Of a DNA stretch of 64,000 nt, positions 1 to 64,000 are shown one piece after another. The position numbers and the translations under genes were made by a program. The notes beneath the pieces were generated by a model. The model saw nothing but the letters and a program-made list of their open reading frames with translations, ran no database searches and was not told the origin of the DNA. The DNA is from a virus. Its lineage: Duplodnaviria > Caudoviricetes. The stretch spans positions 1 to 64,000 of the IMG/VR virus record IMGVR_UViG_2636416187_000004. One strand, 5' to 3'. Within the stretch, counting starts at the first letter, position 1. Each line of letters starts with the position of its first letter.

Positions 1-1116
1 CTACCCGGTGATTTCGCTGATATTGAGGTCTGGAATTGCCTCCGACCAGACGATTTCGGCGTGGTCCTTCTGGTAGTTTTTGGTCATAGTTTCGCTGGCG
101 TGGCCGGCGATCTTCTGCCCATCTTTTCCGGCCTTCTGGTACAGGTGCAGCGACAGTGCCCGCACTTCATGGAAGCCTGGCATTTCCTCTTCCTTCCATC
201 CCTTGTAACAACCCGCCGCTTCCCGGGCCTCCTTGAAGGCTCGCGTCAAATATCGTTCTTCGACCTGCGTCCAGTGATCCTTCGTCTGCGCCTGCTTCTG
301 CTTTTTGCGGTCTGGCCGGCGGTGAATCAGGTAAGGCGAGACGATGTCATCCCGGCACCGGCTGATTACCGCTTGGAGTTCTTCGGTCACTTTGAACCGG
401 ATCCACGCTGCATCGCTGGCTTTGGCCGTCTTCTGTTGCACCACATACAGGAACCCTTCCCGAACCCCGTCGAATCGCATGTTGAGAATGTCGGTTCGCC
501 GCTGCGCGGTGATCAACGCCAAATCGATCGCGTTCTGCAGCCAGAACGGCGACTTCTCCCGAATGGCTTTCAGGCCATCGACGGTGTGCCGCTTGCGTTG
601 CTTCTTCTCGATCCGGTTGATGGTGCTGGCCGCCGGATTGTCCGGGCACAGGCCTTTGGCAGCTGCATGGTTGAAGATGTCGATCAGCAGGGCGCGGCAC
701 TGGTTGGCAGTGCGCGGCGTGAGAGCGTCCAGCATCTCGGCGATCATGCGGATCGTGATCTGGTCGACGGCCTTGCCTTCGAACTGTTTCCGGAAGCGGC
801 GAAAGTGCACGGCGTACAGCCCGAGCGTGCCCTTGGCCAGTTCGCGCGGCGGTAGTACGTCACGCTCGTATGTGTCCAGGAAGCCGGCGAACGATTCCGA
901 CGTGCTGCCCATCACAGCGCCGACCAGGTCAGCGCCGCGCATGAACTCCAGATTCAACTGCTTCGCGGCATCGATCGCTTTGACTCGGTCGGTGCCGAAC
1001 TGGAACCACTTACCGTCGGTAGGCCGCCGGTAGCGATAGGTCGAGCGCCGCGAATCGAAGTACAGGTTCTGCGGGAGGCTCTTGTTCGCCTTGTTGCGCG
1101 GCCGTGGGACCATCAT
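1..1116 (-). CDS. int: Tyrosine integrase of prophage 1
   Basis: N-terminal arm-binding-like region; TAQRRTDI (R), FHEVR (HxxR), AGH, NY catalytic pattern. Confidence 0.93.
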   Translation of the reverse strand: MMVPRPRNKANKSLPQNLYFDSRRSTYRYRRPTDGKWFQFGTDRVKAIDAAKQLNLEFMRGADLVGAVMGSTSESFAGFLDTYERDVLPPRELAKGTLGLYAVHFRRFRKQFEGKAVDQITIRMIAEMLDALTPRTANQCRALLIDIFNHAAAKGLCPDNPAASTINRIEKKQRKRHTVDGLKAIREKSPFWLQNAIDLALITAQRRTDILNMRFDGVREGFLYVVQQKTAKASDAAWIRFKVTEELQAVISRCRDDIVSPYLIHRRPDRKKQKQAQTKDHWTQVEERYLTRAFKEAREAAGCYKGWKEEEMPGFHEVRALSLHLYQKAGKDGQKIAGHASETMTKNYQKDHAEIVWSEAIPDLNISEITG

Positions 1117-1325
1117 GCAGCTCCTTTCAATACCATCGCGACCAGATCATTGCCGTCTGACCGGCTGAACGCTGTCCAATCAACGTACCAGAGTTTCCCG
1201 ATCTGCTCGCCGGGCACCTGGCCGTTGCGGATGTAGTTGCGTATCGCTTGGGGGCAGGGTGGTGTGCCGTTTTCACCCCAGCGCCGGCGCTGGAATTCAC
1301 TGATCTTGATCAGCTCTTTTTTCAT
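1113..1325 (-). CDS. xis: Excisionase / recombination directionality factor
   Basis: 70-aa basic winged-helix-like ORF overlapping the int start (ATGA). Confidence 0.7.
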   Translation of the reverse strand: MKKELIKISEFQRRRWGENGTPPCPQAIRNYIRNGQVPGEQIGKLWYVDWTAFSRSDGNDLVAMVLKGAA

Positions 1326-1369
1326 TGTGATGCTCCATGCCGCGCGTGGCGGCAGAAGGTGGTGAAGGG

Positions 1370-1864
1370 TTATGCGCCGGCCTTGGCCAGGACTGCGTCG
1401 GCGACCGCCATTGCAGCTTGAGCGTCGTCCACGTAGGCGGGGTCGAATCCGCCAGCGAGATGGATGGTTGCTTGGCAGGCGCGCAGGTTCTCGCGGTTGA
1501 GCTTCAGCGCGGCGACCAGCTCTTCGTGCAGTCCGCGCTCCTCGCGACCGATATCCCAGAATCGCTGGCCCCAGTGCCCGGCCGGTGGCGGGTTTTTGTT
1601 CTGCGCGCCGAACGCCAGTGAACCGACAACAGAGTTCAGCAGGTCGCGCTTGTAGCCGTTGTCGCCGTCGATGCTCAGGCCGTGCCGGCGCAGGGTGGAA
1701 ACCACCTCGTTCAGGTCGATTCCTTTGTCCTGCAGCACGATGTCGAGTTCTGGTTTTTCGGGGGTGTAGATGGTCAGGCAGAGCTTGGCGCCGTCTGGCA
1801 GACAGGCGCTGATCTTCTCCAGCGCATCGCTTGCAGTTTCATGAAAACGGTTCAGAGCGGACAT
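1370..1864 (-). CDS. Phage hypothetical protein, homolog of 43476-43961
   Basis: SD (GAGGA) before ATG 1864; shares HWGQRFWDIGREERGLHEELV with the prophage 2 copy. Confidence 0.75.
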   Translation of the reverse strand: MSALNRFHETASDALEKISACLPDGAKLCLTIYTPEKPELDIVLQDKGIDLNEVVSTLRRHGLSIDGDNGYKRDLLNSVVGSLAFGAQNKNPPPAGHWGQRFWDIGREERGLHEELVAALKLNRENLRACQATIHLAGGFDPAYVDDAQAAMAVADAVLAKAGA

Positions 1865-1918
1865 ACAAATTCCTCGCCCGCCGTACACCGGCAGGCTGTT
1901 GAGTGGTCAATTTAGGGT

Positions 1919-2236
1919 TTACAACTGGATGAGTTCGGCGGGGACGCTCACCGTGGCGCCGCGCTTGGCGAAGACCACGGCGCGGAACACCGCAATGGTT
2001 TGGGTTTCGCCGGACTGGCGGTTGAACGGGTCGTTCGCCATGTCGGCCAGCCACGGGTGCCGGTGGCCAACATCGACCCAGACGCCGTACTTCGTGATCA
2101 GCTGCTCGGCGTCGGGCAGGGCGAAGAGACCCAATTGGCCGGCGGCGGGCTGCTGGTCACCCTCGATCGCGTCGATTGCCCAGTCCAGCGCCGGGCCGGT
2201 CAGTTCTTCGGTGCGAACGCTGACCATGCTGCTCAC
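1919..2236 (-). CDS. NinX/DUF2591-like phage protein
   Basis: VRTEELTGPALDWA motif; near-identical to 44013-44330. Confidence 0.7.
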   Translation of the reverse strand: MSSMVSVRTEELTGPALDWAIDAIEGDQQPAAGQLGLFALPDAEQLITKYGVWVDVGHRHPWLADMANDPFNRQSGETQTIAVFRAVVFAKRGATVSVPAELIQL

Positions 2237-2568
2237 GGCTTCCAGCGCCTGCCAACGCGATAAACCGTCATCAGGTTGTGATGGAGCGGCACCTTGAGCA
2301 CATGGTCGAAAAACTCACCCTTGCCGGAGATGAAACCAGTTGGCACTTTGGTTCCTCCGGTGCCGAATTCTCGCCAGCATTCTTCGCCGCCGTTCTTGTC
2401 CCAGTAGGCGCGCTCGCGTTTTGGAATCTCATCGTAGGTTTTTTCGAATACGGAGATATCCGGGATATCACAGATCCGGCGCCATGCTGGATTGCGCTTG
2501 CACCAGTCGGCGGCATGCTGAGCGGCTTGATCGACAGAATAAAATTCTTTCCAGGTTTGTTCGTTCAT
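2233..2568 (-). CDS. Phage hypothetical protein
   Basis: ORF coupled by ATGA overlaps on both sides. Confidence 0.65.
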   Translation of the reverse strand: MNEQTWKEFYSVDQAAQHAADWCKRNPAWRRICDIPDISVFEKTYDEIPKRERAYWDKNGGEECWREFGTGGTKVPTGFISGKGEFFDHVLKVPLHHNLMTVYRVGRRWKP

Positions 2569-2621
2569 CGCCACGGCCCCTTGTAGATGAGGTAGGCCAT
2601 GTAGAGCGGGGCGAAGATCAT
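2565..2621 (-). CDS. 18-aa hydrophobic peptide MIFAPLYMAYLIYKGPWR
   Basis: ATGA-coupled on both sides; conserved in prophage 2 at 44701-44769. Confidence 0.55.
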   Translation of the reverse strand: MIFAPLYMAYLIYKGPWR

Positions 2622-2947
2622 GGCTTCACCTCGCGACGCGCCCACCAGCAGACCGGGCCATTGTCAGTGTCGTGGATCGAAAGACAGAACCAGCCTTCGC
2701 CGTCCGGCTTGTCCGGATCCCAGTAGCTGCAATCCGAATCGCCCGCGTCGAAGTAGCGGTCAGAGACTGTTTGGTCGCTGTGGTGTTCGAGCTCGACCAT
2801 TTTCACCTGCAGGCCCTGCTCGATGACCCAGGCCTTGCACTTGTCTCCGTCACCATCATCGAAGTCGGGCAGGTCGGGATGCTGAAACATGCCGTCCTCA
2901 TCGCGAACGACCGGAGCTGGTTGGATCAATTTGATTTCTTCAGACAT
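2618..2947 (-). CDS. Acidic phage hypothetical protein
   Basis: ORF with hairpin and AAGGA SD leader. Confidence 0.7.
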   Translation of the reverse strand: MSEEIKLIQPAPVVRDEDGMFQHPDLPDFDDGDGDKCKAWVIEQGLQVKMVELEHHSDQTVSDRYFDAGDSDCSYWDPDKPDGEGWFCLSIHDTDNGPVCWWARREVKP

Positions 2948-3067
2948 GACTTCGTCCTTGCCGCTATAGCGGCTGACTTGAAGGGAGAGGTGTGTAAGGG
3001 AGCTTGTGTGGAGTCCCGTGTGAGGAATTGCTAATGTGCTGGGTACCGACGTTCACGGACTGAGCAA

Positions 3068-3508
3068 ATGGAAACCAAACTATCTAGGCGTACATTGCTA
3101 CTCGTCCCCCTCCTTCTGTTTTGCGGACAAGCCCAGGCTCGCGGTGGAAGAGGCGGTCGTGGATCCCGCTGGGGAGGGCGTGGTGGGAGAAGCGGGAGTG
3201 GCAATGGATTTTTGTGGTTCCTTGGCATATGCGGAGTATTTTTCGTCTTCGTTCAACTGAGCTCTTGGAAGAAGGCCCGGTTAGATGCTCGTAACCAAGC
3301 TGCAGAGGCAGCCCGGCTTGAAGAAATCGAACGCTTAAAACCGCCTAAAGCTGACTGGGAGAGGCTAGGGTTGTGCTTGCTTTGTGGCAGCCCCATGGCT
3401 CTTCGAGTCACGAAAGTTGGTAGGCGGCGCGGCACTAAATTTTTGGGGTGTACGTCCTACCCACGGTGCATAGGAACCCGAAAAATTACAGCAGGAATTT
3501 CCCGGTAG
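3068..3508 (+). CDS. Moron: membrane protein with Gly/Arg-rich linker and C-terminal topoisomerase-type C4 zinc ribbon
   Basis: Two hydrophobic segments; CLLCGSPMALR...FLGCTSYPRC motif. Confidence 0.7.
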   Translation: METKLSRRTLLLVPLLLFCGQAQARGGRGGRGSRWGGRGGRSGSGNGFLWFLGICGVFFVFVQLSSWKKARLDARNQAAEAARLEEIERLKPPKADWERLGLCLLCGSPMALRVTKVGRRRGTKFLGCTSYPRCIGTRKITAGISR

Positions 3509-3543
3509 TCAGTCGGGCGATCCGGGTTTTTGTTAGCCGAGGA

Positions 3544-4131
3544 TTACATCAAGCAGGCCTGCTTCTGCGGCTGTTCTTGGCACAGCGCCTGTTGCACCGC
3601 GAGAATGATTCGTTCGAGGTAGGCGTAGTCGGGATTTGGCTCAGTGGCATCGTTCGTCACGTGCCACCACTCGTCGCCGAACAGCCTGGTCATCAGCTCG
3701 CTGTGGACGGCGTGCAAATGCTCAATCGATGGCGATTCGCGCAGATCCTCCGCCTCGTCGAACATTTCGCGCGCTTCGTCCGGCGTGTAGCAGAATCGAC
3801 GTCGTTCTTTCAGCACCAGGCGCTGCGCTTCGTTCGCGAGAGCATCACCGCTGAATTGCCGTGATCTCAAAGCTTGGTCGAAGTAACCGATGATGTAGCA
3901 GGTGCTCAGCTCGCAGAAAAACTGCGCAATGGTGTGGCCGTCCCACATGCCACCCCAGTAAGCCGTCCAGCTCTTGCCCCAGCAGCTGACCGTGATCTTG
4001 CCTCGTTTTGGCGCCAGGTCTTCGAGAAACACGGTGATCTGGTCGAGGCTCGGCGCTCCGGTGATCACCAGCTTCGTGACTGTCGAGCGCTCAACCTGCA
4101 GCGGTACTGCCGGATTGTTTTCTGTGGGCAT
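3544..4131 (-). CDS. Phage hypothetical protein
   Basis: 195-aa ORF with hairpin and SD leader; 5' remnant present in prophage 2 at 46805-46900. Confidence 0.7.
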   Translation of the reverse strand: MPTENNPAVPLQVERSTVTKLVITGAPSLDQITVFLEDLAPKRGKITVSCWGKSWTAYWGGMWDGHTIAQFFCELSTCYIIGYFDQALRSRQFSGDALANEAQRLVLKERRRFCYTPDEAREMFDEAEDLRESPSIEHLHAVHSELMTRLFGDEWWHVTNDATEPNPDYAYLERIILAVQQALCQEQPQKQACLM

Positions 4132-4258
4132 GGAGCGTCCTATGCCGGGGCATGCCCGGGCGGTGGAGAGTTATAATGCGAGGATAGGAAATTGTTGACT
4201 GCCTAAAAGCCGTTACAGTTGCATTGTGCTGGAATAGTACATTTTGAAAAGTTAAGAG

Positions 4259-5227
4259 GTGGACAGTTTGAGGCAGATCGAACTAATAACAACATTTCGA
4301 TGGCTGAACATGGATGTTCGCCCTGGAATCTACAAGATAATGCCCACGCTTAGCATAGTTGTTGGGCGGGAGCAAATTAGGAAGTTTATTCCTCGAGACC
4401 TTGAGAGGTTCGCAGGTTTAATAGAATACAAGCATTTGATGTCTGCAAATCATCTTGTGGTTTGCGAGCAAGAGGATTTAGATAATTGGGATGAAGATCT
4501 TACTGCTGACCAAATTCTTCATATTTGGATGCTTTTTGTTGAGTGGGCGCTTCAAGATTCGTGGCTTGTTAAGGATAACTGTTTCATTTGTGAGATGGCG
4601 TACTGTCGTTTAAGTCATTCAGGTACTATCGCTTGGTCGAATGCGAACCTTTACGCTCAGTCTTCCACCGCTAACGGTGACAGACAAGCTCTGGTTACCT
4701 TCAATGATGCTGAATTCGATCTTTGGGCATCTAAGGGATTACAGCTTCGCACTCAGCTGCACGAAACAGGATTCTCTATTTACACCCCTGTGATATCTAA
4801 AGAGATTACAAGGTTTGCTAGGTTTTTGTCATTTGTTCAAATTTCGAGGTGTGCTAGTCATCCCGCAATGAAGATTTCACAAATGTGCAGCGCGCTAGAA
4901 AGCTTGTTTTCCACAACTACTACCGAACTCACTCATCGTCTTTCGGAGCGAGTTGCCTTTTTTCTTGGAGGTTCTCCGGTTCAAATGGAGGAGAATTACC
5001 AGTTGATGAAAAAGTGTTATGCTGTTAGATCGCAAGTAACTCACGGCTCCCATGTAAGTAAGGCGTTTGCAAAAATAACTCCTGATCTTAGCGAGGCGAT
5101 GCTGGTTTTACTAAGGGATATAACTTTCAGAATCCTAGATGAAATTGAATGCTCATCATTAGTTGCAGGGAGTGATGAGTTGATAGAAGAGTATTTCAGG
5201 AAGCGCTTGTTTTTTGGAGTTCATTAG
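4259..5227 (+). CDS. Moron: ApeA-like HEPN domain protein (putative RNase, anti-phage candidate)
   Basis: ALESLF...ELTHRLSERVAFFLG and RSQVTH (Rx4H) motifs; AT-rich, counter-oriented. Confidence 0.75.
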   Translation: MDSLRQIELITTFRWLNMDVRPGIYKIMPTLSIVVGREQIRKFIPRDLERFAGLIEYKHLMSANHLVVCEQEDLDNWDEDLTADQILHIWMLFVEWALQDSWLVKDNCFICEMAYCRLSHSGTIAWSNANLYAQSSTANGDRQALVTFNDAEFDLWASKGLQLRTQLHETGFSIYTPVISKEITRFARFLSFVQISRCASHPAMKISQMCSALESLFSTTTTELTHRLSERVAFFLGGSPVQMEENYQLMKKCYAVRSQVTHGSHVSKAFAKITPDLSEAMLVLLRDITFRILDEIECSSLVAGSDELIEEYFRKRLFFGVH

Positions 5228-5297
5228 TTTTGTTCTCGCTCGGCTCTATGGGATCCTCGCCGGCTGGCGTGATCGTGAGAAAAGGGGGGTTTAAGGG

Positions 5298-6152
5298 TTA
5301 TGCGCGCTCGCCGAGGTCCAGCCCTATCTGGCTGACCCGATCGACACATGCCGGGCTCAGCCAAACGCATTCGGTTCGGCTTGCTGTGCCTCTGCTTGCG
5401 CTGATCCGCGCCGAAGTGCTGTAGCAGGCCCAGCCCGGCAGCATCTCTGCATACAGGTCGCTCGGGTAGCCCGAGAGCACGACCATTCCTTCCAGCTCGA
5501 GCAAAACGCTGAGCAATTCGCGGTGGGCCGTGTCGTCCATTTCGTGCTTGTAGTAGCGGCCGCTTGACGCGCCTTTATACCTGGTGCCATGCACGTAGGG
5601 CGGGTCGACGTAGTGCAGCGTCTGAGGCCCGTCGTGCGCCCTGATCACCTCGATCGCCGGCCTGTTCTCGATCAGCACGCCGATCAGGCGCTGGCCAACC
5701 TCGGCAAGTTGCTCAGGATAGGTCGCCCACAGTGACTGGGCCGTGCCGTATTGGCGCTTCGTATCGATGCGAAATCCGGTGACGCCCTTAGTGGCGCCGG
5801 CGGAGCCGAAGCCCATCTGGGCGCGAATGATCGTTCGCCGCGCTCGTTCGACTGGTTCGGCGCTCGGCTCCCACGACAGTTGGAATTCCTCGCGAGAGTA
5901 GGGCGTGAATACCAAGCGCTCGGTAAGTCCCGATCGCGTGACCGGATCCTGCAGGACGCGGAACAGATTGACGATGTCGCCGTCCAGGTCGTTGTAGACC
6001 TCGGCATACGATCGTGGCTTCTGCATCAGGACGCCGGCGGCGCCCCCGAATGACTCGACGTAGCAGGTGTGCGGCGGAAAGTGTTGCAGCACCCACGGCG
6101 CAAGCCGGAACTTGGCACCGTGGTAGCGGATGACCGGTGCGGTGATGGTCAT
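5298..6152 (-). CDS. DNA adenine methyltransferase (D12/Dam-like), orphan
   Basis: YHGAK, YVESFGGAA, YNDLD and YVDPPY motifs. Confidence 0.9.
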   Translation of the reverse strand: MTITAPVIRYHGAKFRLAPWVLQHFPPHTCYVESFGGAAGVLMQKPRSYAEVYNDLDGDIVNLFRVLQDPVTRSGLTERLVFTPYSREEFQLSWEPSAEPVERARRTIIRAQMGFGSAGATKGVTGFRIDTKRQYGTAQSLWATYPEQLAEVGQRLIGVLIENRPAIEVIRAHDGPQTLHYVDPPYVHGTRYKGASSGRYYKHEMDDTAHRELLSVLLELEGMVVLSGYPSDLYAEMLPGWACYSTSARISASRGTASRTECVWLSPACVDRVSQIGLDLGERA

Positions 6153-6277
6153 GAGTTGTTTCCAGTCAGGCGCCGCCCTCCGTGACCGGTGGTGGCAATT
6201 TGGTTTTGGTTGGGGTATTACGGGTGACCGGCAAGGAACATGGTTCAGCCACCAAAAACCAGACAAAAGAGAAGGAT

Positions 6278-6874
6278 ATGGGGATGTTTGACGACTTCGC
6301 TACGGACAACATTTCAATCATCAAGAGCAACGGACAGCGTTACGATGGACTGAAAGCGAGCGTTCAGAGAGACAAGATTTTTTTCGAGAACGCTTCGATC
6401 CTTGTTGAGCCTCGTGATTTGATCCAGAGGAATATGTCCAACGGAGGGGTTGAAACATTTGAGGTAATAGATCCAGGCTTCGTTGAAGCGATCATGGATT
6501 TTGAGGCCCATTATCAGATGAGAGTCAGAAAAATGGGCATCCCAGAGGCGGAAAAAGCTGTTCGGAGCATCACCTACAACATAAGCGGTGCCAACGCGCG
6601 GGTTAACAATCACAGCGTTGATAATTCGATCAACAATGTGACGATCAACCCGGAAGTGTCGAGTTTGATTACAGCCCTTCGCTCTGAGCTCTCCAAGCTC
6701 GAGTTGGCCCCCCAGGCGCGTGCGGAAGTTGGCGAAGTTGTTGATGAAATTGAGACGCAGCTTAGCTCTAAAGCTCCGAAAAGGACGGTTATCAGGAGCT
6801 TGCTTGCGGCCCTACCTCATGTGGAAACAGTTGCCTCCATCAGCGCTTCGATTCTCGGAATGGTGTCCAGCTAG
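6278..6874 (+). CDS. Moron: hypothetical protein
   Basis: AAGGA SD before ATG 6278; counter-oriented, lower GC. Confidence 0.7.
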   Translation: MGMFDDFATDNISIIKSNGQRYDGLKASVQRDKIFFENASILVEPRDLIQRNMSNGGVETFEVIDPGFVEAIMDFEAHYQMRVRKMGIPEAEKAVRSITYNISGANARVNNHSVDNSINNVTINPEVSSLITALRSELSKLELAPQARAEVGEVVDEIETQLSSKAPKRTVIRSLLAALPHVETVASISASILGMVSS

Positions 6875-6923
6875 TTTTAGGTGGTCGGTTCTGCCGGCGT
6901 AACAGGTAGGTCACGCCTACCTG

Positions 6924-7155
6924 TCACGCAATGCGAATGTAATCAGCTAGCTGATCGTCGCTCATTCGGTCGGCGCCGCGAATGAATCGGGAAATCAGAT
7001 CTTGCTCTTCGTCGATGCCGGCTCGGGCCATTACCCGCTTCAGTGCGGCGTCATCGTTATGATAGAGCTTCGTGACAATCTGCCGCGACAGTAGCGCGGC
7101 TTCTTTTTCCGCCTGGGTTAGCTTGTCCCGCTCGCGCTGTTGGCGTCTTGGCCAT
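6924..7155 (-). pseudogene. Frameshifted small phage gene (MAKTP/QRERDKL...YIRIA)
   Basis: ATG with GAGG SD is out of frame with a downstream open frame containing LKRVMA, also found in the syntenic 50881-51174 protein. Confidence 0.5.
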
Positions 7156-7236
7156 GGCCTACCTCTTCAATTCCGCTGGCCGGCAAGTCCAGCCAGGGCT
7201 GTCGGCGGCGCGTGGCCGCTCGGTTGATCGTTCGCT

Positions 7237-7551
7237 TCACTGAGGCCCCGGGAACTTGATGCTGTTCTCGCGTGCGATGAGGCGGGCGCGCTTTGTTTCC
7301 ATGCCCATCTCTTTGGCTGCCTCGATGACGGTGAGGCCGTTGTCGGCCAGTTCCTTCAGGCGCGGAGCCAGCTTGTCGCGTTCGGCGCGCAGCTTGTTGC
7401 TGTGCGAGGTGCCAAACATCGCCTCGCGCTCACCGGAGACGCCCGGCGCGACCTGTTCGATCTTGTTGCCGGCGCCGAAGAAGGCGTCGAGCTGCTGGTT
7501 TAGGTTGTCGATCAGCTGGTCCCGAGGGTTTGGAAGTGGAACGCCGATCAT
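7237..7551 (-). CDS. HTH-like phage protein
   Basis: GLTVIEAAKEMGMETKRARLIA HTH-like segment; coupled to neighbours. Confidence 0.65.
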   Translation of the reverse strand: MIGVPLPNPRDQLIDNLNQQLDAFFGAGNKIEQVAPGVSGEREAMFGTSHSNKLRAERDKLAPRLKELADNGLTVIEAAKEMGMETKRARLIARENSIKFPGPQ

Positions 7552-7832
7552 CGCTGATCACCCGCTGGCATGCGCTTCACGCCGCTGGCGCGCGATTCCA
7601 GTTCCTGCGCGTAGTTCACCGCCTCCTTGTAGCTGAAGCGGAAGCCCCGGACCTTGTCGGTGGCGAGCTCCACGATGTGGTACGCCTTTTCACCTTTGGG
7701 CACGACCTGGTAGCGAATCTTCTGCACGGGAGGTTCCTTGCCGATCAGTGAGTAGAACTCGGCGGTGGCGACGATTGCGCGGAGGCGCAAGGCTTCAAGT
7801 CCTGCGGAGCGCTGCTGCATCAGTGGGTGCAT
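7548..7832 (-). CDS. Phage hypothetical protein
   Basis: GAGG SD before ATG 7832. Confidence 0.65.
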   Translation of the reverse strand: MHPLMQQRSAGLEALRLRAIVATAEFYSLIGKEPPVQKIRYQVVPKGEKAYHIVELATDKVRGFRFSYKEAVNYAQELESRASGVKRMPAGDQR

Positions 7833-7937
7833 GGCTGATACCTCGGTGGTGGGGTTGCGTTTATTCGTCAGCACTCGGCGCCGCCTGCTGGTTGCCGTTG
7901 GGCGCAGGGGAGAGTGCTGACGGATAAAGGCGAGGCG

Positions 7938-7972
7938 AAAAAAAAGGCCCAACTGGACGGGAGGGCCTTTTG
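7938..7972. terminator. Intrinsic terminator in early-left transcript (possibly bidirectional)
   Basis: A8-GGCCC...GGGCC-T4 stem. Confidence 0.55.
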
Positions 7973-8028
7973 TGTTGCTCAGATGCAGTGATCTCGGGTG
8001 GCGAGATTTTTGGCGGGATCGTTCAGCG

Positions 8029-8166
8029 CTAGAACGCGGCGACCCCGGCGGTACATCGCCAGCGCTCCCGGTGTGCACGTTGCGGATCGGTTGGCAGCGC
8101 GATAGAGCAGGGCGGTTCTGGCCGCAAATGCGAAAGCGCTACGCCGATCAGGATGATCAGGAGCAT
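8029..8166 (-). CDS. 45-aa protein with hydrophobic N-terminus
   Basis: GGAG SD, MLLIILIGVAL start. Confidence 0.45.
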   Translation of the reverse strand: MLLIILIGVALSHLRPEPPCSIALPTDPQRAHRERWRCTAGVAAF

Positions 8167-8267
8167 GTGGATCTCCGGTTGAGTGTGGTTGTCGGGCATC
8201 TGCTGCACAGGCATTGCACCGGGTGTTACGCTTAATGCTCTACCAAGATGCACAACAGAGGACGTTT

Positions 8268-8447
8268 ATGAGTCAGGAAAGAAGCGGAACAGTTGAGTCG
8301 ATCGATACAGCTCGGGCTGTGGCGAACAAACTTGCACTTCATGGCGAGTCAAAGGATGCAAAGGACGCGGCGGCGGCGATCTTCTCGCTGTGCAACGTGG
8401 TCTCTGTCCTTTTGGGTCGAATCGAGAAACTCGAGTCCGACAAGTAA
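8268..8447 (+). CDS. Small counter-oriented hypothetical protein
   Basis: GAGGA SD before ATG 8268; helical composition. Confidence 0.5.
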   Translation: MSQERSGTVESIDTARAVANKLALHGESKDAKDAAAAIFSLCNVVSVLLGRIEKLESDK

Positions 8448-8494
8448 AACCGCTACAACACCGGGGCCTTTGCTGTTGGCCTCGGTTGCTTGGG

Positions 8495-8878
8495 TTAGGC
8501 GTACAGCTCAGGCTGTTCGGCGCGGCGCACCATTCGAACTTGCGCTGTTCTGCGTTCCGGCACGCGTCGATCTCGGCGCATTGCGTCCTCCCCAATCATT
8601 GAGTGCATCGCGATAAGCGCCGCGAGAGCGATGCACATCGGCGAAATTATCTGGCGGCGCATTGCTTCGGCGACCATTGCGGTCTGGCGGTGAACGCCAA
8701 GCTTGAACATCGCGTTCGAAAGTCGCTTAACCACAGTTCCCGGCTCAACATTGAACACCCGGGCAATCTCTTTCGCTGTCATGCCCTGAGCAGCAGAAAG
8801 CACGAACTGAAGCTCGCGCGGTGCAAGTCCGCGACCGAGATAGCCCTTCCATGCACCGCTAACGATTTCCGATTCCAT
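8495..8878 (-). CDS. LuxR-family HTH protein, first gene of the pL operon
   Basis: LAPRELQFV...GMTAKEIA...TVVKRLSNAMFKLGV LuxR C-terminal pattern. Confidence 0.85.
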   Translation of the reverse strand: MESEIVSGAWKGYLGRGLAPRELQFVLSAAQGMTAKEIARVFNVEPGTVVKRLSNAMFKLGVHRQTAMVAEAMRRQIISPMCIALAALIAMHSMIGEDAMRRDRRVPERRTAQVRMVRRAEQPELYA

Positions 8879-9133
8879 TTGTTGTAACTCCCGGTTGTTT
8901 TCCCAATGCGCCCGGCCAACCAGGCGCATCAGTGAAACTTTCCGTGTCCCTTCGACGCTGCTGGCGCGGTACGGGCTCTTTCAAATTGTTCACCTGGTCG
9001 CGGCTCGGCCCACCAGAACACTTTTTTTGATCGCTTTACGCTGCGCGCCTTGGGTAGTGGCCACCCATCTGAACCGTTCAGGCCGGTTCATCGCTGCCTT
9101 CCATCTGGCCGGTTGTTATCCGGCGATGGGTAA

Positions 9134-9176
9134 ACATTACCTCTGGGTAACATTGATGGTCAATACCTGTAGGTAA
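9134..9176 (-). promoter_or_regulatory. pL/OL of prophage 1: two TTACC-N4-GGTAA-type operators overlapping a leftward promoter
   Basis: Palindromes at 9137-9150 and 9163-9176; TTGACC and TAATGT on minus strand. Confidence 0.75.
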
Positions 9177-9192
9177 TTATTTTAATTTTGGC

Positions 9193-9224
9193 AAAAAAAA
9201 ACCCGCGTGCGAGGCGGGCTTTTC
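9193..9224 (-). terminator. Terminator downstream of cI
   Basis: CCCGC/GCGGG stem flanked by A9 and T4. Confidence 0.65.
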
Positions 9225-9246
9225 GAAAGTGAAATTGTGATGAGGG

Positions 9247-9981
9247 TTACAACAGAACCGAATACCAGAACACCTTGCCGATCACGATGATGTCTTTTTT
9301 AAGCATCTCATCTGCGCTGTATTCTTCGTCAGGATGCTCAAGCTGGTTGTAGCTTCGCATCCTAATGCCGCCTCCTGGAACTCTATATAGGGTCTTAACC
9401 CTGAGCTGACCACCATGATTCACCGCGTACATCTTACCGTCAGTGATAGCGGTGTTGCCTTGATCAACTCCGACAGTGCTTCCATGAGGTAGCACGGGCT
9501 CCATGCTGTTTCCACTCACTGTTACGCAAACAGCCTCGCTTGGCTGTACGTTCTGACGCCTGAGCGTTTGCTTGCCAAACCGCAATTTCTGGTGTTGCGA
9601 TGGCTCTACGACTGTTCTTCCGCTCCCGGCTGACAGTTCTACTTCCTTGAGGAACGGCACGTACACCTCGTCATCATCCAACGGTGTGTCATCGTCCCAC
9701 ACCGAAAACTGGCCCAAGAACTGAGCATTGCTATCGACTTTAACCGGCTGCATTCCCGGTCGATCCAGTGAATAGCGATCAAGTCCGAGCTTCATCTCGA
9801 TGTCTCGAGCGAAGTCCTCTCCGATGTTTTTACTACCAGCAGATGACGGTGCTGTCGATAGGCAGCGTGATATGTAATTCGCGCTCTTGCCCAAAGCATC
9901 GGCAATTCTTGCCTGCTTTCCATCGAAGCGTTGCTTCATGAGTGTCCGCAAATTTTCGCGGCGAATGTCTGAAATATCCAT
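9247..9981 (-). CDS. cI: CI-like repressor with HTH and S24 peptidase domain
   Basis: N-terminal HTH; LSAGSG cleavage site, GNSMEP serine, RVK lysine; divergent from cro. Confidence 0.92.
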   Translation of the reverse strand: MDISDIRRENLRTLMKQRFDGKQARIADALGKSANYISRCLSTAPSSAGSKNIGEDFARDIEMKLGLDRYSLDRPGMQPVKVDSNAQFLGQFSVWDDDTPLDDDEVYVPFLKEVELSAGSGRTVVEPSQHQKLRFGKQTLRRQNVQPSEAVCVTVSGNSMEPVLPHGSTVGVDQGNTAITDGKMYAVNHGGQLRVKTLYRVPGGGIRMRSYNQLEHPDEEYSADEMLKKDIIVIGKVFWYSVLL

Positions 9982-10001
9982 CCGCAAATCATCCTTCACT
10001 G

Positions 10002-10058
10002 TTACCAATAGGTAAATTCCCTTCGGGTATTGCTTTGAGATTACCTGCGGGTAATAAT
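10002..10058. promoter_or_regulatory. OR of prophage 1: three operators and pR
   Basis: TTACCAATAGGTAA 10002-15, TTCCCTTCGGGTAT 10017-30, TTACCTGCGGGTAA 10041-54. Confidence 0.75.
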
Positions 10059-10084
10059 CCGAGGCATCTAAAGGGAGGCCCGCC

Positions 10085-10315
10085 ATGCGGACAAAAAATC
10101 CTCAACTTCTTGAGTGGTTAAAAACGGCTACTGACGCTTCCGTCAAAAAGACGGGCACCAGCCGTGCATACCTGCGACTCATCGCTTACGGACACAAGAC
10201 CGCGTCAGCAGAAATTGCTGCGAGAACAGAGTCCGCAACCGAAGGAAAGGTAACTCGTCAAGCTCTCCGGCCCGATGACTGGAAGCAGATCTGGCCGGAA
10301 CTGTCGATTGCCTGA
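10085..10315 (+). CDS. cro: Cro-like protein (YdaS-type)
   Basis: Divergent from cI; VTRQALRPDDWKQIWPEL C-terminus. Confidence 0.85.
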   Translation: MRTKNPQLLEWLKTATDASVKKTGTSRAYLRLIAYGHKTASAEIAARTESATEGKVTRQALRPDDWKQIWPELSIA

Positions 10316-10379
10316 ATTCCCCATTTCGCTGGGCCAATTATCCAGGCTGATCGAGTGGGGTAACAGTGACTTGGAATAG

Positions 10380-10395
10380 CTGTGAATTCATACAG
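10380..10395. promoter_or_regulatory. LexA (SOS) box upstream of the antirepressor
   Basis: CTGTGAATTCATACAG matches CTGT-N8-ACAG. Confidence 0.7.
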
Positions 10396-10468
10396 TAGAT
10401 AAAAAGCAGACAAAAAAAAAGCCGGTGGCTAGACCGGCTTCTTCAAACAACAAACTTGAGGGGCCAGT

Positions 10469-11209
10469 ATGAACACGAACGTCACCCCCGGCAATACCCC
10501 GAATCCTGCGACACGTTTTGCTCAATCTCAAAACGTGTCGCGACACATGTCGTCTCGCGTGATCGCCGAACTGATCGGCAGCTCTCACGACAATGTGCTG
10601 AAAACCATCCGTGCACTGGTTGCGAAGGGTGTCGTTTCTTCAAACGACACCCCCTACGTGCACCCGCAGAACGGGCAGGTGTACCGCGAGTTCCTGCTGT
10701 CGCAGCGCGACACCCTCGTCGTCGTGTCCGGTTACAGCGTCGAGCTGCGTGCCAAGATCATTGATCGCTGGCAGGAGCTAGAGGCCCAAGCGGGTCAGTT
10801 CCAGATCCCGGCCACCTACGCCGAGGCGCTGCAGGCTGCCGCTGATCAGGCGAAGGACAACCAAACCCTGCGCCTAGTAATCCTCGATCAGGCACCGAAG
10901 GTTGCGGCCATCAAAAGGCTTGCTGCTGCGGAAGGTGCTATCTGCATCACCGACGCTGCGAAGCATCTGCAGCTGAAGCCTTCGAAGCTCTTCGCCTGGA
11001 TGCAGCAGAACCGGTGGATCTTCCGTCGCCAAGGCTCCGGGCGCTGGACTGCCTACCAACCACGCATCACCTCCGGGCTCTTGGTCCACAAAGTCACTGC
11101 TCTCAAGCCTGACTCAGAAACCGGTGCTGACCGTGCCGCTTTCGATCCTCTCGTTACCCCAAAGGGCCTTGCCCGTTTGGCCGAATTGAATATCGGAGCC
11201 TCGCTGTGA
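10469..11209 (+). CDS. Rha-domain and KilAC/ANT-domain antirepressor
   Basis: MSSRVIAELIGSSHDNVLKTI (Rha); IPATYAEAL...APKV...VTPKGLARL (ANT). Confidence 0.85.
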   Translation: MNTNVTPGNTPNPATRFAQSQNVSRHMSSRVIAELIGSSHDNVLKTIRALVAKGVVSSNDTPYVHPQNGQVYREFLLSQRDTLVVVSGYSVELRAKIIDRWQELEAQAGQFQIPATYAEALQAAADQAKDNQTLRLVILDQAPKVAAIKRLAAAEGAICITDAAKHLQLKPSKLFAWMQQNRWIFRRQGSGRWTAYQPRITSGLLVHKVTALKPDSETGADRAAFDPLVTPKGLARLAELNIGASL

Positions 11210-11997
11210 GCGTTCAAGCAATGTCATGGGCGCTGTCTTTGCCCACGCAAGTTCTCAAGGATGCCAGTGCCCGGCACGTGCTGCTGTGCCTGGCCAACTA
11301 TGCCGGATCGAATGGCGCTGGCGCGTTCCCGTCGGCTACCACCCTGGCTCAGGACACCGGACTCTCCGAGCGCACCGTGCGCTACAAGCTGGACGACTTG
11401 GAGAAGTCCGGACTGATCCAGAAGGGCAACCAGGCGATCGCCGCTGTTCACATTGATCGCCATGACCGCCGCCCAGTCGTTTACGACCTTCAACTATTGC
11501 GGGGTGCAAATGCTGCACCCCGTACAGAACGGGGTGCAGATGACGGCACGGGGTGCAATCCACAACAGAGCGGGGTGCAACCTACGACAGAACGGGGTGC
11601 AGCGGCTGCACCCAATCCGTCACTTAACCATCAATTAACCGAAGAGCAGCTGCAGCAGCGCGAGATTGATGCCGCTCTTGCCGAACAGAACAGCGCCGCG
11701 ATCGAGCCGCAGGATGATCGCCAGCGCTTCGCCATGTTCGCCACTTGGGTGCCCAACGAGAAAGCGTTGTCGGATCAGATCGCAATCGCAGGGCTTCCGG
11801 TTGACTGCGTCCCTGACGAAGCGGTTCGCAAGTTCAAGGGCTTCCACTGCGCCAAGCCAAACACTCTCGATTCCAGCCCCGGCTGGTGCTACCGCCTGGT
11901 CCAGTGGGTGAAGCGTGAGCGAGTGCAGGCAGCGGGCCGAGGGCAGGAGCCTGATTTCAATGACACCAGTTGGGGTGATGACCTGGGAGGTCTGTGA
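11206..11997 (+). CDS. Replication initiator (HTH; O analog)
   Basis: VLLCLANYA...FPSATTLAQDTGLSERTVR HTH; internal iterons. Confidence 0.85.
   Translation: MSVQAMSWALSLPTQVLKDASARHVLLCLANYAGSNGAGAFPSATTLAQDTGLSERTVRYKLDDLEKSGLIQKGNQAIAAVHIDRHDRRPVVYDLQLLRGANAAPRTERGADDGTGCNPQQSGVQPTTERGAAAAPNPSLNHQLTEEQLQQREIDAALAEQNSAAIEPQDDRQRFAMFATWVPNEKALSDQIAIAGLPVDCVPDEAVRKFKGFHCAKPNTLDSSPGWCYRLVQWVKRERVQAAGRGQEPDFNDTSWGDDLGGL
11500..11613. repeat. Replication origin iterons of prophage 1
   Basis: Five direct CGGGGTGCA copies (11500, 11530, 11549, 11571, 11593) plus two inverted TGCACCC. Confidence 0.75.
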
Positions 11998-12659
11998 TGA
12001 AGTCTGTTTCGAGTGTGCTGCAAATGTTGCCCAACGTGGCCTCGGCTGAAGTCGCGCCAGTGAAGGCGGATGCCGGTACCGTACAGGTCATCAACTCGCT
12101 GTTCCGCGAGCTGATGGCTATCTTCCCGGCGTGGAAGCAGGCGTGGCCTGATAACCATGCCGTCAACGCCGCGAAAGCCACATGGACCAAGGCGTTCATG
12201 GCCGAGAAAATCACGAAGGTCGAGCAGATTCGTTTCGGTATCGAGCAGTGCCGGAAGCTCGGCTCAGACTTTGCACCAAGCGTCGGCAAGTTCATCAACT
12301 TGTGCCAGCCCACGCCAGAAATGCTTGGGCTGCCACCGCTTGAAACGGCATTTCGCGAAGCGTGCCGCAATGTCCATCCGTCGATGGCCGGCCAGGCGAA
12401 CTGGTCGCACGATGCGATTTGGCACACGGCCAAGGAGTCGGGTTTCGAGAGTCTGAACCGCCTTGATACCTCACTGGCGCGCAAGCTGTTCGAACGCAAC
12501 TACGTGATCACGCTGCGCCGTTTGATCGATGGGTTGCCGCTCCAAAAGATGCCGCTGGCATTGCCCGCCCGAGTTGATGGCCGCCGTACGCCTGAGATCG
12601 GCAACAAAGCGCTCGCTGAGCTGCGTGCCATGCGATCGAGGGCTGCCCGCCATGCCTGA
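11994..12659 (+). CDS. Replication protein P-like helicase loader
   Basis: LFRELMAIFPAWKQAW, FAPSVGKFI motifs; follows the initiator. Confidence 0.8.
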   Translation: MMKSVSSVLQMLPNVASAEVAPVKADAGTVQVINSLFRELMAIFPAWKQAWPDNHAVNAAKATWTKAFMAEKITKVEQIRFGIEQCRKLGSDFAPSVGKFINLCQPTPEMLGLPPLETAFREACRNVHPSMAGQANWSHDAIWHTAKESGFESLNRLDTSLARKLFERNYVITLRRLIDGLPLQKMPLALPARVDGRRTPEIGNKALAELRAMRSRAARHA

Positions 12660-12861
12660 CCGCCGCCTGGCTGTTCCTGAGATCGAGACCTACCGATGGG
12701 CTGTGTTCTGCTGCTCATTCAAGGTTGATTTGAGTTCACCACCTGATCACGCACTGGCGCTGTTCGCCGATGAGTCCATGGCCAAGCGTTATGGGGCGTG
12801 GATGTGGCCGGGCACCTACGAAGTCGTCGACGTCGTCACGGGGAAGCCAGCATGCGCGTGA
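12652..12861 (+). CDS. Phage hypothetical protein
   Basis: Overlap-coupled ORF in the nin region. Confidence 0.55.
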   Translation: MPDRRLAVPEIETYRWAVFCCSFKVDLSSPPDHALALFADESMAKRYGAWMWPGTYEVVDVVTGKPACA

Positions 12862-13154
12862 GTTCGAGAAAGCTCCGCGCCTCGGCCAATGGCCAAGAGT
12901 GCACCGTCCGGATGCCGGGCATCTGCAATTACAACCCACAAACCACCGTCCTTGCGCATCTGCCATGCGGGCAGAAGGGCATGGGCATGAAGGGCTTCGA
13001 CACCGTCGCGGTGTACGCCTGCAGTGCCTGCCACGACGTCATCGACGGCCGCGCCGCTGGCGACGTCGATTGGCAGGACATGCCGCGCGCCATTGCCGAA
13101 ACCCACGAAGGCCTGATCCGGGCCGGAATTCTCACCGTAAAGGGGGCTGCATGA
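12852..13154 (+). CDS. DUF1364/YbcO-like Zn-binding putative nuclease
   Basis: GQECTVRMPGICNYNPQTTVLAH and CSACHD motifs. Confidence 0.8.
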   Translation: MRVSSRKLRASANGQECTVRMPGICNYNPQTTVLAHLPCGQKGMGMKGFDTVAVYACSACHDVIDGRAAGDVDWQDMPRAIAETHEGLIRAGILTVKGAA

Positions 13155-13522
13155 TCGACATGACGCTGCCGTGGCCGCCAAAGGAGTTGAGTCCGAATGC
13201 GCGCGTGCACTGGCGGCAAAAACACAAACACGCGAAAGCGTACCGTCGCACCTGCGGTCTGATCGCGCTGGCGCTGGATGCACCGCGTCTCAGCAGCAAG
13301 AAGTACTTTTGGGTCACGTTCTGCCCGCCGAATCGTCGCTCCTACGACGATGACAACCTGCTGGCGCGCTTCAAGGCCGGCCGGGATGGCATCGCCGATG
13401 GCCTGGGTATCGACGATAAGAACTTCGTCACCACGATCAATATCGGCAAGCCGGTGCCGGGTGGCGCGGTGCGCGTGCACATCCGGGAATATCCAATCGA
13501 CCCGGAGCCGAACACCCCATGA
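13151..13522 (+). CDS. RusA-like Holliday junction resolvase
   Basis: LPWPP..LSPN, RRSYDDDNL..FK..RDGIADGLGIDD motifs. Confidence 0.75.
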   Translation: MIDMTLPWPPKELSPNARVHWRQKHKHAKAYRRTCGLIALALDAPRLSSKKYFWVTFCPPNRRSYDDDNLLARFKAGRDGIADGLGIDDKNFVTTINIGKPVPGGAVRVHIREYPIDPEPNTP

Positions 13523-14799
13523 GCCAGAGCCTGCTGACCACGTTTTCTGATGCCGAGATCCGCCGGCAATCGGCCAACACCGATATCCGTGACATGCGGG
13601 ACGCGCGGTATCCCGGCGTTTACTTTCGCTTCCACAAGAATCGCGAGCGCGGTACCTGGCACCTGGTGGTTGGCAAGAAGTGGGAGAAGATTGCCGGTTT
13701 CCCGGAGCTGCCGGTGAAAGGGCTGATCAATGCGCTGCCGAAGATCCGCGAGCGCCTTGCCGCTGACCCGAAGGCCTCGGCTGCAGCCGGCACCTTGCAG
13801 ACGGTCGGCCAGTTGCTCGACTGGTTCACGGCGCGCCAAGCCGTTGACCGCAGCCTGTCGGCCAAGCGCCGATCCACCAACACCTCGATCATCGCCTGCC
13901 ACCTGAAGCCGCGGCTCGGTGAGCTGCTGGTGGAGGAGGTGGACCGCTTCACCCTGGACAAGCAACTGATGTGGCCGATGCAGGCCGAGTTCTCGCTGTC
14001 CTACGTGCGCCTGATGTGGGGCGTGCTGGTGGTGGCGTTTCGGCAGGCCGAGAAGCTGCGCATGATCAGCTCCAACCCGATCGCGGGCTTCAAGTTCACC
14101 GACTTCACTAAGGCCAAGATCCAGCCCAAGCCTTCCCGGTTGCGCGCCGTCCAGCTCGAGGATGTGATCGGGGACCTGGCCGCCAGTTTCGACCGGTACC
14201 CGCAGGACTGCATGCTGGCGCTGATGATGCTCTGCCACGGTACGCGCGTCGGCGAAACCCGCATGGCTCGGTGGGCGCACCTGACCCTGGGCGAGCAGGG
14301 CGAGTGGTTCATCCCGGCCGAGAACACCAAAACCCGCTGCGAGCATCGGTTGCCACTGACGCATCAGGTCTGCGCGCTGCTGGAGCGGTACCGGGACTGG
14401 CAGGCAGCTAAGGGCTACAAGGGCGCGTTCGTCTTCCCGGCTCGTGGCGGTGGATGCCTCAGCGACAGCCAGGCCTGTGCCGTGTTCACCCGGTTGGGGA
14501 AGGGCGAGTGGACAAGCCACGACCTGCGCAAGGTGGCCCGCACCGGCTGGACTGATCTCGGCGTGGACTTCCTCATCGGCGAGATGCTGGTGAACCACAC
14601 GATGACCCGCAACGTGCAGACCTACATCCACACATCCGCCGAACTGCTCAAGCGCGAAGCCCTGAGCAAGTGGCACGAATGGTTAGACGCGAAAGGCTTC
14701 AGCCTGATTCACCGCTCGACCATGACTAGAAACGGAAATTCGCAGAATGCCGCCGAGGCTTTGAATGGCGCGGCTTCTAGCCAAATCACGAAACCATAA
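13519..14799 (+). CDS. Second tyrosine recombinase/integrase-family protein in the nin region
   Basis: HGTRVGE (R), NTK (K), HDLRK (HxxR), VNH, QTY (Y) all present. Confidence 0.88.
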   Translation: MSQSLLTTFSDAEIRRQSANTDIRDMRDARYPGVYFRFHKNRERGTWHLVVGKKWEKIAGFPELPVKGLINALPKIRERLAADPKASAAAGTLQTVGQLLDWFTARQAVDRSLSAKRRSTNTSIIACHLKPRLGELLVEEVDRFTLDKQLMWPMQAEFSLSYVRLMWGVLVVAFRQAEKLRMISSNPIAGFKFTDFTKAKIQPKPSRLRAVQLEDVIGDLAASFDRYPQDCMLALMMLCHGTRVGETRMARWAHLTLGEQGEWFIPAENTKTRCEHRLPLTHQVCALLERYRDWQAAKGYKGAFVFPARGGGCLSDSQACAVFTRLGKGEWTSHDLRKVARTGWTDLGVDFLIGEMLVNHTMTRNVQTYIHTSAELLKREALSKWHEWLDAKGFSLIHRSTMTRNGNSQNAAEALNGAASSQITKP

Positions 14800-14815
14800 A
14801 AGGCGAGGTTTAAAA

Positions 14816-15016
14816 ATGATGATTTTGCTCGATGAGGCATCCGGCCTCGCCGTGAATCCAGCCGAAGTCAGCTCGATGCGGTACGAGAACTGGAATGGCG
14901 GCAAGCACCTGGTGCTGACCATGCAAACCGGCAAGGAGCTTTCGGTGGAGCATTGGCCTCATGGTGATGGCCCAAACGTCTACCGCCTGCACGAGCAGCT
15001 GCTGGAGGCTCAATGA
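14816..15016 (+). CDS. Phage hypothetical protein
   Basis: GAGG SD; coupled to the next gene. Confidence 0.6.
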   Translation: MMILLDEASGLAVNPAEVSSMRYENWNGGKHLVLTMQTGKELSVEHWPHGDGPNVYRLHEQLLEAQ

Positions 15017-15330
15017 ATAAGTCTCACGGACCAGCCTTCCGCGCCGCGATGCTCGACCTGGCCAAGTGCCCGGCGTGCCGTGGTCGCGCGGTGATCAAGG
15101 GCGTTTTCCATGAGCTGGGCTGCGTGCAGTGCGCCGCCTCGGGCTGGGTCACCGCCGAAACTGGCGAAGCCCTAACGCTAGAGGTGCTGGTGACGCAGCT
15201 GAGCATTCGTCTCCAGGCTGCCGAGCACGAGATTGCGCAGTTCAAGTGCTTCAAGCCAGCCGGGGCTGAAGCGCAATACAACGAGAACAACCGCCGTGGC
15301 CCTGGTGCCACCAACTTCACTGGGGATTGA
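15013..15330 (+). CDS. Zinc-finger phage protein
   Basis: CPACRGR and CVQCAASG motifs. Confidence 0.7.
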   Translation: MNKSHGPAFRAAMLDLAKCPACRGRAVIKGVFHELGCVQCAASGWVTAETGEALTLEVLVTQLSIRLQAAEHEIAQFKCFKPAGAEAQYNENNRRGPGATNFTGD

Positions 15331-15333
15331 GCC

Positions 15334-15687
15334 ATGGCTTTCACACCGACATTTAAAGAACGTACCGCCGAGGATCTGCTGGAGCACTGGGGCCGCTGGG
15401 TCGTGCTGGGCTCTGGCGTGTCCTGCTGCGCTTCCCGCGAGAACACGATCCTGTCGCCGATGATCACCGATGACGACGCGCTGATGATTGATGGTCTGAT
15501 GGGCCGCCTGCTGAAGCGTTACCCGGAATGCGGCCAGGTGCTGATGCGCTACTACACCAGCCGGGACACATCGCTGATGGAAGTCGGCAAGAAGATGAAG
15601 TTCGGCGAAGAAAAGACCCGGCAGCTCTGGAAGGCCGGCGTGGCCTGGATTGATGGCGCGCTCGATGTTCGACGTCAGGCCGCTTGA
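15334..15687 (+). CDS. Q: Late antitermination protein Q-like
   Basis: LLEHWGRWV, ITDDDALMID, AGVAWIDG motifs; directly precedes a promoter-terminator pair. Confidence 0.8.
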   Translation: MAFTPTFKERTAEDLLEHWGRWVVLGSGVSCCASRENTILSPMITDDDALMIDGLMGRLLKRYPECGQVLMRYYTSRDTSLMEVGKKMKFGEEKTRQLWKAGVAWIDGALDVRRQAA

Positions 15688-15712
15688 CAGGCCCGGGGAC
15701 TGACTATAGATT
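15684..15712 (+). promoter_or_regulatory. Late promoter pR'
   Basis: TTGACA-17-TAGATT at the end of Q. Confidence 0.7.
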
Positions 15713-15740
15713 TCAGTTACTTTGCGGTTTTTCCGCGTGC

Positions 15741-15775
15741 AAAGCCCGTCTCTGAGATGGGCTTTTTGCTTTTTG
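15741..15775 (+). terminator. tR'-like intrinsic terminator
   Basis: AAAGCCCGTC/GATGGGCTTT stem followed by T tracts. Confidence 0.7.
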
Positions 15776-15820
15776 GGTAGCGTTCGATCATTGTGGTTCT
15801 CTTTGAATGGAGAGGATTAA

Positions 15821-16054
15821 ATGGATCGAGAAACTGAAGCCCAGATCGGTGAAATTTTTGAGCAGATTTGCATCGCAGCGGATGCGCGACAAGTTACTCA
15901 CTCATCAGTTGGCACCGACGATGAGCATCCGGCGCGCCGCCAGTTAATCGTCAAAGGGTTGCGAGATCGCCTTTACCGGAAGTATCCAAAGTCTTTGGTT
16001 CTGGTTGATGTAATCGCGAGCGGAACCATCACTGTGTCGATCACGCATCCGTAA
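15821..16054 (+). CDS. Small moron between tR' and holin
   Basis: GAGGA SD; followed by its own terminator at 16071-16098. Confidence 0.6.
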   Translation: MDRETEAQIGEIFEQICIAADARQVTHSSVGTDDEHPARRQLIVKGLRDRLYRKYPKSLVLVDVIASGTITVSITHP

Positions 16055-16229
16055 CAAGTCGCACCACTGAAAGCCTCGTTAATTGCGGGGCTTTTTTCGT
16101 TTATGGAATTCCATGAGCCTCGGCATTCGCCGGGGCTTTTTCGTTTTCGGCTCCACCACACCCATCGCTCTGAGCTGGGAGTGCTGCTGGAGCCGGATCT
16201 AATGCACTCCCCCAAAGGGAGGAATCGAG

Positions 16230-16553
16230 ATGCCAAACATGCCTGAGAAGGATCCCGGACTGTGGGCCGCTGTGCTCGCCTGGCTGCTGCTGCATCAGCC
16301 GCAGCTCTATGCCGCTGGCCTTTCGGTCGGCATCGCTGTGCTGCGGGTGATGTACGGCGGTGGCACTCGCCGTCAGATGTATCTGGAGGGGGCGCTGTGC
16401 GGCCTGGTCACGCTCTCGCTGGTGCCACTCCTTGAATGGATGGGGTTACCGCAGAGCATGGCCACGTTCGCCGGTGGCGCCGTTGGTTTCCTCGGCGTCG
16501 AGAAGGTGCGCGGTTATTACGATCGGGCGGCAGCTCGGAAGGTTGAAGGCTGA
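16230..16553 (+). CDS. Holin, lambda family (3 TM)
   Basis: Three hydrophobic helices, GGAVGFLGVEKVR motif, dual Met start MPNMPEK. Confidence 0.85.
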   Translation: MPNMPEKDPGLWAAVLAWLLLHQPQLYAAGLSVGIAVLRVMYGGGTRRQMYLEGALCGLVTLSLVPLLEWMGLPQSMATFAGGAVGFLGVEKVRGYYDRAAARKVEG

Positions 16554-16879
16554 TGGCGAACACATCGCCTTGGCATCACCTCTACAAGACGAAGGAATGG
16601 TTTCGCCTTCGGTGGAGCCAGCTCCAGACAGAGCCGCTGTGCCGTCGATGCTCCTCGCAAGGGCGCGTGGTCGCCGCCAACATTGCCGACCACGTCAAGC
16701 CGCACCGAGGTGACGTAACGCTGTTCTTCGACGCGACCAACCTGCAGAGCCTTTGCAAGGTCTGCCATGACAGCGCGAAGCAGCGAGAGGAGAAGTCCGG
16801 CGTTGTGGTCGGGTGTGACGTCAATGGCCTACCTATCGACCCGAATCACCACTGGAATCGGTCGAAGACCGTAAAATGA
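16553..16879 (+). CDS. Terminase-associated HNH endonuclease
   Basis: PLCRRC, DHVKPHRGD, NLQSLCKVCH; directly upstream of terS. Confidence 0.88.
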   Translation: MANTSPWHHLYKTKEWFRLRWSQLQTEPLCRRCSSQGRVVAANIADHVKPHRGDVTLFFDATNLQSLCKVCHDSAKQREEKSGVVVGCDVNGLPIDPNHHWNRSKTVK

Positions 16880-17018
16880 GAATGGGTCTCGCCGATTTCA
16901 TGCGCCTTCGTTGTGGCACGTCACAGCCCATAGGGGGAGGGTCAAAAGTTCGGGATTTCCGCATATAGGACCGCCCTCGACCCTCTTTACGCAAAAAGCC
17001 AGAATTGGAGAGTTTTTT

Positions 17019-17477
17019 TTGAAGGGAAGAACCCCCGCACCGACGACCCAGAAAAAGGTCACCGGCACATTGCGTGCCAGTCGGGAAAACAAGCGGGAGC
17101 CTCAGCTCGCAGTGGCATCGTACCAGTCGCCGCCGTCAACGATGACGGCCGATGGTCAGGCAGTGTGGAAAATATTCTGCCCTCTCGCTACGTCCATGGG
17201 CGTGCTCACCGAAGCCGATCTTCAAACTCTCGAGCGCCTGTGTGAAGTTGCCGCCGAGGTTCGACGCTTAACCAAAGTTATTTCCGAAGAGGGCCACACC
17301 TACTCGACCGAAGCCGGGCTGATTAAAGCGCACCCGGCGGTGGCGATGGCGGCTGACGCCGACCGCCGGCTGCTCTCTTACCTTACCCATTTCGGCATGA
17401 CACCCGCCGCCCGATCCAAGGTCCAGGCCATTGGCGAACTTCAAGAAAAAGACCCTGAAGACGAGTTCTTCAATTGA
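17019..17477 (+). CDS. terS: Terminase small subunit (P27-like)
   Basis: KAHPAV, FGMTPAARSK motifs; TTG start after GGAG inferred. Confidence 0.85.
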   Translation: MKGRTPAPTTQKKVTGTLRASRENKREPQLAVASYQSPPSTMTADGQAVWKIFCPLATSMGVLTEADLQTLERLCEVAAEVRRLTKVISEEGHTYSTEAGLIKAHPAVAMAADADRRLLSYLTHFGMTPAARSKVQAIGELQEKDPEDEFFN

Positions 17478-19227
17478 GGTCAAGAAGGTTTCCTATGCGG
17501 TCGACCCAGTAACGGCCTGGGCTCAGGAGGTTTACTCCGGCAAGGTGTTGGCCGGTCCAGATATTCGAAACGCCTGTGGTCGACACTTGCGGGACCTTGA
17601 AGACGGGCCGAAACGCGGGCTGACCTGGGATCTCGAAAAAGCCAACCGGGCTATCCGCTATTTCAAGACAGTGCTGAAGCTCAACGGCGGTGAGCACGAA
17701 GGTTTGCCATTCGTTTTGCTGCCTTGGCAGGCGTTCATCGTTGGATCTATCTTCGGCTGGATGGCGCCGGATGGCTTCCGCCGCTTCCGCACTGTTTACA
17801 TTGAATCGGGCAAAGGTTCAGGCAAGTCGCCGCTAGCGGCCGGGATCGGCCTCTACTGCATGACCTCCGACGGCGAACCTCGCGCCGAGGTGTACGCTGC
17901 CGCGACGAAGCGTGATCAGGCAATGATCCTGTTCCGCGATGCGGTGGCGATGGTCGATCAATCGCCGTCGCTGAAGAAGAAAATCAAGAAGTCAGGTCGC
18001 GATGAAAAGGTCTGGAACTTGGCCTACCTGGCGACCGGCTCGTTCTTTCGCCCTATCAGTTCCGACGATGGGCAGTCTGGGCCGCGGCCTCACTGCGCAC
18101 TGATCGACGAAGTTCACGAACACAAGAATAACAAGACCGTCGAGTTCATGCGGGCGGGCACCAAGGGCCGGCGCCAAGCGCTGATCCTGATGATCACCAA
18201 CAGCGGGCATGACCGAAACTCTGTTTGCTACAGCTACCACCAGCTCGGTGTGAACGTCTGCGCGGCTGGCGCCAAAGGTGTGACAAAGAGGCACCGTCAT
18301 TTCAACGACGGTTTCTTTGCCTTCATCTGTTCGTTGGATAAGGGCGACGATCCGTTCAAGGATGAGAAGTGCTGGGGCAAGGCAAACCCATCGCTGGGCC
18401 ATACCTTCCAACCGAAGTATCTGCGCGAGCAGGTGACCGATGCGAAGGGGATGCCAGCCAAGGCGAGCACTGTCCGGCGCCTGAACTTCTGCCAGTGGGT
18501 GGATGCTGCAAATCCATGGGTCGACATCGACACCTGGCTGTCGTGTTGCACGAAGTTCGATCCCGAGAAGCTGGCTGGTCAGGTTTGCTATGCAGGTCTC
18601 GACCTTTCAGGTAAGCGCGACCTTACGGCGCTGAACCTGTATTTCCCAGAGCAGGGCAAGTCTATCGCGGAGTTCTGGACCCCAAAGGACACGCTGCTTG
18701 ATCGCGCCGCGATTGACGGCGTGCCTTATGACATCTGGCTTGAGGATGGACACATCCACGCGCCGCCAGGTAAGGCAATCAACTACGCCTTTGTCGCCAA
18801 GCGGCTGGGCGAACTCGCCGCAAAGTTCGAAATAAAGGCGTTGGCGTTTGACCCGTACCACATGACCTATCTGGAGGTAGAGCTTGAGGCTCAGGGCATC
18901 GAGTTGAATCTGGTGCCGCACGGCCAGGGCTTTCGCCCGGCGCGCGAGTCGAATCTGTGGATGACTCACTCCATTGATCTGGTCGAGGACTTGATCCTCA
19001 CCGGGCAAATCCAAGTGCTGCCAAACCCATGCCTTACCTGGAACGTCGCTTCCGCTGTGATGGAGGCCGACGCCCAGGAAAACAGAATCTTTTCCAAGCG
19101 CAAAAAGACCGGTCGGATTGACGGGGCTGTCGCTATGGCTATGGCCGTGGGAGCAGCAAGCGCGACAGAGAAGGTTGCTGAAAGCCTTTCTGACCACATT
19201 ACAAAACACGGAATTAGAACCCTATGA
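17431..19227 (+). CDS. terL: Terminase large subunit
   Basis: GKGSGKS Walker A, LIDEVHEH Walker B, GLDLS and RIDGAVA nuclease motifs. Confidence 0.95.
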   Translation: MANFKKKTLKTSSSIEVKKVSYAVDPVTAWAQEVYSGKVLAGPDIRNACGRHLRDLEDGPKRGLTWDLEKANRAIRYFKTVLKLNGGEHEGLPFVLLPWQAFIVGSIFGWMAPDGFRRFRTVYIESGKGSGKSPLAAGIGLYCMTSDGEPRAEVYAAATKRDQAMILFRDAVAMVDQSPSLKKKIKKSGRDEKVWNLAYLATGSFFRPISSDDGQSGPRPHCALIDEVHEHKNNKTVEFMRAGTKGRRQALILMITNSGHDRNSVCYSYHQLGVNVCAAGAKGVTKRHRHFNDGFFAFICSLDKGDDPFKDEKCWGKANPSLGHTFQPKYLREQVTDAKGMPAKASTVRRLNFCQWVDAANPWVDIDTWLSCCTKFDPEKLAGQVCYAGLDLSGKRDLTALNLYFPEQGKSIAEFWTPKDTLLDRAAIDGVPYDIWLEDGHIHAPPGKAINYAFVAKRLGELAAKFEIKALAFDPYHMTYLEVELEAQGIELNLVPHGQGFRPARESNLWMTHSIDLVEDLILTGQIQVLPNPCLTWNVASAVMEADAQENRIFSKRKKTGRIDGAVAMAMAVGAASATEKVAESLSDHITKHGIRTL

Positions 19228-19415
19228 CCGATGAAATCAAGCCGCCAAAGCTGGAGATGCTGAAAGAGGCTGCCCCCGATCTCGTCGGCGTCCTTGGTTT
19301 GGCTTTGCTGACGCGCGGTCTTTGGGCGTGGATGGGTGAACCGCTGGCTTTGACCGTCTGCGGTTTCTTGCTGATCGTCTTGTCGGTTGTCTCAATACTG
19401 CGGGGTGGTCGCTGA
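19224..19415 (+). CDS. Small two-TM protein
   Basis: Coupled between terL and portal; two hydrophobic helices. Confidence 0.6.
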   Translation: MTDEIKPPKLEMLKEAAPDLVGVLGLALLTRGLWAWMGEPLALTVCGFLLIVLSVVSILRGGR

Positions 19416-20626
19416 TGCTCCGCGCACTGCTTGGAAGAAAGTCCGGGCCACAGGTAATCGATACACCAGAGAAACTTGCCCAGGCGCTGGGGGCCGGCTA
19501 CGAAAGCAATGCTGGTCAGCGGGTGACTACAACCAGCGCTATGCAGCAGCTGGTCGTATTCAACTGCGTGCGAGTTCTGGCCGAATCGATGGGAATGTTG
19601 CCTTGCAGGCTTTTGAAACAGACCGGCCGGGTTCGACTGCCGGCAACGGCGCATCGCCTCTATCCGCTGATCACCATGGCCCCCAACAGCTACATGACTG
19701 CCCAGGAATTCTGGGAAATGCTGGTGGCGTGCCTGTGTCTTCGTGGCAATTTCTACGCCTACAAAGTGAAGGCGCTGGGGAGTGTGGTTGAGCTTCTGCC
19801 GCTTAACCCGGACATCGTCACCCCAAAGCTCAAGGACGACTGGACAGTTGAGTACACCGTCAATTTCAAGTCGGGCACGAAGACGCTGACTCAAGATGAG
19901 ATCTGGCATGTGCGATTGTTTACGCTGGACGGTCTCAACGGACTGAATCCCATCGCTTACGCTCGCCAAGCGCTGGGTCTTGGCCAGGCGATGGATGCTC
20001 ATGCTGCCAAGCTCTTCACCAACGGAGCGGTCACGAGCGGTGTTCTGCGCACAGAACAGGCGCTCACCGATGAAGCTTTCGGTCGTCTCAAGACGGAGTT
20101 CCAAGGCGAGCACATGGGGGTGGCCAACGCCTATAAACCCATGATTCTGGAGATGGGGCTGGACTGGAAACCAATCAGCCTCAACGCCCAAGACACCCAG
20201 TTCATCGAGTCAAAAAAATTGACCGAGTCGCAGATCTGCGGCCTGTTCCGTGTGCCGCCACACCTGGTGGCCAGCATGGAAAAGATGACGCTCAACAACA
20301 TCGAGCACATGGGCATGAGCTTCGTGAACTACTCGCTGGTTCCGATCATGACCCGCATCGAGCACCGCATTCAGGTCGGCCTGCTGAACGAAAAGGACCG
20401 CTTGACGCATTACGCCAAGTTCAACGCCGGAGCGCTGATGCGCGGCGATCTGAAGGGCCGATACGAATCCTACGGCAAGGGTATTCAGTGGGGGATCTTG
20501 AGCCCCAACGACTGCCGCGAGCTGGAGGACAAAAACCCCCGAGAGGGCGGCGACATCTACCTCACCCCAATGAACATGACTACCAAACCAGAGGCTGCCG
20601 ACGATGCAGACAAAACAGCGTCTTGA
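19415..20626 (+). CDS. Portal protein, HK97 family
   Basis: ICGLFRVPPHLV, GILSPNDCRELE motifs; position. Confidence 0.93.
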   Translation: MLRALLGRKSGPQVIDTPEKLAQALGAGYESNAGQRVTTTSAMQQLVVFNCVRVLAESMGMLPCRLLKQTGRVRLPATAHRLYPLITMAPNSYMTAQEFWEMLVACLCLRGNFYAYKVKALGSVVELLPLNPDIVTPKLKDDWTVEYTVNFKSGTKTLTQDEIWHVRLFTLDGLNGLNPIAYARQALGLGQAMDAHAAKLFTNGAVTSGVLRTEQALTDEAFGRLKTEFQGEHMGVANAYKPMILEMGLDWKPISLNAQDTQFIESKKLTESQICGLFRVPPHLVASMEKMTLNNIEHMGMSFVNYSLVPIMTRIEHRIQVGLLNEKDRLTHYAKFNAGALMRGDLKGRYESYGKGIQWGILSPNDCRELEDKNPREGGDIYLTPMNMTTKPEAADDADKTAS

Positions 20627-21257
20627 CGTGCCGCTGACCCTTAAGTCGGTCGGTGACAACGGAGAGTTCGAAGGTTATGGCTCCGTGTTTGGCGTCGAGG
20701 ACAGCTACGGCGACGTAGTGATTCGCGGTGCATTCGCGGCCAGCCTGGCCAAGTGGAAAGAGAAGGGTCGCCTGCCGGCCATGCTCTGGCAGCACCAGAT
20801 GAGCGAGCCGATCGGCATCTACACAGAGATGCGCGAAGACGACACCGGGTTACTCGTCAAAGGCCGCCTGCTGATTGATGACGATCCGCTGGCCAAGCGT
20901 GCTCACGGGCACATGAAGGCTGGAAGCCTGACTGGCTTGTCCATCGGCTACATGCTCGACGATTACGAATACGACAAGGAAAAGGGCATCTGGCTGCTGA
21001 AGGCGATCGACCTATGGGAAGTCTCCCCGGTCACCTTTCCAGCCAACGACGAAGCCCGGATCACTGATGTGAAATCTCTGCTGGCTCGCGGCGAAACACC
21101 GCCGCCCAGCAAAGTGGAGCGAGCCCTTCGAGAGGTTGGGTTTTCTGGCTCCCAGGCCAAGGCCTTTATGGCCAAGGGCTACGGCGCAGTTTCACCGCGA
21201 GAGGCGGATGCCGACGAAGCAATGCAATCACTCAAATCACTATTGACCCGCATCTAA
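20604..21257 (+). CDS. Prohead protease, HK97 family
   Basis: FEGYGSVF, MLWQH, GLSIGY, LWEVSPVTFPAN. Confidence 0.93.
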   Translation: MQTKQRLDVPLTLKSVGDNGEFEGYGSVFGVEDSYGDVVIRGAFAASLAKWKEKGRLPAMLWQHQMSEPIGIYTEMREDDTGLLVKGRLLIDDDPLAKRAHGHMKAGSLTGLSIGYMLDDYEYDKEKGIWLLKAIDLWEVSPVTFPANDEARITDVKSLLARGETPPPSKVERALREVGFSGSQAKAFMAKGYGAVSPREADADEAMQSLKSLLTRI

Positions 21258-21267
21258 GGAGCCTCTC

Positions 21268-22473
21268 ATGGCTGTTGAAAAGAAAGATATCGAAGACGTC
21301 GCCGAAGCCCTGGGCAAGAAGTTCGACGAGTTCAAAAAGACCAATGACAAGCGCATCGATGGCTTGGAAGAAGAAAAGGGCAAGCTGTCTGGCCAGGTCG
21401 ATACGCTCAACGAAAAGTTGAGCGAATTGGATGCGCTGAAGAGTGATCTTGAAAAAGAACTGCTGGCCCTCAAACGTCCAGACGGCACCGGCACCAAGGC
21501 GGCCAGCGAGCATAAAACCGCCTTTATGCAGTTCGTGCGCAAGGGTATCGAGACCGGCCTGGGCGAACTGCAGGCGAAGGCACTGCAGGTCGGCGTTGAT
21601 GCCGATGGCGGCTTCGCGGTTCCGGAAGAGCTGGACCGCAGCATCATTGAGCTGTTGCGCGATACCTCGCCGATGCGCCAGGTGTGCAACCAAATCACTG
21701 TTGGCAGCCCCGACTACAAGCGTTTGGTGAACCTTGGCGGCAACGGCGCAGGCTGGGTGGGTGAAACCGATCCGCGTCCTGCAACCAACACTCCAAAGCT
21801 CGGCAACATCTCTGCGTTTATGGGTGAGCTGTACGCCAACCCACAAGCCACTCAGACCAGCCTTGACGACATCTTCTTCGATGCTGAGGGTTGGTTGAAT
21901 GGTGAGGTCGCCCGCGACTTCGCCGAGAAGGAAGGCAATGCTTTCCTGAAAGGTGATGGCGTCAACAAGCCGAAAGGTCTGCTGGCGTACGGCCTGGATG
22001 TGAAGGACGACGACGCTCGCGCCTTCGGTGTTTTGCAAAAGCTGTTGAGCGGCACCGCCGGTGCGATCACTGGTGACAGCCTGATCAATCTGATTCACGC
22101 CCTCAAAGCGGGCTACCGCGCCAATGGCACCTGGATGATGGGCAACCTGACCGTTGCCTACGTCCGCAAGCTGAAGGACAGCGAGGGCAACTATCTGTGG
22201 CGCCCTGGCCTGGAAGCGGGCGCACCCTCGGTCCTGCTGGGTTACGGCATCACTGAAAACGAAGACATGCCAGATGTTGCGGCTGACGCCAATGCCATCG
22301 CATTCGGCGACTTCAAGCGCGCTTACACCGTGGTGGATCGCATCGGTACCCGCGTGCTGCGTGACCCGTACACCAACAAGCCGTTCGTTGGCTTCTACAC
22401 CACCAAGCGCGTCGGCGGCATGCTGGTCGACTCCCAGGCTGTGAAGATTCTCACCCTGAGCGCCGCTGCCTGA
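21268..22473 (+). CDS. Major capsid protein, HK97 family
   Basis: Coiled-coil delta domain, DGGFAVPEE, GDGVNKPKG, AFGDF. Confidence 0.95.
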   Translation: MAVEKKDIEDVAEALGKKFDEFKKTNDKRIDGLEEEKGKLSGQVDTLNEKLSELDALKSDLEKELLALKRPDGTGTKAASEHKTAFMQFVRKGIETGLGELQAKALQVGVDADGGFAVPEELDRSIIELLRDTSPMRQVCNQITVGSPDYKRLVNLGGNGAGWVGETDPRPATNTPKLGNISAFMGELYANPQATQTSLDDIFFDAEGWLNGEVARDFAEKEGNAFLKGDGVNKPKGLLAYGLDVKDDDARAFGVLQKLLSGTAGAITGDSLINLIHALKAGYRANGTWMMGNLTVAYVRKLKDSEGNYLWRPGLEAGAPSVLLGYGITENEDMPDVAADANAIAFGDFKRAYTVVDRIGTRVLRDPYTNKPFVGFYTTKRVGGMLVDSQAVKILTLSAAA

Positions 22474-22514
22474 CTGGGCGGGTGCCTACGGGCGCCCAGC
22501 CTTCTGGAGGATTT

Positions 22515-22928
22515 ATGCCGATCATTATTGTGAAAAAACCGTTCCCATTCTCTGCAGATGGCAATCATGTAGTTGAGGTTGCGGTCGGTGAGCAGGATGT
22601 CTCGGAGCGATGTGCTCTGGTGGCGGTCGAGCACCTGGGTGTGGCGTCCTACGCTAATCAACTGGACGCAAATGGTCTGAAGTTGGATGGTCCGACCATT
22701 GCTGAGTTTGTCGCCGCCGGCTACCTAGCGGTGAATTACCCGCCAGAGGGTTATGCGTCGCGCAGCTCGCAGGAAGAAATCGACGCGGCGATCGAGGCGC
22801 AGAAAGAAACTGACCCGCTCAAGATGAAGGTATCTGAGCTGAAGGCGTGGCTCATCGGTAAGGGGATTGAGTTCGATCCCTCCGCCAACAAAGAGGCGCT
22901 TCAGGCATTGGTGCCAAAGGGTGATTGA
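22515..22928 (+). CDS. Head-associated protein with C-terminal HeH/SAP-like motif
   Basis: GGAGG SD; MKVSELKAWL...ANKEALQAL. Confidence 0.6.
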   Translation: MPIIIVKKPFPFSADGNHVVEVAVGEQDVSERCALVAVEHLGVASYANQLDANGLKLDGPTIAEFVAAGYLAVNYPPEGYASRSSQEEIDAAIEAQKETDPLKMKVSELKAWLIGKGIEFDPSANKEALQALVPKGD

Positions 22929-23238
22929 TCTTTCCATCGTCAAGGTTCACTTACGGGTCGACCATGACGATGAGGATGCGCTGATTGAGGGCTACAGGGA
23001 TGCGGCCCTCAGCGCTTTCGAGACCTGGACCAATCGCACACTTGTCGATCCGGAGGTGGCGTTGCCAGATCCGGTCGGCAATGCGCTGTTGATGACGAAG
23101 GCAATCCAACAAGGGGCGCTTTTACTGATCGGCCACTGGTACAGCAATCGCGAGACGGTGGTGATCGGAACGATCACTGCTGAGTTGCCCATGGCAACCA
23201 ATGCGCTCTGGAAGCCTCACCGATGGGTGAATGTATGA
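22921..23238 (+). CDS. Head-tail connector (gp6-like)
   Basis: VKVHLRVD, LLLIGHWYSNRE. Confidence 0.85.
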   Translation: MIDLSIVKVHLRVDHDDEDALIEGYRDAALSAFETWTNRTLVDPEVALPDPVGNALLMTKAIQQGALLLIGHWYSNRETVVIGTITAELPMATNALWKPHRWVNV

Positions 23239-23567
23239 GAGCCGGTCCAATGCGTCACCGGTGCACCATGTTCAAGCCGGTGCTGACTAAGAACAAATCT
23301 GGCGGCTTCGATACCAGCTGGACGGAAGTCGGCCAGCTTTGGTGTGAGATCACGCTGCCGACTGGGCGCGTATCTCCCGTTGCCGAGCAACTGAGAGTGG
23401 TGGTGACTGCCGAGATTCGTATCCGGCCAAGGGCCGATGCTGTCGCCGGCAACCGTCTTGTGAACACGGAAAAAGGAATCACCACCACCTACCTGATCGG
23501 CGCCCCGCTGATCGACAACGAGCACAGCATGCTCCGGCTGCTTTGCTCAACCGTTTCCAACCCTTGA
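23235..23567 (+). CDS. Head closure / head-tail adaptor
   Basis: MRAGPMRHR start; position. Confidence 0.8.
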   Translation: MRAGPMRHRCTMFKPVLTKNKSGGFDTSWTEVGQLWCEITLPTGRVSPVAEQLRVVVTAEIRIRPRADAVAGNRLVNTEKGITTTYLIGAPLIDNEHSMLRLLCSTVSNP

Positions 23568-23577
23568 GGGTGAATTT

Positions 23578-23748
23578 ATGAGAGTTATTGCACTGGGCGC
23601 CTTGTCTGGCGCAACTGGCGATCGGGAAAAGGGCGAGGAATTTACGGTCGACGCCAAGCTGGGCGCTGACCTGATCTCGCGCGGCCTGGTAGAGCCGGTC
23701 ACCGAGCCCGCCCCGAACACTGAAAAGGCTCCCAAGGCCAAGGAGTAG
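23578..23748 (+). CDS. 56-aa virion-region protein (absent from the ORF track)
   Basis: GAGG SD; MRVIALGALSG...LISRGLVE fills the gap exactly. Confidence 0.6.
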   Translation: MRVIALGALSGATGDREKGEEFTVDAKLGADLISRGLVEPVTEPAPNTEKAPKAKE

Positions 23749-23751
23749 GCC

Positions 23752-24330
23752 ATGGCCGCTCGCCGATCCCGCATGTCGGGCGACTTCAAGTTACGCCGGA
23801 CGCTGCGCAACATCCACGCAACGATGGATAACGAACTGGTCGGCGTGATGAAGGAAAGCGCTGACCAGATACTGGCAACGATGAGGCAGCTGATACCGAA
23901 GGACACGGGCGCCGCCTCGGCCGCATTGAAGGTGTTCGTGTCAAAGAGCGGCCTCAACGCAGAGATCGGCATCCGGGGGAAGCGAGACACCCAGCGATTC
24001 TTCTATTTGCGTTTTTTGGAGTACGGGACGAAGGGGTACAGCGGCACCCTGTATCGGCGAGCAGACCGAAACGCCGTGGGCGGTGAGCACACCGTCAACC
24101 GTGACAAGTCCAAGCTGTCTGGACGACGCAACGCGCTGCGCGCCCGTGACACGAAGAACAAGTCAGATGGAACCACATTCTACGGCAAGTACCCGGATAT
24201 CCCGGCCCGGCCGGCTCATCCATGGTTGCGGCCGGCCAAGGACGTGAACCGCGAATTCGTTCTGGCCAATATCCGCGAAGCGGTGGCCGGGACGCTGCGC
24301 AAGGCCAGCATGGGAGCAAGCGATGAGTGA
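23752..24330 (+). CDS. HK97 gp10-like tail component
   Basis: PKDTG, FLEYGT, PAHPWLRPA. Confidence 0.8.
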   Translation: MAARRSRMSGDFKLRRTLRNIHATMDNELVGVMKESADQILATMRQLIPKDTGAASAALKVFVSKSGLNAEIGIRGKRDTQRFFYLRFLEYGTKGYSGTLYRRADRNAVGGEHTVNRDKSKLSGRRNALRARDTKNKSDGTTFYGKYPDIPARPAHPWLRPAKDVNREFVLANIREAVAGTLRKASMGASDE

Positions 24331-24709
24331 TCCTTCTGTTGCGTTGCAGGAAGCGCTGTTCGCCCGGCTTGAGGCCGAGGTCACGTGTCCGATCTACGAC
24401 GGCGCGCCCATGGATACGGATATGCCTTATGTCTCGATTGACCGGGAGATCTCCACCAACATCACGCCGATTGCCGGCAGGAAGCGCGAGCAGCGCCTGA
24501 TCTACCTTTCGGTCTGGTCGGATGCTCACGGCCAGGCCGAGGTGAAGCGCATCCTCGGCGAGGTTGTAGCAGCCCTTGATGAGCGCCGCTTGCCGTTGAC
24601 CGTCGGCCGCGCTGTATCGGTCCGGGTCGAACAAGCTGACGCCCAGCGTGATGCCGATGGCGTCACGTACCAGGGATCGATCACGGTCCGCGTTATCACC
24701 ACCCACTAA
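24323..24709 (+). CDS. Tail completion/terminator protein (DUF3168-like)
   Basis: ALQEALFARL..IYD..P..PYVSI; position. Confidence 0.75.
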   Translation: MSDPSVALQEALFARLEAEVTCPIYDGAPMDTDMPYVSIDREISTNITPIAGRKREQRLIYLSVWSDAHGQAEVKRILGEVVAALDERRLPLTVGRAVSVRVEQADAQRDADGVTYQGSITVRVITTH

Positions 24710-24764
24710 ACCCCAACCCCGGCCGCACCGCGGCTTTATCCAATGTGCCTTTGGAGGAACCCCC

Positions 24765-25262
24765 ATGGCCGAAGACAACCTCAACACCGCCGCCGGCTGC
24801 CGGATCGGCATCGGTAGCAAGAACGGTGCTGATACCGAAGCGCTCTACAAGGCAGACACCTACGTCGATATCGGCGAGGTGGAAGACCTGGGCGAGTTCG
24901 GCGATACGTTCAGCTCCGTGACCTTCACCTCTCTGCGCGATGGCCGCGTGCGCAAGTACAAGGGCACCGCTGACGCCGGCGACCTGACCCTGACCGTAGG
25001 TCTGGACAACGGCGATCTGGGCCAGGCGAAGCTGAAGGTCGCGCACAAGGACCGCAGCAAGGGCGACTACAACATCAAGATCACCCTGAACGATGGCGAT
25101 CCGGATGCTATCCCGGCGCTCCTGCCGACCACGTTCTACCTGCGCGGCAAGGTGATGAACAACACAGTCGCCGCCGGCGCCGCTGACAACGTGGTTCGCC
25201 GCAACGTCACGATCGGCATCAACTCCGACATCCTGGAAATTCTCCCGGCTGCCGCCGCCTAA
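24765..25262 (+). CDS. Major tail tube protein
   Basis: IGEVEDLGEFGD...RKYKGTADAG; GGAGG SD. Confidence 0.8.
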   Translation: MAEDNLNTAAGCRIGIGSKNGADTEALYKADTYVDIGEVEDLGEFGDTFSSVTFTSLRDGRVRKYKGTADAGDLTLTVGLDNGDLGQAKLKVAHKDRSKGDYNIKITLNDGDPDAIPALLPTTFYLRGKVMNNTVAAGAADNVVRRNVTIGINSDILEILPAAAA

Positions 25263-25301
25263 CCTGCGGGGCTTCGGCCCCGAAACCCAAGGATTCGCGA
25301 T

Positions 25302-25631
25302 ATGAGCAAAACCCTTTACGGTACCGTCGAGATCAAGCTTGGCGACGAGACTTACACCCTGACCCCAACGCTCGGTGCCGTGCGTGCGATTGAAGCTCAC
25401 TTCGGCGGGCTGCGCGGCGCGTCCCAAGCGCTCAACGCGCTGAGCATCGACGGTTGCGCGGTGATCATCGCCGGCGGCGCAGGCCTGAAAGGCAAAGCTG
25501 CAGAGGCTGTCGCTGAGCAAGTTTGGCAGACCGGCGTGCTGGAAGTGTCGGTGCAGCTGAACGCCTACCTGGTGGCGCTGTACAACCCGAAAGGCCCCGA
25601 CGCGGGAAAGGAAAAGCCGGCGGCGGCGTGA
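25302..25631 (+). CDS. Tail assembly chaperone (gpG analog)
   Basis: Between tube and tape measure; in-frame G GGA AAG slippery site at 25604-25610. Confidence 0.8.
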   Translation: MSKTLYGTVEIKLGDETYTLTPTLGAVRAIEAHFGGLRGASQALNALSIDGCAVIIAGGAGLKGKAAEAVAEQVWQTGVLEVSVQLNAYLVALYNPKGPDAGKEKPAAA

Positions 25632-25885
25632 GTGCTGTCGAAGACGGCAGCTACGTCGACCGGCTTTACGCGGTGGCCACGGGCTGGCTTGGTTGGCCTC
25701 CCGACGCGGCCTGGCATACACCGATGCCTGAGCTCTTTCTGGCGATGGACGCCAAGATCGAGTGGGCAAAGATGACCAACCCCTTCGGCTGTGGCAAGGC
25801 GAAACCCAAGGAGGGCAGGCCATCACCTTCCACTGTTGCTGACAAGCTCCGGCAGGCGCTGACGGGGCGGCAGGTTGTTCAGTGA
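25610..25885 (+). CDS. gpT analog, -1 frameshift extension of the chaperone
   Basis: Open -1 frame; LGWPPDAAWHTPMPEL motif. Confidence 0.7.
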   Translation, partial: GKAGGGVSAVEDGSYVDRLYAVATGWLGWPPDAAWHTPMPELFLAMDAKIEWAKMTNPFGCGKAKPKEGRPSPSTVADKLRQALTGRQVVQ

Positions 25886-25931
25886 TTTTTGATATGCTCC
25901 GTTTTTCTAAAGAATGAATGGAGCGTCGCGC

Positions 25932-26279
25932 ATGAAACGGAGTGTCTTTCTAACTATCCCGTTGATCTTTAGTTCTGCTGTTTGTTTTGCGGGCGGAAAG
26001 CCTGCCACGGCGTCTGACATTGCAGGTATTAAAGAGGCAATGGAGGATCGCCTGAAAGATTCCGACAGTGCCAAAATAAAGGATGTGCGCCTAACTGGCG
26101 ATGAAAAGTCAGGCTGGCAATTCTGCGGTAGCGTGAACGCTAAAAATTCTTATGGCGCTTATTCTGGATTCACTCCATTTATGGGGATGAAGCTGAAAGG
26201 AACCGATGGGAAGATCTCCTATGTCGTTTTAGGAGTTGATGATTCAGTAGAGCAAGTCTGTAGGAAATACGGACTTTGA
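25932..26279 (+). CDS. Moron: exported protein with LKDxDSAK/NSYGAY domain
   Basis: Signal peptide, low GC, own terminator at 26289-26310. Confidence 0.75.
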   Translation: MKRSVFLTIPLIFSSAVCFAGGKPATASDIAGIKEAMEDRLKDSDSAKIKDVRLTGDEKSGWQFCGSVNAKNSYGAYSGFTPFMGMKLKGTDGKISYVVLGVDDSVEQVCRKYGL

Positions 26280-26326
26280 ACTTGTAAGACCCGCTCCGGC
26301 GGGTTTTTTATTGCCCGGAGAAAAGT

Positions 26327-29300
26327 ATGGCTGACACAGACGTTCAGGGGATGCTGGTCCGCATCGAGGCGACCACTGCGCAGCTCCGTCAGGAAATGGC
26401 GCGCGCAGATTCCACTGTGGCCCAAGCGTCTGGGAAGATTGATAAAAGCCTTGGGCGGATTGATGAGGCTTTTGACCGTGCTGGCGAGCAGGCAGCGCAT
26501 GCTTCCGGACTGATCAAAAGCGCGCTTGCGGCAGCAGTTGGCGCTGCCTCGGTCGGTAAAATCATTGAGGCTGCCGACTCGTATGGCCAGATGTCTGACC
26601 GTATCGGCATGGCTACGGCAAGTGTTGGTGAGTACGACCTAGTGCAGGGGCGCCTGCTGGAGACTGCGAAGCGCACCTACCGCCCCCTGAGTGAGGCTCA
26701 GGAGCTTTACATCCGCACAGCGGACAGCTTGAAGTCAATGGGTTACAACACCAGCCAGGCGCTGGACGTGATGGACAGTTTCAGCTTCCTGTTGGTGACA
26801 AACTCCGCATCAGCCGATAAGGCCAGCGCTGCTATCGATGCCTATTCGAAGGCGCTGCAGACCGGAAAGGTCGAGGCAGATGGTTGGCAGTCGATCCTCG
26901 CCGCGATGCCGACAGTAGTCGACACGATCGCGAAGTCTACTGGCAAGACGGCCGAAGAGATCCGTAGTCTCGGCGCAGAAGGCAAGCTCAGCTTGGACGT
27001 GCTGACCGAAGGCCTACAGAAATCCTCCGAAGCCAACGGTATTCTGGCCGACAGCATGAGCGTAGCGGTGCGCGACGCAGTGCAGAATTTGTCGAACGCC
27101 TTCACGGTTTACGTGGGTCGGCTGAATGAAACGACTGATTTTACGGGCGTCTTGGCTAGTGGAATCAGCGTTCTGGGCGATAACTTCCAGACCTTGGCCG
27201 ATGTGGCCCTTGTCGCCGCGATTGCCGCCCTAACCCGATACGGCGTTACCGCTGCTGACTCCGCAGCGGTGGCTGTGTATTCAGCGGTCAAGGATGCTGC
27301 TGCACGCAAGGCCCAGGCTGCCTCCGTTCTGCTCGCTGCCCAAGCCGAACAGCAGAAGGCACAGACCTCTGTTTTTCTCGCCGAGAAGGAAGCCTTAGCT
27401 GCGCGCGGTACTGCGGTGCAGGCCCAAATGTCGATCCAGCTGGCGGAGGCCAGGATGGTCGAGGCGCGGGCAACGAACGCGGTGACGGCAGCACAGCTTG
27501 GAGTCAGTAAGGCCGGCGGTGTGATCATGGGAGTTCTGGGTGGGCCGCTTGGTATTGCATCGCTTGCGGTCGGCGCCGCGATCGCTTTTCTGACTCTTCG
27601 TGACAACACAAGCGTCCTTGAGGAGAAACTTGGTAATCTAAATGACCCGCTCGACAAACTGACAGAGCGGTTCAACAAGCTTAATCGGGCGACTCAATCC
27701 GTTACCTTGCGCGAACTCCGCTCATCGATTGCGGATACGGAGAAAGACCTTTCAGCAGCCGCCGGCTCCATAGCGTTTGAATTCCAAGCCAGTCTGACTA
27801 ATGCCGGCCTAGCTGGCGCATCTGGCTTTATGGGTGGCATTGCTCCGCTGCCTGCCGAGTTTCAGTCGGCGATGGATATCGTCAACAAGGCTGTCTCCGA
27901 TTCGTCTAAAGGGCAGGCCGTAGATTGGAAAGTAGTGGCGGATCAGGTTAGGCAGATTCCTGGCGTTACTGAAGAAATGGCTCAGTCCATCGAGACCGGG
28001 CAGATCAAGGTTTCCGATCTGACGGAAATTCTCGATAAACAGCGGAAAACGTTGGCTGAGCTTACCGGAGAGACCGATGCCAACACCGCAGCTCGCGGCA
28101 AGAACAATGCCGCTATCGCTGCAGCCGATCAGGTTGGCAAAAAATACCTTGAGCAGTTGCAAAAGCAGCTAGGTGCCGCACAAGACAAAACAGCCCTCGA
28201 GGCTGCCAACCGGTTCATTGCCGAGAATACAGATCTCACTGAAGGGATGATCGTTGCCATTCGCTCGGCAGCTGCCGCCAAGGACGCGCAGAAAGCCTCA
28301 GACGATGCTGCTGCCAAGGCATTGAAGAAAAACTCCAGCGAAACAGAGTCAGCCGCGAAGAAGCAGCTCAAAGACTTCGAATCCACCGAGGAGAGCTACA
28401 AGCGCCAGATCGAGCTGATCAACACCACCGGTGACAAGCAGAAGGACGCCACCGAGGTTCAGAAACTGTCGTTCGAGCTTCAAGAAGGGAAGCTTGGGAA
28501 GCTCAGCGAGGCGCAGAAAAAACGGCTGATGGGTATGGCCGCTGAGCTGGATGCACTGAACAAGCTGAAGAAGGCGAACGAGGATGACCTGAAGCTGACG
28601 GCGTTCAAGAACGCCCAGGCACTGAGCACCCAAACCACAAAGGATGGCTTCGACCAAGAGCTTGCCGGCGTTGGTATGGGCGACAAAACCCGCGACCGAA
28701 TGCGCGCTGATCTGGCGATGCGTCAGAAATACGCCGCTGACGTCGCCGCCCTCAACGAGCAGCGCAACACCGACCAGATCACACCGGAGCTCTACGCCAA
28801 AGAGACCCAGGTATTACAGGACGAACTGAACAAGCGGCTGCTGGCGCAGGAGAGCTTCTACGCGGCGACCGATGAGCAGCAAGCCAACTGGATGAATGGC
28901 GTCAACGAGGCATGGGCCAGCTACGCGGATGCCGCGCGGGACTACTCGGCCCAAGCTGCTGACGTCACCAACACCGCGTTGAGCGAGGCCACCGGTGGGC
29001 TGGGCACGTTCTTCTCGGATGTGGCCAGCGGCGCGGAGGATGCCAGTGACGCGCTGGGGGATATGGTCGGAAACTTCGCCAAATCGATGTTGAAGGCTTT
29101 GGGCGATATGGCGGCACAGTGGCTGATTTACCAGGGTGTGCAGCTGTTGGTGGGCAAGACCACTCAAGCGAGCGCCGCGGGCGCGATGGGGGCGAACGCT
29201 CAAGCCATGTCGTTAACGGCGGGCCTCAACGCCTTTGCCTCTACTGCGGCTATTCCGATCATCGGCCCAGCAGCGGCGCCGGCGGCAATGGCGACCGCGA

Positions 29301-29758
29301 TGGCCGTTACCGGGCCTCTGGCCTCGGCTGTTGGCATGACCGCGTTGGCGGGTATGGCGCACGACGGTATCGACTCGGTGCCAGAGGACGGCAGCTGGTT
29401 TCTGCAAAAAGGCGAGCGAGTCACGACCGCTCAGACCAGTGCAAAACTCGATGCCATGCTGTCACGGATCGACAACAAGCTGGGCGGCTCTGAGCCGCAA
29501 GCGCAGATCGGCGTAGGAAGCCTGGAGGCGGTCGGCAATGGTCGAGTGGCAATGGTTGGCGCTGGCGCCCAGCCGGCTCAAGGTGGATCAACGCAGATCG
29601 TGTTCAACGCCCCCGTTAGCGTGCAGGCCCAGCCCGGCATGACTGATCAGCAGGCGCAGATGCAGGGTGAATCCATCAGTGCCGGTTTGGAAGCGCAGTT
29701 CGGTCGGTTCCTCGATCGGGAGATGGGCCAAGGCGGGCGACTCTGGAGGAGGGTCTGA
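26327..29758 (+). CDS. Tail tape measure protein
   Basis: 1143 aa, Ala-rich; AHDGIDSVP C-terminal motif; position. Confidence 0.93.
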   Translation: MADTDVQGMLVRIEATTAQLRQEMARADSTVAQASGKIDKSLGRIDEAFDRAGEQAAHASGLIKSALAAAVGAASVGKIIEAADSYGQMSDRIGMATASVGEYDLVQGRLLETAKRTYRPLSEAQELYIRTADSLKSMGYNTSQALDVMDSFSFLLVTNSASADKASAAIDAYSKALQTGKVEADGWQSILAAMPTVVDTIAKSTGKTAEEIRSLGAEGKLSLDVLTEGLQKSSEANGILADSMSVAVRDAVQNLSNAFTVYVGRLNETTDFTGVLASGISVLGDNFQTLADVALVAAIAALTRYGVTAADSAAVAVYSAVKDAAARKAQAASVLLAAQAEQQKAQTSVFLAEKEALAARGTAVQAQMSIQLAEARMVEARATNAVTAAQLGVSKAGGVIMGVLGGPLGIASLAVGAAIAFLTLRDNTSVLEEKLGNLNDPLDKLTERFNKLNRATQSVTLRELRSSIADTEKDLSAAAGSIAFEFQASLTNAGLAGASGFMGGIAPLPAEFQSAMDIVNKAVSDSSKGQAVDWKVVADQVRQIPGVTEEMAQSIETGQIKVSDLTEILDKQRKTLAELTGETDANTAARGKNNAAIAAADQVGKKYLEQLQKQLGAAQDKTALEAANRFIAENTDLTEGMIVAIRSAAAAKDAQKASDDAAAKALKKNSSETESAAKKQLKDFESTEESYKRQIELINTTGDKQKDATEVQKLSFELQEGKLGKLSEAQKKRLMGMAAELDALNKLKKANEDDLKLTAFKNAQALSTQTTKDGFDQELAGVGMGDKTRDRMRADLAMRQKYAADVAALNEQRNTDQITPELYAKETQVLQDELNKRLLAQESFYAATDEQQANWMNGVNEAWASYADAARDYSAQAADVTNTALSEATGGLGTFFSDVASGAEDASDALGDMVGNFAKSMLKALGDMAAQWLIYQGVQLLVGKTTQASAAGAMGANAQAMSLTAGLNAFASTAAIPIIGPAAAPAAMATAMAVTGPLASAVGMTALAGMAHDGIDSVPEDGSWFLQKGERVTTAQTSAKLDAMLSRIDNKLGGSEPQAQIGVGSLEAVGNGRVAMVGAGAQPAQGGSTQIVFNAPVSVQAQPGMTDQQAQMQGESISAGLEAQFGRFLDREMGQGGRLWRRV

Positions 29759-30102
29759 TGGCCGAGGAATTTATCTACGACGTCGAGGTTGGCGCCGATG
29801 GCGATGTGTCCCAGCGAACCTGGGAGAACGAATTCGGCGACGGTTACGTTCAGGCTGGCGGAATCGGGATCAACACGAAAAGTCAGGTTTGGAACCTCAC
29901 GCACACCGGCTCGATGGAGCCAGGAGAGGAGCTGCCGCTGATCTGGGCGTTCCTCGATCGGCACGAGGGCTATAAATCTTTTCTTTGGACTCCCCCGGAC
30001 GGCGCCCGAGGAAGATACCGGTGCAACGGCTACAAACCGAAATCCGTCGGCCCCGGCCTTTTCACGCTGACGTTCTCGTTCAAGCAGGTCTACACCCCCT
30101 GA
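29758..30102 (+). CDS. Distal tail protein (lambda gpM-like)
   Basis: FGDGYVQ...FLDRHEGYKSFLWTPP. Confidence 0.85.
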   Translation: MAEEFIYDVEVGADGDVSQRTWENEFGDGYVQAGGIGINTKSQVWNLTHTGSMEPGEELPLIWAFLDRHEGYKSFLWTPPDGARGRYRCNGYKPKSVGPGLFTLTFSFKQVYTP

Positions 30103-30156
30103 TCGAATGCGATCACCGACCCCGCCAAGTGCGGGGTTTGTTGTTTCTGGAGCCCT

Positions 30157-30858
30157 ATGAATTACAACACTGATATTCAGAAGCTCGAGCCGGGCAACCA
30201 AATCCGACTGTTCGAGCTCGATGCCACGCGCCTGGGCGCAAATATCTGGCGCTTCCATGGCCACGCCCAAGAGGGAGACATCATTTGGCAGGGGCAGGTT
30301 TACTCCCCGATCCAGATCACCGCGAAGGGCTTCGATATTCGTGGTGATGGCCGGCCGGCAACGCCGACACTCCAAGTAGTCAACGAGCTGGACGGTGTCC
30401 CTGGAGCCATCACGGCGCTGTGTTTGCAGTTCCGCGACCTTGCTGGCGCCAAGGTTCGAGTCATCGAGACGTTCAGGCATTTCCTCGACGCGGCCAACTT
30501 CCCCGAGGGCAACCCGGACGCCAGCGACCAGAGCAAAGTCAACCTCTGGTACATCGAGCAGAAGACGGAAGAAACGCGCGCCGCGGTGGTGTTCTCGTTG
30601 TCGAGCCCCACGGACATGGAGGGGCAGCAACTGCCATCCCAGCAGATCACCAAGCTCTGCCGGTGGGCCTGCCGGGGTGGTTACCGCGGCGAGGCCTGCG
30701 CCTACATGGGCGGCGCGATGTTCACCAAAAAGAACGAACCCACCGACAACCCTGCGCTTGATCGCTGTGGCGGCTGGTGGAGCAGCTGCAAGCTACGCGG
30801 CAACACTCGCCGGTTCGGCGGCTCAATGGGCGCGAGCCTGATCACCAGTTCGAGGTAA
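30157..30858 (+). CDS. Tail tip protein (lambda gpL-like)
   Basis: C-terminal four-Cys pattern CRW..YRGEAC..DRC..SC. Confidence 0.88.
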   Translation: MNYNTDIQKLEPGNQIRLFELDATRLGANIWRFHGHAQEGDIIWQGQVYSPIQITAKGFDIRGDGRPATPTLQVVNELDGVPGAITALCLQFRDLAGAKVRVIETFRHFLDAANFPEGNPDASDQSKVNLWYIEQKTEETRAAVVFSLSSPTDMEGQQLPSQQITKLCRWACRGGYRGEACAYMGGAMFTKKNEPTDNPALDRCGGWWSSCKLRGNTRRFGGSMGASLITSSR

Positions 30859-30861
30859 TCC

Positions 30862-31644
30862 ATGCGCATCAATAAACAGCTGCAGGACGCGATTCGCGCC
30901 CACGCGGCGCAGGCGTATCCGGCAGAAGCCTGCGGCCTGCTGATCAGCACCGCCTGCGGTCGTGAGTACGTGCCATGTGTCAACCGGGCAAAGACCGATC
31001 GCGAAAACTTCCAAATCTGCGAGCGCGACCAGGCCGCGGCAGAGGATCGCGGCGAGGTGCTGGCCATCATCCACAGCCATCCTGACAAAGCGCCGATACC
31101 GAGCATGGCCGACCGGGTCAGCTGCGAGTTGCACGAATTGCCCTGGGGTATCGTTGGATGGCCCGGTGGCGAGTTCGAATGGTTCAAGCCGTCGGGTTTT
31201 CAGGCCCCGCTGTTGGGCCGCGACTTCTCCCATGGCCTGCTCGATTGCTGGGCGGCGTGCCGCGACTGGTACGCACGCGAGGCAGGGCTGCTGTTGCCGA
31301 ACTTCGAGCGACACGATCTGTGGTGGGAAGACGAAGCCGGCCCGAGCCTCTATGAGGACAACTTCAAGGCCGCGGGCTTTTACCAGGTGAGCGAGGCGCG
31401 CCGCGGCGACATGCTGGTGTTGCAGATCCCGACGCCGGGCCGCAACTGTTTCCACCCGAACCACGCCGCGATCTATCTGGGCGACGAGCCGGCACTGGTC
31501 AGTGAGCCTGCGGCCACCCTGGGGGGCGCTGGACCGTTCATTTACCACCACATGGCCGGGCGCCTTGCCGGTCGTGAGATTTACGGCTGGTCGATGGCCA
31601 ACCGGGTAAAGCTGATTCTGCGGCACAAGGACTATCGACCATGA
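30862..31644 (+). CDS. Tail tip assembly protein (lambda gpK-like; JAB and NlpC/P60)
   Basis: EACG, HSHPD, DCW, NHAAIY. Confidence 0.9.
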   Translation: MRINKQLQDAIRAHAAQAYPAEACGLLISTACGREYVPCVNRAKTDRENFQICERDQAAAEDRGEVLAIIHSHPDKAPIPSMADRVSCELHELPWGIVGWPGGEFEWFKPSGFQAPLLGRDFSHGLLDCWAACRDWYAREAGLLLPNFERHDLWWEDEAGPSLYEDNFKAAGFYQVSEARRGDMLVLQIPTPGRNCFHPNHAAIYLGDEPALVSEPAATLGGAGPFIYHHMAGRLAGREIYGWSMANRVKLILRHKDYRP

Positions 31645-32225
31645 AACGCACCATCAAGCTCGGCGGTGTGCTGGGCAAGCGCTTCGGGCGCGAGTACGTC
31701 CTCGATGTCAACGGCGTGCTGGATGCCATGAGCGCCCTGTGCAACCTGAAACCGGGATTCGAGCGGTTCATGCGCACCGCAGAGGAGCGGGGCCTGGTCT
31801 TCGCTGTGTTCGTCGACGAACGCAATATCGCCCAGGAAGAACTGGGCATGAAAGACTCCGGCGCCGGCGCTATCCGCATCATGCCGATCATTCAGGGCAG
31901 CAAGCAGGCTGGCATGTTTCAGACCCTGCTTGGCGTGGCGCTGATCGTCGCGGGCATGTTCACCGGCGGCACCACCTCGGCGCTGGGCATGGGATTGCTC
32001 GCCACCGGCGCAGCTGTCGGATTGGGCGGCGTGGTGCAGATGCTTTCGCCAACCACCAAGGCTAACACCAGCGACCGCAACGAAGACGGCAACAACCCCA
32101 GCTACGGATTCGGCGGCGCGGTGACCACCATCGCTCAAGGCAACCCATATCCGCTGCTCTATGGCGAGCGAGAAATAGGCGGGGCTATCGAGTCCGGCGG
32201 CATCTACACCCAAGACAACATTTAA
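31641..32225 (+). CDS. Tail tip assembly protein (lambda gpI-like)
   Basis: SYGFGGAVTTIAQGNPYPLLYGE. Confidence 0.88.
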   Translation: MKRTIKLGGVLGKRFGREYVLDVNGVLDAMSALCNLKPGFERFMRTAEERGLVFAVFVDERNIAQEELGMKDSGAGAIRIMPIIQGSKQAGMFQTLLGVALIVAGMFTGGTTSALGMGLLATGAAVGLGGVVQMLSPTTKANTSDRNEDGNNPSYGFGGAVTTIAQGNPYPLLYGEREIGGAIESGGIYTQDNI

Positions 32226-32247
32226 CTCGCATTGTGGATGCCTGATA

Positions 32248-32655
32248 TTAGATCTTGTTTTTGCTGCTGTTGGGCGAGGTCGGATTGTTGTTTCGCGAGT
32301 CATTGGAACTCGCATTTTGCTGTTTTTCTGGAGCTTGCTGGGCTCGATCTGGAAGGGGGGTTCTGAGCGTTTCAGACTTTAACCATTCCATCTCGCGCAG
32401 AGTCACCTTTGCAAATAGAGACGTGGCTTCGGCTCTGGCTCCTCCCAGCTCATAAAACTCATGTGCCAGCTCGGTGCATCGACTTTTTGCGGGAATTGTT
32501 GTGTTTTTTATGTATTCGAGTATCGCTAATGCTTGTTTTGGGTCAGTGCATTTGAAATGAACGTAGTCCCCTTCCAGTACGTACCAGACTCCATTCGGCG
32601 CATCTTCAAGCGGTTCCCCATTAGCATTCGTTGGAAATAATGTAAAAACAGTCAT
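32248..32655 (-). CDS. Moron: counter-oriented hypothetical protein between gpI and gpJ
   Basis: AT-rich, GGAG SD before ATG 32655. Confidence 0.6.
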   Translation of the reverse strand: MTVFTLFPTNANGEPLEDAPNGVWYVLEGDYVHFKCTDPKQALAILEYIKNTTIPAKSRCTELAHEFYELGGARAEATSLFAKVTLREMEWLKSETLRTPLPDRAQQAPEKQQNASSNDSRNNNPTSPNSSKNKI

Positions 32656-32791
32656 GATTGAACTCCCTGTATTAAGACCGATGCTTATAGCAAGCTGACG
32701 GAAATGTTCACAGTCCTGCACCGATTTTTTACCAATCTAAATTGCTATTTCCCCAACCCGCCTCGGCGGGTTTTTGCATTCAGGAGGGCGC

Positions 32792-35700
32792 ATGAGCGCA
32801 GCAGCAAAGAAGGCTTCGCGCGCGGCGCCGAGGAAACGCCGAGCAGTCACTGGCAGCAAGGGCGGGCAGGCCAAGCAGAAGCAGCCGAGCATCGCCACCA
32901 ATAGCGTGCCATCGATCGCTACCGCGCGCATTGTTTACCTCTGGAGCTGGGGGCCAATTGTTGGTCCGGTGAACGGGCTACGCTCAATCAAGCTCGATGG
33001 TACCCCGGTGCAGGCCGAAGACGGCACGTTCAACTATCCTGGCGTGAAATGGCAGTTTCGCACTGGTGAGCTGAACCAGCCGCGGCTTGAGGGCATCTCG
33101 GAAGCCAGCAATGAAATTCAGGTCAACCAAGAGCTGCGCAGCACCAGCCCTTGGCTCCACAGCATCACCAATGCGCAGATCGATGCTGTGCGGATTCGCT
33201 TCGGTTGGCCACAGCTGCAGAGCCAGGATGCCAGCGGCAACATCAACGGTGTTCGGATCGAATATGTCGTTGAGGTCTCGACGGACAGCGGCCCATATTT
33301 GCAAGTCCTGAGTTCGTTTGTTGACCGGAAAAACGTCACCAAGTACGAGCGATCGCATCGGATCGACTTGCCTGCCGGCAGTCGCTGGACGATCCGCGCC
33401 CGGCGCCTGACGCCAGAGGCGAACAGCTCACTGGTGCAAGACGGGATGCTGGTCGAGGCTATTGCCGAGGTTGTCGATAGCGATCAGGAATATCCGCTGA
33501 CCGCCGTGGGTTGCCTCGAGTATGACGCCCAGCAATTCGGCGGCGATATCGCCAAGGTCGCCGCCCTGATGCGCGGCCGCATTATTCGGGTACCGGCCAA
33601 CTACAACGCCGAGACGCGCACCTATTCCACAGGTGGGCCCGGTACTAGTAACGGTGTTTGGGACGGCACCTTCAAGGAGGCTTACACCAACAACCCGGCG
33701 TGGATCTTTTACGACCTGGTGCTGCATCCGTATTACGGGCTAGGCGAGCGCATCGACGCCACAATGGTTGATCGCTGGTCGTTGTACCGAATTGCCCAGT
33801 ACTGCGACCAGATGGTGCCGGACGGCAAGGGTGGCCAGGTTCCGCGGTTCACCTGCAACCTGTATTTCCAGAAGCAAGCCGAGGCGTACGCAGTGCTGCA
33901 GGATCTGGCCTCGATCTTCCACGGCATGGCCTATTGGGATGGGAGCCAGATCGTCGTCAATGCCGATATGCCTGGTGATCCGGTGTACACCTACAGTCCC
34001 GCCCAGATCCTGAACAACGGTGAAATCAAATACGAGGGCACTCGCGCGCGAGATCGGCATACGCTGGCCATGGTGTCCTGGGACAATCCGGACCAGGGTT
34101 TTGAGACCGACAAGGAGCCGGTATTTGATGATGAGGCCATGACCGAGCTAGGCATGGTGCGCGAGCTCTCAGTAGATGCCATCGGCTGCACATCGCTGGG
34201 GCAGGCTCAGCGCGCCGGCCAGTGGGCGCTGCTGACCGAGCAGTTGCAGACCCGCGGCGCCACCATGCGAGTGGGTTTGGATGGACAAATTCCGAAGCCT
34301 GGCCAAGTTATCGCGATAGCCGATCCATCACTGGCCGGGCGGGCGAATGGCGGACGTATCTCGGCGGTCGCCGGCCGGGTCATCACGCTTGACCGGGACA
34401 CTCCGGTTCCAGCAGGCGCTCGACTCCTCGTAAACCTGCCAAGTGGCAAATCGGAGGCCCGCGTAGTCCGGTCTGCTGTCGGCCGGGCGATCACTGTCAT
34501 GGCGGACTACAGCGAAGCGCCGGTAGCCGAATGCGGGTGGGCGCTCGATTACGACGACCTGAAGCTGATGCAGTTCTACGTGCGCAACGTTACGCGCCCC
34601 GAGTGGCACCAGTTTCAACTGGAAATGATTCAGCACGAACCCAGTAAGTTTGACGCGATCGACTTCGGCGCCGTGGTTGATACGCGCCCGATTACGGGGA
34701 TACCCATCGGAACCCAGGCTGCGCCGGCTAGAGTGCTGATCAGTCAGAACGTTGTGATTGAGCAGGGTATTGCAGTCACCAGTATGTCGATCGCCTGGGA
34801 CGCTGCGCCTGGCGTAGTCGGGTACGACGTCGAATGGCGCTGGGGGGCTCGGGAGTGGATCAAGGTTCCGCGCACCGGCGAGCTGATGGTCGACGTTCGC
34901 GGGATATATTCGGGTCAGTACTTGGCGCGTGTGCGCGCGGTCAGCGCCATGAATGTCTCATCGGTGCCAACCAACTCGGTATTGACTGACTTGCTTGGCA
35001 AAACCGGCTTGCCGCCGGCGGTCACGCATCTCGCCGCGACATCCTTGCTCTTCGGGATTGAACTCAAGTGGGGTTTTCCGGCTGGAGCAGAGGACACTCA
35101 GCGCACCGAGATTTGGTATGGCTCGTCACCGTCCCGAGAAGACGCCATTAAGCTGGCTGATTTGGCTTATCCGCAGAACGACTACAGCATGCAAAGCCTG
35201 CTGGCGGGAGCCACCTTCTTCTTTTGGGCTCGGTTGGTGGATCGTACGGGTAACGTCGGACCATGGTACCCAGAGGGGATTGGCGTATTGGGCCAAGCCA
35301 GTTCCGACGCTGGCCCGATCCTTCAACTGATCAAGGGGCAGATCACTGAGACTGAGCTCGGTGAGGACCTGTTGACCGAGATCGAAAAGATCCCGGGGCT
35401 CCAGGAGCAGATCGACAACATCGCCGATGCGCAGGAGTACAAACCGTCGTCGACCTATCTGAAAGGGGAGACAGTGCGCGTTGGGCGGCGCCTGTACTTG
35501 GCTTTGCAGGCTGTGCCAACAAACACGCCACCACCAAATCTCACCTACTGGGAGGACATCGGTCAGGCGATCCAGGAGGCAAACGCGCTGGCCGCGCAGG
35601 TCTCGAAAAACACGCTGGATATTGAGCATCAGGGCGACCAACTGACCGCACAGGCTATCAAGCTCGACGGCGTATACGTGCAGGTGAATCCCGCGCTGGC

Positions 35701-36319
35701 GGGCGACACAGGCGGGTACGCGGGTTCAGATCAGGTCTACGCCGGCGTGTGGTCCGAGCAGTCGGCGCGGTTTGAAGAAGGCGTCGCGACGGCCAAGAAA
35801 TTCGACACGGTCGAGGCTCAGGTAAACCAGACCAACGCGGTCGTGCAAACGACCAGCCAAGCAGTGGCCACGCTGGATGGCAAGGCCTCAACGATGTGGT
35901 CGGTGAAGATGCAGGTTACGGCAAGCGGACAGTACGTCACCGCCGGCATTGGCCTGGGCATCGAGAACACCGGCGCCGGCTTGCAGAGCCAGTTCCTGGT
36001 CTCGGCTGACCGCTTCGCCATAGTGAACTCGATAGCCGGTGGAGCTGTGTCGGTTCCGTTCGCGGTGACGGGCGGGCAGGTGTTCATGAATTCCGCCTTC
36101 ATCCAGGATGGCAGCATCACCATGCTGAAGATTGGTCAGTACCTGCAATCGGACAACTACGTCGCGAACGTCCAAGGCTGGAGGCTCGATAAGGCTGGCA
36201 ACCTTGAGTTCAATGGGCCAGCGCCGGGTGGCGGGCGACTGACAATGACCAACCGGGCGATCAAGGTGTACGACTCGAACGGGGTGAAACGTGTGCAATT
36301 GGGAGATCTCGACGCATGA
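32792..36319 (+). CDS. Host specificity / central tail fibre (lambda gpJ-like)
   Basis: YTNNPAWIFYD, FnIII-like region, SQFLVSADRFA (DUF1983-like) C-terminus. Confidence 0.93.
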   Translation: MSAAAKKASRAAPRKRRAVTGSKGGQAKQKQPSIATNSVPSIATARIVYLWSWGPIVGPVNGLRSIKLDGTPVQAEDGTFNYPGVKWQFRTGELNQPRLEGISEASNEIQVNQELRSTSPWLHSITNAQIDAVRIRFGWPQLQSQDASGNINGVRIEYVVEVSTDSGPYLQVLSSFVDRKNVTKYERSHRIDLPAGSRWTIRARRLTPEANSSLVQDGMLVEAIAEVVDSDQEYPLTAVGCLEYDAQQFGGDIAKVAALMRGRIIRVPANYNAETRTYSTGGPGTSNGVWDGTFKEAYTNNPAWIFYDLVLHPYYGLGERIDATMVDRWSLYRIAQYCDQMVPDGKGGQVPRFTCNLYFQKQAEAYAVLQDLASIFHGMAYWDGSQIVVNADMPGDPVYTYSPAQILNNGEIKYEGTRARDRHTLAMVSWDNPDQGFETDKEPVFDDEAMTELGMVRELSVDAIGCTSLGQAQRAGQWALLTEQLQTRGATMRVGLDGQIPKPGQVIAIADPSLAGRANGGRISAVAGRVITLDRDTPVPAGARLLVNLPSGKSEARVVRSAVGRAITVMADYSEAPVAECGWALDYDDLKLMQFYVRNVTRPEWHQFQLEMIQHEPSKFDAIDFGAVVDTRPITGIPIGTQAAPARVLISQNVVIEQGIAVTSMSIAWDAAPGVVGYDVEWRWGAREWIKVPRTGELMVDVRGIYSGQYLARVRAVSAMNVSSVPTNSVLTDLLGKTGLPPAVTHLAATSLLFGIELKWGFPAGAEDTQRTEIWYGSSPSREDAIKLADLAYPQNDYSMQSLLAGATFFFWARLVDRTGNVGPWYPEGIGVLGQASSDAGPILQLIKGQITETELGEDLLTEIEKIPGLQEQIDNIADAQEYKPSSTYLKGETVRVGRRLYLALQAVPTNTPPPNLTYWEDIGQAIQEANALAAQVSKNTLDIEHQGDQLTAQAIKLDGVYVQVNPALAGDTGGYAGSDQVYAGVWSEQSARFEEGVATAKKFDTVEAQVNQTNAVVQTTSQAVATLDGKASTMWSVKMQVTASGQYVTAGIGLGIENTGAGLQSQFLVSADRFAIVNSIAGGAVSVPFAVTGGQVFMNSAFIQDGSITMLKIGQYLQSDNYVANVQGWRLDKAGNLEFNGPAPGGGRLTMTNRAIKVYDSNGVKRVQLGDLDA

Positions 36320-36639
36320 GCCATGGACTGAGGATCTGGGGGGGCGATGGGACTCTCCAATTCAACACGGACACAGCGACCTGGCGAATCGTCCTGTCCT
36401 CTCTGGTGTCATTCGCGGGCGCAGCAGGAAAGAGTACTCAGCAATTCTCTGTGCCCGGATGCAACGCAAATAACGCTGTCGCAATGGTTATCCCAGTAGG
36501 CGCGGCAGCGGCTGATGATCGTCAACTTGAGACGGAATTATCGGACGGCGTGGTCAATGTCAGGAACTACATCAACGGTTACGCGGGAGCGATGTTCTCC
36601 CACAGCACCATGCGATTGATTGTAATGAGGTGGTATTGA
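36316..36639 (+). CDS. Tail tip accessory protein
   Basis: GLRIWGGDG repeat type; coupled to gpJ. Confidence 0.65.
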   Translation: MSHGLRIWGGDGTLQFNTDTATWRIVLSSLVSFAGAAGKSTQQFSVPGCNANNAVAMVIPVGAAAADDRQLETELSDGVVNVRNYINGYAGAMFSHSTMRLIVMRWY

Positions 36640-37304
36640 TGCCGGGATTTGGTCTTTCAGTCGTAAATGATGCCGGGGTCATCAGCATCGACTCGGAGTA
36701 CTCCAGGTTGTGCGTTCTCCAGATAGGGACCTACTCAGGCGGCGCCGGCAACGCGACGATCAGCTTCAATCCTGTAATTACCACGCAGGAACCGCCGCTG
36801 ATCTTTCTCCGGCCGAATAACAACGGCGGCCTGGTCACAATTGGGTGCGGCACCCTCGGTTCTGCGGGAAATTGGACAGGGATCAATATCACTGGCCCAA
36901 CCAACTATGCCCCGAACGGCAAATACTTTATCGGCGGGTTTGCACCAACTCCAACCGCTTCGTTCGGGCTTCGATTGTGGGATGGCGCCTCGAAGCTCCT
37001 GTTCGACAGCGGAAAGCAGGCCGCTGTGTTCACTCGGTTTTATCAGAACTGGACGTATGTGAAGTCGACCCAAGACGCGCAAGGCTTCTACACGAACTGG
37101 TATTCATCACCATTCAGCACTTCGGCTGATGAGTATTTGATGATCAACAACGCAGGGATGCGGATGTTGTCCGGTGACAACGTGGGAAGAGGAACGGGGA
37201 TCACCTACGACTTTGCCGCTTCTCAGCTCTGGTTCACCACTACCGCGCTGAACAATCCGTTCAACTTTTCATTGCCTGCCGTCTTCGCCAAACCCATTGC
37301 CTAG
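36639..37304 (+). CDS. Tail tip accessory protein
   Basis: Internal repeat FGLSVVND / FGLRLWD..LLFDS. Confidence 0.65.
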   Translation: MPGFGLSVVNDAGVISIDSEYSRLCVLQIGTYSGGAGNATISFNPVITTQEPPLIFLRPNNNGGLVTIGCGTLGSAGNWTGINITGPTNYAPNGKYFIGGFAPTPTASFGLRLWDGASKLLFDSGKQAAVFTRFYQNWTYVKSTQDAQGFYTNWYSSPFSTSADEYLMINNAGMRMLSGDNVGRGTGITYDFAASQLWFTTTALNNPFNFSLPAVFAKPIA

Positions 37305-37345
37305 CGATTTCAGCTCAGGCGCACCGCTTCATCACGGGAAAAACC

Positions 37346-37942
37346 ATGTCAAAACAGACGATTAACCTCGGCACTGTGCCTACGGGGGCGGGCGGCGATA
37401 CGCCTCGCAGCGCCTTCACCAAAACTCAGTCGAACATCGACGAACTCTATGCAGCGTTCGGCGCCACTGGTTCACCGCAGGCCCTGCCGGCTGCACTGCC
37501 AGTCGCCCTAGGCGGCACAGGGAACTCCACCGGCACTGCTCAGAAGCTTTTCGGCGCTGGAATGGTTGGCGCCGTTTCGCAGTCCGGGGGCGTTGCCACA
37601 GGCGCGGTCATGGAGTCCGGCACCAACGCTGCAGGCTCCTACATCCGCTACGCCGATGGCACGCAAATTTGCCACAAGCGCGTTTCGCTCGGTGGGGTGG
37701 CAATCGGCAGTCCGGCCGGTTCCGTTTTCTACAGCACCGTTGTGAACCCTGGCGCATTCGCCGCAACATTTGTCGGGCTGCCGACAACCGAGGTTGTGGT
37801 GCAGAGCTCTTCGGGCTTGTGCTGGAGCACTGTAGCTGCCGACCCGACAACCCTCCAGTTCGGGTCTATTTTCATCATCTCGCCGACCAGTACCTCGGTG
37901 ACCATTATCCTGAACTGTTTTGCCATCGGGAGGTGGTTCTGA
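37346..37942 (+). CDS. Short tail fibre protein
   Basis: INLGTVPTGAGGDTPRSAFTK anchor; YIRYADGTQIC tip motif. Confidence 0.8.
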   Translation: MSKQTINLGTVPTGAGGDTPRSAFTKTQSNIDELYAAFGATGSPQALPAALPVALGGTGNSTGTAQKLFGAGMVGAVSQSGGVATGAVMESGTNAAGSYIRYADGTQICHKRVSLGGVAIGSPAGSVFYSTVVNPGAFAATFVGLPTTEVVVQSSSGLCWSTVAADPTTLQFGSIFIISPTSTSVTIILNCFAIGRWF

Positions 37943-38658
37943 TGATCATTAAACTGATGTCCGTTCGAAACGATGAGTCCCTGGCTGTGGTGGTTGCCGG
38001 TGACGTTCTGACCGTGAATGGCCAGGCTTTTGATTTTTCGCAAGTGGGCCAGGGCGACACACTGCCGCGCCTGGCGATCAACTCCCCATGGTTTGACGCA
38101 GACGTTAAGCGCGTGAATGGGCAGCTGGTGGTCACGCTGCTGCTGCCAATTCCCGCGAATTACAGCCCAGAGCAGGCTTTCCCGGTACCGCTGCTGAATG
38201 TTCCGGATGGCGCAGTGCAGTTTCCGGCGCCGCTCCCGGTGGAAGGGGAACCGGCTGAACCGCGTGCTATGCCGGAGTTTCAGCAGGTCGTTGGCGCCAT
38301 CGATTGGAGCCAGCTGGTCACGGCACAGATGAAGGCGGCCACCGCCGCCGCGGCGCAGCTCATGCAGATGAAGGCTGTTCTGGCCAGCAAAAACGCGTCG
38401 GCCAACGCGCAGATCCTGCGTATTCAGGATCGCGTCGACACGCTGGGTTATGGCATCGACGCGGGCGAGGCAACAGAGGCTGATGAAGCCGAGCAGGCCG
38501 CGCTGCTGGTTAGCCTGAAATCCTGGAAGGCCTACAAATTTTCGCTGGGCAAGGTCACCAGCCAACCAGCCTGGCCCACCGCGCCGGCATGGCCAGCCGA
38601 ACCGCCTATTCCTGAAATCGAAGCGTCTCCGATGGCGCGAACGCCTGACGCCGCCTGA
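37942..38658 (+). CDS. Tail fibre assembly chaperone
   Basis: C-terminal WKAYK...WP..P Tfa-like pattern; follows the fibre gene. Confidence 0.75.
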   Translation: MIIKLMSVRNDESLAVVVAGDVLTVNGQAFDFSQVGQGDTLPRLAINSPWFDADVKRVNGQLVVTLLLPIPANYSPEQAFPVPLLNVPDGAVQFPAPLPVEGEPAEPRAMPEFQQVVGAIDWSQLVTAQMKAATAAAAQLMQMKAVLASKNASANAQILRIQDRVDTLGYGIDAGEATEADEAEQAALLVSLKSWKAYKFSLGKVTSQPAWPTAPAWPAEPPIPEIEASPMARTPDAA

Positions 38659-38715
38659 GTTTTTGCACAACCCGTCCACCCGCCGACGTGCGGGTATTTT
38701 TTTGCCTGGAGAAAA

Positions 38716-39141
38716 ATGATGCCTGTAACTGAGAAAGACCGCGACATCCTTGCCCGCACGTTGTGGGGTGAGGCGCGCGGCGAAGGGGCTGCCGGCCAGG
38801 TTGCGGTGGCCTGGGCGATCAAAAACCGCGTGTTCGATGGCAAGACCAATTCGTGGTGGGGGGAGGGCTACGCCGGCGTCTGCCAGAAGCCGTACCAGTT
38901 CAGCTGCTGGAACAAGACTGATCCGAACTATCAGTTCCTGATCGGCGTGAAGGAAATCCCGTTCCGTGAGCTTGCGCAATGCCGAATCGCTGCTGACCAG
39001 GTGATCGACGGCAAGGTGCCCGATCCTACCGGCGGCGCCACGCATTACTACGCCACCAGCATCAAGGCGCCGGCCTGGGACGCGAAAGCGAAGCAGACCC
39101 TCAAGCTCGGCGGCCATGTCTTCTTCAAGGATGTGCTGTGA
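38716..39141 (+). CDS. Endolysin, SleB/Hydrolase_2-type cell wall hydrolase
   Basis: LARTLWGEARGE, YQFSCWN, DPTGGATHYY, GGHVFF. Confidence 0.9.
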   Translation: MMPVTEKDRDILARTLWGEARGEGAAGQVAVAWAIKNRVFDGKTNSWWGEGYAGVCQKPYQFSCWNKTDPNYQFLIGVKEIPFRELAQCRIAADQVIDGKVPDPTGGATHYYATSIKAPAWDAKAKQTLKLGGHVFFKDVL

Positions 39142-39653
39142 GCCCGGCGGTGTGGAAGGCGGTCGGCGCGCTGGCTCTGGTTCTGCTCGGCGCCGGCAGC
39201 GCCTGGCAGCTTCAGGACTGGCGGTATGGGGCGCAGTTGGCAGAACAGGGACGGCTGCACACCGAAACCCTCAATCAGCTGGCTATAGTCGGCGCCGCCG
39301 CGCAGAAGACTGACCAGGATAAACGCCTGGCGCTCGAGCAACGCCTGTCGGCCAGTGAACAAACCTACTACAAGGAACTGAGCGATGCTCAAACGAACCA
39401 GGCGCGCCTGCGCGATCGCCTTGCCACTTCTGATTTGCGGCTGTCAGTCCTTCTCGACGCCACGGATTCAGCCAGTGGCTGTTCAGTGCCAGCCGGTACC
39501 GGCGCCGGCGGCGTGGTTCATGGAGGAGCGCGCGCCCGACTTGACCCAGCGCATGCTCAACGAATTGTCAGCATTACCGATCATGGAGATCAAGGACTAA
39601 TTGCTCTACGCGCGTGCCAATCATATGTAAAGAACGTGCTGTTTATTAGATGA
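39138..39653 (+). CDS. Rz: Inner-membrane spanin (Rz-like)
   Basis: N-terminal TM, coiled coil, LRACQSYV end. Confidence 0.85.
   Translation: MSPAVWKAVGALALVLLGAGSAWQLQDWRYGAQLAEQGRLHTETLNQLAIVGAAAQKTDQDKRLALEQRLSASEQTYYKELSDAQTNQARLRDRLATSDLRLSVLLDATDSASGCSVPAGTGAGGVVHGGARARLDPAHAQRIVSITDHGDQGLIALRACQSYVKNVLFIR
39385..39600 (+). CDS. Rz1: Outer-membrane spanin lipoprotein embedded in Rz
   Basis: +1 frame inside Rz; basic N-terminus, LICGC lipobox, Pro-rich. Confidence 0.75.
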   Translation: MLKRTRRACAIALPLLICGCQSFSTPRIQPVAVQCQPVPAPAAWFMEERAPDLTQRMLNELSALPIMEIKD

Positions 39654-39677
39654 TGGTCATTCAATAACTATTTTGAT

Positions 39678-40649
39678 TTAAGTCGCTGGAGTTTCAATCC
39701 TTCCTTTGATCAATTGTTCAATATCAAATGGCATGGTTTGATCTGCCTGCTGTGGGCGTGCTCCAGATATGCCTTTGTAGTCAAAATTTTCGGTGGCATC
39801 AAGTAGTTTTGTTGGCTTGTAGTTTTCGTCGAACGTTAGAATATTTACAAATGCTCTAGATAAATATCCAATTGGATAAACTAGTTCTTTTAGTGGGTTT
39901 GGGGGTACGGGGTCGCCACCTTCAGTAACGATTTCAAAGAATGGTTTGATTTGATACTTTTGCGCGATTTCGTTGTAGTTGTGGTATAGCTTGTAGATCG
40001 TTGCGGGTATGTCATTCTGGTTTTTTAGTTTACTTGCGGTTTCAAGTAGTTTGTTTATGTCCTGCTCTATGGCGTCGGCAAAGGCTTGGTCTACCTTGAG
40101 GTTTCCGGACTTGACGTTTGGGAAGGCCATTTTGTGCAGTCTTCGCGGATTTCGGAATTCTATCATGCCAGTATTGTTTTCGAATCCGACATCTTGCTCT
40201 TGATGTTTTGTTATGCTTTTCTCGAACTCGTCAACGTGTTTGAAATAGTTTGTGAAATTGTTGTTGCTGTGCGCAGCTTTGAGCTGGCTCTCTGAAAGCG
40301 CAATTTGGTTCTGAGTTAACATCATTTGTGCTTTTGTTTGCTCGGACCTGTGGTTGGCAACAAGAACGGCTATGACAGGAATTAGAATTGCCGTTAGCCC
40401 AATCGGGAATCTGAAAATTGTTAACGCGTTGTTGAAGCCTTCGTGGCTGAGGTTGAGTGTGAGTTTTAATGCGGGGTCATAAAATATGACTAGGGCGGAA
40501 GATATTGCGAGAATTATAATGATAGAAGCCGCTAGCCTTACAATCGTGAGTTCGAAGAAGCTGGTGTTAGGGTCGAATGACAATATTTTCTTCAAGGTTG
40601 GTACCCTCTTTATATGATCCTGAGTGTGGCAGTTTTTTGCTTTCAGCAT
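39678..40649 (-). CDS. Moron: two-TM membrane protein with coiled coil and soluble C-terminal domain
   Basis: Very AT-rich; two hydrophobic helices then NHRSEQT...NNFTNYFKH; start uncertain. Confidence 0.7.
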   Translation of the reverse strand: MLKAKNCHTQDHIKRVPTLKKILSFDPNTSFFELTIVRLAASIIIILAISSALVIFYDPALKLTLNLSHEGFNNALTIFRFPIGLTAILIPVIAVLVANHRSEQTKAQMMLTQNQIALSESQLKAAHSNNNFTNYFKHVDEFEKSITKHQEQDVGFENNTGMIEFRNPRRLHKMAFPNVKSGNLKVDQAFADAIEQDINKLLETASKLKNQNDIPATIYKLYHNYNEIAQKYQIKPFFEIVTEGGDPVPPNPLKELVYPIGYLSRAFVNILTFDENYKPTKLLDATENFDYKGISGARPQQADQTMPFDIEQLIKGRIETPAT

Positions 40650-40791
40650 TATCTAACGGGTTTATCAAGTGTGTCTCTTGGCACCTCACATTACCAACGT
40701 CAGAGCTGACACGGAACCATTCAAACAACTCAATCAGGATCGCCCTGATCAACCACCATACGCTCGGCGCGCTCCGGGTCCAGCTAGCTAA

Positions 40792-41001
40792 TCACTCCGT
40801 CGTCATCAGCACCGCTAGCGCCATCTTGATAAATTCCTCATTCCTGTCGATGGCCTCCAGGGCACCGCGCACATTGTCGGCGACGTCGGCTGACCCGCGT
40901 TGCTCGACCCAGTTTGAAAGCTCCAAGATGGCGGCTTCCAACGCGAGCTGGTTTTCGTTGAGCTTGAATAGCAGGGAAGGGAGTAGGTCAGAATTTGGCA
41001 T
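40792..41001 (-). CDS. Small helical hypothetical protein
   Basis: AAGGA SD, 69 aa. Confidence 0.65.
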   Translation of the reverse strand: MPNSDLLPSLLFKLNENQLALEAAILELSNWVEQRGSADVADNVRGALEAIDRNEEFIKMALAVLMTTE

Positions 41002-41209
41002 CGCGAATCCTTCGTGGAGTTTTCAGCGTAGCAGGGGCGAACAATTGGCTTGGATTTCAGGTCGGCAGAACGCCGGAGAAGGGGTGGCACTACTGTAAGA
41101 ATATACAACGCTAAGTTATTGATTCTTATAGGGTGAAATGTTGATTTTGCACCTCGTAAAAACCACTAATTTTTCCTTTTGGATCAATAGCTTGCATTGG
41201 TTTCGAGGT

Positions 41210-41230
41210 CACCTTGACATGGTGGGTCGT
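41210..41230 (+). other. Vestigial tRNA-Val(GAC) anticodon-arm fragment (relic att core)
   Basis: CACC-TTGACAT-GGTG stem-loop plus GGTCGT; IHF-like sites at 41112-41124 and 41182-41194. Confidence 0.5.
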
Positions 41231-41234
41231 AAAC

Positions 41235-41636
41235 TTATCCCGCTGGCGGATAAATCGCAGATGCGCAGAGCTGACTCGCTACTGCACCGGCCGGTGAGTT
41301 GCCCATGATGACCGACCTTCCACCTGCCGGAAGAAGAGCCCAACTGAACCCAGTATAGGCACCGTAGCTATTTTTTCCGTTGATCTCGATACACCAGGAG
41401 TCTTTCGATTTGTCTCGTGCTTCCCCTCGGCCGTCTGAGGTTACGAAAAACGTATCACGAAACTTTGCACTATCCGGATCCTTCAGGTCGTAACTCGCCA
41501 TCGTGTGAGCAAGCAGAACTGTGTTTTCGTTCATCGGATATCGGTAAAGAATCAGAGGCTTTGCAGGCGCTGGTCTTGGTGGCGTAGAGCAGCCGGCAAG
41601 AGAGATAACGATCAGAGACAGGGCTAGCTTTTTCAT
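41235..41636 (-). CDS. Lipoprotein with LKDPDSAK/NSYGAY domain
   Basis: MKK...LAGC lipobox. Confidence 0.8.
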   Translation of the reverse strand: MKKLALSLIVISLAGCSTPPRPAPAKPLILYRYPMNENTVLLAHTMASYDLKDPDSAKFRDTFFVTSDGRGEARDKSKDSWCIEINGKNSYGAYTGFSWALLPAGGRSVIMGNSPAGAVASQLCASAIYPPAG

Positions 41637-41850
41637 GCTGACATTCCATTGTTTGTGTTTTTTTGCATCGGCAATTGAGGATGGTACATGCTTCTGCTCT
41701 CGTCACCTCCCAACAGGATCAAACTTGCGCAAAACCTCCTTTGGAGACCGCGTCTTTCCGTTTGCATAAACACAAAAATGCTTATGTTTTGTCGGTCAAA
41801 AAAGACGGTCTTTTCTTTATAAAACAGTAGGTTAGGTAGCTTCTGCTCCC

Positions 41851-41898
41851 AGCATGGGGTGCTAGGGGTCGAGTGTTCGAATCACTCCGTCCCGACCA
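41851..41898 (+). repeat. att core: 3' part of tRNA-Pro(GGG), junction of the two prophages
   Basis: AGCA-TGGGG-TGCT anticodon arm, GAGTG-TTCGAAT-CACTC T arm, CCA end; 5' half and D arm absent. Confidence 0.85.
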
Positions 41899-41914
41899 TA
41901 TATTTCAATGACTT

Positions 41915-41942
41915 AGCCCAACTTTAGCGAGTTGGGCTTTTT
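41915..41942 (+). terminator. Terminator downstream of the tRNA fragment
   Basis: AGCCCAACT/AGTTGGGCT stem plus T tract. Confidence 0.7.
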
Positions 41943-41967
41943 CATGCGTAGGGACTTTTGCGGGGGT

Positions 41968-43164
41968 TCATCCCGTTTTTCTCCTCAAGATGGTCAGCGC
42001 CGGTCCTCGCGAATCGGTTGCCGACACTTTGTTCGCCGCCTCAATCAAATGCTCAAGCTCTGCGGTAGAATAGTGGCTCGTAATGCTGCCGTTCTTGTGC
42101 CCAAGTAGTGCCTTTCGATCTTCCTCTGTCACGTTCGCCGCACGGAGCCTTCTGCCAAAGGTGTGCTTCAGATCGTGAACCCTGATCGAGCGGAACCCAG
42201 GGTGTGCTGGCGACTTGTGTTCCTTTTCCCATCTAGCCGCCGCCCTGATTCTTGCCTTCTTCCATGCCGTGTCGTTCATCCTGTGCATCGCGGTTGGGCC
42301 GTACTCGTCCGGCTGCCCGTATGGGAAAACATACTTTTTGTGAAGTCCGCGCTGGCCGTCGATAATCGACATCGCTACCCGATTCAGTACGACCAACCTT
42401 TCATCCCTGTTTTTCACCCCCGCCTTTTCGTGCCGTCCACCAAACTCCGGTGGGATCAGGAACACGCTCGTTCCAAGTTCCGGCACCCGTATCTCCCAAT
42501 CCCACTCAAGTTTGCAGACTTCCTGTTCCCGAGATCCTGAATTCACTTTGTAGAGGGCCATCCTCAACAGGTGATCCGGTATCTCGGCGAACAACATCGA
42601 CTGTTCTTCCCATGAAAGCGGGTAGGGCTTTCGGCTCGATCTCTTTTCCTCAAGCATCGATATCATCGGCACGCTGTCCAGCCACGGCCGCTTCTCAGCG
42701 TCTCGCCACTTCCTGTGGCACAGGTTCAGGATCCTGACGACTCGCTGCAGGGCAATGTTCACCGTCCTGTTCGACACGCCTGGCTTTACTTTCCCATTCG
42801 CTGTTTTGGTTGGCTTCTGCCTATCTCGCTTGAAGGCGGCCAGAGTGCCGTCATCAATATGCGTGATTGGTAGGTCGCCAATGTACGGATCGAGCTGTTC
42901 GATGTGAGAAGCGGACAGGGCAATAGAGGCTTGATCCTTGAATTCCACCAGGAATCTGGTGGCAGCCTCGCGCCAGGTTCGCACCTCGCGTACACCGTAA
43001 ACCTTTTCCTGCCGGAGTTTTTCCAAGCGGTGGATCAGGTACTGCTCCGCTTCCTGCCTTTCGCTTGATCCAGTGCTTTCCTGAAGTCGCTGACCTCTGA
43101 CGACTTTGTCGATGTGCCAAATTCCGTTCCTCTCGTAGAGGCCGGAGATTGTTTTTCGCGCCAT
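41968..43164 (-). CDS. int: Tyrosine integrase of prophage 2
   Basis: SGSREQE (R), VKN, HDLKH, LLGH, SHY; adjacent to att. Confidence 0.92.
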   Translation of the reverse strand: MARKTISGLYERNGIWHIDKVVRGQRLQESTGSSERQEAEQYLIHRLEKLRQEKVYGVREVRTWREAATRFLVEFKDQASIALSASHIEQLDPYIGDLPITHIDDGTLAAFKRDRQKPTKTANGKVKPGVSNRTVNIALQRVVRILNLCHRKWRDAEKRPWLDSVPMISMLEEKRSSRKPYPLSWEEQSMLFAEIPDHLLRMALYKVNSGSREQEVCKLEWDWEIRVPELGTSVFLIPPEFGGRHEKAGVKNRDERLVVLNRVAMSIIDGQRGLHKKYVFPYGQPDEYGPTAMHRMNDTAWKKARIRAAARWEKEHKSPAHPGFRSIRVHDLKHTFGRRLRAANVTEEDRKALLGHKNGSITSHYSTAELEHLIEAANKVSATDSRGPALTILRRKTG

Positions 43165-43436
43165 TTACTTGCTCCTTGGCGCCCACTGCGGGGCTGATTG
43201 TTGTCCTGATTGGCCGCTTTTTCAATTGCCATGGACTCGATGTAGGCGTCAGCCCACTGGTCAAGCTCGATTCGGTCGAAGCCGACGCCCTGTTTCCCGA
43301 TCGGGAATTCACGAACGTTCGGCCGGACTGTTTTGTTGAATTCGTCCCGGCACATGCCGAGGTAGCCGTATGCCTCGCCGGCGCGAATGAAGCGCGGGAG
43401 GATTGGCGCGACCTGGGCCGCGCTTCGATTTGCCAT
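43035..43436 (-). CDS. xis: Excisionase-like protein overlapping int
   Basis: RFIRAGEAYGYLGM..FDRIELDQW winged-helix pattern. Confidence 0.65.
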   Translation of the reverse strand: MANRSAAQVAPILPRFIRAGEAYGYLGMCRDEFNKTVRPNVREFPIGKQGVGFDRIELDQWADAYIESMAIEKAANQDNNQPRSGRQGASKWREKQSPASTRGTEFGTSTKSSEVSDFRKALDQAKGRKRSST

Positions 43437-43475
43437 GAGGTATTGCTCCATGCCGCGCGTGGCGGCAGAAGGTGG

Positions 43476-43961
43476 TTATAGGGTGGCTTTGGCGATAGCG
43501 GCTCGGGCCTTCGAGATCTCGGCGAGCTCTTGCTGATGTTCCGGAGTGGTGTACTTGAACTCATTTGCCAGGAGCGTCCAGCGCTCGACGGCAAGGCTCA
43601 GGGCTGTGACCAGCTCTTCGTGCAGTCCGCGCTCTTCGCGTCCGATATCCCAGAAGCGCTGGCCCCAGTGTCCAGCCGGTGGCGGATTACTGTTCTGCGC
43701 GCCGAGTGCCAGTGCGCCGACCACTGCGTCCAGCAGGTCACGCTTATAGGCGTTGTCGCCGTCGATGCTCAGGCCTTGGCGGCGCAGCGCGTCGAGCGCG
43801 TTATTCAAGTTCGCCTCGGGCGAAGGCAGCACCAGGTCAAAGTCAGCTTTGCCCGGCCGGCAGACGATCACAAACATCTGGCAATCGAGCGGCAGGTGTT
43901 GGGCGATATCCGAGATCGATTCGATAGCCACTTCGCGCAGTTGGTGTTTTTGATCAGGCAT
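43476..43961 (-). CDS. Phage hypothetical protein, homolog of 1370-1864
   Basis: Shared core sequence and leader. Confidence 0.75.
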   Translation of the reverse strand: MPDQKHQLREVAIESISDIAQHLPLDCQMFVIVCRPGKADFDLVLPSPEANLNNALDALRRQGLSIDGDNAYKRDLLDAVVGALALGAQNSNPPPAGHWGQRFWDIGREERGLHEELVTALSLAVERWTLLANEFKYTTPEHQQELAEISKARAAIAKATL

Positions 43962-44012
43962 ACGAATTCCTCGCCCGCCGTACACCGGCAGGCTGTTGAG
44001 TTGGGGGAGGGG

Positions 44013-44330
44013 TTACTGCTGGATGAGTTCGGCGGGGACCTTGACCGTGGCACCGCGCTTGGCGAAGACCACGGCGCGGAATACGGCGATTGCTCGGGTT
44101 TCGCCGGACTGGCGGTTGAATGGATCGTACGTCGCGTCGGCCAGCCACTGGTGCCGGTGGCCGACATCGACCCAGACGCCGTACTTTGTGATCAGTTGCT
44201 CGGCGTCGGGCATGGCGAAGAGATCCAGCTGGCCGGCCACGGGCTGCTGATTATCCTCGATCGCGTCGATTGCCCAGTCCAGCGCCGGGCCGGTCAGTTC
44301 TTCGGTGCGGACGCTGACCAAGCGCCTCAT
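44013..44330 (-). CDS. NinX/DUF2591-like protein
   Basis: Near-identical to 1919-2236. Confidence 0.7.
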   Translation of the reverse strand: MRRLVSVRTEELTGPALDWAIDAIEDNQQPVAGQLDLFAMPDAEQLITKYGVWVDVGHRHQWLADATYDPFNRQSGETRAIAVFRAVVFAKRGATVKVPAELIQQ

Positions 44331-44704
44331 GGGACAAGTTCGGCGGGAATGCTCAACACCATGCCGAGCCTGTCCGCGACGATGGCGCGACAGATTGCAA
44401 CCAGCGGCTCTTCAGCTTCGAGCCATTCGGTTGGCGCATTTGGGCGATGTGGGTGTGCCACCCATCCCACGCGACGGACGGGACCAAAGCCGATTTTGTT
44501 TTTCTCGATCAGGGGGCCGCACTGGCTCCAGTCAGTGGACGGCTCGTACAGATTAGTCCAGCAGCCGCTGCCGTCTGACATTTCGTAGATACAGGAAATG
44601 GCATCGTTCTTCACGACGATATCTCCGCAGCCGACTGCGGTTGCCACAGACCAGTTCAGCGCCAGGCCTGCCAGATCCTGCGTTTTCACTTCGATCATAT
44701 TCAT
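44327..44704 (-). CDS. NinX/DUF2591-family protein
   Basis: LAGLALNWSVA, YEPSTDWSQCGPLIEK, PLVAICRAIV. Confidence 0.75.
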   Translation of the reverse strand: MNMIEVKTQDLAGLALNWSVATAVGCGDIVVKNDAISCIYEMSDGSGCWTNLYEPSTDWSQCGPLIEKNKIGFGPVRRVGWVAHPHRPNAPTEWLEAEEPLVAICRAIVADRLGMVLSIPAELVP

Positions 44705-44769
44705 CGCCACGGCCCCTTGTAGATGAGGTAGGCCATGTAGAGCGGGGCGGCAATTGGAATGATGATCAT
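44701..44769 (-). CDS. 22-aa hydrophobic peptide, homolog of 2565-2621
   Basis: APLYMAYLIYKGPWR identical; ATGA-coupled. Confidence 0.55.
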   Translation of the reverse strand: MIIIPIAAPLYMAYLIYKGPWR

Positions 44770-44993
44770 GGCGTCACCTCAGTAAGTTGCCACTTGGTGT
44801 TGTTGGTTTGCGAGCGATCGGATCGAACAAGTCCTTCCTTTTCCATCCGCTCGAGCTCCTTCCTGATGACGCGCGTCCCCAGCGCGCCGTGTTGGATATG
44901 GAATCGAAACCACCAGGTGCAGAACCAACCCCGAACGGACATGTTCTGCTTTCGCATGTACGCGATGATGTCCTCACGCAGTTCTTTGCTCAT
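44766..44993 (-). CDS. Small winged-helix-like protein
   Basis: IRKELERMEKEGLV pattern; coupled. Confidence 0.55.
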   Translation of the reverse strand: MSKELREDIIAYMRKQNMSVRGWFCTWWFRFHIQHGALGTRVIRKELERMEKEGLVRSDRSQTNNTKWQLTEVTP

Positions 44994-45066
44994 CCGATCA
45001 CCGCCTTAATGGTCAGGGTCAGTGGAAGCCAGAAGAAGAGGGTGCAGCCGGCCATGCATTTGAGGA

Positions 45067-45654
45067 TCATGCTGCGGCCCTCGCGATGGTGACCTCATCA
45101 ATGAGCGCCTGCGGGAGTTGCGCGGCGAATTCGCCTTCTGACCAAGAAAGCGGCTCGGACTTGCGGATCATCTCGTTCAGCAATTCGAATGCCGCAAGCA
45201 ACTGATCGTCGCGGATCTCGCCGTCCTCTGGCAGGTCATCGATGAAGTGACCTGCCGGGTCGATTTGGCTGGGGTAGTTCGGTTCGCAGATACAGAGTTG
45301 CAGGTCGGCCAGATCGATTTCGCTCTCGACCAGGTAGTCGCGCAGATCGTCTTCATCAAAGAAGTAACGATCACCATCAAAAATGACCAGAGGTTCGCCG
45401 GCCCATTCCTTGACTGGCATCGCCGCGAATTTCGCTTGGCGGCGGGCGTGGTGGCACGCTTTACAGTAGCTGTTCACTTCGTAGATATCGTGATCAGGGT
45501 TCGCTTCGCAGCGGCGATGGGTGGCACCGCAGTAGCGGGCAAGGTTTTCGTCCGCGCCGAAAAATCGACCATCGGCGGAAACCCAACCGGTTACCGTTTT
45601 GAGGCTGGCCGCTTCCGGAGCGTCGAACATGATGATTGGCTTTTGTTCAGGCAT
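45067..45654 (-). CDS. Phage hypothetical protein
   Basis: Hairpin and SD leader; Cys/His cluster. Confidence 0.7.
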   Translation of the reverse strand: MPEQKPIIMFDAPEAASLKTVTGWVSADGRFFGADENLARYCGATHRRCEANPDHDIYEVNSYCKACHHARRQAKFAAMPVKEWAGEPLVIFDGDRYFFDEDDLRDYLVESEIDLADLQLCICEPNYPSQIDPAGHFIDDLPEDGEIRDDQLLAAFELLNEMIRKSEPLSWSEGEFAAQLPQALIDEVTIARAAA

Positions 45655-45788
45655 GACTTCGTCCTTGCCGCTATAGCGGCTGACTTTGAAGGGGGAGGAG
45701 GGTTAACGCTTAGCGGTAAAAGACGGATTTCAATTTCGAGGTGCGTGCTTCATCATTCGAACAATAGGGATCTGTGAGGGCACGCTGA

Positions 45789-46856
45789 ATGAGTAGGCTT
45801 GAGTTTTTGGAAGATGTCGTTGGGCTCAATAAAAGCGGAGTTAAATGCCACCCATACAAAGGTCTAGTAGGCCCTAAAAAAGGTAAATTCAGCTACACAC
45901 TTAAAACTGAAGACAACAAAGATTTTCAATCAGCTACCGCGGAAGAATTAATAAAACTGATTGAGTCAGGGGCTTTTGACGTTAGAGGTAGAATTAGAAT
46001 GCTCCCGGCTGATGGTCAACATTCAAAAAGCAACAGCGCCTTAAGCGTAGTCTCATATAAAGGGCAGCGTTTGACCTTGGTCCACGGGTTCGCACACCCG
46101 GTGGCTGACCGTGATTTCGAAGCGTTGAATGCAAAAAATGTTGTTGCTACTCCAAGTGGGATGGTTTTGGACGAATTCCAGAGCCGTTTACCGGCGGAGC
46201 AGCTGCGAAAGGTTACCCCCGAGTATATCTGGGAGGCGGTACAGGCTCTAATTGAAGGTATGCCTGCAGATGGGTACAAACCTTCGGTTGATTACGACTT
46301 GTTGGCCGACAACGGTATGAGGTTGGCGCCGAAGCAAGTGTTTGGTCTTGCCGCCTCAGCTGCGCTGGGATTGGACATTAAGCCAGTCCACTTCACTGGT
46401 GGTGTGGGTACTGTCTGCTTTGAACTGTTGGAGGCAGCAGGCTACAAGATTGTTCTAAAAGATGAGCAAATTGAGCCGGTCGAAATACCCACTGACACTG
46501 AGGAGAAAGACTGGGCGGAGGGCCAGGTCAAATTAGTGTACCACCTGAAACGGGAACGCTCACCAGGTCTATCTAAAGCTAAGAAGGCTTCATTCATCAA
46601 AAAATATGGCCGACTGTTCTGCGAGGAGTGCGGTACAGATCCTATCAAAACCTATGGTGATTTTGGTGAGGCCTGTATTGAAGTCCACCATGATGCCATC
46701 CATGTCGCCGATATGGGTGAGAACCACAAGACGACTCTCGATCAACTGCGATGCCTTTGTGCGAATTGTCACCGCATAGTGCACCGCAGCCTGAAGTCGC
46801 GACTAGAGGCATCGAGCCGCGGCGCGCCGGGGATCACCAGCTTGGTGACTGTCTAG
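45789..46856 (+). CDS. Moron: McrA-like HNH endonuclease with N-terminal accessory domains
   Basis: ERSPGL..KK..CEECG..IEVHH..LCANCHRIVH. Confidence 0.8.
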   Translation: MSRLEFLEDVVGLNKSGVKCHPYKGLVGPKKGKFSYTLKTEDNKDFQSATAEELIKLIESGAFDVRGRIRMLPADGQHSKSNSALSVVSYKGQRLTLVHGFAHPVADRDFEALNAKNVVATPSGMVLDEFQSRLPAEQLRKVTPEYIWEAVQALIEGMPADGYKPSVDYDLLADNGMRLAPKQVFGLAASAALGLDIKPVHFTGGVGTVCFELLEAAGYKIVLKDEQIEPVEIPTDTEEKDWAEGQVKLVYHLKRERSPGLSKAKKASFIKKYGRLFCEECGTDPIKTYGDFGEACIEVHHDAIHVADMGENHKTTLDQLRCLCANCHRIVHRSLKSRLEASSRGAPGITSLVTV

Positions 46857-46900
46857 CGCTCAACTTTCAGCGGCTCGACCGGTTTGTTTTCTGTGGGCAT
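46805..46900 (-). pseudogene. 5' remnant of the 3544-4131 homolog
   Basis: MPTENKPVEPLKVER*TVTKLVIPGAPRLD versus MPTENNPAVPLQVERSTVTKLVITGAPSLD. Confidence 0.7.
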
Positions 46901-47004
46901 GGGGCGTCCTATGCCGGGGCATGCCCGGGCGGTGGAGAATGGTGATCACTTGCCAGCTTGGATGCTATCTTCCAAGCTGAACTTCAATTGGCTCGGAGGC
47001 TGAG

Positions 47005-47667
47005 ATGTCTGAAACAAAAATGCGGCGCGTCTACCACTTCGTTAACAGTGAATACGGATTGCAGAATGTACAGATGCGGCGATTGAAAATCTCAACTCTT
47101 CTCGGTCTTAACGACCCGTTTGAACTTCTTAGTAACAATATCCGAAACAAGAAAGTCCGTTCTCTATTCAATATCGCAAAAAGTATTTTTGACAAAAGAT
47201 TTGGTATCATCTGTTTCAGTAATTCGAGTCAAAGCCCCGTACAGTGGGCGCACTACGCTGATAGGAATAGAGGTGTATGCCTTGGTTTCGATGTCCGTTC
47301 TGATTCGCTCATAGATATAAAGTACATCGATGAGAGAGTTAACGAGGCCAGTTTTCCTAAGCACCCAGACCATGCCGAGGAGTGGATGCGCCAAATTCTT
47401 TCTACAAAATACTCGCAATGGGCATATGAGGATGAGTCGAGGTGCTTCTTCAATCTTGAAACTAAAACAGGCGAGTACTACTTTAAAGAATTTGATAGCG
47501 ATATTGTTTTGAAAGAAGTTCAAGTGGGTTTTCATAGTGAAATAACTCGTGCGGAGCTTTCAGAGAAACTAGGCGCACTGTCCGGCACTGTCTCCTGCTT
47601 CAGGGTTCGGCCTGCATTTGGATCTTTCCACATGGTCCGAAACGAGAATGAGTCTTTGTGGAAGTGA
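47005..47667 (+). CDS. Moron: DUF2971-domain protein
   Basis: LNDPFE, ICFS, QWAHYADRNRGVCLGFD, KYSQWAYEDESR. Confidence 0.8.
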   Translation: MSETKMRRVYHFVNSEYGLQNVQMRRLKISTLLGLNDPFELLSNNIRNKKVRSLFNIAKSIFDKRFGIICFSNSSQSPVQWAHYADRNRGVCLGFDVRSDSLIDIKYIDERVNEASFPKHPDHAEEWMRQILSTKYSQWAYEDESRCFFNLETKTGEYYFKEFDSDIVLKEVQVGFHSEITRAELSEKLGALSGTVSCFRVRPAFGSFHMVRNENESLWK

Positions 47668-47681
47668 TTTAAGTATGCGCA

Positions 47682-48605
47682 TCATGCAGCAGCTTTCAAT
47701 GCTTCGATGATTCGCTTACCTGCAAGTGGCGGTACCGCGTTTCCGGTCATGTGCATGGTCAGCCGGTGGTTGTCCGGGCGCAGCGTGTCCTTCGGGAAGG
47801 ACTGAGCGGCCATCGCTTCGTCGGCGGTGATCATGCGCATCATGTCGCCGTCGACGACTGCCCAGCGATCCAGTGTGGTGATGGTGCCGATCGGACGGTC
47901 AAGGCTGCGACCGGTCAGCCCGGACCCTGATCCGTAATAGGGCATCACGAAACGATCCCCGAAACGCTCGCGCCCATTCTTCACGCGGATCAGTGTCGAC
48001 GCGGCGCGGCCAGGCTTATTGATCGGCGACCACTTGCCGGAGTCGAAGTCGATAATGTCGCGGGCGGGCACGTGCTGGTAGCGGGGGAGCTGCAAGTGCA
48101 ATGGCGCCTTGCTGCGCGAACAGACCATGAACAGGCGCACACGGTGCTGTGGGACACCGAGGTCGGCGCAGTCCACGATGTGCGGAGCCAGCGCGTAACC
48201 CAAGCGCTGCATCGCATCAGCCCACGCCGGGTACAGAATCCAGTCCATGAACTCCGGCACGTTCTCGATCACGGCGAACTCTGGCCGGTTGACTTCGGCG
48301 TTGCCGACTGGCGCCCATGCTGTCGATCGCGAGTTGTCGTGCTGAGGGTTGCCGGCAGCCTTGCCGCGAGCCTTGGTGTGCCCTTGGCAGCACGGCGAGG
48401 CGAGCATGACATCGTGCTTCGGCACGTCCGCCCAGTTCGCCTGGTGCAGATCTTGACAGGCGTGGATCGTGTCCGGGTTATTGCGGGTGTGCCACTCGAC
48501 CGCCTCGGGCCAGTGGTTCGCCGCCCAGAGGACATTGAGTCCGGCGTCCTTGCCGCCACGCGTCCAACCACCGAAACCAGAAAACAAGTCAATTGCTGTG
48601 AGCAT
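47682..48605 (-). CDS. C5 cytosine DNA methyltransferase, orphan
   Basis: DLFSGFGG, ASPCCQ, ENV, PQHRVR, GNAVPP motifs. Confidence 0.92.
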   Translation of the reverse strand: MLTAIDLFSGFGGWTRGGKDAGLNVLWAANHWPEAVEWHTRNNPDTIHACQDLHQANWADVPKHDVMLASPCCQGHTKARGKAAGNPQHDNSRSTAWAPVGNAEVNRPEFAVIENVPEFMDWILYPAWADAMQRLGYALAPHIVDCADLGVPQHRVRLFMVCSRSKAPLHLQLPRYQHVPARDIIDFDSGKWSPINKPGRAASTLIRVKNGRERFGDRFVMPYYGSGSGLTGRSLDRPIGTITTLDRWAVVDGDMMRMITADEAMAAQSFPKDTLRPDNHRLTMHMTGNAVPPLAGKRIIEALKAAA

Positions 48606-48650
48606 GCGGAGTCCTTACCGGCAAGTGCCGGGTAGCGAATTGAGATGAGG

Positions 48651-49430
48651 TCAGGCGGTTGCGGATAGGGCCAGAACGTCTTCGCCAGCGCGTGCAATGC
48701 CGGCATGCAGTTCTACCTTTTGGCCGGCGAGCATCCCAGCGATCTGGGCGTTCATATCCAACTCGACGCCCTTGCTTTTCCGTGACTCTCTGATGTCCTG
48801 AGTGGCGAGGTATTCGCTGATCAATGCCTTGTCCTGCGCCTGAATTGCGACAAGGTCTTGGCCGGTGGCGGACTGGCCAGCCGGATCATCATCGGCCTGA
48901 GGCACAAGCGCTTTCAGCTTCGACTGGACCTCCCATACCCACGCCAGCGCGAAATGGTCGCCAGCGGTTTCGGGCGAGTAGTCACTGCGGCGAATGCCAG
49001 ACCTGACGGCAGAGCAGTACTCTTTGCGCGCCTGGGTGAGCTTGGTGTGCAGTGACTCATACGCATACAGGGCGATGTTCTGAGCGGGAGAAACGCCAAC
49101 AAATGTCGCGCACTCGATGACTTGCCCTTTCGCAGAGCTCCACTTCCTGCGCCGCAGGGTCGTGCAGTTGAATGCATCTGCTACGGCGATGCTCAATTGC
49201 TGATCCCATGCCGGCCGACGCTTGGCGCGGTACAAATCCGACTCAACTTCGCCGACGTCGCTCAACTTCACATCCATTTCGGTCAGCCGGTACTCACGCA
49301 TCAATGCCTGGGCCTGGCGCAACGCCGTGGCGGCTTCGTTCTCGTTCGCGCTTTGGGCCAGTGCCAGACAGTGCTTAATCTTGCGGATCGCGCGCTCGAG
49401 TTTCTTTTCGTCGATCTGTTGTGCGGACAT
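48651..49430 (-). CDS. DUF2786-domain protein
   Basis: KIKHCLALAQSANENEAATALRQAQALMREY. Confidence 0.8.
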   Translation of the reverse strand: MSAQQIDEKKLERAIRKIKHCLALAQSANENEAATALRQAQALMREYRLTEMDVKLSDVGEVESDLYRAKRRPAWDQQLSIAVADAFNCTTLRRRKWSSAKGQVIECATFVGVSPAQNIALYAYESLHTKLTQARKEYCSAVRSGIRRSDYSPETAGDHFALAWVWEVQSKLKALVPQADDDPAGQSATGQDLVAIQAQDKALISEYLATQDIRESRKSKGVELDMNAQIAGMLAGQKVELHAGIARAGEDVLALSATA

Positions 49431-49470
49431 AGGGGATCCCTCTGCGCTAAATTTGCGCAACCAGTAAGGA

Positions 49471-49818
49471 GTGGACAAAGTGGACGATATTTGGAACGAG
49501 TTGACGTCAAAGTCATTGGGCACTGCAGTTATCTGCCTTGTGATCTATTTAAGTGCGATGACGTTTTGGATGGTGAGCAAGAGCCAACGGCAGATTGAGC
49601 GGATGGCGCAAAGATTCGATGATGTCGAGCTAGAGAGGTCCAGGCTCGAAGGCGCTCAAGCAAAGCAAATTGAAAGCATCCAGACCAATCTGTCAGAGCT
49701 TCAATATGTTCTTCAGGACCTGAAAGACTTTCAAAAGGGTGAAGGGCGCTACCGATATAATCCGAGTGATCCACGATTGCCTACACACATCCGCGACCAG
49801 ACCGGACGCGATGACTGA
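49471..49818 (+). CDS. Moron: single-TM coiled-coil protein
   Basis: Hydrophobic helix followed by heptads; splits a conserved leader. Confidence 0.6.
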   Translation: MDKVDDIWNELTSKSLGTAVICLVIYLSAMTFWMVSKSQRQIERMAQRFDDVELERSRLEGAQAKQIESIQTNLSELQYVLQDLKDFQKGEGRYRYNPSDPRLPTHIRDQTGRDD

Positions 49819-49886
49819 AGATTCCCACAGGCTGGCGTGATTCGTAGAAGTGGGTTATTTGTAAGTGTGTTCGTAGCGCTTGAGGG

Positions 49887-50393
49887 GTGGACATGGCGAT
49901 TTGGGTTTTGGAGTCCGCATACAGGTATGCGAAGGCCTCAGCGGTATTACTTAACGCGCACCTCTCTTACGAGAGTGAGGTCAACGCTGCCTTGGCGATG
50001 GAGCTTCTAATAAAGAGCTTGCTGGTCGAAGCGGTGGATAATCCGAGAAAAGGAACTGTGCTTGAGCAGTACAGCTCAAGGCACATCAAATTAAAAGATG
50101 GGCACGATTTGATCGGTCTCTACAATCAGGTTCCTACTGATATCGCGAAAAAGGTAGGACTGGCATCTCAAGTCGACCTGCTGGAAAGAAAGAAAGACGT
50201 ATTCAAGAGCCTTCGCTACATTTATGAAGAAAGAGCGCCGCGGGGGTCAGACAATCTTCTGCTCCAAACGGTATGCTGGTTACTACCTCAGGTCGTTGAT
50301 CATTTTGTCCAGGCTGGCATTGAGGACAAGTGGCTGACGTATATGAAATCCAATCCTCAGCTGATGATGGCCCATTCAATCAGCTCCTGTTGA
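49887..50393 (+). CDS. Moron: HEPN-like helical protein
   Basis: NAALAMELLIKSLL, GHDLIGLY, LRYIYE. Confidence 0.6.
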   Translation: MDMAIWVLESAYRYAKASAVLLNAHLSYESEVNAALAMELLIKSLLVEAVDNPRKGTVLEQYSSRHIKLKDGHDLIGLYNQVPTDIAKKVGLASQVDLLERKKDVFKSLRYIYEERAPRGSDNLLLQTVCWLLPQVVDHFVQAGIEDKWLTYMKSNPQLMMAHSISSC

Positions 50394-50480
50394 ATTAGCC
50401 GCCATAAGTCGACGATGGCAATTTGGTTTGGGTTAGGGTATTGCGGATGGCCGGCATGGAGCCGGATCAAGGAGAAAACT

Positions 50481-50807
50481 GTGCAAAAGCTGAAAGTCGA
50501 ATCGTTTACCGTATCTGCACCACCAGCGCTTCTTCGTTACGACTTCAAACTTGGAAGCGATCCGGTTTTTCTCGAAGCTCTTGATGAGGCCCCGGGCCGG
50601 TACAAGATCACCCTTCGAGAGGGGCAGTTCCACCACTCAGGCAATGCAACTGGTGATGGTGAATACACAATCGAGCTTGAGAACGGCGCCCATCATTCAG
50701 GACGGGTTTTACACACCATTCCGCGAACTACGCCGGACGGAAAGAATTCTCCTGAAGTTCTGGAGTTCCATTTACAGATGGACGTTCTCCCCGAAAAGGA
50801 TCAATAA
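50481..50807 (+). CDS. Moron: hypothetical beta-rich protein
   Basis: AAGGAG SD before GTG 50481. Confidence 0.55.
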   Translation: MQKLKVESFTVSAPPALLRYDFKLGSDPVFLEALDEAPGRYKITLREGQFHHSGNATGDGEYTIELENGAHHSGRVLHTIPRTTPDGKNSPEVLEFHLQMDVLPEKDQ

Positions 50808-50880
50808 CTTCGTCGCCTTCCTCGCCGGGATGTTTCGCCAAGTGCTGCAATCCGGCGTCTCTCAATTGTCGTGACACCTT

Positions 50881-51174
50881 TTAAGAAACAACAAAAGGTG
50901 TCGTGACACACTCGAGCATCTGGGCCTGAGTTTCGAAGTCAGCGGTGATCAGGTTCCGCAGCAGGTTCTGATACACCTCCTGCTGGTTGTTGAAGCCGTG
51001 GGCGGCCATGACCCGCTTGAGGTCTGGCTTGAACACGCCGGCAACCTCAACCGTAAACTTCTCGACGCCCAATGCGGCGTCCTTCGCTGCTGACTTCTCG
51101 CGCTTCTTGCGCTGCTTGATGGCTTCCGCTGTCGGCTGGGGTTCTTCCACCGTCAGTTCCTGTTCTTCGGCCAT
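50881..51174 (-). CDS. Phage hypothetical protein (possibly truncated by a nonsense codon)
   Basis: GAGG SD; the frame stays open after TAA. Confidence 0.6.
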   Translation of the reverse strand: MAEEQELTVEEPQPTAEAIKQRKKREKSAAKDAALGVEKFTVEVAGVFKPDLKRVMAAHGFNNQQEVYQNLLRNLITADFETQAQMLECVTTPFVVS

Positions 51175-51255
51175 GGCCTACCTCTTCAATTCCGCTGGCC
51201 GGCAAGTCCAGCCAGGTCTGTCGGCGGCGCGTGGCAGCCCGGTTGATGGTTCGTT

Positions 51256-51777
51256 TCATCGAAATGCGGACTTCAGCTTTGGATAGTCGATCTTGTGGTC
51301 GCGGACAATCCGGTCAAGCATGTTGTAACTGATCGCCAGAGCTTTGCAGCATTGGCTCCGGTTCATGCCGCCGGCGATGCAGTCCTTGATCTGATCGACT
51401 AATCGCGCTTCCACATTTGGCGGCACCTTGTTCGGCGCCGTTCCGATTTTTTGCCGAACTTGGAACTTGATGGCGTGCTTGGAGGCGATCGCCTTCAGTG
51501 TGGCCAAAGCTATTCCTTCCCGCTCGCAGATCTCGTTCCGGGTCAGCGTTTTTGCCATTTCTCGGATTCGCGCAACGCGAGCGGTCGTTTCGTCCTTCAC
51601 CTTTGGTCGCTGAAAGCTTGGCGGGTACTTCCGCTCGGAGGTGCTGGTGAACTTGATCGGCGCCGGTTCCGGCTCATGAATCTTTCCGCCGGCGGCCAGG
51701 TACTGGGCAATCTGAGCGGAAAGATCTTTTGCGTCCTGACGCCGCCGCTCGACGTCGTTGAGGTGGTTGCTGATCAT
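51256..51777 (-). CDS. Phage protein with two HTH-like repeats
   Basis: LTRNEICEREGI and MNRSQCCKALAI; syntenic with 7237-7551. Confidence 0.65.
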   Translation of the reverse strand: MISNHLNDVERRRQDAKDLSAQIAQYLAAGGKIHEPEPAPIKFTSTSERKYPPSFQRPKVKDETTARVARIREMAKTLTRNEICEREGIALATLKAIASKHAIKFQVRQKIGTAPNKVPPNVEARLVDQIKDCIAGGMNRSQCCKALAISYNMLDRIVRDHKIDYPKLKSAFR

Positions 51778-51784
51778 GCTGGCC

Positions 51785-52348
51785 TCACTTGATCCGTATC
51801 GAGCTTTCGCCGCGCTCAAGGTGAGCCCAGACCGGTTCCGGTAGCAGCTCGTGTTCCGCGTCTTCGCCGGCGTCGATGCGCTTGCGCACAGCGTCGTTGT
51901 GATCGCGTATTTCCTTGAGCCGGACGGCGATGACTTTTTTGTCGGGTGTGATCACGCTATTCACCGAGACAAACTCATCGGGCACAGCTTGTTCGTTGTC
52001 GACAATGACTTTCTCGGGCGAGAGAGCGAGAGAGATCGTGAACAGCGGCCGTTTGATCGACTTGATGTTTGCGGCTTCCATGTTTCGACGCAGGTAATCG
52101 CTGAGCTGGCCCACGGTGTTTTTCTTGATGCGTTTGAGTTCGTTGAGGCGGTCGACTTCCTTGTCGATTGCGTCAATGTCACCTTCGATGTTCCGGCGCA
52201 GCATGACGACGCTTTCGGCCTTTACTTCAAGCTCACCTTTTATGCCGTCCATAGTGTCTTGGATGGCTTGGCGCAGCCCTTCGTCGTCAGTGTCAGCCAG
52301 TGCCGCGAGTTCGGCCATCTGCCTATTCAGCTTGTAGAGATCAGTCAT
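51785..52348 (-). CDS. Siphovirus Gp157-family protein
   Basis: IQDTMDGI..KAESV..IKRPLFTIS..PDKK. Confidence 0.85.
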   Translation of the reverse strand: MTDLYKLNRQMAELAALADTDDEGLRQAIQDTMDGIKGELEVKAESVVMLRRNIEGDIDAIDKEVDRLNELKRIKKNTVGQLSDYLRRNMEAANIKSIKRPLFTISLALSPEKVIVDNEQAVPDEFVSVNSVITPDKKVIAVRLKEIRDHNDAVRKRIDAGEDAEHELLPEPVWAHLERGESSIRIK

Positions 52349-53091
52349 ACTACACCCTCCATAGCGTCCTCAAGGTCCGCTTTGCGGGCGTCCTTGGCGC
52401 GGGTGAATTTAAGTTTGTGGGCTTCGCGTTCTGGGTCGCTCTGGCGCAGTGCCATCTTGCGCATCGCCGATTTGTAGAGCTGCTCCAACTCGTTGAGTGA
52501 TTGCGCGGTACCGATCAAGTGGAGTGTTTCAGCCAGCCATTCGCGGTATTCAGCTGCCAGACGCTCCTTCGCTTCGATCTTGTCCTCGGCGCGCTCGATT
52601 TCGGCTTCACCCAGGCGTTCGTTGACGTAGTGAATGTCGTCGTAAAGACCCAGGCGAACGTCGGCGGAGAAGCCGAGCTGGCTCAGGCATTTGCCGATCG
52701 CATCTGTGAGAGATTTCTTTGGTGCGTCGAAGTCAGTACTGATACCAAACCGGTTCTGTGTGATGAAAGGCGTGTGTCCATAGTGCGTGATCGTCTTGCG
52801 CTCACCGTCGCCGCCGAGGTACCACAGCGCGACTTTGAGTGTGTGAACCTGGGCGTTGGCCAAAACTGCTCCGTCCTTGCTCAGCAGCGGTCCGCCGATA
52901 TCAAAGCGCTCTTCGATCACGTCATACCCCCAGCCGGTACCGCAAGGCCCGAACTGCTCAGTGGCACGCTTAGCCAGGTATTGGGCGTTCACCGCGGTAC
53001 CTGTAAAACCGCCGGGGCCGGTGTATTCCTTGGTGAACTTAGGGTCGGTCTTTTCGACCTCCTCCCAGAGTGCGAGGTTTGGTGCAGGCAT
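52345..53091 (-). CDS. Probable single-strand annealing recombinase (Rad52/Sak-like)
   Basis: ATEQFGPCGTGWG, KKSLTDAIGKCLSQLGFSADV; adjacent to Gp157. Confidence 0.6.
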   Translation of the reverse strand: MPAPNLALWEEVEKTDPKFTKEYTGPGGFTGTAVNAQYLAKRATEQFGPCGTGWGYDVIEERFDIGGPLLSKDGAVLANAQVHTLKVALWYLGGDGERKTITHYGHTPFITQNRFGISTDFDAPKKSLTDAIGKCLSQLGFSADVRLGLYDDIHYVNERLGEAEIERAEDKIEAKERLAAEYREWLAETLHLIGTAQSLNELEQLYKSAMRKMALRQSDPEREAHKLKFTRAKDARKADLEDAMEGVV

Positions 53092-53248
53092 GACGATCTC
53101 CCGCCGCGCGTGTGCGCGGCTTTGAAAGATGGGGTTTATTGAGTGATGTGATCGGCGAGGGCGCTGAGCAGCATCAGGAAGGTGAAGACGCCGAGGGAAG
53201 AGAACGCGCCGCGCCAGATGATCAGGCGGCGCGCCAATTGGCGACCGG

Positions 53249-53443
53249 TCACGACCGAACCCTCACCGCGATCCGCTTGCCCTTCATGGAAGGCGCCAAG
53301 CGCTGTGGCAGGCTGGCGACCAGGTCCTCTCGCTTGCGACCGATCACCTCGTTGAAGGGAAGGCCGAAGCCGAGCAGGGCGATCTTGTTTTCGATGTCCT
53401 CGAGTTGCTCGTCGATCAGCGATTTAACCGGTGCCGTACTCAT
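53249..53443 (-). CDS. Small phage hypothetical protein
   Basis: GGAGG SD; coupled. Confidence 0.6.
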   Translation of the reverse strand: MSTAPVKSLIDEQLEDIENKIALLGFGLPFNEVIGRKREDLVASLPQRLAPSMKGKRIAVRVRS

Positions 53444-53640
53444 GCATCCTCCTTGCGCCGCTGACAGGTGTCACGCAGGCGTTTGCAGTAGTGGTTGAAC
53501 TCGTCAGTGGTGATCGCTCCGTCAGTGAAGAGGCGGGTGATCAGCGCCTGTACCAGCAAGCTGATGTCTTCTTCGCCGGCGGGTGCCGACACTCCATCAA
53601 GCGCTTGATCAATCAGGATGTGAGGGCTCAAAACCCACAC
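53440..53640 (-). CDS. Small phage hypothetical protein
   Basis: Coupled ORF; exact start uncertain. Confidence 0.55.
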   Translation of the reverse strand: MWVLSPHILIDQALDGVSAPAGEEDISLLVQALITRLFTDGAITTDEFNHYCKRLRDTCQRRKEDA

Positions 53641-54032
53641 TCCCGCTCAACGCGATCGCTTTCGCGCTTGGCATCTCGGTACTCGTTGGCGTGCACCGCG
53701 ACCAGGTCGCCGGCGAGCGACCGAACGATCTGCGGATCACCGCCGACGGCTTCGATGGCCCAGGTGTGCAGAATCCCGCCGTCTTTCCGCCTGATCAGCT
53801 CGATCAAAATCTTCTCGATGTACCGATCAGGATCCGGGTTCGCGGCCATGTGATCCGCCAGCGCCTGCGGTAAGTGGTCGGCGCTGACCAGGACCTTGCT
53901 TCGGCCTACCGGATTTGGTGCCTCGACGTGGCGCCGATAAAGCAGATCGTCGACCGATTCGGCCAGCCATTCCTGACCTGCCTCTGTTTCGAGAAAGTCG
54001 TCTTCCGGGATGGGCTTGCGTAGAGCTGACAT
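53628..54032 (-). CDS. Phage hypothetical protein
   Basis: GGAG SD before ATG 54032. Confidence 0.65.
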   Translation of the reverse strand: MSALRKPIPEDDFLETEAGQEWLAESVDDLLYRRHVEAPNPVGRSKVLVSADHLPQALADHMAANPDPDRYIEKILIELIRRKDGGILHTWAIEAVGGDPQIVRSLAGDLVAVHANEYRDAKRESDRVERECGF

Positions 54033-54212
54033 GGTCGTCTCCAGGGTGGCGGGGTGTTGATCCAACAAAACTCGGATGCACTCATCCGCTCCGCTGGTTG
54101 CCGTTGGGCGCGGAGGGGAGTGCATCCGAGTGGTGTTGATTAGGTGGGGGAAGCTGATCTTTTTGTATCGGCTGCCGATAAGGCACTGAGATTATTTAAG
54201 GATGATTCATCT

Positions 54213-54548
54213 ATGCGTTTGATTTCGAAAAGCGCCTGTCTGGTTGCTTGCTTTGCGCTCAGTAATTTTGGACAAGCCTTAGCGGCCTATACCACCCGCG
54301 ATGTTGCTATCACTGCAGTTGCGATGGAGCGCATGTGCGCCGAATGGAAGCCCGAGATGAATTACTCTTTGCAGAACCTGATGAGCCTGCCTGAGTTCGC
54401 GCCTAACGCCGATCTGAAGAAAGAAATTGCTGAGGTCGAAAATAACCCAGCCTTTCAAGATGAAATCAGGGAGATTCAGATGCGGGGCACAGGGGATGAG
54501 TTGGCGATCAGGAACATATGCCCAAGCTATGCACCGGTAGCCAAGTAG
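54213..54548 (+). CDS. Moron: small exported protein
   Basis: Signal peptide ending QALAA; two Cys in the mature part. Confidence 0.65.
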   Translation: MRLISKSACLVACFALSNFGQALAAYTTRDVAITAVAMERMCAEWKPEMNYSLQNLMSLPEFAPNADLKKEIAEVENNPAFQDEIREIQMRGTGDELAIRNICPSYAPVAK

Positions 54549-54803
54549 TTGCCCAGGCCCGCTACTGGCGACAGCCTGGGTTGTAGCATCAAATTGTCGA
54601 CGTGCATAAAGGTGGCCTACCGCTTTCGGCCGATGCGCGGTGACATCGACGGCCTACTATCCGCTGCCTGTATGTGTGATGGGCGCCGGCCTTCAGGCTT
54701 GCCGCGCCGCGCGAGGCGGATCAGTTCAACTATTTCATGATGGTCATCCTCCAATGCGCGCCGTTGGCATCTTGGCGGGCGCTCGCCGTTCTCAGTCATC
54801 AAA

Positions 54804-54952
54804 TGGTGCAGATGGCCAGGCGCGAGACCGGCGAGAGCGGACCCTTTCGGGACGACCGCTCGGAGGAGCAACCAGCATTATCTGGCGCCTATTAACCTGC
54901 GTTTCTCTAGGGCCGCCGAAGCGTTCAACCCAGCTTTCAACGCCGCATCTGC
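54804..54952 (-). ncRNA. Putative tRNA-shaped non-coding RNA (149 nt)
   Basis: 7-bp GCAGATG/CATCTGC stem plus ACCA, D-like and T-like arms; folded by eye. Confidence 0.45.
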
Positions 54953-55070
54953 TTGCCGGTTACGTCTCCGGCGCGGGCTTTACCGCCGTGGTGCTTGTTG
55001 CTGGCTTGATTGCGCGCAAGCTACCCCGCGTTGATGCAGGTGGGCGGTTATAGGCCGCAGTTTCGTCCGC

Positions 55071-55202
55071 ATCGGGGTGTGATCTGGCGGCATCGGTGCC
55101 CGCTTGCCCTTGCTGTGGCTCTACGCTTCACAGGCCTCACAGCCTCCCCGTCGCTGACAGGTCGGGACGCCGACGGCAGTTGCCGCCAGATCACACCCCG
55201 AT
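55071..55202. repeat. Perfect 22-bp inverted repeat enclosing 88 bp
   Basis: ATCGGGGTGTGATCTGGCGGCA / TGCCGCCAGATCACACCCCGAT. Confidence 0.85.
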
Positions 55203-55258
55203 ACGCTCTCATAGAGAGGATCGGGCAGTTAACGACAGGCTGTCGTGGCGCTGGTTGT

Positions 55259-55468
55259 TTAGTGCTTAAGCGTGCCGCGCCCGAAAGGTTTGAAGCAGCA
55301 GGCGCAAACTGCGACGCCTGTCTCTTGCTCAATTTCGATGCTGCGTGCAGCTCTACGATAGGCATCTCCGGAAACGCCGGCGCGCTCAGCTTCCTCCGCT
55401 ACCTTTAGCCACTGTGCAATTGCCGGATGTGGCACTGCCTTTTCGGCCAGGTTAAATTCGATTTGCAT
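55259..55468 (-). CDS. Small phage hypothetical protein
   Basis: AGGA SD; CACC motif. Confidence 0.55.
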   Translation of the reverse strand: MQIEFNLAEKAVPHPAIAQWLKVAEEAERAGVSGDAYRRAARSIEIEQETGVAVCACCFKPFGRGTLKH

Positions 55469-55528
55469 CGTCCTACCCTCGGTTGATTTCCCGTCTGGCC
55501 CTGTCGCCAAGGCCAGCCAGTGAAATCG

Positions 55529-55714
55529 TCATGCAGCAGCCTTGCAGTCAGCCGCAGTCATGCGGTGCCCGTCTTCCAGCTCAACCACGCACACGCCGTT
55601 GGTGTAGCCACGTTCCGCGTTGATCCGGTTGGCCTCGCGGATGCATTTGCCCAGGTCTTTGTCGGTGAATACGTGCCGCTCGCCGCGAAGAGTGATTCGA
55701 AGGACCTTGTTCAT
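55529..55714 (-). CDS. Small phage hypothetical protein
   Basis: GGAGG SD; coupled. Confidence 0.6.
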   Translation of the reverse strand: MNKVLRITLRGERHVFTDKDLGKCIREANRINAERGYTNGVCVVELEDGHRMTAADCKAAA

Positions 55715-55929
55715 GCCGCCTCCAAAGCTTGCTGAGCCAACAGCTCAGTCACAGCCTCGTCCGGGGTGCAGCCGTCGGCGTAGAAGTCATGTAGGTCGCT
55801 TTCTTCCTGCGAGCCCAAGGCGACTTGGTGGCCGAGCAGTTGGGATGCCTTGTTGATCCAGCGGTAGTAGGTGCGCTCTTCAGCGTCGGCGCGGCATTCA
55901 TCAGCCGCCATGGTTGCCATGTTGAACAT
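55711..55929 (-). CDS. Small phage hypothetical protein, first pL gene
   Basis: GGAGG SD after a conserved hairpin. Confidence 0.6.
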   Translation of the reverse strand: MFNMATMAADECRADAEERTYYRWINKASQLLGHQVALGSQEESDLHDFYADGCTPDEAVTELLAQQALEAA

Positions 55930-56201
55930 CGTGAATCCCTCCGGTTGTTTTCCCAATGCACCCGTCACCAGGTGCATCAGTGAAAAATTCCGTGTTTCTA
56001 TCCGCCCCATGCTCGGCGCCGCGGTTTCCCCACCTGGCCGGCGTCACACATTTCGTGTTCGGTGTTCTTCGCCGGCTGGCTTGCATGGTTTGGCGTCCTC
56101 CCATATGGGGAGTCCGGCAGGTTCCAGAGCCTGCATGGGGATCGAAGTTTGTGTTTCGCGCTATGCCCGTTTCCGGGGATCGATCCGCGAAGATTCCTGA
56201 C

Positions 56202-56213
56202 TGTTAAAGAGCG
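56202..56213 (-). promoter_or_regulatory. boxA antitermination element (nutL-like)
   Basis: CGCTCTTTAACA consensus on the minus strand about 50 nt after pL. Confidence 0.7.
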
Positions 56214-56266
56214 GCGGATCTCTTGAGGCCCTTCGCAGTAGCTGTGTGTCGCTGCGATGGAGTAAA

Positions 56267-56309
56267 TTTAGCTCAAAGCTAAACATTTGGTCAATAGCTT
56301 TCTGCTAAA
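56267..56309 (-). promoter_or_regulatory. pL/OL of prophage 2
   Basis: TTTAGCTCAAAGCTAAA 56267-83 and AATAGCTTTCTGCTAAA 56293-309; TTGACC on the minus strand. Confidence 0.75.
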
Positions 56310-56466
56310 AAAGTTAGCGTGTGCATATTTCGTTTAGCGGAAAGGCCGTTGGGTGCGTGGTGATTGGAAGATTTCAGGCGCAAAAAAGCCCGCTCTTAGC
56401 GGGCTGGGCAGGGTGCAGGCTGGTATCCTTCAGGGTCACCAATTACGGGCTTTGCGAGCGGTTTAA

Positions 56467-57219
56467 ATGGACTTTTCTGTGTGGATCAGGGTTTTCACTA
56501 TTGGTACGGCGGTAGCTGCAATGGCCGGATGCGACGTTACTAAAGAAATGGCCGTAGAGAAGGGCAAGGATATGGTTGCCTCCGCCCTGAAGGACCCCGA
56601 CTCCGCGAAGTTTCAAGGGGTTTTCATGGTAGAGAACCAAGCCATTGGTGATACGCACTACGGCCTTCTTTGTGGGGAGGTCAATTCTAGGAATTCTTTC
56701 GGCGGATACACCGGATTCCGTCGATTTGTGGCGAATTTCAACTACTCAAAGCAGGGAATTTTCGAGGTTGGCTACGTCACGCTTGAAGAGGGTGTGAATG
56801 CCAAGATCAATAGCAACGGGGTTTCGTACTTTCAAGATATTTACTGGCTAGGGAAGTGCGAGCCAAAACCTGCGCCGAAAAAGATAGAGCAGATAAGCGG
56901 AGAGCTGCCAACCACGACAACGGCAGCCGTGGAGTCAAAGAAAACTACCAAGCCAAGCGCCGCGAAGACCGCGCCAGCTGCCGTGCCAGAGGGCCCTAAA
57001 TGGGCTGTCCAGGTTGCCTCGATGAATGATGCGACACAAGCCGCAAGTCTGCAGAAGAAAATAACGGGAGACGGTTTCTCCTCCTACTCGGTAACGAAGG
57101 ACGGAAAAACGCGAGTCTTTGTTGGTCCTTTCGCGGATCGCGCAAAAGCAGAACGTCAAGCTGAGCTGATTCGGACACAGCAGCTTCTGAAGGGATTCGT
57201 GGTTAGAGTTGAGCAGTAG
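56467..57219 (+). CDS. Lipoprotein: LKDPDSAK/NSFGGY domain fused to a C-terminal SPOR domain
   Basis: MAGC lipobox; WAVQVAS...RVFVGPFADRAKA SPOR pattern. Confidence 0.8.
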   Translation: MDFSVWIRVFTIGTAVAAMAGCDVTKEMAVEKGKDMVASALKDPDSAKFQGVFMVENQAIGDTHYGLLCGEVNSRNSFGGYTGFRRFVANFNYSKQGIFEVGYVTLEEGVNAKINSNGVSYFQDIYWLGKCEPKPAPKKIEQISGELPTTTTAAVESKKTTKPSAAKTAPAAVPEGPKWAVQVASMNDATQAASLQKKITGDGFSSYSVTKDGKTRVFVGPFADRAKAERQAELIRTQQLLKGFVVRVEQ

Positions 57220-57422
57220 TGATTCAAGCGCGCACTCTCTCAACGGGTCCACGATACCAATCGGTTTAAGTCTGGAGAAAGAGTTAGGGGCTATCCGGCA
57301 ATTTAGCCCAATTAAGCTGAAAATCGATCAGTGGTAAATATGCTGTCGATGATAGTCAATTCATTGAAATTGTTCGCCTTGGTGCGCATGGCGAACAATG
57401 TCAATTAATGACAAAACCGACG

Positions 57423-58157
57423 CTACCTAGCGTACATGCCCCACCAAAAAACGTGACCAATGATGACGATCTGCTCTTCCTGAATATCTTGGAAGGTGTA
57501 GTCCTCATCCGGATGTTCGTCGCGATTGAAGCTTCGCAAGCGTATTCCGGTCGGTATGCGGTAAAGCTGTTTCACCCTCAACTGGCCATTGTGGTTGATC
57601 GCATAGAGATCACCATCAGTAATTTCGCTGACGCTGGTCACGCCGGTGTTTACGCCAACCGTTGCTCCGTCACGTAGAACCGGGAGCATGCTGTTTCCCC
57701 GAACTGTCACGCACTTGGCATTTGAAAACTGAACACCATTTTGACGAAGACTGCGCTTGCCGAAGCGCAAGAATGAATTTGGGCTTTCCTCAACAGTAAA
57801 TCGACCTGAGCCCGCTGCCAGCTCAACCTCCCTCAGAAACGGAACGCAAATCTCATCGTCCTCTACGGGCGTGGCGTCATCCCAAAGGTGAATGTCGCGT
57901 AATTCTGAGTGAGGCTGACGATGGACTGACTCTGCCTGGATCGCATCGTCACGCACGTTATCCAAATACCCCTTCGGCAAATCCTCCGCTGCCTCAATCC
58001 TGCGCGCGAGCTCATCCCCCAAGTTTCTGACAGGGTTCTTCGACAGAATCTGGCTGAGCACCGACGACGATGTTCCCCATTTCTCTGCACATTCTTTTCG
58101 CTTTCTGTCGCCTGCAAGGGCTTCCAGGTTGCGCTTTCTGATCGCGTAAATATCCAT
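57423..58157 (-). CDS. cI: CI-like repressor (HTH and S24) of prophage 2
   Basis: LAAGSG, GNSMLP, RVK; HTH differs from prophage 1. Confidence 0.92.
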   Translation of the reverse strand: MDIYAIRKRNLEALAGDRKRKECAEKWGTSSSVLSQILSKNPVRNLGDELARRIEAAEDLPKGYLDNVRDDAIQAESVHRQPHSELRDIHLWDDATPVEDDEICVPFLREVELAAGSGRFTVEESPNSFLRFGKRSLRQNGVQFSNAKCVTVRGNSMLPVLRDGATVGVNTGVTSVSEITDGDLYAINHNGQLRVKQLYRIPTGIRLRSFNRDEHPDEDYTFQDIQEEQIVIIGHVFWWGMYAR

Positions 58158-58168
58158 GCGCTAATGAT

Positions 58169-58243
58169 TGCAGCTCTTAGCTAAATGATAAATATTCTCC
58201 GAGCTAAACTCTTGCTTGCTAAACAATTTAGCTAGAGGCTAAA
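58169..58243. promoter_or_regulatory. OR of prophage 2
   Basis: Repeated GCTAAA half-sites; full TTTAGCTAGAGGCTAAA at 58227-58243. Confidence 0.75.
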
Positions 58244-58271
58244 CTCTGTGCGAGACAAACGGAGAATACCC

Positions 58272-58511
58272 ATGACCACCCAAATGCAAGAGTGGCTCAA
58301 GAAGGCGACCGCACCTGAGCGCGATCGAGTTGCGGCAGCGGCAGGCACCAGCGTCGGCTACCTCTACCAAATTGCAGGTGGTCATCGGAAGCCTTCACTT
58401 GAGCTCTCGAAAAAGCTTCAGGCCGCAACAGAAGGGGAGCTGACCATGTCCGGCTTGCGACCTGATCTTTATGAGCTTCTCACCGAATCAAAATCCCAAG
58501 TAGCCGCCTGA
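58272..58511 (+). CDS. cro: Cro-like protein
   Basis: AAAAGTSVGYLYQIAGGHRKPS HTH; LRPDLY. Confidence 0.85.
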   Translation: MTTQMQEWLKKATAPERDRVAAAAGTSVGYLYQIAGGHRKPSLELSKKLQAATEGELTMSGLRPDLYELLTESKSQVAA

Positions 58512-58562
58512 CGATCAACGCGTCGCCATTCGTTGAAGCCAGATTAGAAGAGAGCAGTCCAC

Positions 58563-59180
58563 ATGGAAACGTCCAGTCCAAGACACACCGCACAAACCCG
58601 AGATCAGGTCTTGGTGGCGCATGCCGCCAACCAGATCGCCCGAACCAGCCTGAGCCAGGATGACTTTGCCCAAGCCTTGAGCCGGGAGATCTACGTGCGC
58701 GTGCCGGAGGCGAAGATCAAGGACACCAAGGTTCCAGACTTCGCTGAGTTGGCGCGCCTGAACGACGTCGGCGAATTCATGAAGGCTACAGGCCGCTGGC
58801 TGAAGCGTGTGCAGCGCTGGCTGTCCGGCGAACAGGAAATGCCGTCGTGGCTGGAAGAGTCTTGGGTGAATGCTCTGGAGCCCGAGTATCGCGACCACTG
58901 CATCAACGAACTTGCCGGTCGCCACGGGCTGACCGGTGCCCGCCAGATGCAAAGCGATCAGTGCACCAACAAAAGCTTCGGTGCGCTGATCCGCGCCTTG
59001 GGCGATGTGATCGATACCGGCAGCGAAGTCTTTGATGACCAGGTGATGTGCGAAGAGGACTTGCCGCACCTGCCGGCGTTCGCCGAACAGTGCCGCCAAG
59101 TTGAGGCGCGGGCAGGGGAGCTTGGCCGGAAGGCTGAAGCACTGATCGCAAAACACCAACCAAATTTGAAAGTCGCCTAA
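58563..59180 (+). CDS. Regulatory protein in the cII position
   Basis: Synteny only; helical protein after cro. Confidence 0.55.
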   Translation: METSSPRHTAQTRDQVLVAHAANQIARTSLSQDDFAQALSREIYVRVPEAKIKDTKVPDFAELARLNDVGEFMKATGRWLKRVQRWLSGEQEMPSWLEESWVNALEPEYRDHCINELAGRHGLTGARQMQSDQCTNKSFGALIRALGDVIDTGSEVFDDQVMCEEDLPHLPAFAEQCRQVEARAGELGRKAEALIAKHQPNLKVA

Positions 59181-59356
59181 TTCCCGCGCATGCGCGGGTT
59201 TTATTCGATCTCCATTTTGCGATCTCCATTTTTCGATCACCCCAAAAAAAGGGGGCTACGGGCCAGCACTAGATAGTAAGCAGACCCGAAAACACAGGCA
59301 TGAAAAAGCCGACGGTCGAGGTCGGCTGATTCGATAACACTTTGCGAGGACCAATT

Positions 59357-60208
59357 ATGCAGAGCCAGCCAAATTCCAGCAATACCCCGAACAATGTCGC
59401 GACACGTTTTAACAAATTGCAAAACGTGTCGCGTGCCACCTCAGTAATTCCTTTCGACTTCGATGGTGGCGCCATTCGTGTCATCACCGACGAGCTCGGT
59501 GATCCGTGGTTCGTTGCCCGTGACGTGGCCGACGCCTTGGGTTATGCAAAGCCAGAGAACGCGATCTCCCGTCACTGCAAGGCCGCAACCACTACCCCGA
59601 AACAGGGTGGTGGCTTTATGACGGTCATTCCTGAGCGCGATGTATACCGACTGGTGATGCGCTCCAAGCTGACCGGGGCCGAGCGCTTCGAAGAGTGGGT
59701 AGTGGGTGAGGTGCTGCCGAGCATTCGCAAAAGCGGGAAGTTCGAGGCAGTCGCCCAGGGCAGTTCGAAGGTTGTCGGGGAACTGGCGCTTATGGAGTGC
59801 TACACGCGCCTCCTGAAGCCGTCGCCATCAAGCCAGGTGATGATGTTGGCGAAGATCGCCACCAACAACGGTCTGGAGTCGAGCTTTCTGCCGGCCTACG
59901 CGATTGATGCCGCGCCAGATGCCTCAGGCGGCAGCTCGATGCCGACCAAGGCCGTTACCTTTTTGATCAAGGACAACGGCTTCGCCTGCACCACGCGAGC
60001 GTTCAACCTTGCACTTGAAGCCCATGGTTTCCTCAAGCAGCTCCAGCGCAAGAACTCCAAACAGGAAACAGTCGACTTCTGGTCGGTGACTGAGAAGGGG
60101 CTGGCCTACGGCAAGAACCTCACCAGTCCTCAATGCCCCCGCGAAACACAGCCTCACTGGTATGTCGAGCGCTTCCCTGAGCTGGCCAAACTGGTCGGGA
60201 AGGCCTGA
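59357..60208 (+). CDS. BRO-N domain antirepressor
   Basis: PWFVARDVADALGY, FEEWVVGEVLPSIRKSG. Confidence 0.88.
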   Translation: MQSQPNSSNTPNNVATRFNKLQNVSRATSVIPFDFDGGAIRVITDELGDPWFVARDVADALGYAKPENAISRHCKAATTTPKQGGGFMTVIPERDVYRLVMRSKLTGAERFEEWVVGEVLPSIRKSGKFEAVAQGSSKVVGELALMECYTRLLKPSPSSQVMMLAKIATNNGLESSFLPAYAIDAAPDASGGSSMPTKAVTFLIKDNGFACTTRAFNLALEAHGFLKQLQRKNSKQETVDFWSVTEKGLAYGKNLTSPQCPRETQPHWYVERFPELAKLVGKA

Positions 60209-60209
60209 T

Positions 60210-61181
60210 ATGCAATTCACCGTCACGATCAATCAGGTGAAGGCTCTGGAGTGGGGGCTGAATTCTCAGCAGGCCCTGCTGTTCGCCTTCGTCTACGGCT
60301 GCCCGAGCTGGACCAAGCCAATCAAGACTGATGACGGGATCTTCTTCGCGTTGAGCAAGGCCAAGATCATCGAGGAGCTGCCGCTGCTCACTGACAAGCC
60401 AGACACTGCTTACCGCATGCTGAAGGCCCTGGAAGAGGCGGGTTTGATTGAGCTTTCCAGCACCTCGAACATCACGCTGTTCCGCCTGACCAAGAAGGCG
60501 ATTGAGTGGAACCAGAAACTGGATGGGTCGGAAAAATATCCGACCCCTCCGAAGAACGAAGGTCGGAAAAAAATCCGATCTACATCGGAAAAAAATCCGA
60601 GCAAGGTCGGAGATAAATCCGAGCCAGGGTCGGAAAAATCTCCGACAAATCAGGATACCAATCATCAGGGTACCAATCAGGATACCCATCAGGACTTGCA
60701 GGGCAGTCCGGACAAGCCGGCCCGCAACCTGGTGCTGGTGGTTGATCGCACCGATGCGCCACGTGTTGAAATTCCCGCCGATATGCCGGGTCCCAAAGAC
60801 CAATCCTGCAAAACCTTCAAGGTCTGGGCGAACTACGCCATGGCCTACCGCAAACGCTACTGCACTTGGCCGGTGTGGAACGCCAAGGTCGGTGGCCAGC
60901 TTGGTCAACTGGTCGACCGGCTCGGCGCCGATGTCGCCCACCACGTCGCCGCTCACTACCTGAAAACCAGCGATGCCGCCGTCCTGCGCAAGTGCCACAG
61001 CCTCAACGAGCTGCTGGCCAACGCTGAGAGCTACCACACGCAGTGGGTGACCGGTCAGCGCATCAACGGGACTACCGCACGCCAAATGGAACGCACCGAG
61101 GCGAACGTCTCCGCCGCCGAACAGGCCGCACAAATGGTCTTGGCCAAGCGCAAAGCAGGGGAGCGCAATGAGTACATTTGA
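60210..61181 (+). CDS. Replication initiator of prophage 2
   Basis: Winged-helix N-terminus with internal iterons. Confidence 0.75.
   Translation: MQFTVTINQVKALEWGLNSQQALLFAFVYGCPSWTKPIKTDDGIFFALSKAKIIEELPLLTDKPDTAYRMLKALEEAGLIELSSTSNITLFRLTKKAIEWNQKLDGSEKYPTPPKNEGRKKIRSTSEKNPSKVGDKSEPGSEKSPTNQDTNHQGTNQDTHQDLQGSPDKPARNLVLVVDRTDAPRVEIPADMPGPKDQSCKTFKVWANYAMAYRKRYCTWPVWNAKVGGQLGQLVDRLGADVAHHVAAHYLKTSDAAVLRKCHSLNELLANAESYHTQWVTGQRINGTTARQMERTEANVSAAEQAAQMVLAKRKAGERNEYI
60528..60645. repeat. Replication origin iterons of prophage 2
   Basis: Five TCGGA-N6-TCCGA palindromes at 60528, 60563, 60585, 60607, 60630. Confidence 0.8.
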
Positions 61182-61965
61182 GATGGATGATCAGCAGGTT
61201 GCCAGCCTCGCTGCAGCGATCTGCGCCACCGCTGAGGCCATGGGTCAGGAAATGAATCCAGGCACCGCGGCGATGATGGCCGAAGACCTCTGTGCTTACT
61301 CGGTGCCCTCCGTGAAAGCCGCACTGAAGGCCTGCCGCTTTGAGGTGAAGGGCAAGCTTGCGATGGCCGACATCCTCCAGCGAGTGCAGGCCGCTGACGG
61401 CCGCCCGGGCAAGGACGAAGCATGGGCGATCGCCATGACCACGAACGACGAGTTCGAAACCGTGGTGCTGACCGACGAAATCCAGCTCGCACTGGCTGCT
61501 GCAAAACCTGTCCTCGATGCCGGCGACAAGGTCGGTGCGCGCATGGCGTTCAACAGCGCTTACGAGCGTCTGGTGGGGCAGGCTCGGGAGGACAGCAAGG
61601 AGGTGAACTGGCATGTGTCTGTCGGCTTCGACGCAAATCGCCGCACGCAGGCAATCACCAAGGCCTTGCAAATGCAGCGAATCCCACAGGAGCGCGCTCA
61701 GCAGTACCTGGCCGACTTGAGTGTCGCGCCGGTCACTGAAGACGGACGGGCCGTGGTTGCGCTGCTCACCGGTGAGGTCGCGCGGCCTTCCCCAAAAGTG
61801 CGCGAGAAGCTCGCCGCGGTGAAGGACTCAATGCTGGCCATGCGCAAAGCCTCGGACGAGGAAAAAACAGAACTGCGAATTTTGGCAGCCAACAAGCTGG
61901 CCGATCGCCGGGCGCTGCTGATTCGGCAGGCCGAACAATTGAAAGCAGGGAGCGCGGCTCAATGA
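61168..61965 (+). CDS. Replication-associated protein (P position)
   Basis: Synteny; overlaps the initiator end. Confidence 0.6.
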   Translation: MSTFEMDDQQVASLAAAICATAEAMGQEMNPGTAAMMAEDLCAYSVPSVKAALKACRFEVKGKLAMADILQRVQAADGRPGKDEAWAIAMTTNDEFETVVLTDEIQLALAAAKPVLDAGDKVGARMAFNSAYERLVGQAREDSKEVNWHVSVGFDANRRTQAITKALQMQRIPQERAQQYLADLSVAPVTEDGRAVVALLTGEVARPSPKVREKLAAVKDSMLAMRKASDEEKTELRILAANKLADRRALLIRQAEQLKAGSAAQ

Positions 61966-62225
61966 CCGATACCACTGACCAGAAAAAGCAGGCTGAGGCC
62001 GGCTTCAAAAACTTCCACCGCAGCCTTTGCGAGCGCTTCGGTTACTACCACGACGAGATCGACTGGCAGCGTGACCAGGTTTCGCTGGAAGAACACATTG
62101 CCACTCAATTCAGCCACGTCAATGCGGAAAACGCGGCGCTGCGTGGGCAGGTCAAGGCGTTGCAGCGCGCTGCTGGCCAGCTCCAAGAGCAAATCGAGGC
62201 TCTGGGCGTGAAGGTGGCACCATGA
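61962..62225 (+). CDS. Phage hypothetical coiled-coil protein
   Basis: ATGA-coupled. Confidence 0.6.
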   Translation: MTDTTDQKKQAEAGFKNFHRSLCERFGYYHDEIDWQRDQVSLEEHIATQFSHVNAENAALRGQVKALQRAAGQLQEQIEALGVKVAP

Positions 62226-62623
62226 ATCCCGAATACACGATCCGCGATCAGCGAGACATCAATCGCCTCGCCGGTGTGCTGCACGCCATCGACCTGAGCA
62301 AGCCGAAGGTGGTGGTGATCCGCGACGAGAAACGCCCTGACGTCTGCAACCGCAAGATGTGGGCAATGCTCAAGGACGTGTCCGAGCAGGTCATCTGGCA
62401 CGGCAAGAAGCTGACCAGCGAGGACTGGAAGTGCCTTTTCAGTGCCTCGCTGGAGAAGCAGCGTGCAGAGCCCGGCCTCGACGGTGGCTTTGTGGTGATG
62501 GCCGTATCGACCCGCAAGCAGTCGCAGAAGTGGTTCAGCGATCTGTTCGAGCTGATTCATGCCTTCGGCGCCGAGCATGGCGTGCGCTGGACTGAGCAGG
62601 ACAAGTGGGGAGGGCGGTACTGA
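62222..62623 (+). CDS. ninB: NinB-family recombination protein
   Basis: NRKMWAMLKDVSEQVIWHG..LTSEDWK..LFELIHAFGAEHGV. Confidence 0.88.
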   Translation: MNPEYTIRDQRDINRLAGVLHAIDLSKPKVVVIRDEKRPDVCNRKMWAMLKDVSEQVIWHGKKLTSEDWKCLFSASLEKQRAEPGLDGGFVVMAVSTRKQSQKWFSDLFELIHAFGAEHGVRWTEQDKWGGRY

Positions 62624-62853
62624 TGCGAGAAGCCAAGTCTTTCACTATTGCCGACGCGCTTTCGAAGTGCCTCACCACCTGGTATCTGGAGGGTACGGCC
62701 GTCATCGAGACTGCCGAGGACACGCCGCCAAAATGTGGTGAAACATTCCGACTCGGCTTCAAGGACTACACGGTGATCGCGGTTTGTGGTCCGTACTCCT
62801 ATCGCTGGGCATCGGCCACCATTGTTCCCAAGGAGGCGGAACCATGCGCGTAG
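62623..62853 (+). CDS. Phage hypothetical protein
   Basis: Coupled ORF. Confidence 0.5.
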   Translation: MREAKSFTIADALSKCLTTWYLEGTAVIETAEDTPPKCGETFRLGFKDYTVIAVCGPYSYRWASATIVPKEAEPCA

Positions 62854-63494
62854 CCCTCAAGGAGATGAAGGCCCCGAAGCCGAAGAAGTGTAAGAACCCG
62901 GCATGCGGCATCAGCTTCCCACCGCAGCGCTTGGGGCAGGCGGTGTGCAGTCCGAAGTGCGCGCTCGCGATGGCGCCGGCGAACAGCGAGAAAGCCCGCA
63001 AGGCCATCGCCCAGCTCGGTCGCCGCGAGATCAAAGTCCGCAAAGAGGCCCTGAAAAGTCGCGCCGATCACCTCAAGGATGCCGAGAAGGCTGTGCGCGA
63101 CTACCGGCGAACCTACGAGTTGAGCATCGGTAGTGGCTGCATCAGCTGCGGCGAATCGCAGGAATCGATTCTGGCGGCGCAGGGCTGGAAGACTGGCGGC
63201 GCGTTTGACGCCGGCCACTTTCTCGGCAAGGGCGCCCGACCGGAGCTGCGGCTGGTGCCGAACAACATCTGGCTGCAGTGCAAGAGCTGCAATGCCGGCT
63301 CATCCAAGTACGCCCGAAAGGGCCAGACGGTTTCGCAAAGCTTCCGCGCCGGCTTGATCGCCCGCATCGGCCTTGCGGAAGTCGAAGCGCTTGAAGCCGA
63401 CCACGAACCACGCAAACACACCGTAGAAGAACTCAAGGCGATCACCGCTGAATATCGGGCCAAGACCCGCGAACTGAAGAGGGCTGTAGCATGA
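62844..63494 (+). CDS. ninG: NinG/Rap-family endonuclease
   Basis: CISCG, DAGHF, NIWLQCKSCN. Confidence 0.88.
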   Translation: MRVALKEMKAPKPKKCKNPACGISFPPQRLGQAVCSPKCALAMAPANSEKARKAIAQLGRREIKVRKEALKSRADHLKDAEKAVRDYRRTYELSIGSGCISCGESQESILAAQGWKTGGAFDAGHFLGKGARPELRLVPNNIWLQCKSCNAGSSKYARKGQTVSQSFRAGLIARIGLAEVEALEADHEPRKHTVEELKAITAEYRAKTRELKRAVA

Positions 63495-64000
63495 TCTATC
63501 CAGGCGTTCTGAACGCAGTTGTCTCCGCCCTCGCGGCCGAGGCGATCGACAACACCAGCAAACAGGCATGGCAGAAGCTGTACAACTCTGCCGACGAGGA
63601 GGAGGGCGGTGATCTGGCGACACTGGTTCGCTCCCGTGGTGCCGACACCATCGACCGCACGCAGGTGGACTGCTGGGTGTCTGCTCGTTTGCACAGTGCG
63701 CTCGAGCAGAAGCACTGGGATGCGCTGGTGGCGAAGTACAGCACCCACAAGGGGCGCAAGGTGCAGGCCATCTCTGCGTTGCAGACCCTCATCTACACCC
63801 CGGCCCCGAAGCTGTTCCTGTTCAAGGCGACCACTGCTTGGGCTATCCCGCAGTTGAAGGGCGCGCGGCCGAAGGTGGCCACGTCCGTATCCGTCGAGAT
63901 CCCGCTCGATGCGCCCGAGTGGCGCCGCGAAGCAGTGGTGAAGGCTGCGCTGGCAGCAGGCCAAGCCAAGGCGAAGAGAGACGAATCACGATCGGCCGAC
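63491..64000 (+). CDS. Probable late regulator in the Q position, truncated by the window edge
   Basis: Open frame MIYPGVLNAVV... coupled to ninG; function from synteny only. Confidence 0.55.
   Translation, partial: MIYPGVLNAVVSALAAEAIDNTSKQAWQKLYNSADEEEGGDLATLVRSRGADTIDRTQVDCWVSARLHSALEQKHWDALVAKYSTHKGRKVQAISALQTLIYTPAPKLFLFKATTAWAIPQLKGARPKVATSVSVEIPLDAPEWRREAVVKAALAAGQAKAKRDESRSAD

Follow-up and report, generated by a model that had tools for sequence, protein, structure and literature searches.

A lambdoid prophage of Pseudomonas contains, on the minus strand of its leftward early operon, a stretch (54549–55258) without a credible gene. We consider it reasonably probable that this stretch forms the promoter-proximal, non-coding tail of the leftward early transcript, which is controlled by the repressor, that it consists of three structured modules, C, B and A, and that these are cut out as stable small RNAs. 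In this arrangement the tail would follow three small genes and precede a strong terminator-like hairpin. A preliminary description of the DNA had read the stretch as a cluster of non-coding RNAs, and this reading is partly supported by the comparison with related loci presented below. All positions refer to the window, i.e. the whole 64-kb stretch of DNA that was analysed. The features are as follows:

54062–54131, minus: terminator-like long hairpin with U-run (UUUUGUUG), from a terminator scan; -49.2 kcal/mol, z -7.65
54213–54548, plus: converging gene, 111 aa, signal-peptide-like N-terminus; full-length homologues with 52–62% identity
54549–54730, minus: body of module A; 5' hairpin, nearly invariant central domain and terminal hairpin
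54552–54580, minus: terminal hairpin of module A; covarying 8-bp stem, conserved 13-nt loop GUCGCCAGUAGCG
54739–54731, minus: mini-ORF ATG AAA TAG, behind the Shine-Dalgarno site
54746–54807, minus: leader upstream of module A, one among several alternative upstream pieces; Shine-Dalgarno site GGAGGA at 54748–54753
54808–54952, minus: module B, a 145-nt five-helix RNA
54953–55032, minus: spacer between modules C and B, variable in relatives; CCGG/CCGG hairpin at 54956–54971
55029–55258, minus: module C, a clamped cassette of upstream hairpin, linker, P1 hairpin, clamp stem, variable core and 3' hairpin
55033–55073, minus: 3' hairpin of module C, GAUGC...GCAUC around an inner GCGG/CCGC hairpin; overlaps the outer end of the clamp
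55068–55092, minus: 3' arm of the clamp (RNA sense), 25 nt
55093–55180, minus: variable core of module C; 88 nt separate the two arms of 25 nt
55181–55205, minus: 5' arm of the clamp (RNA sense), 25 nt
55206–55218, minus: P1 hairpin CUCUC-UAU-GAGAG, nearly invariant in relatives
55232–55246, minus: P0 hairpin ACGACAG-C-CUGUCGU, just past the stop of the upstream gene
55259–55468, minus: upstream gene, 70 aa, PHROG 16252 (E 3e-32); in-frame synonymous fraction 0.82
56265–56294, minus: promoter-like site of the leftward early operon; TTTAGC/GCTAAA palindromes overlap it
57423–58157, same strand as the flanking genes: repressor gene

Modules A and B carry no coding signature

The stretch is bordered on the right by the stop of minus-strand gene 55259–55468 and on the left by the stop of plus-strand gene 54213–54548. 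GC content is ~0.50–0.54 over the converging gene and 0.60–0.64 in 54549–55258. Eight ORFs of 37–137 aa lie within the stretch. PHROG and Pfam searches of these eight ORFs returned no family match except one PHROG holin stretch at E = 0.06. We further looked for a coding signature in all six frames. The synonymous fraction of single-base codon variants was 0.27–0.33 in module A and 0.19–0.33 in module B, the latter from an alignment including three wrongly trimmed rows (L008, L009 and L107), as compared to 0.82 and 0.72 in frame 0 of two flanking control genes. Hence, modules A and B show no synonymous excess in any frame, while both control genes do, and the claim of a gene-free stretch holds. 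Many 1-nt gaps separate the relatives, and reading frames are broken by length differences of 1 and 2 nt. However, the ORFs of the stretch had also been called “SD-less”, which is incorrect in view of the strong Shine-Dalgarno site GGAGGA at 54748–54753 on the minus strand.

Folding of the whole 729-nt minus-sense RNA gave z = -1.93, a value equalled by 0/20 shuffles and weak when taken alone. The decisive support for structure comes from conservation and covariation in relatives, which were observed for modules A and B as well as for the clamp of module C, in agreement with the structured elements claimed at the outset.

Folds of modules A and B are supported by covariation

In the alignment of module A (A1; 63 sequences, 37 pairs), 98.1% of cells are paired as compared to 27–37% in slid controls. 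Eleven pairs are changed on both sides versus 4.2 ± 0.9 in shuffles (0/500), but many of these changes stem from one linked haplotype comprising 17–19 sequences, so that independent events are fewer than cells. The stem CCCAGGC/GCCTGGG at 54552–54580, already noted in the preliminary description, is present and strongly covaries: at least 8 distinct stem sequences surround one constant loop. This hairpin leaves the strand undecided (G-U 14 vs A-C 5). A further stem from that description is present as the helix CGATG/CATCG at about 54631–54650, which is invariant in 63 of 63 sequences. Loops and junctions of module A are likewise highly conserved.

The 5' border of module A is marked by a Shine-Dalgarno site followed by ATG, 0–3 codons and a stop in 60 of 64 distinct 5' regions. 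The 60 mini-ORFs read ATGAAGTAG (20), ATGTAA (18), ATGAAATAG (13), ATGTAG (6), ATGTGA (2) and ATGCACCAGTAA (1). All three stop codons occur directly after ATG, and in its sequence features the mini-ORF resembles a start-stop minigene.

The loop of the terminal hairpin has an exact 9-nt complement in a hairpin at 55487–55511 (match at 55501–55509). The 9-mer concerned, CTGTCGCCA, has exactly two copies in the window, at 54566 and 55501, in inverted orientation. Among 21 co-occurring pairs of this candidate loop-loop interaction no compensating change was found, and one change is still compatible with a wobble pair.

Module B consists of a 7-bp closing stem (GCAGAUG/CAUCUGC), one arm capped by UUCG, one arm capped by GAAA, and further helices. 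In alignment A4 (26 sequences, 42 pairs) 99.0% of cells are paired, and 12 pairs are changed on both sides versus 2.8 ± 1.0 in shuffles (0/500). In the predicted fold, its helices appear laid out like those of a long-arm tRNA. The folds of both modules can be regarded as established. In the spacer between modules C and B, the previously noted stem GCCGG/CCGGC is present as CCGG/CCGG at 54956–54971, with CUGG/CCAG variants in relatives. The preliminary description placed a candidate stem CGCGGG/CCCGCG at 54972–55030. In relatives this part of the spacer is variable and rich in indels, and many 1-nt indels are found in the contig of one relative.

Module C is a clamp around a variable core

In relatives of module C the flanks are conserved and the middle is variable. 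At the position of P0 relatives hold hairpins of different sequence, e.g. GCGUCAG/CUGACG and GUUGUAAAC/GUUUACAAC. P1 is flanked by CCCGAU and AUCGGG (inverted repeat 55197–55209 with 55213–55225), and CCCGAU could pair with AUCGGG as an alternative to the clamp.

The clamp had been listed as a 22-bp inverted repeat. The repeat is indeed present, but its arms are 25 nt long (55068–55092 with 55181–55205) and 96% complementary; in the minus sense they form 25 bp, i.e. 24 Watson-Crick pairs and one U-G pair. When relatives were anchored on an independent 14-mer, an uninterrupted stem of at least 15 bp was found in 112 of 180 distinct segments versus 1 of 180 shuffles, the median uninterrupted stem of the 180 segments being 19 bp. 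The outer 8 bp are nearly invariant, and the inner part covaries and can be sorted into at least 10 sequence groups; a clamp with compensated changes is present in P. aeruginosa phage MD8. In the length of its duplex, the clamp resembles an RNase III processing stem, for which about two turns, or roughly 20 bp, of uninterrupted duplex are expected. The letters TGTGATCT and AGATCACA in the clamp arms are the two halves of the CRP consensus. A split CRP/Vfr site was rejected, as the pairing persists in phage MD8 and in other clamp variants that do not have these letters.

A closure of the GAUGC...GCAUC type is present in 40 of 71 distinct 3' flanks of module C, where it surrounds at least 4 unrelated inner hairpins. 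Joint alignment of the 3' flanks mixed unrelated flanks and yielded no consensus.

The cores enclosed by the clamp range from 28 to 173 nt and fall into 27 classes in 115 loci, with eight members in the class of the window. They fold into multi-helix shapes, and compensated changes keep pairs within one core class, e.g. a change of G-C to U-A in the 3' hairpin. That the core is replaced among phages argues that it may be the working part of module C. The core of the window has no similarity to the rest of the host genome, and an origin by copying from the host was dismissed on this ground. Its complementarity within the 64 kb amounts to one 12-mer and six 11-mers, which is about chance level, and in the six largest core classes no 9-mer complementarity is common to half or more of the loci.

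The preliminary description also mentioned a tRNA-like element. As a detectable tRNA this element does not exist: ARAGORN reported neither tRNA nor tmRNA in the whole window, and the Rfam tRNA model gave no match at E<=1 in 53500–56500 and none at E<=10 in 55020–55270. In the C units of relatives, ARAGORN found a tRNA in 0 of 77. The core of one relative (L088) is a true match to the tRNA family with 43.2 bits on RF00005 (threshold 29 bits), and in one other locus a tRNA-Met gene lies ~410 nt downstream of module C. Some cores resemble broken tRNAs with a T-arm or a D-arm only. Judged by predicted folds, many C cores and module B share a tRNA-like helix layout.

The modules share the strand of the leftward early operon

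The repressor gene and the flanking genes share one strand, in this prophage as well as in the annotated phages Aurca01, PseuP_224 and MD8. The palindromes overlapping the promoter-like site at 56265–56294 are found again in the rightward promoter region. Scanning of 54549–55258 for promoter-like and terminator-like sites detected none. The hairpin at 54062–54131, which is G+C-rich and followed by a U-run as typical for intrinsic terminators, is kept in relatives and closes the promoter-proximal segment containing the RNA modules. Here, the plus-strand gene 54213–54548 separates module A from this hairpin, whereas in most relatives module A or C adjoins it.

Pairing is more complete in the minus sense than in the plus sense, both for module A (98.1% vs 87.7%; G-U pairs 253 vs 11) and, in the alignment with the three mistrimmed rows, for module B (98.4% vs 85.3%; G-U pairs 147 vs 4); the percentages favour the minus sense because the tested structures were predicted on the minus-sense alignment. 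Consensus fold energies for minus and plus sense are -44.3 and -34.6 for module A and, computed without rows L008, L009 and L107, -55.8 and -48.0 for module B. An oriented count of one-sided changes in the clamp gave 22 G-U versus 7 A-C, a number that is biased since the loci were partly fetched by patterns fixing one arm. UUCG and GAAA (GNRA) loops are present in the minus sense only. G-U pairs and folding energies thus favour a minus-sense RNA, and the flanking genes, the repressor and the promoter-like site agree with them. The strand is established, and the location on the leftward early strand given in the preliminary description is confirmed. Single-stranded DNA of the same strand agrees with the strand tests, too.

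Relatives of module B and of the flanks of module C were encountered in contigs from two size-fractionated RNA libraries of one sample, with word depths of 126.7 and 42.5; for an adjacent contig, located over the downstream hairpin, the word depths were 17.7 and 16.1. Assembled RNA contigs cannot reveal transcription, ends or strand, and these data were not counted as support. A search of sequencing runs retrieved small shares of the query words only.

Modules assort independently in a fixed order

Across 220 loci the order is U48 > C > B > A > hairpin, and each module is present or absent independently of the others; five loci with mixed orientation and one out of order are the exceptions. 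Gain and loss of modules as units, a check suggested in the preliminary description, is thereby confirmed, and modularity and fixed order are established. Parts of a 1.5-kb query, which included pieces of the flanking genes, recur in 158 of 400 sampled genomes of the genus. The unpublished genomes G151 and G099 belong to a total of 159 matching genomes out of 401, and no locus from either entered the other counts. Module cores are 78–100% identical across species. An order-level search and an exact 23-mer scan, which can detect near-identical DNA only, revealed nothing outside Pseudomonas among the genomes searched.

Carriers among sequenced phages are Aurca01, PseuP_224, Orisa01-03, Orimi01 and MD8, in which the corresponding DNA has been left as unannotated gaps or covered with hypothetical ORFs. 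No Rfam family matches 53500–56500 at E<=1, and the window as a whole gives no match that reaches the gathering threshold. Literature searches did not find these elements described. Term searches in the genome papers of MD8 (PMC8508860) and PseuP_224 (PMC10305613) gave no mention in the main texts; annotation tables may exist in the supplements. The Pas sRNA preprint (10.64898/2026.05.13.724894) deals with E. coli prophage sRNAs that are unrelated.

Comparison with known systems

In E. coli, RNase III and RNase E excise the small RNA DicF from the transcript of a polycistronic operon of the Qin prophage. Like DicF, the modules represent non-coding RNA inside an early-type lambdoid prophage operon without a promoter of its own, release by endonucleases being only proposed here. 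However, DicF is one short RNA that base-pairs with known targets, whereas the present stretch has three larger multi-helix modules and a clamp with exchangeable cores, has no Rfam match, and no target was found. The C4 antisense RNA of P1 and P7 is listed as an RNase P substrate in PMC11143913, which also treats T4 tRNA precursors. The CI RNA of P4 is structured, partly tRNA-shaped and processed from the phage's own early/immunity transcript. The C4 and CI RNAs share with the modules the partly tRNA-shaped structure and the location in the phage's own early transcript, processing being an assumption in the present case. C4 and CI base-pair with sites that are complementary to them within their own transcript; no such shared site was found for the C core of the prophage. 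A C4 RNA of the P1/P7 type was discarded, as Rfam gave no match at E<=1 in 53500–56500 or at the gathering threshold in the window; an antisense RNA of the C4/CI type was discarded as complementarity of the C core is at chance level and the 9-nt loop match of module A lacks covariation.

Stems cleaved by RNase III include lambda sib, sites in T7 early mRNA and the stems flanking 16S and 23S rRNA. As in these cases, a long near-perfect duplex is formed from both sides of an enclosed RNA, but in module C the outer 8 bp are invariant, the inner part covaries, and an unrelated structured RNA of 28–173 nt resides inside. The tRNA cluster of T4 carries extra stable RNAs. It is similar in that a row of tRNA-shaped RNAs lies in one early transcript, some relatives here having a true tRNA-family RNA inside the cluster or beside it. 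It differs in that neither ARAGORN nor Rfam identifies most members here as tRNAs and in that the phage is temperate and lambdoid; we know of no counterpart of the clamp in T4. The Y RNA YrlA (RF02553) likewise has two ends forming a long stem and a tRNA-like domain. It was rejected, as the window has no match at E<=10 and one relative reaches 17.8 bits versus a threshold of 69. A TROVE/Rsr protein search had 0 matches in the own genome, with positive controls in 2 genomes.

Lambda bar minigenes and bacterial start-stop nano-ORFs provide a precedent for the mini-ORF. Like the bar minigenes, it has a strong ribosome-binding site, an AUG and a stop after 0–3 codons, and lies in a leftward early operon; unlike them, it is unrelated in sequence and is coupled to a structured RNA module, whose 5' border it marks. 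RNA antiterminators are exemplified by put of HK022. An element of this type is unsupported, as no second copy of any module exists in the genome. A retron was excluded by the absence of an RVT_1 reverse transcriptase anywhere in the genome (100% complete), and a MITE or IS-derived repeat by the single copy in the own genome and the constant operon position in relatives.

Possible processing and roles of the modules

According to the model that we prefer, module C would be a cassette holder whose flanks form a clamp of 19–25 bp around a small structured RNA, which is completely different from phage to phage and is sometimes tRNA-like. Module A would be a three-domain RNA behind a ribosome-binding site and a start-stop mini-ORF. 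RNase III would cut the clamp, whereas RNase P or RNase E would act on the tRNA-like bodies. We infer such processing of the modules from the early transcript on structural grounds: cutting by RNase III is compatible with a clamp of 19–25 bp, and RNase P is compatible with the tRNA-like layouts. Excision would yield stable small RNAs and at the same time set the ends, and thereby the stability, of the neighbouring mRNA pieces.

A more far-reaching proposal, which we regard as quite unlikely in its entirety, is that module C represents an exchange slot. The clamp would let RNase III release one of dozens of unrelated small RNAs at the onset of infection or induction, many of them tRNA mimics, and turnover of the core would reflect an arms race; B and A would be tRNA-shaped RNAs of fixed function. 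For instance, the cores could retune host translation, or they could be decoys for host nucleases with tRNAs or other RNAs as substrates. The anti-defence or exclusion role brought up in the preliminary description is pure conjecture; searches revealed neither a complementary target nor a partner protein, with TROVE/Rsr and reverse transcriptase both absent from the genome.

It is possible, if unlikely, that the modules are purely cis-acting sites for processing, stabilisation or read-through control and that the core of C is tolerated filler. Models of this kind are retroregulation by RNase III as at lambda sib, protective 3' hairpins, or a switch ahead of the terminator-like hairpin. The position directly upstream of a strong terminator-like hairpin speaks for a cis-acting role, as do the replacement of the C core by unrelated sequence with retention of the flanks and the failure to find targets for the core. 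Moreover, the outer 8 bp of the clamp and the 5' CCCGAU, which have the same AUCGGG partner, are nearly invariant, and this fits two mutually exclusive helices, i.e. a switch. However, if the stem alone mattered, short loops should be common, whereas the cores have 28–173 nt and several helices. Compensated changes preserve pairs within a core class, one slot is occupied by an RNA of the tRNA family, and loops and junctions of A and B are conserved beyond the needs of a cleavage site. For a put-type variant one would expect a second module copy, and the genome has none, be it in the rightward operon or at any other place.

The remaining explanations deny a role as RNA. That the conserved pieces work as DNA (recombination linkers, protein-binding sites or single-stranded DNA hairpins) and that the RNA folds are incidental appears improbable to us. 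Short, highly conserved pieces do lie at module borders as at lambdoid mosaic joints, the 9-mer CTGTCGCCA occurs twice in the window in inverted orientation (54566, 55501), and in DNA a perfect inverted repeat may extrude as a cruciform. Yet, the strong one-strandedness of G-U pairs (253 vs 11; 147 vs 4) is unexpected for double-stranded DNA sites, loops stay constant while stems covary, and UUCG and GNRA loops are restricted to one strand. Even less credit is given to unrecognised small proteins, e.g. from the ORFs of 84 or 105 aa on the minus strand or from the hydrophobic C-terminal part of the 137-aa ORF on the plus strand. The long stop-free runs may be cited in their favour, in DNA that is GC-rich, as may the weak PHROG holin stretch (E = 0.06) and the real Shine-Dalgarno site. 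They are opposed by the lack of synonymous excess in any frame, which the control genes do show, by frames broken through 1- and 2-nt length differences among relatives, by ORFs crossing independently assorting modules, and by the stop 0–3 codons past the Shine-Dalgarno start in 60 of 64 variants. Finally, we attach hardly any probability to decaying remnants of former genes or tRNA genes that are functionless now. The mosaic nature of the stretch and cores looking like broken tRNAs (ARAGORN 0/77) would fit decay; recurrence of parts of the query in 158 of 400 genomes of the genus, 78–100% identity of module cores across species and 98–99% pairing with compensated changes, which decay would not preserve, do not.

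Annotation of the early operons of temperate phages consists almost wholly of protein genes. The present work adds three RNA families that are supported by covariation, have no Rfam entry and are ready for curation and bench tests, as well as a start-stop mini-ORF conserved in nearly every copy of module A. The clamp with its exchangeable core suggests a general route by which phages may swap small RNAs. If the modules only act in cis, they would define how the immediate-early transcript is cut and stabilised. Should the RNAs be released and prove active, a new class of effectors acting early in phage development would emerge in a genus that is important in plant, soil and clinical microbiology.

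Prophage setting of the gene-free stretch

The gene-free stretch at 54549-55258 sits in a lambdoid prophage. The window corresponds to C26:206542-270541 within a 6.09-Mb genome, and all named related records are from Pseudomonas or Pseudomonas phages. To the left of the repressor gene, small early genes on the minus strand lead to exonuclease, Gam-like and methylase genes. The sole minus-strand sigma-70-like site in 53900-56600 spans 56294-56265 and overlaps with TTTAGC/GCTAAA palindromes, which recur in the divergent promoter region to the right of the repressor gene and are probably the operators of the repressor. We infer that the predicted site is the promoter of the leftward early operon, accompanied by its operators. 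Of note, the palindromes are found within 56258-56320 and 58165-58250 in the two divergent promoter regions, and a strong minus-strand terminator is located at 56405-56387, just upstream of the promoter-like site. The features of the region are as follows:

57423-58157, minus strand: S24/CI-type repressor gene
55711-56010, 55529-55714 and 55259-55468, minus strand: three small genes downstream of the promoter-like site
55258-55029, minus-sense: module C, consisting of hairpin P0, linker AACUGCCCGAUCC, a CUCUC-UAU-GAGAG hairpin and a long stem (the clamp) around a core
54952-54808, minus-sense: module B, 42 pairs in five arms with a 7-bp closing stem
54745-54549, minus-sense: module A, comprising a 5' hairpin, a near-invariant central domain and a terminal hairpin
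54731-54753, minus strand: mini-ORF ATG AAA TAG with its Shine-Dalgarno site
54213-54548, plus strand: converging gene after the stretch, 111 aa, signal-peptide-like start
54131-54062, minus strand: long conserved hairpin with a U-run, 62-nt span, beyond the converging gene

The third small gene (55259-55468, PHROG 16252) directly precedes the stretch. The protein encoded at 54213-54548 matched no Pfam or PHROG family, and full-length homologues with 52-62% identity exist in four other database clusters. GC content is approximately 0.50-0.54 across this gene and 0.60-0.64 in the stretch. Among the loci seen, only the prophage in the window has this gene as an insertion separating module A from the hairpin.

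The stretch is not coding

The stretch contains only ORFs of 37-137 aa, none of which matched a protein family; long stop-free runs are present, as expected for such GC content. When distinct single-base codon variants were counted relative to the window sequence, the synonymous fraction was 0.27-0.33 for module A and 0.19-0.33 for module B in all six frames, i.e. there was no coding signature. In two flanking genes, which served as control for the same script, the fraction was 0.82 and 0.72 for frame 0 versus 0.07-0.17 for the remaining frames. Variation in the stretch lacks three-periodicity, and alignments with relatives contain many 1-nt gaps; between the two main classes of module A there are length differences of +1 and -2 nt at two positions. 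Thus, the absence of a credible gene, as claimed in the preliminary description, is confirmed.

The stems named in that description are present as well, and so is the large inverted repeat, which measures 25 nt rather than 22 nt. As a single sequence, the 729-nt minus-sense RNA folds only modestly better than shuffled versions (z -1.93), which is insufficient for a claim of structure, and the stretch matched no Rfam family.

Relatives reveal independent modules in fixed order

When 54100-55600 was searched against 401 genomes of the genus (own included), 159 genomes, again including the own, contained matches. Matches in relatives form separate blocks, which correspond to modules A (54548-54797), B (54805-55073) and C (55028-55263), the latter with strongly conserved ends and a variable middle. 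Pattern scans of IMG/VR added 94, 25, 63 and at least 120 stretches. In 220 loci the pieces are arranged on a single strand with the 48-bp piece first, then C, B, A and finally the hairpin, apart from five loci of mixed orientation and one out of order. As to the proposal that modules might be gained and lost as units, each is indeed present or absent independently of the others in these loci. All three together are rare, the window being such a case. The own genome contains the stretch only once. In a collection of 185,579 species, an exact 23-mer of C was present in 25 contigs, all from Pseudomonas; when 300 further genomes of the order, representing 134 genera, were searched at BLAST level, one marginal 31-nt match was returned.

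Two short pieces, 55480-55527 and 54100-54136, are near-identical across many genomes. The former (48 bp, between two early genes) retains 93-100% identity in dozens of genomes, also in cases of differing flanking genes, and its minus-sense RNA folds as hairpin CUGGCC-UUGGCGACAG-GGCCAG. Its loop and that of the module A terminal hairpin, ~930 nt further downstream, are complementary; exact copies of CTGTCGCCA occur only twice in the 64-kb window, once in each of these loops. The conserved hairpin at 54131-54062 (-49.2 kcal/mol, z -7.65) is followed by UUUUGUUG, is terminator-like and lies upstream of a PHROG 4801 gene. ATG 54125, which opens a 165-aa ORF, falls inside this hairpin, and the PHROG 4801 match begins at residue 37; judged from sequence, the true start is probably ATG 54032 behind GGAG. 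Part of this hairpin recurs as a second copy of 31 nt with 90% identity at ~7887-7917 (C26:214428-214458).

Covariation supports the folds of modules A and B, and the minus-sense is favoured

In an alignment of 63 distinct module A sequences, 98.1% of 2330 cells form standard pairs, and both-sided changes affect 11 pairs as compared to 4.2 +/- 0.9 in shuffled controls (0/500); slid controls are 27-37% paired. The 13-nt loop GUCGCCAGUAGCG of the terminal hairpin is kept over at least eight different stems. For module B (26 sequences), 99.0% of cells are paired and both-sided changes occur in 12 pairs versus 2.8 +/- 1.0 (0/500 shuffles). One of its arms is capped by C(UUCG)G, another by C(GAAA)G.

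On predicted structures, pairing reaches 98.1% in minus-sense (253 G-U cells) versus 87.7% in plus-sense (11) for module A, and 98.4% (147) versus 85.3% (4) for module B. Independent consensus folds gave -44.3 versus -34.6 kcal/mol (A) and -55.8 versus -48.0 kcal/mol (B). One-sided changes in 129 oriented clamps comprise 22 G-U and 7 A-C, and all neighbouring early genes in the window and in annotated phages are on the minus strand. The tally of G-U versus A-C in the module A terminal hairpin (14 versus 5) leaves its strand undecided.

The layout of module B resembles a long-arm tRNA, i.e. a closing stem of 7 bp and a linker of 2 nt are followed by three arms and by a 5-bp arm that adjoins the 3' strand of the closing stem. 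Module B may be the element previously described as tRNA-like. However, no tRNA was detectable in the window and no tRNA model accepts module B.

In 60 of 64 distinct 5' regions, module A is preceded by a Shine-Dalgarno sequence and ATG with a stop after 0-3 codons. Where the stop directly follows ATG, it is TAA in 18, TAG in 6 and TGA in 2 cases; such exchange of three stop codons at the same site speaks for selection on the stop itself. CUCCUCC in module B (54861-54867, between two arms) is complementary to GGAGGA (54748-54753) ~110 nt downstream. Sequestration of the mini-ORF Shine-Dalgarno site is possible, but the match may also be due to chance, since B and A rarely co-occur.

Module C is a clamp around an exchangeable core

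P0 directly follows the stop of the upstream gene and is always a hairpin in relatives, while its sequence varies. To avoid circularity, the clamp search in relatives was anchored on linker AACUGCCCGAUCC alone. Stems of 15 bp or more without interruption (median 19 bp) were present in 112 of 180 distinct downstream segments as compared to 1/180 shuffled ones, and they enclose 28-173 nt. The outer part of the clamp, CGCAUCGG/CCGAUGCG, does not vary; for the inner part, at least 10 sequence groups can be distinguished, with perfect complementarity in each. P. aeruginosa phage MD8 (NC_031091) carries a module C relative at 2318-2541, in an unannotated 224-bp gap between gp48 (ParB-like) and gp49. 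Its clamp differs in sequence yet is fully paired, with two compensated changes, and its core has the GCCGG...CCGGC 3' hairpin in common.

Core classes number 23 among 77 units and 27 among 115 loci. The cores fold into multi-helix shapes, often with a 5-bp hairpin stacked on the 3' strand of the clamp, and in the largest class pairs are kept via changes such as G-C to U-A. ARAGORN called a tRNA in none of the 77 units. The core of locus L088 (11480-11549) scored 43.2 bits on the Rfam tRNA model, a tRNA-family RNA with aberrant anticodon arm inside the clamp. In locus L112 a tRNA-Met gene (8075-8152) is located ~410 nt downstream on the same strand, where B and A would be.

The 5' CCCGAU of module C can pair with the same AUCGGG that is used by the 3' arm of the clamp, and the 3' GAUGC with a GCAUC downstream of it, which closes an additional hairpin in 40 of 71 distinct flanks. 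Such mutually exclusive helices would account for the invariance of these letters.

A probable row of structured RNA modules in an early transcript

Most likely, the stretch represents a series of structured RNA modules within the untranslated tail of a promoter-proximal early transcript. The preliminary reading as a ncRNA cluster is supported in part: the stretch is structured, modular and non-coding, but the tRNA-like element was not detectable as a tRNA. In size and perfection, the clamp corresponds to an RNase III substrate, and the folds predicted for module B and many C cores show the coaxial shape of closing stem plus hairpin that is recognised by RNase P, an enzyme known to process phage C4 RNA, phage M3 RNA and operon mRNAs (PMC11143913). 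Given these features, we hold that the modules would be cut out of the early transcript, which may leave P0 and P1, the hairpins 5' of the clamp, as protective 3' end of the upstream message. A search of the genome for TROVE/Rsr and reverse transcriptase found no partner protein. No complementary target was found for the C core: matches in the 64-kb window were at about the chance level, and no 9-mer complementarity was common to half or more of the loci in any of the six largest core classes.

The nearest analogues are DicF, the C4/CI RNAs, the T4 tRNA cluster, YrlA, the lambda bar minigenes and RNase III stems of the sib, T7 and rRNA type, each of which has one feature in common with the modules but differs in others. 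For a clamp with invariant base, covarying inner part and exchangeable core, no counterpart was found in Rfam and literature searches returned no description; a term search of the main texts of the genome papers of carrier phages MD8 (PMC8508860) and PseuP_224 (PMC10305613) returned no mention of the element. The modules are new RNA families among the structured RNAs embedded in phage operons, and the cassette design is unusual.

What the first reader, a model, noticed from the sequence alone, without database searches (positions are those of the whole stretch)
54804..54952. 149-nt tRNA-shaped RNA with an expanded anticodon domain in the early-left transcript of prophage 2
Seen: the minus strand reads GCAGATG-CG-[GCGTT GAAAGCTGGGTTG AACGC]-...-[GAGCGG..CCC GAAA GGG..CCGCTC]-TC-[GCCGG TCTCGCGC CTGGC]-CATCTGC-ACCA. 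This gives a 7-bp acceptor-like stem with an encoded ACCA end, a 2-nt linker, a D-like arm with GG in the loop, a long variable-like arm and a 5-bp T-like arm. A branched ~55-nt domain (CCTA/TAGG, CCAG/CTGG) sits where the anticodon arm should be, and the T loop is non-canonical. Established: RNase P matures tRNA-like phage RNAs such as P4 CI and P1 C4. Inference: this is a processed stable RNA acting as an antisense/immunity RNA, or as a tRNA decoy for anticodon nucleases or synthetases.
Basis: partly seen in the sequence, partly recalled or inferred. Interest (0 to 1): 0.82.

Follow-up and report, generated by a model that had tools for sequence, protein, structure and literature searches.

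The report
Swappable folded RNA cassette in prophage
The 149-base stretch is a real, conserved, self-contained folded RNA unit that Pseudomonas prophages swap in and out of a long gene-free part of their early operon; only its closing stem and last hairpin look like a tRNA, and its job is unknown.

Summary
The sequence is exactly as described. No tRNA, tmRNA or Rfam family matches it, and its folding energy is ordinary (z = -0.24).

Comparative data show a real RNA. I found 41 copies (30 distinct, 79-100% identical) in Pseudomonas prophages, viral contigs and metagenomes. In 39 of 41, homology stops at the two ends of the closing stem. The flanks fall into 11 upstream and 17 downstream classes.

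Covariation supports the closing stem (6 of 7 pairs), the long GNRA-capped arm and the T-like hairpin. There is no anticodon-like loop. ACCA occurs in only 2 of 41 copies.

G·U pairs outnumber A·C by 103 to 7, which puts the RNA on the early-left strand. Frame-shifting indels rule out coding.

Other cassette types share the same 7-bp stem plus abutting 5-bp hairpin "handle".

Best reading: an accessory, exchangeable structured-RNA cassette, probably a stable trans-acting RNA. Processing and function are untested.

This scan has already noted the same array on other DNA (e1-5351162, e1-1938450).

The parts
54804..54952 (-). The cassette ('M5'): a five-helix-junction structured RNA, 148-156 nt in its 30 distinct copies
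   Evidence: Sequence. 41 copies with homology ending at its edges. Alignment A1. Consensus fold and covariation. Covariance model R1 finds exactly one copy in the window and in the whole genome.
54946..54952 (-). P1 5' strand (GCAGAUG), acceptor-like closing stem
   Evidence: Pairs with 54808-54814. 6 of 7 pairs change on both sides (GCAGAAG/CUUCUGC, GUUGAUG/CAUCAAU, UGAUCUG/CAGAUCA).
54899..54943 (-). P2 domain: helix GCGUU/AACGC closing an internal loop (GAAAG / AGA), helix CUGGGU/GCCC(U)AG and a C(UUCG)G-capped tip. It is the most conserved part.
   Evidence: Pair 11/53 shows CG:24, UA:4, UG:2. Most of alignment columns 7-54 are invariant or at least 90% conserved, even in the two most divergent copies, L176 and L181.
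54867..54889 (-). P3: hairpin GGCGCCAG-loop-CUGG(U)UGCU in the position of an anticodon arm. The loop is not conserved.
   Evidence: Loops are AUAAUG, UUUUG, CUUUGG and UUCG in different copies. 86.7% of cells are paired on an imperfect alignment of this variable hairpin.
54835..54861 (-). P4: long arm GAGCGG..CCC-GAAA-GGG..CCGCUC with a GNRA tetraloop
   Evidence: GAGCGG/CCGCUC becomes GACCGG/CCGGUC and GACUGG/CCAGUC. CCC/GGG becomes GCC/GGC in 6 distinct copies. The loop GAAA becomes GGAA in 3 copies.
54815..54832 (-). P5: T-like 5-bp hairpin GCCGG-N8-CYGGC, abutting the P1 3' strand with no spacer
   Evidence: 99.3% of cells are paired, with one double change (UCCGG/CCGGA in L161). The loop is NNUCGYGN, 8 nt.
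54808..54814 (-). P1 3' strand (CAUCUGC)
54804..54807 (-). 3' tail ACCA. Not conserved, and probably not part of the functional unit.
   Evidence: ACCA is in 2 of 41 copies.
54953..55027 (-). Module M4 just upstream. It ends in hairpin GCCGG-AGACGUAA-CCGGC. Context, not part of the cassette.
   Evidence: It is present without M5 in L022, L023 and many viral contigs. L007 shows CUGG/CCAG in place of CCGG/CCGG.
55028..55088 (-). Module M3 (GAUGCGG...CCUGCAUC with an inner hairpin), the most widespread piece of the array
   Evidence: The inner hairpin GCGG-CCUAUAA-CCGC is replaced by CCGC-GAAA-GCGG in L007 and L027.
55068..55205 (-). Clamp: a 20-bp inverted repeat enclosing about 98 nt
   Evidence: Seen. 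In L032 and L033 the arms are unrelated in sequence but still complementary.
55187..55263 (-). Module M1: the conserved 5' piece of the array, starting at the stop codon of ORF 55259-55510(-)
   Evidence: Listed matches of about 87-100% identity to this part (query 628-700) in many of the 125 of 401 genomes that matched any part of the region.
54553..54797 (-). Module M6 downstream, holding SD GGAGGA (54747-54752) and the mini-ORF AUG AAA UAG (54730-54738)
   Evidence: It is joined directly to M3 (L003, L010) or M4 (L022) where M5 is absent. SD-plus-start-stop variants occur in many loci.

Best explanation
M5 is a self-contained structured-RNA cassette, in effect an 'RNA moron'. It is transcribed on the minus strand as part of the early-left (PL-type) transcript of a lambda-like Pseudomonas prophage.

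It folds on its own into a five-helix junction:
- a 7-bp closing stem P1;
- a 2-nt linker;
- a 45-nt, almost invariant P2 domain;
- a variable hairpin P3;
- a GNRA-capped arm P4;
- a 5-bp hairpin P5 that stacks directly on P1.

Phages exchange it horizontally as a unit. It sits among other cassettes that use the same P1+P5 'handle' but carry different interiors.

Shown: the unit, its fold, its strand, its non-coding nature, its accessory distribution and the shared handle.

Inferred: the handle defines or protects the RNA's ends. The most likely route is a 5' cut of RNase P type at G1, with exonuclease trimming back to P1. The invariant P2 domain would then be the surface that a host or phage protein (or RNA) recognises, so that the cassette acts in trans as a stable RNA made early after induction or infection. 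The target is unknown.
For: Unit:
- 41 copies, 39 with homology ending at the P1 edges.
- 11 upstream and 17 downstream flank classes.
- It can follow M4a, M4b or the clamp, and can precede M4c, M6 or M7.
- It is absent between otherwise collinear modules in L003, L010, L022 and L023.

Fold:
- RNAalifold predicts 38 pairs, 12 with compensatory change.
- My fold has 97.1% of 1290 cells paired and 13 pairs with double changes. 0 of 500 shuffles reach any measure. Slid controls give 3-13 double-change cells against 28.

RNA and strand:
- 103 G.U against 7 A.C cells.
- UUCG and GNRA loops are read on this strand only, and GAAA changes to GGAA.
- In 36 of 41 loci, homologues of the window's early-left genes are found, and all are co-oriented with M5.
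- A PL-like promoter lies at 56294-56265(-), below the S24 CI repressor gene.

Not coding: lengths are 148-156 nt with 1-2-nt indels, and no frame is open in all 30.

Accessory: a listed match covering M5 occurs in 4 of 400 other genomes of the genus, against 124 of 400 that match some part of the 701-nt region. There is one copy in the own genome.

Sequence constraint beyond structure: most of columns 7-54 are invariant or at least 90% conserved, while P1, P3 and P4 drift by compensation.

Shared handle:
- 51 GCAGATG-started units lie downstream of M3-like sequence. They include 25 of a 192-nt type, 14 M5 and 6+3 of other types.
- 70 units carry the 3' hairpin-plus-strand motif, in 10 clusters.
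- R1 aligns three other types end to end through P1 and P5 only, at 17-43 bits.

Presence in RNA libraries: contigs of 3210 and 2007 nt from two size-fractionated RNA runs of one sample cover a relative's M1-M5.
Against: - No discrete ~150-nt RNA and no 5' or 3' end has been seen. Only assembled contigs were available, and DNA carry-over in those libraries cannot be excluded.
- The single-sequence fold is no more stable than shuffles (z = -0.24).
- RNase P features are incomplete. RCCA is absent in most copies (ACC in 18 of 41, CCC in 9, ATCA in 10). The nucleotide at -1 is A in 29 of 41. The P5 loop is not a T-loop.
- The 30 sequences fall into a few clades, so compensatory cells are not independent events. 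P2 rests on one covarying pair, seen in four rows of at least two lineages.
- The P3 columns are poorly aligned.
- No partner protein, target or phenotype is known.
- The trans-acting role is an inference from sequence invariance and accessory distribution only.
Confidence: 0.5

Rival explanations
1. A purely cis-acting structural module of the long untranslated stretch. It would stabilise the transcript or punctuate its processing, or make the gene-free RNA refractory to Rho and 3' exonucleases. It would have no function of its own in trans.
For: - It lies in a roughly 700-nt ORF-free chain of hairpin modules inside an operon.
- C-rich unstructured tracts follow it in many loci.
- A terminator-like 11-bp stem plus U tract follows at 54127-54065.
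- RNA contigs of a relative stop 20 and 43 nt after its 3' end in two runs of one sample. This is a weak hint only.
Against: - A generic stabiliser need not keep about 45 nt almost invariant while its stems drift.
- The module is accessory, found in 4 of 400 genomes against 124 of 400 for the region. Operons therefore work without it.
- It appears at different places in the array.
Confidence: 0.25
2. One reading: a tRNA mimic with an encoded CCA end. RNase P would mature it, and it would serve as a decoy for anticodon nucleases or synthetases, or as an antisense immunity RNA like P4 CI or P1 C4.
For: - The geometry is 7-bp stem, 2-nt linker, and 5-bp hairpin abutting the 3' strand. G1-C pairs in 28 of 30 copies, and the next base is A in 31 of 41.
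- RNase P is known to mature phage RNAs lacking a T loop: phi80 M3, P4 CI and P1/P7 C4 (PMC5499578, passage read).
Against: - There is no anticodon-like loop. The P3 loop varies in length (4 to about 9 nt) and is not conserved.
- ACCA is in 2 of 41 copies.
- ARAGORN finds nothing here, and only 4 tRNAs in all 182 sequences, none inside an array.
- There is no Rfam match, even at E up to 10.
- The D-like arm is not supported.
- No complementary target was looked for or found.
Confidence: 0.08
3. An undescribed self-cleaving ribozyme or ligand-binding aptamer. Its conserved P2 and junction core would be catalytic or form a binding pocket, and it would process or sense within the early transcript.
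For: - It is a compact multi-helix junction with an invariant core and variable, covarying peripheral helices.
- It has a GNRA loop that could dock.
- It behaves like a cassette with sharp edges, as small ribozymes do.
Against: - No known ribozyme or riboswitch class matches.
- There is no expression platform, and the downstream context is not constant (17 classes).
- Nothing here bears on cleavage.
Confidence: 0.08
4. A DNA-level element: a miniature mobile element, or a recombination site with 7-bp terminal inverted repeats. RNA structure would be irrelevant.
For: - Presence or absence has sharp edges at an inverted repeat (GCAGATG...CATCTGC).
- The same end motif is shared by different cassettes, and could serve as microhomology for exchange.
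Against: - G.U outnumbers A.C by 103 to 7, so the helices exist on one strand only.
- Internal helices covary.
- The tetraloops are strand-specific.
- The end sequences themselves change while staying complementary.
- There is a single copy per genome.
- No target-site duplication is seen in the junctions.
Confidence: 0.05
5. Part of a protein-coding gene: the 84-aa minus-strand ORF 54617-54871 or the 137-aa plus-strand ORF 54640-55053.
For: Both ORFs exist mechanically.
Against: - Both run across module borders that differ between loci.
- There are 1-2-nt indels, and stops occur in every frame in some copies.
Confidence: 0.01

Closest known systems
DicF sRNA of the dicBF operon, Qin cryptic lambdoid prophage of E. 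coli
   Same: The position and likely biogenesis match. [quoted passage not shown] The RNA is cut out of the polycistronic transcript (PMC5069750, passages read). Here three small ORFs (99, 61 and 83 aa) precede the gene-free array.
   Different: There is no sequence or Rfam match. DicF is a 53-72-nt Hfq-binding antisense RNA. M5 is a 149-nt five-helix junction with no known target, and it is one of many interchangeable cassettes.
RNase P-matured phage RNAs: P4 CI RNA, P1/P7 C4 RNA, phi80 M3 RNA
   Same: These are small stable phage RNAs released from longer transcripts through a tRNA-acceptor-like stem (PMC5499578, passage read).
   Different: The paper describes those RNAs as hairpin-like substrates without a T-loop equivalent. 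M5 has a T-arm-like hairpin and three more arms. There is no Rfam match. I recall that Rfam holds a C4 family, but I did not check its accession. Cleavage of M5 by RNase P is untested.
Phage T4 small RNAs RNAC and RNAD of the tRNA region
   Same: These are stable phage RNAs of tRNA-like context whose roles are unknown (PMC3014915, passage read). That they have tRNA-like termini is my recollection.
   Different: They lie in a tRNA gene cluster of a virulent phage. M5 lies in the early-left operon of temperate phages, with no tRNA genes in the arrays. No sequence comparison was made.
tmRNA, by topology only
   Same: The 5' and 3' ends form an acceptor-like stem with an adjoining T-like arm, and a large insertion replaces the anticodon arm.
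   Different: ARAGORN's tmRNA search finds nothing. There is no G3.U70 (P1 pair 3 is A-U), no tag reading frame, no conserved CCA and no canonical T-loop.
t-elements of plant mitochondrial mRNAs; tRNA-linked RNAs of murine gammaherpesvirus 68
   Same: These use tRNA-like folds inside longer transcripts as handles for tRNA-processing enzymes. The t-elements I saw only in the reference list of PMC5499578. MHV68 is recalled.
   Different: They belong to eukaryotic or organellar systems. They are whole tRNA-like units placed next to the cargo, not a handle wrapped around it.

Membership tests
tRNA | Recognised as a cloverleaf by a tRNA finder or covariance model | tested here: not met
   ARAGORN finds 0 genes in the window. 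There is no Rfam match at gathering score, and none at E up to 10 over 54300-55500.
tRNA | 7-bp acceptor stem, 2-nt linker, and 5-bp T stem abutting the acceptor 3' strand | tested here: met
   P1 is 7 bp, the linker is CG, and P5 is 5 bp with no spacer. Both helices are supported by covariation.
tRNA | Anticodon arm with a conserved 7-nt loop | tested here: not met
   The P3 loop varies in length (4 to about 9 nt) and in sequence, and is capped by UUCG in two copies.
tRNA | 7-nt T loop UUCRANY and a D loop with GG free to pair with it | tested here: not met
   The P5 loop is 8 nt, NNUCGYGN. The GGG of the supposed D loop is paired in helix P2a.
tRNA | 3' CCA end, encoded in gammaproteobacterial tRNA genes (recalled) | tested here: not met
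   ACCA is in 2 of 41 copies.
tmRNA | tRNA-like domain plus tag reading frame, found by ARAGORN or Rfam | tested here: not met
   (aragorn -m on all 182 sequences gave only 4 tRNAs and no tmRNA).
P1/P7 C4 and P4 CI antisense RNAs | Sequence and structure similarity to the catalogued family | tested here: not met
   No Rfam match.
P1/P7 C4 and P4 CI antisense RNAs | 5' end made by RNase P; complementarity to a target in the same operon | not testable with these tools
   Cleavage needs an enzyme assay. I did not search for complementary targets.
DicF-type sRNA processed from a prophage early-left operon | Lies in an untranslated stretch after small promoter-proximal ORFs of the repressor-controlled leftward operon | tested here: met
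   ORFs 55711-56010, 55529-55714 and 55259-55510 (all minus) precede the array. The CI S24 repressor gene is at 57423-58157(-), and a PL-like promoter is at 56294-56265(-). The layout of dicBF comes from PMC5069750.
DicF-type sRNA processed from a prophage early-left operon | Homology to DicF; a discrete processed species | tested here: not met
   No Rfam match. A processed species could not be assessed from contigs.
Known self-cleaving ribozyme and riboswitch classes | Match to a curated covariance model | tested here: not met
Handle-closed cassette family of Pseudomonas prophage early-left RNA arrays (defined in this scan, not in print as far as my searches show) | 7-bp closing stem, short linker, 5' hairpin or helix, variable interior, 5-bp hairpin abutting the 3' strand, on the operon strand inside the gene-free array | tested here: met
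   M5 meets all of these. Other types with the same ends appear.

The most novel reading that the evidence does not exclude
Pseudomonas lambda-like phages carry a library of 'RNA morons'. These are interchangeable structured RNAs, each wrapped in the same tRNA-style handle (a 7-bp stem plus an abutting 5-bp hairpin). Host tRNA-processing enzymes would use the handle to excise the RNAs from the immediate-early transcript. M5's invariant 45-nt P2 domain would be one payload, acting in trans. It could, for example, sequester a host defence or RNA-metabolism protein. That would make this an RNA counterpart of the protein-coding accessory genes in phage early regions.
Probability: 0.2. Interest if true: 0.85.

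Novelty: new variant of a known kind. Interest (0 to 1): 0.64.

Why it matters
Temperate-phage early operons are known mainly for small proteins that take over the host or exclude rivals. Here a long gene-free stretch of such an operon turns out to be a mix-and-match chain of independently folding RNAs.

One of them, M5, has clear covariation support, an almost invariant core and no relative in Rfam. If these cassettes are released and act in trans, they would be a new class of phage accessory function, exchanged horizontally like morons.

The shared tRNA-like handle would then be a natural example of using host tRNA processing to cut several RNAs from one transcript. Even if the cassettes act only in cis, the array is a rich, easily testable set of new RNA folds.

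Tried and rejected
- tRNA and tmRNA finders and Rfam gave nothing at gathering score or at E up to 10.
- Single-sequence folding energy is not informative.
- GenBank phages gave no match with M5 alone and none covering M5 with the 1.5-kb query.
- Expression. The run search found only small shares, 0.06-0.17 for the runs recorded or guessed as RNA. Laying four runs gave contigs only. There was no start, end, strand or level, and no discrete 150-nt species. Parts without cover mean nothing. That two contigs from one sample stop 20 and 43 nt past M5 is at most a weak hint.
- Bona fide tRNA genes occupying cassette slots. ARAGORN on all 182 sequences found 4 tRNAs, all far from the arrays.
- I looked by eye for hammerhead cores, a kink-turn, an 11-nt GAAA receptor in the P2 internal loop, a loop-loop pairing for the P5 loop, and boxA-like sequence in M1. 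Nothing was convincing, and none of these was tested by a tool.
- A protein partner by neighbourhood. The genes flanking M5 vary, and phrog_4801, orf64 and orf66 homologues also follow arrays without M5. No association is claimed.
- Literature. 'tRNA-like' + prophage + Pseudomonas + 'RNase P' returned 0 papers. With sRNA in place of 'RNase P' and 3 of 4 terms required, 670 papers matched and none of the 20 listed was relevant. I found no description of this RNA in those searches.
- The catalogue of 8,495 candidate structured RNAs from IMG/VR (PMC10690425, passages read) may list it in supplementary tables that I could not open.
Full report
**What is there.**
- ARAGORN finds no tRNA or tmRNA anywhere in the window.
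- Rfam 15 gives no match at gathering score in the window.
- At E up to 10 over 54300-55500, Rfam gives five chance-level hits, none on this stretch.
- The minimum-free-energy fold (-57.3 kcal/mol) is no better than dinucleotide shuffles: mean -56.3, sd 3.9, z = -0.24, and 77 of 200 shuffles fold at least as well.

**Setting.** The stretch lies in a roughly 700-nt region (55263 to 54553) with no credible gene.
- Upstream on the same strand are three small ORFs of 99, 61 and 83 aa. Two of them match PHROGs of unknown function.
- Further up are a PL-like promoter (56294-56265) and an S24-type CI repressor gene at 57423-58157.
- Downstream are further small early genes and an exonuclease (phrog_7838).

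**The region is a mosaic of modules.** I searched 401 genomes of the genus with 54560-55260. 125 matched some part, but in pieces. Re-blasting the fetched loci and reading the junctions shows separate modules:
- M1 (55263-55187), conserved;
- a 20-bp clamp, 55205/55068;
- M3 (55088-55028);
- M4 (55027-54953);
- the finding, M5 (54952-54805);
- M6 (54797-54553).

M5 is missing between otherwise collinear modules in several loci. M3 joins M6 directly in L003 and L010. M4 joins M6 in L022. M4 joins other sequence in L023. A listed match covering M5 occurred in only 4 of the 400 other genomes.

**Copies of M5.** Pattern scans found M5 in 5 loci of species-representative genomes, all Pseudomonas. 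They also found it in 23 viral contigs and 8 metagenome contigs.
- blastn of M5 against all 182 sequences held gave 41 copies at 79-100% identity.
- 39 of them span query 1 to 147-149. The other two span 4-142 and 6-140.
- The 45 nt on either side fall into 11 upstream and 17 downstream classes.
- M5 can follow M4a, M4b, another M4 variant or the clamp itself. It can precede M6, an M4-type module, or the C-rich leader of the next gene.
- It is single-copy in its own genome.
- It is absent from 50,697 GenBank phage records.

**Structure.** The 30 distinct copies were aligned with MAFFT (A1, mean column identity 88%). RNAalifold predicts 38 pairs, 12 of them with compensatory changes. Tested with the count of structure pairs:

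|---|---|---|
| Cells paired | 96.6% | 97.1% |
| Pairs with double changes | 11 | 13 |
| Shuffles reaching any measure | 0 of 500 | 0 of 500 |
| Double-change cells, observed | 23 | 28 |
| Double-change cells, slid controls | 3-6 | 3-13 |

The two folds share the well-supported helices:
- P1: GCAGAUG/CAUCUGC, with GCAGAAG/CUUCUGC, GUUGAUG/CAUCAAU and UGAUCUG/CAGAUCA in other copies.
- P4: GAGCGG/CCGCUC, with GACCGG/CCGGUC and GACUGG/CCAGUC. Its tip CCC-GAAA-GGG becomes GCC-GAAA-GGC in six copies. The loop reads GGAA in three copies, so it stays GNRA.
- P5: GCCGG-N8-CCGGC, with UCCGG/CCGGA in one copy.

They differ in the 5' part.
- The same 5' strand paired with columns 50-54 shows CG:24, UA:4, UG:2.

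The better model is therefore a five-helix junction: P1, linker CG, a P2 domain (helix, GAAAG/AGA internal loop, helix, UUCG-capped tip), J2/3, hairpin P3, P4, and P5 abutting P1.

The caveats are real. The sequences form a few clades. P2 rests on one covarying pair, seen in four rows of at least two lineages. P3 is poorly aligned.

**RNA, strand and coding.**
- In the 43 pairs across 30 sequences there are 103 G.U cells and 7 A.C cells. On the other strand the G.U pairs would be mismatches.
- The UUCG and GNRA loops exist only on the minus strand.
- In 36 of 41 loci at least one homologue of the window's early-left genes is present, and every one is co-oriented with M5.
- Copy lengths are 148-156 nt with 1-2-nt indels in loops, and no reading frame is open in all 30.
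- The two mechanical ORFs that cross M5 also cross module borders that differ between loci.

M5 is a non-coding RNA element read in the direction of the operon.

**How tRNA-like is it?**
- The geometry fits a tRNA: a 7-bp closing stem, a 2-nt linker, and a 5-bp hairpin stacked directly on the 3' strand.
- G1-C closes P1 in 28 of 30 copies.
- The rest does not fit. The hairpin in the anticodon position has a loop of varying length (4 to about 9 nt) without conservation. The P5 loop has 8 nt (NNUCGYGN). The 'D-loop GG' is paired.
- The 3' tail is ACCA in only 2 of 41 copies: ACCC 11, ATCA 10, CCCC 9, ACCT 5, ACTC 3, CAAC 1.

**A shared handle.** Other units in these arrays begin with GCAGAUG, have a 2-nt linker and a hairpin, and end with GCCGG-N8-CCGG(C/U)-CAUCUGC. 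Their interiors are unrelated.
- Of 51 GCAGATG-started units downstream of M3-like sequence, 25 are a 192-nt type, 14 are M5, and 6 and 3 belong to two further types.
- A motif search for the 3' handle with a complementary 5' strand found 70 units in 10 clusters.
- A covariance model of M5 (R1) retrieves the 41 M5 copies at 117-184 bits. It also aligns end to end, through P1 and P5 only, to three other types: L031/L054 at 42.9 bits, phage Aurca01 (L002 3395-3533) at 21.2 bits, and L124/L138/L142 at about 17 bits.
- The L031 type also keeps the base of P2 (GCGGCGUKGAAAG...GGAGAMACGC).

**Expression.** Only assembled contigs were available. In two size-fractionated RNA runs of one sample, single contigs cover a relative's M1-M5: 3210 nt at depth 127, and 2007 nt at depth 42.5. 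They stop 43 and 20 nt beyond M5's 3' end. This shows presence in RNA libraries. It is at most a weak hint of a drop after M5. It shows no discrete RNA, no ends and no strand.

**Interpretation.** Shown: a discrete, horizontally exchanged, non-coding, structured RNA cassette on the operon strand, with an almost invariant 45-nt domain and a handle shared with other cassettes.

Inferred:
- M5 is accessory, movable within the array, and keeps sequence (not only pairing) in P2. It is therefore more likely a stand-alone RNA recognised by a specific partner than a generic stabiliser.
- The handle probably serves end formation or protection. RNase P is the obvious candidate, because it matures other phage RNAs through acceptor-like stems (PMC5499578, passage).

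The nearest analogue in position and biogenesis is DicF. It lies in a long untranslated region after three small ORFs of a prophage early-left-type operon and is cut out of the polycistronic RNA (PMC5069750, passages). T4 RNAC and RNAD are another precedent for stable phage RNAs of unknown role (PMC3014915, passage).

**Prior notes and print.** This scan had already noted the same kind of array on other DNA.
- A follow-up (e1-5351162) described a shuffled structured-RNA array that includes a 151-base tRNA-shaped RNA.
- Another follow-up (e1-1938450) described the clamp with swappable cargo.

My analysis was done independently on this window and agrees with them.

My paper searches found no description.

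**Verdict.** The feature is a real and apparently undescribed structured-RNA cassette. Processing and function remain to be tested.

Noticed in passing
window 55068-55205 (-): A 20-bp perfect inverted repeat (the clamp) encloses about 98 nt. In L032 and L033 the arms are replaced by unrelated but still complementary sequence, so the helix is conserved and its sequence is not. The flanking CGYAUCGG / CCGAUGCG extends the helix. AUCGGG can alternatively pair with an upstream CCCGAU in M1.
   Followed up: partly
window 55187-55263 (-): M1 is a 77-nt piece that starts at the stop codon of ORF 55259-55510. Listed matches to it run about 87-100% identical across many genomes of the genus. A 46-nt part matches P. 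aeruginosa phages phi1, phi2, MD8 and others, under genes annotated 'Ydd', hypothetical or NTPase.
   Followed up: partly
window 54730-54752 (-), within M6: A strong SD (GGAGGA) sits 8 nt before AUG AAA UAG. Related loci have AUG UAA, AUG UGA, AUG AAG UAG or AUG GAC UAG behind different hairpins. This is a conserved start-stop or mini-ORF element. I recall that the lambda bar minigenes are of this kind.
   Followed up: no
L035, L042, L019 and about 22 other loci; L002 3395-3533 (phage Aurca01, unannotated gap): Other cassette types (about 192 nt and others) share the closing stem and 3' hairpin with M5.
   Followed up: partly
window 54065-54127 (-): CGGAUGCACUC...GAGUGCAUCCG forms an 11-bp stem followed by AGUUUUGUUGG, which is terminator-like. 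It covers the first codons of the mechanical 165-aa ORF 53628-54125. That ORF's PHROG match starts at residue 37, and it has a better start (GGAGA, 6 nt, AUG) at 54032. The first 31 codons are therefore probably another RNA module.
   Followed up: partly
window 54144-54548 (+): A 134-aa ORF runs against the operon and has a signal-peptide-like segment. It has no Pfam or PHROG match and no homologue in the other 40 M5 loci. It could be a moron or could be spurious.
   Followed up: partly
window 56265-56294 (-) and 56387-56405 (-): A PL-like promoter (TTGACC-18-TAAATT) lies just below a strong hairpin plus T-run terminator that would end the cI transcript.
   Followed up: no
loci (e.g. L032, L004, L172): In many loci M5 is followed by a C-rich, G-poor unstructured tract (ACCCACCCUCCCCCGAC...). 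It looks like a Rho-loading site. The RNA contigs end inside it.
   Followed up: no
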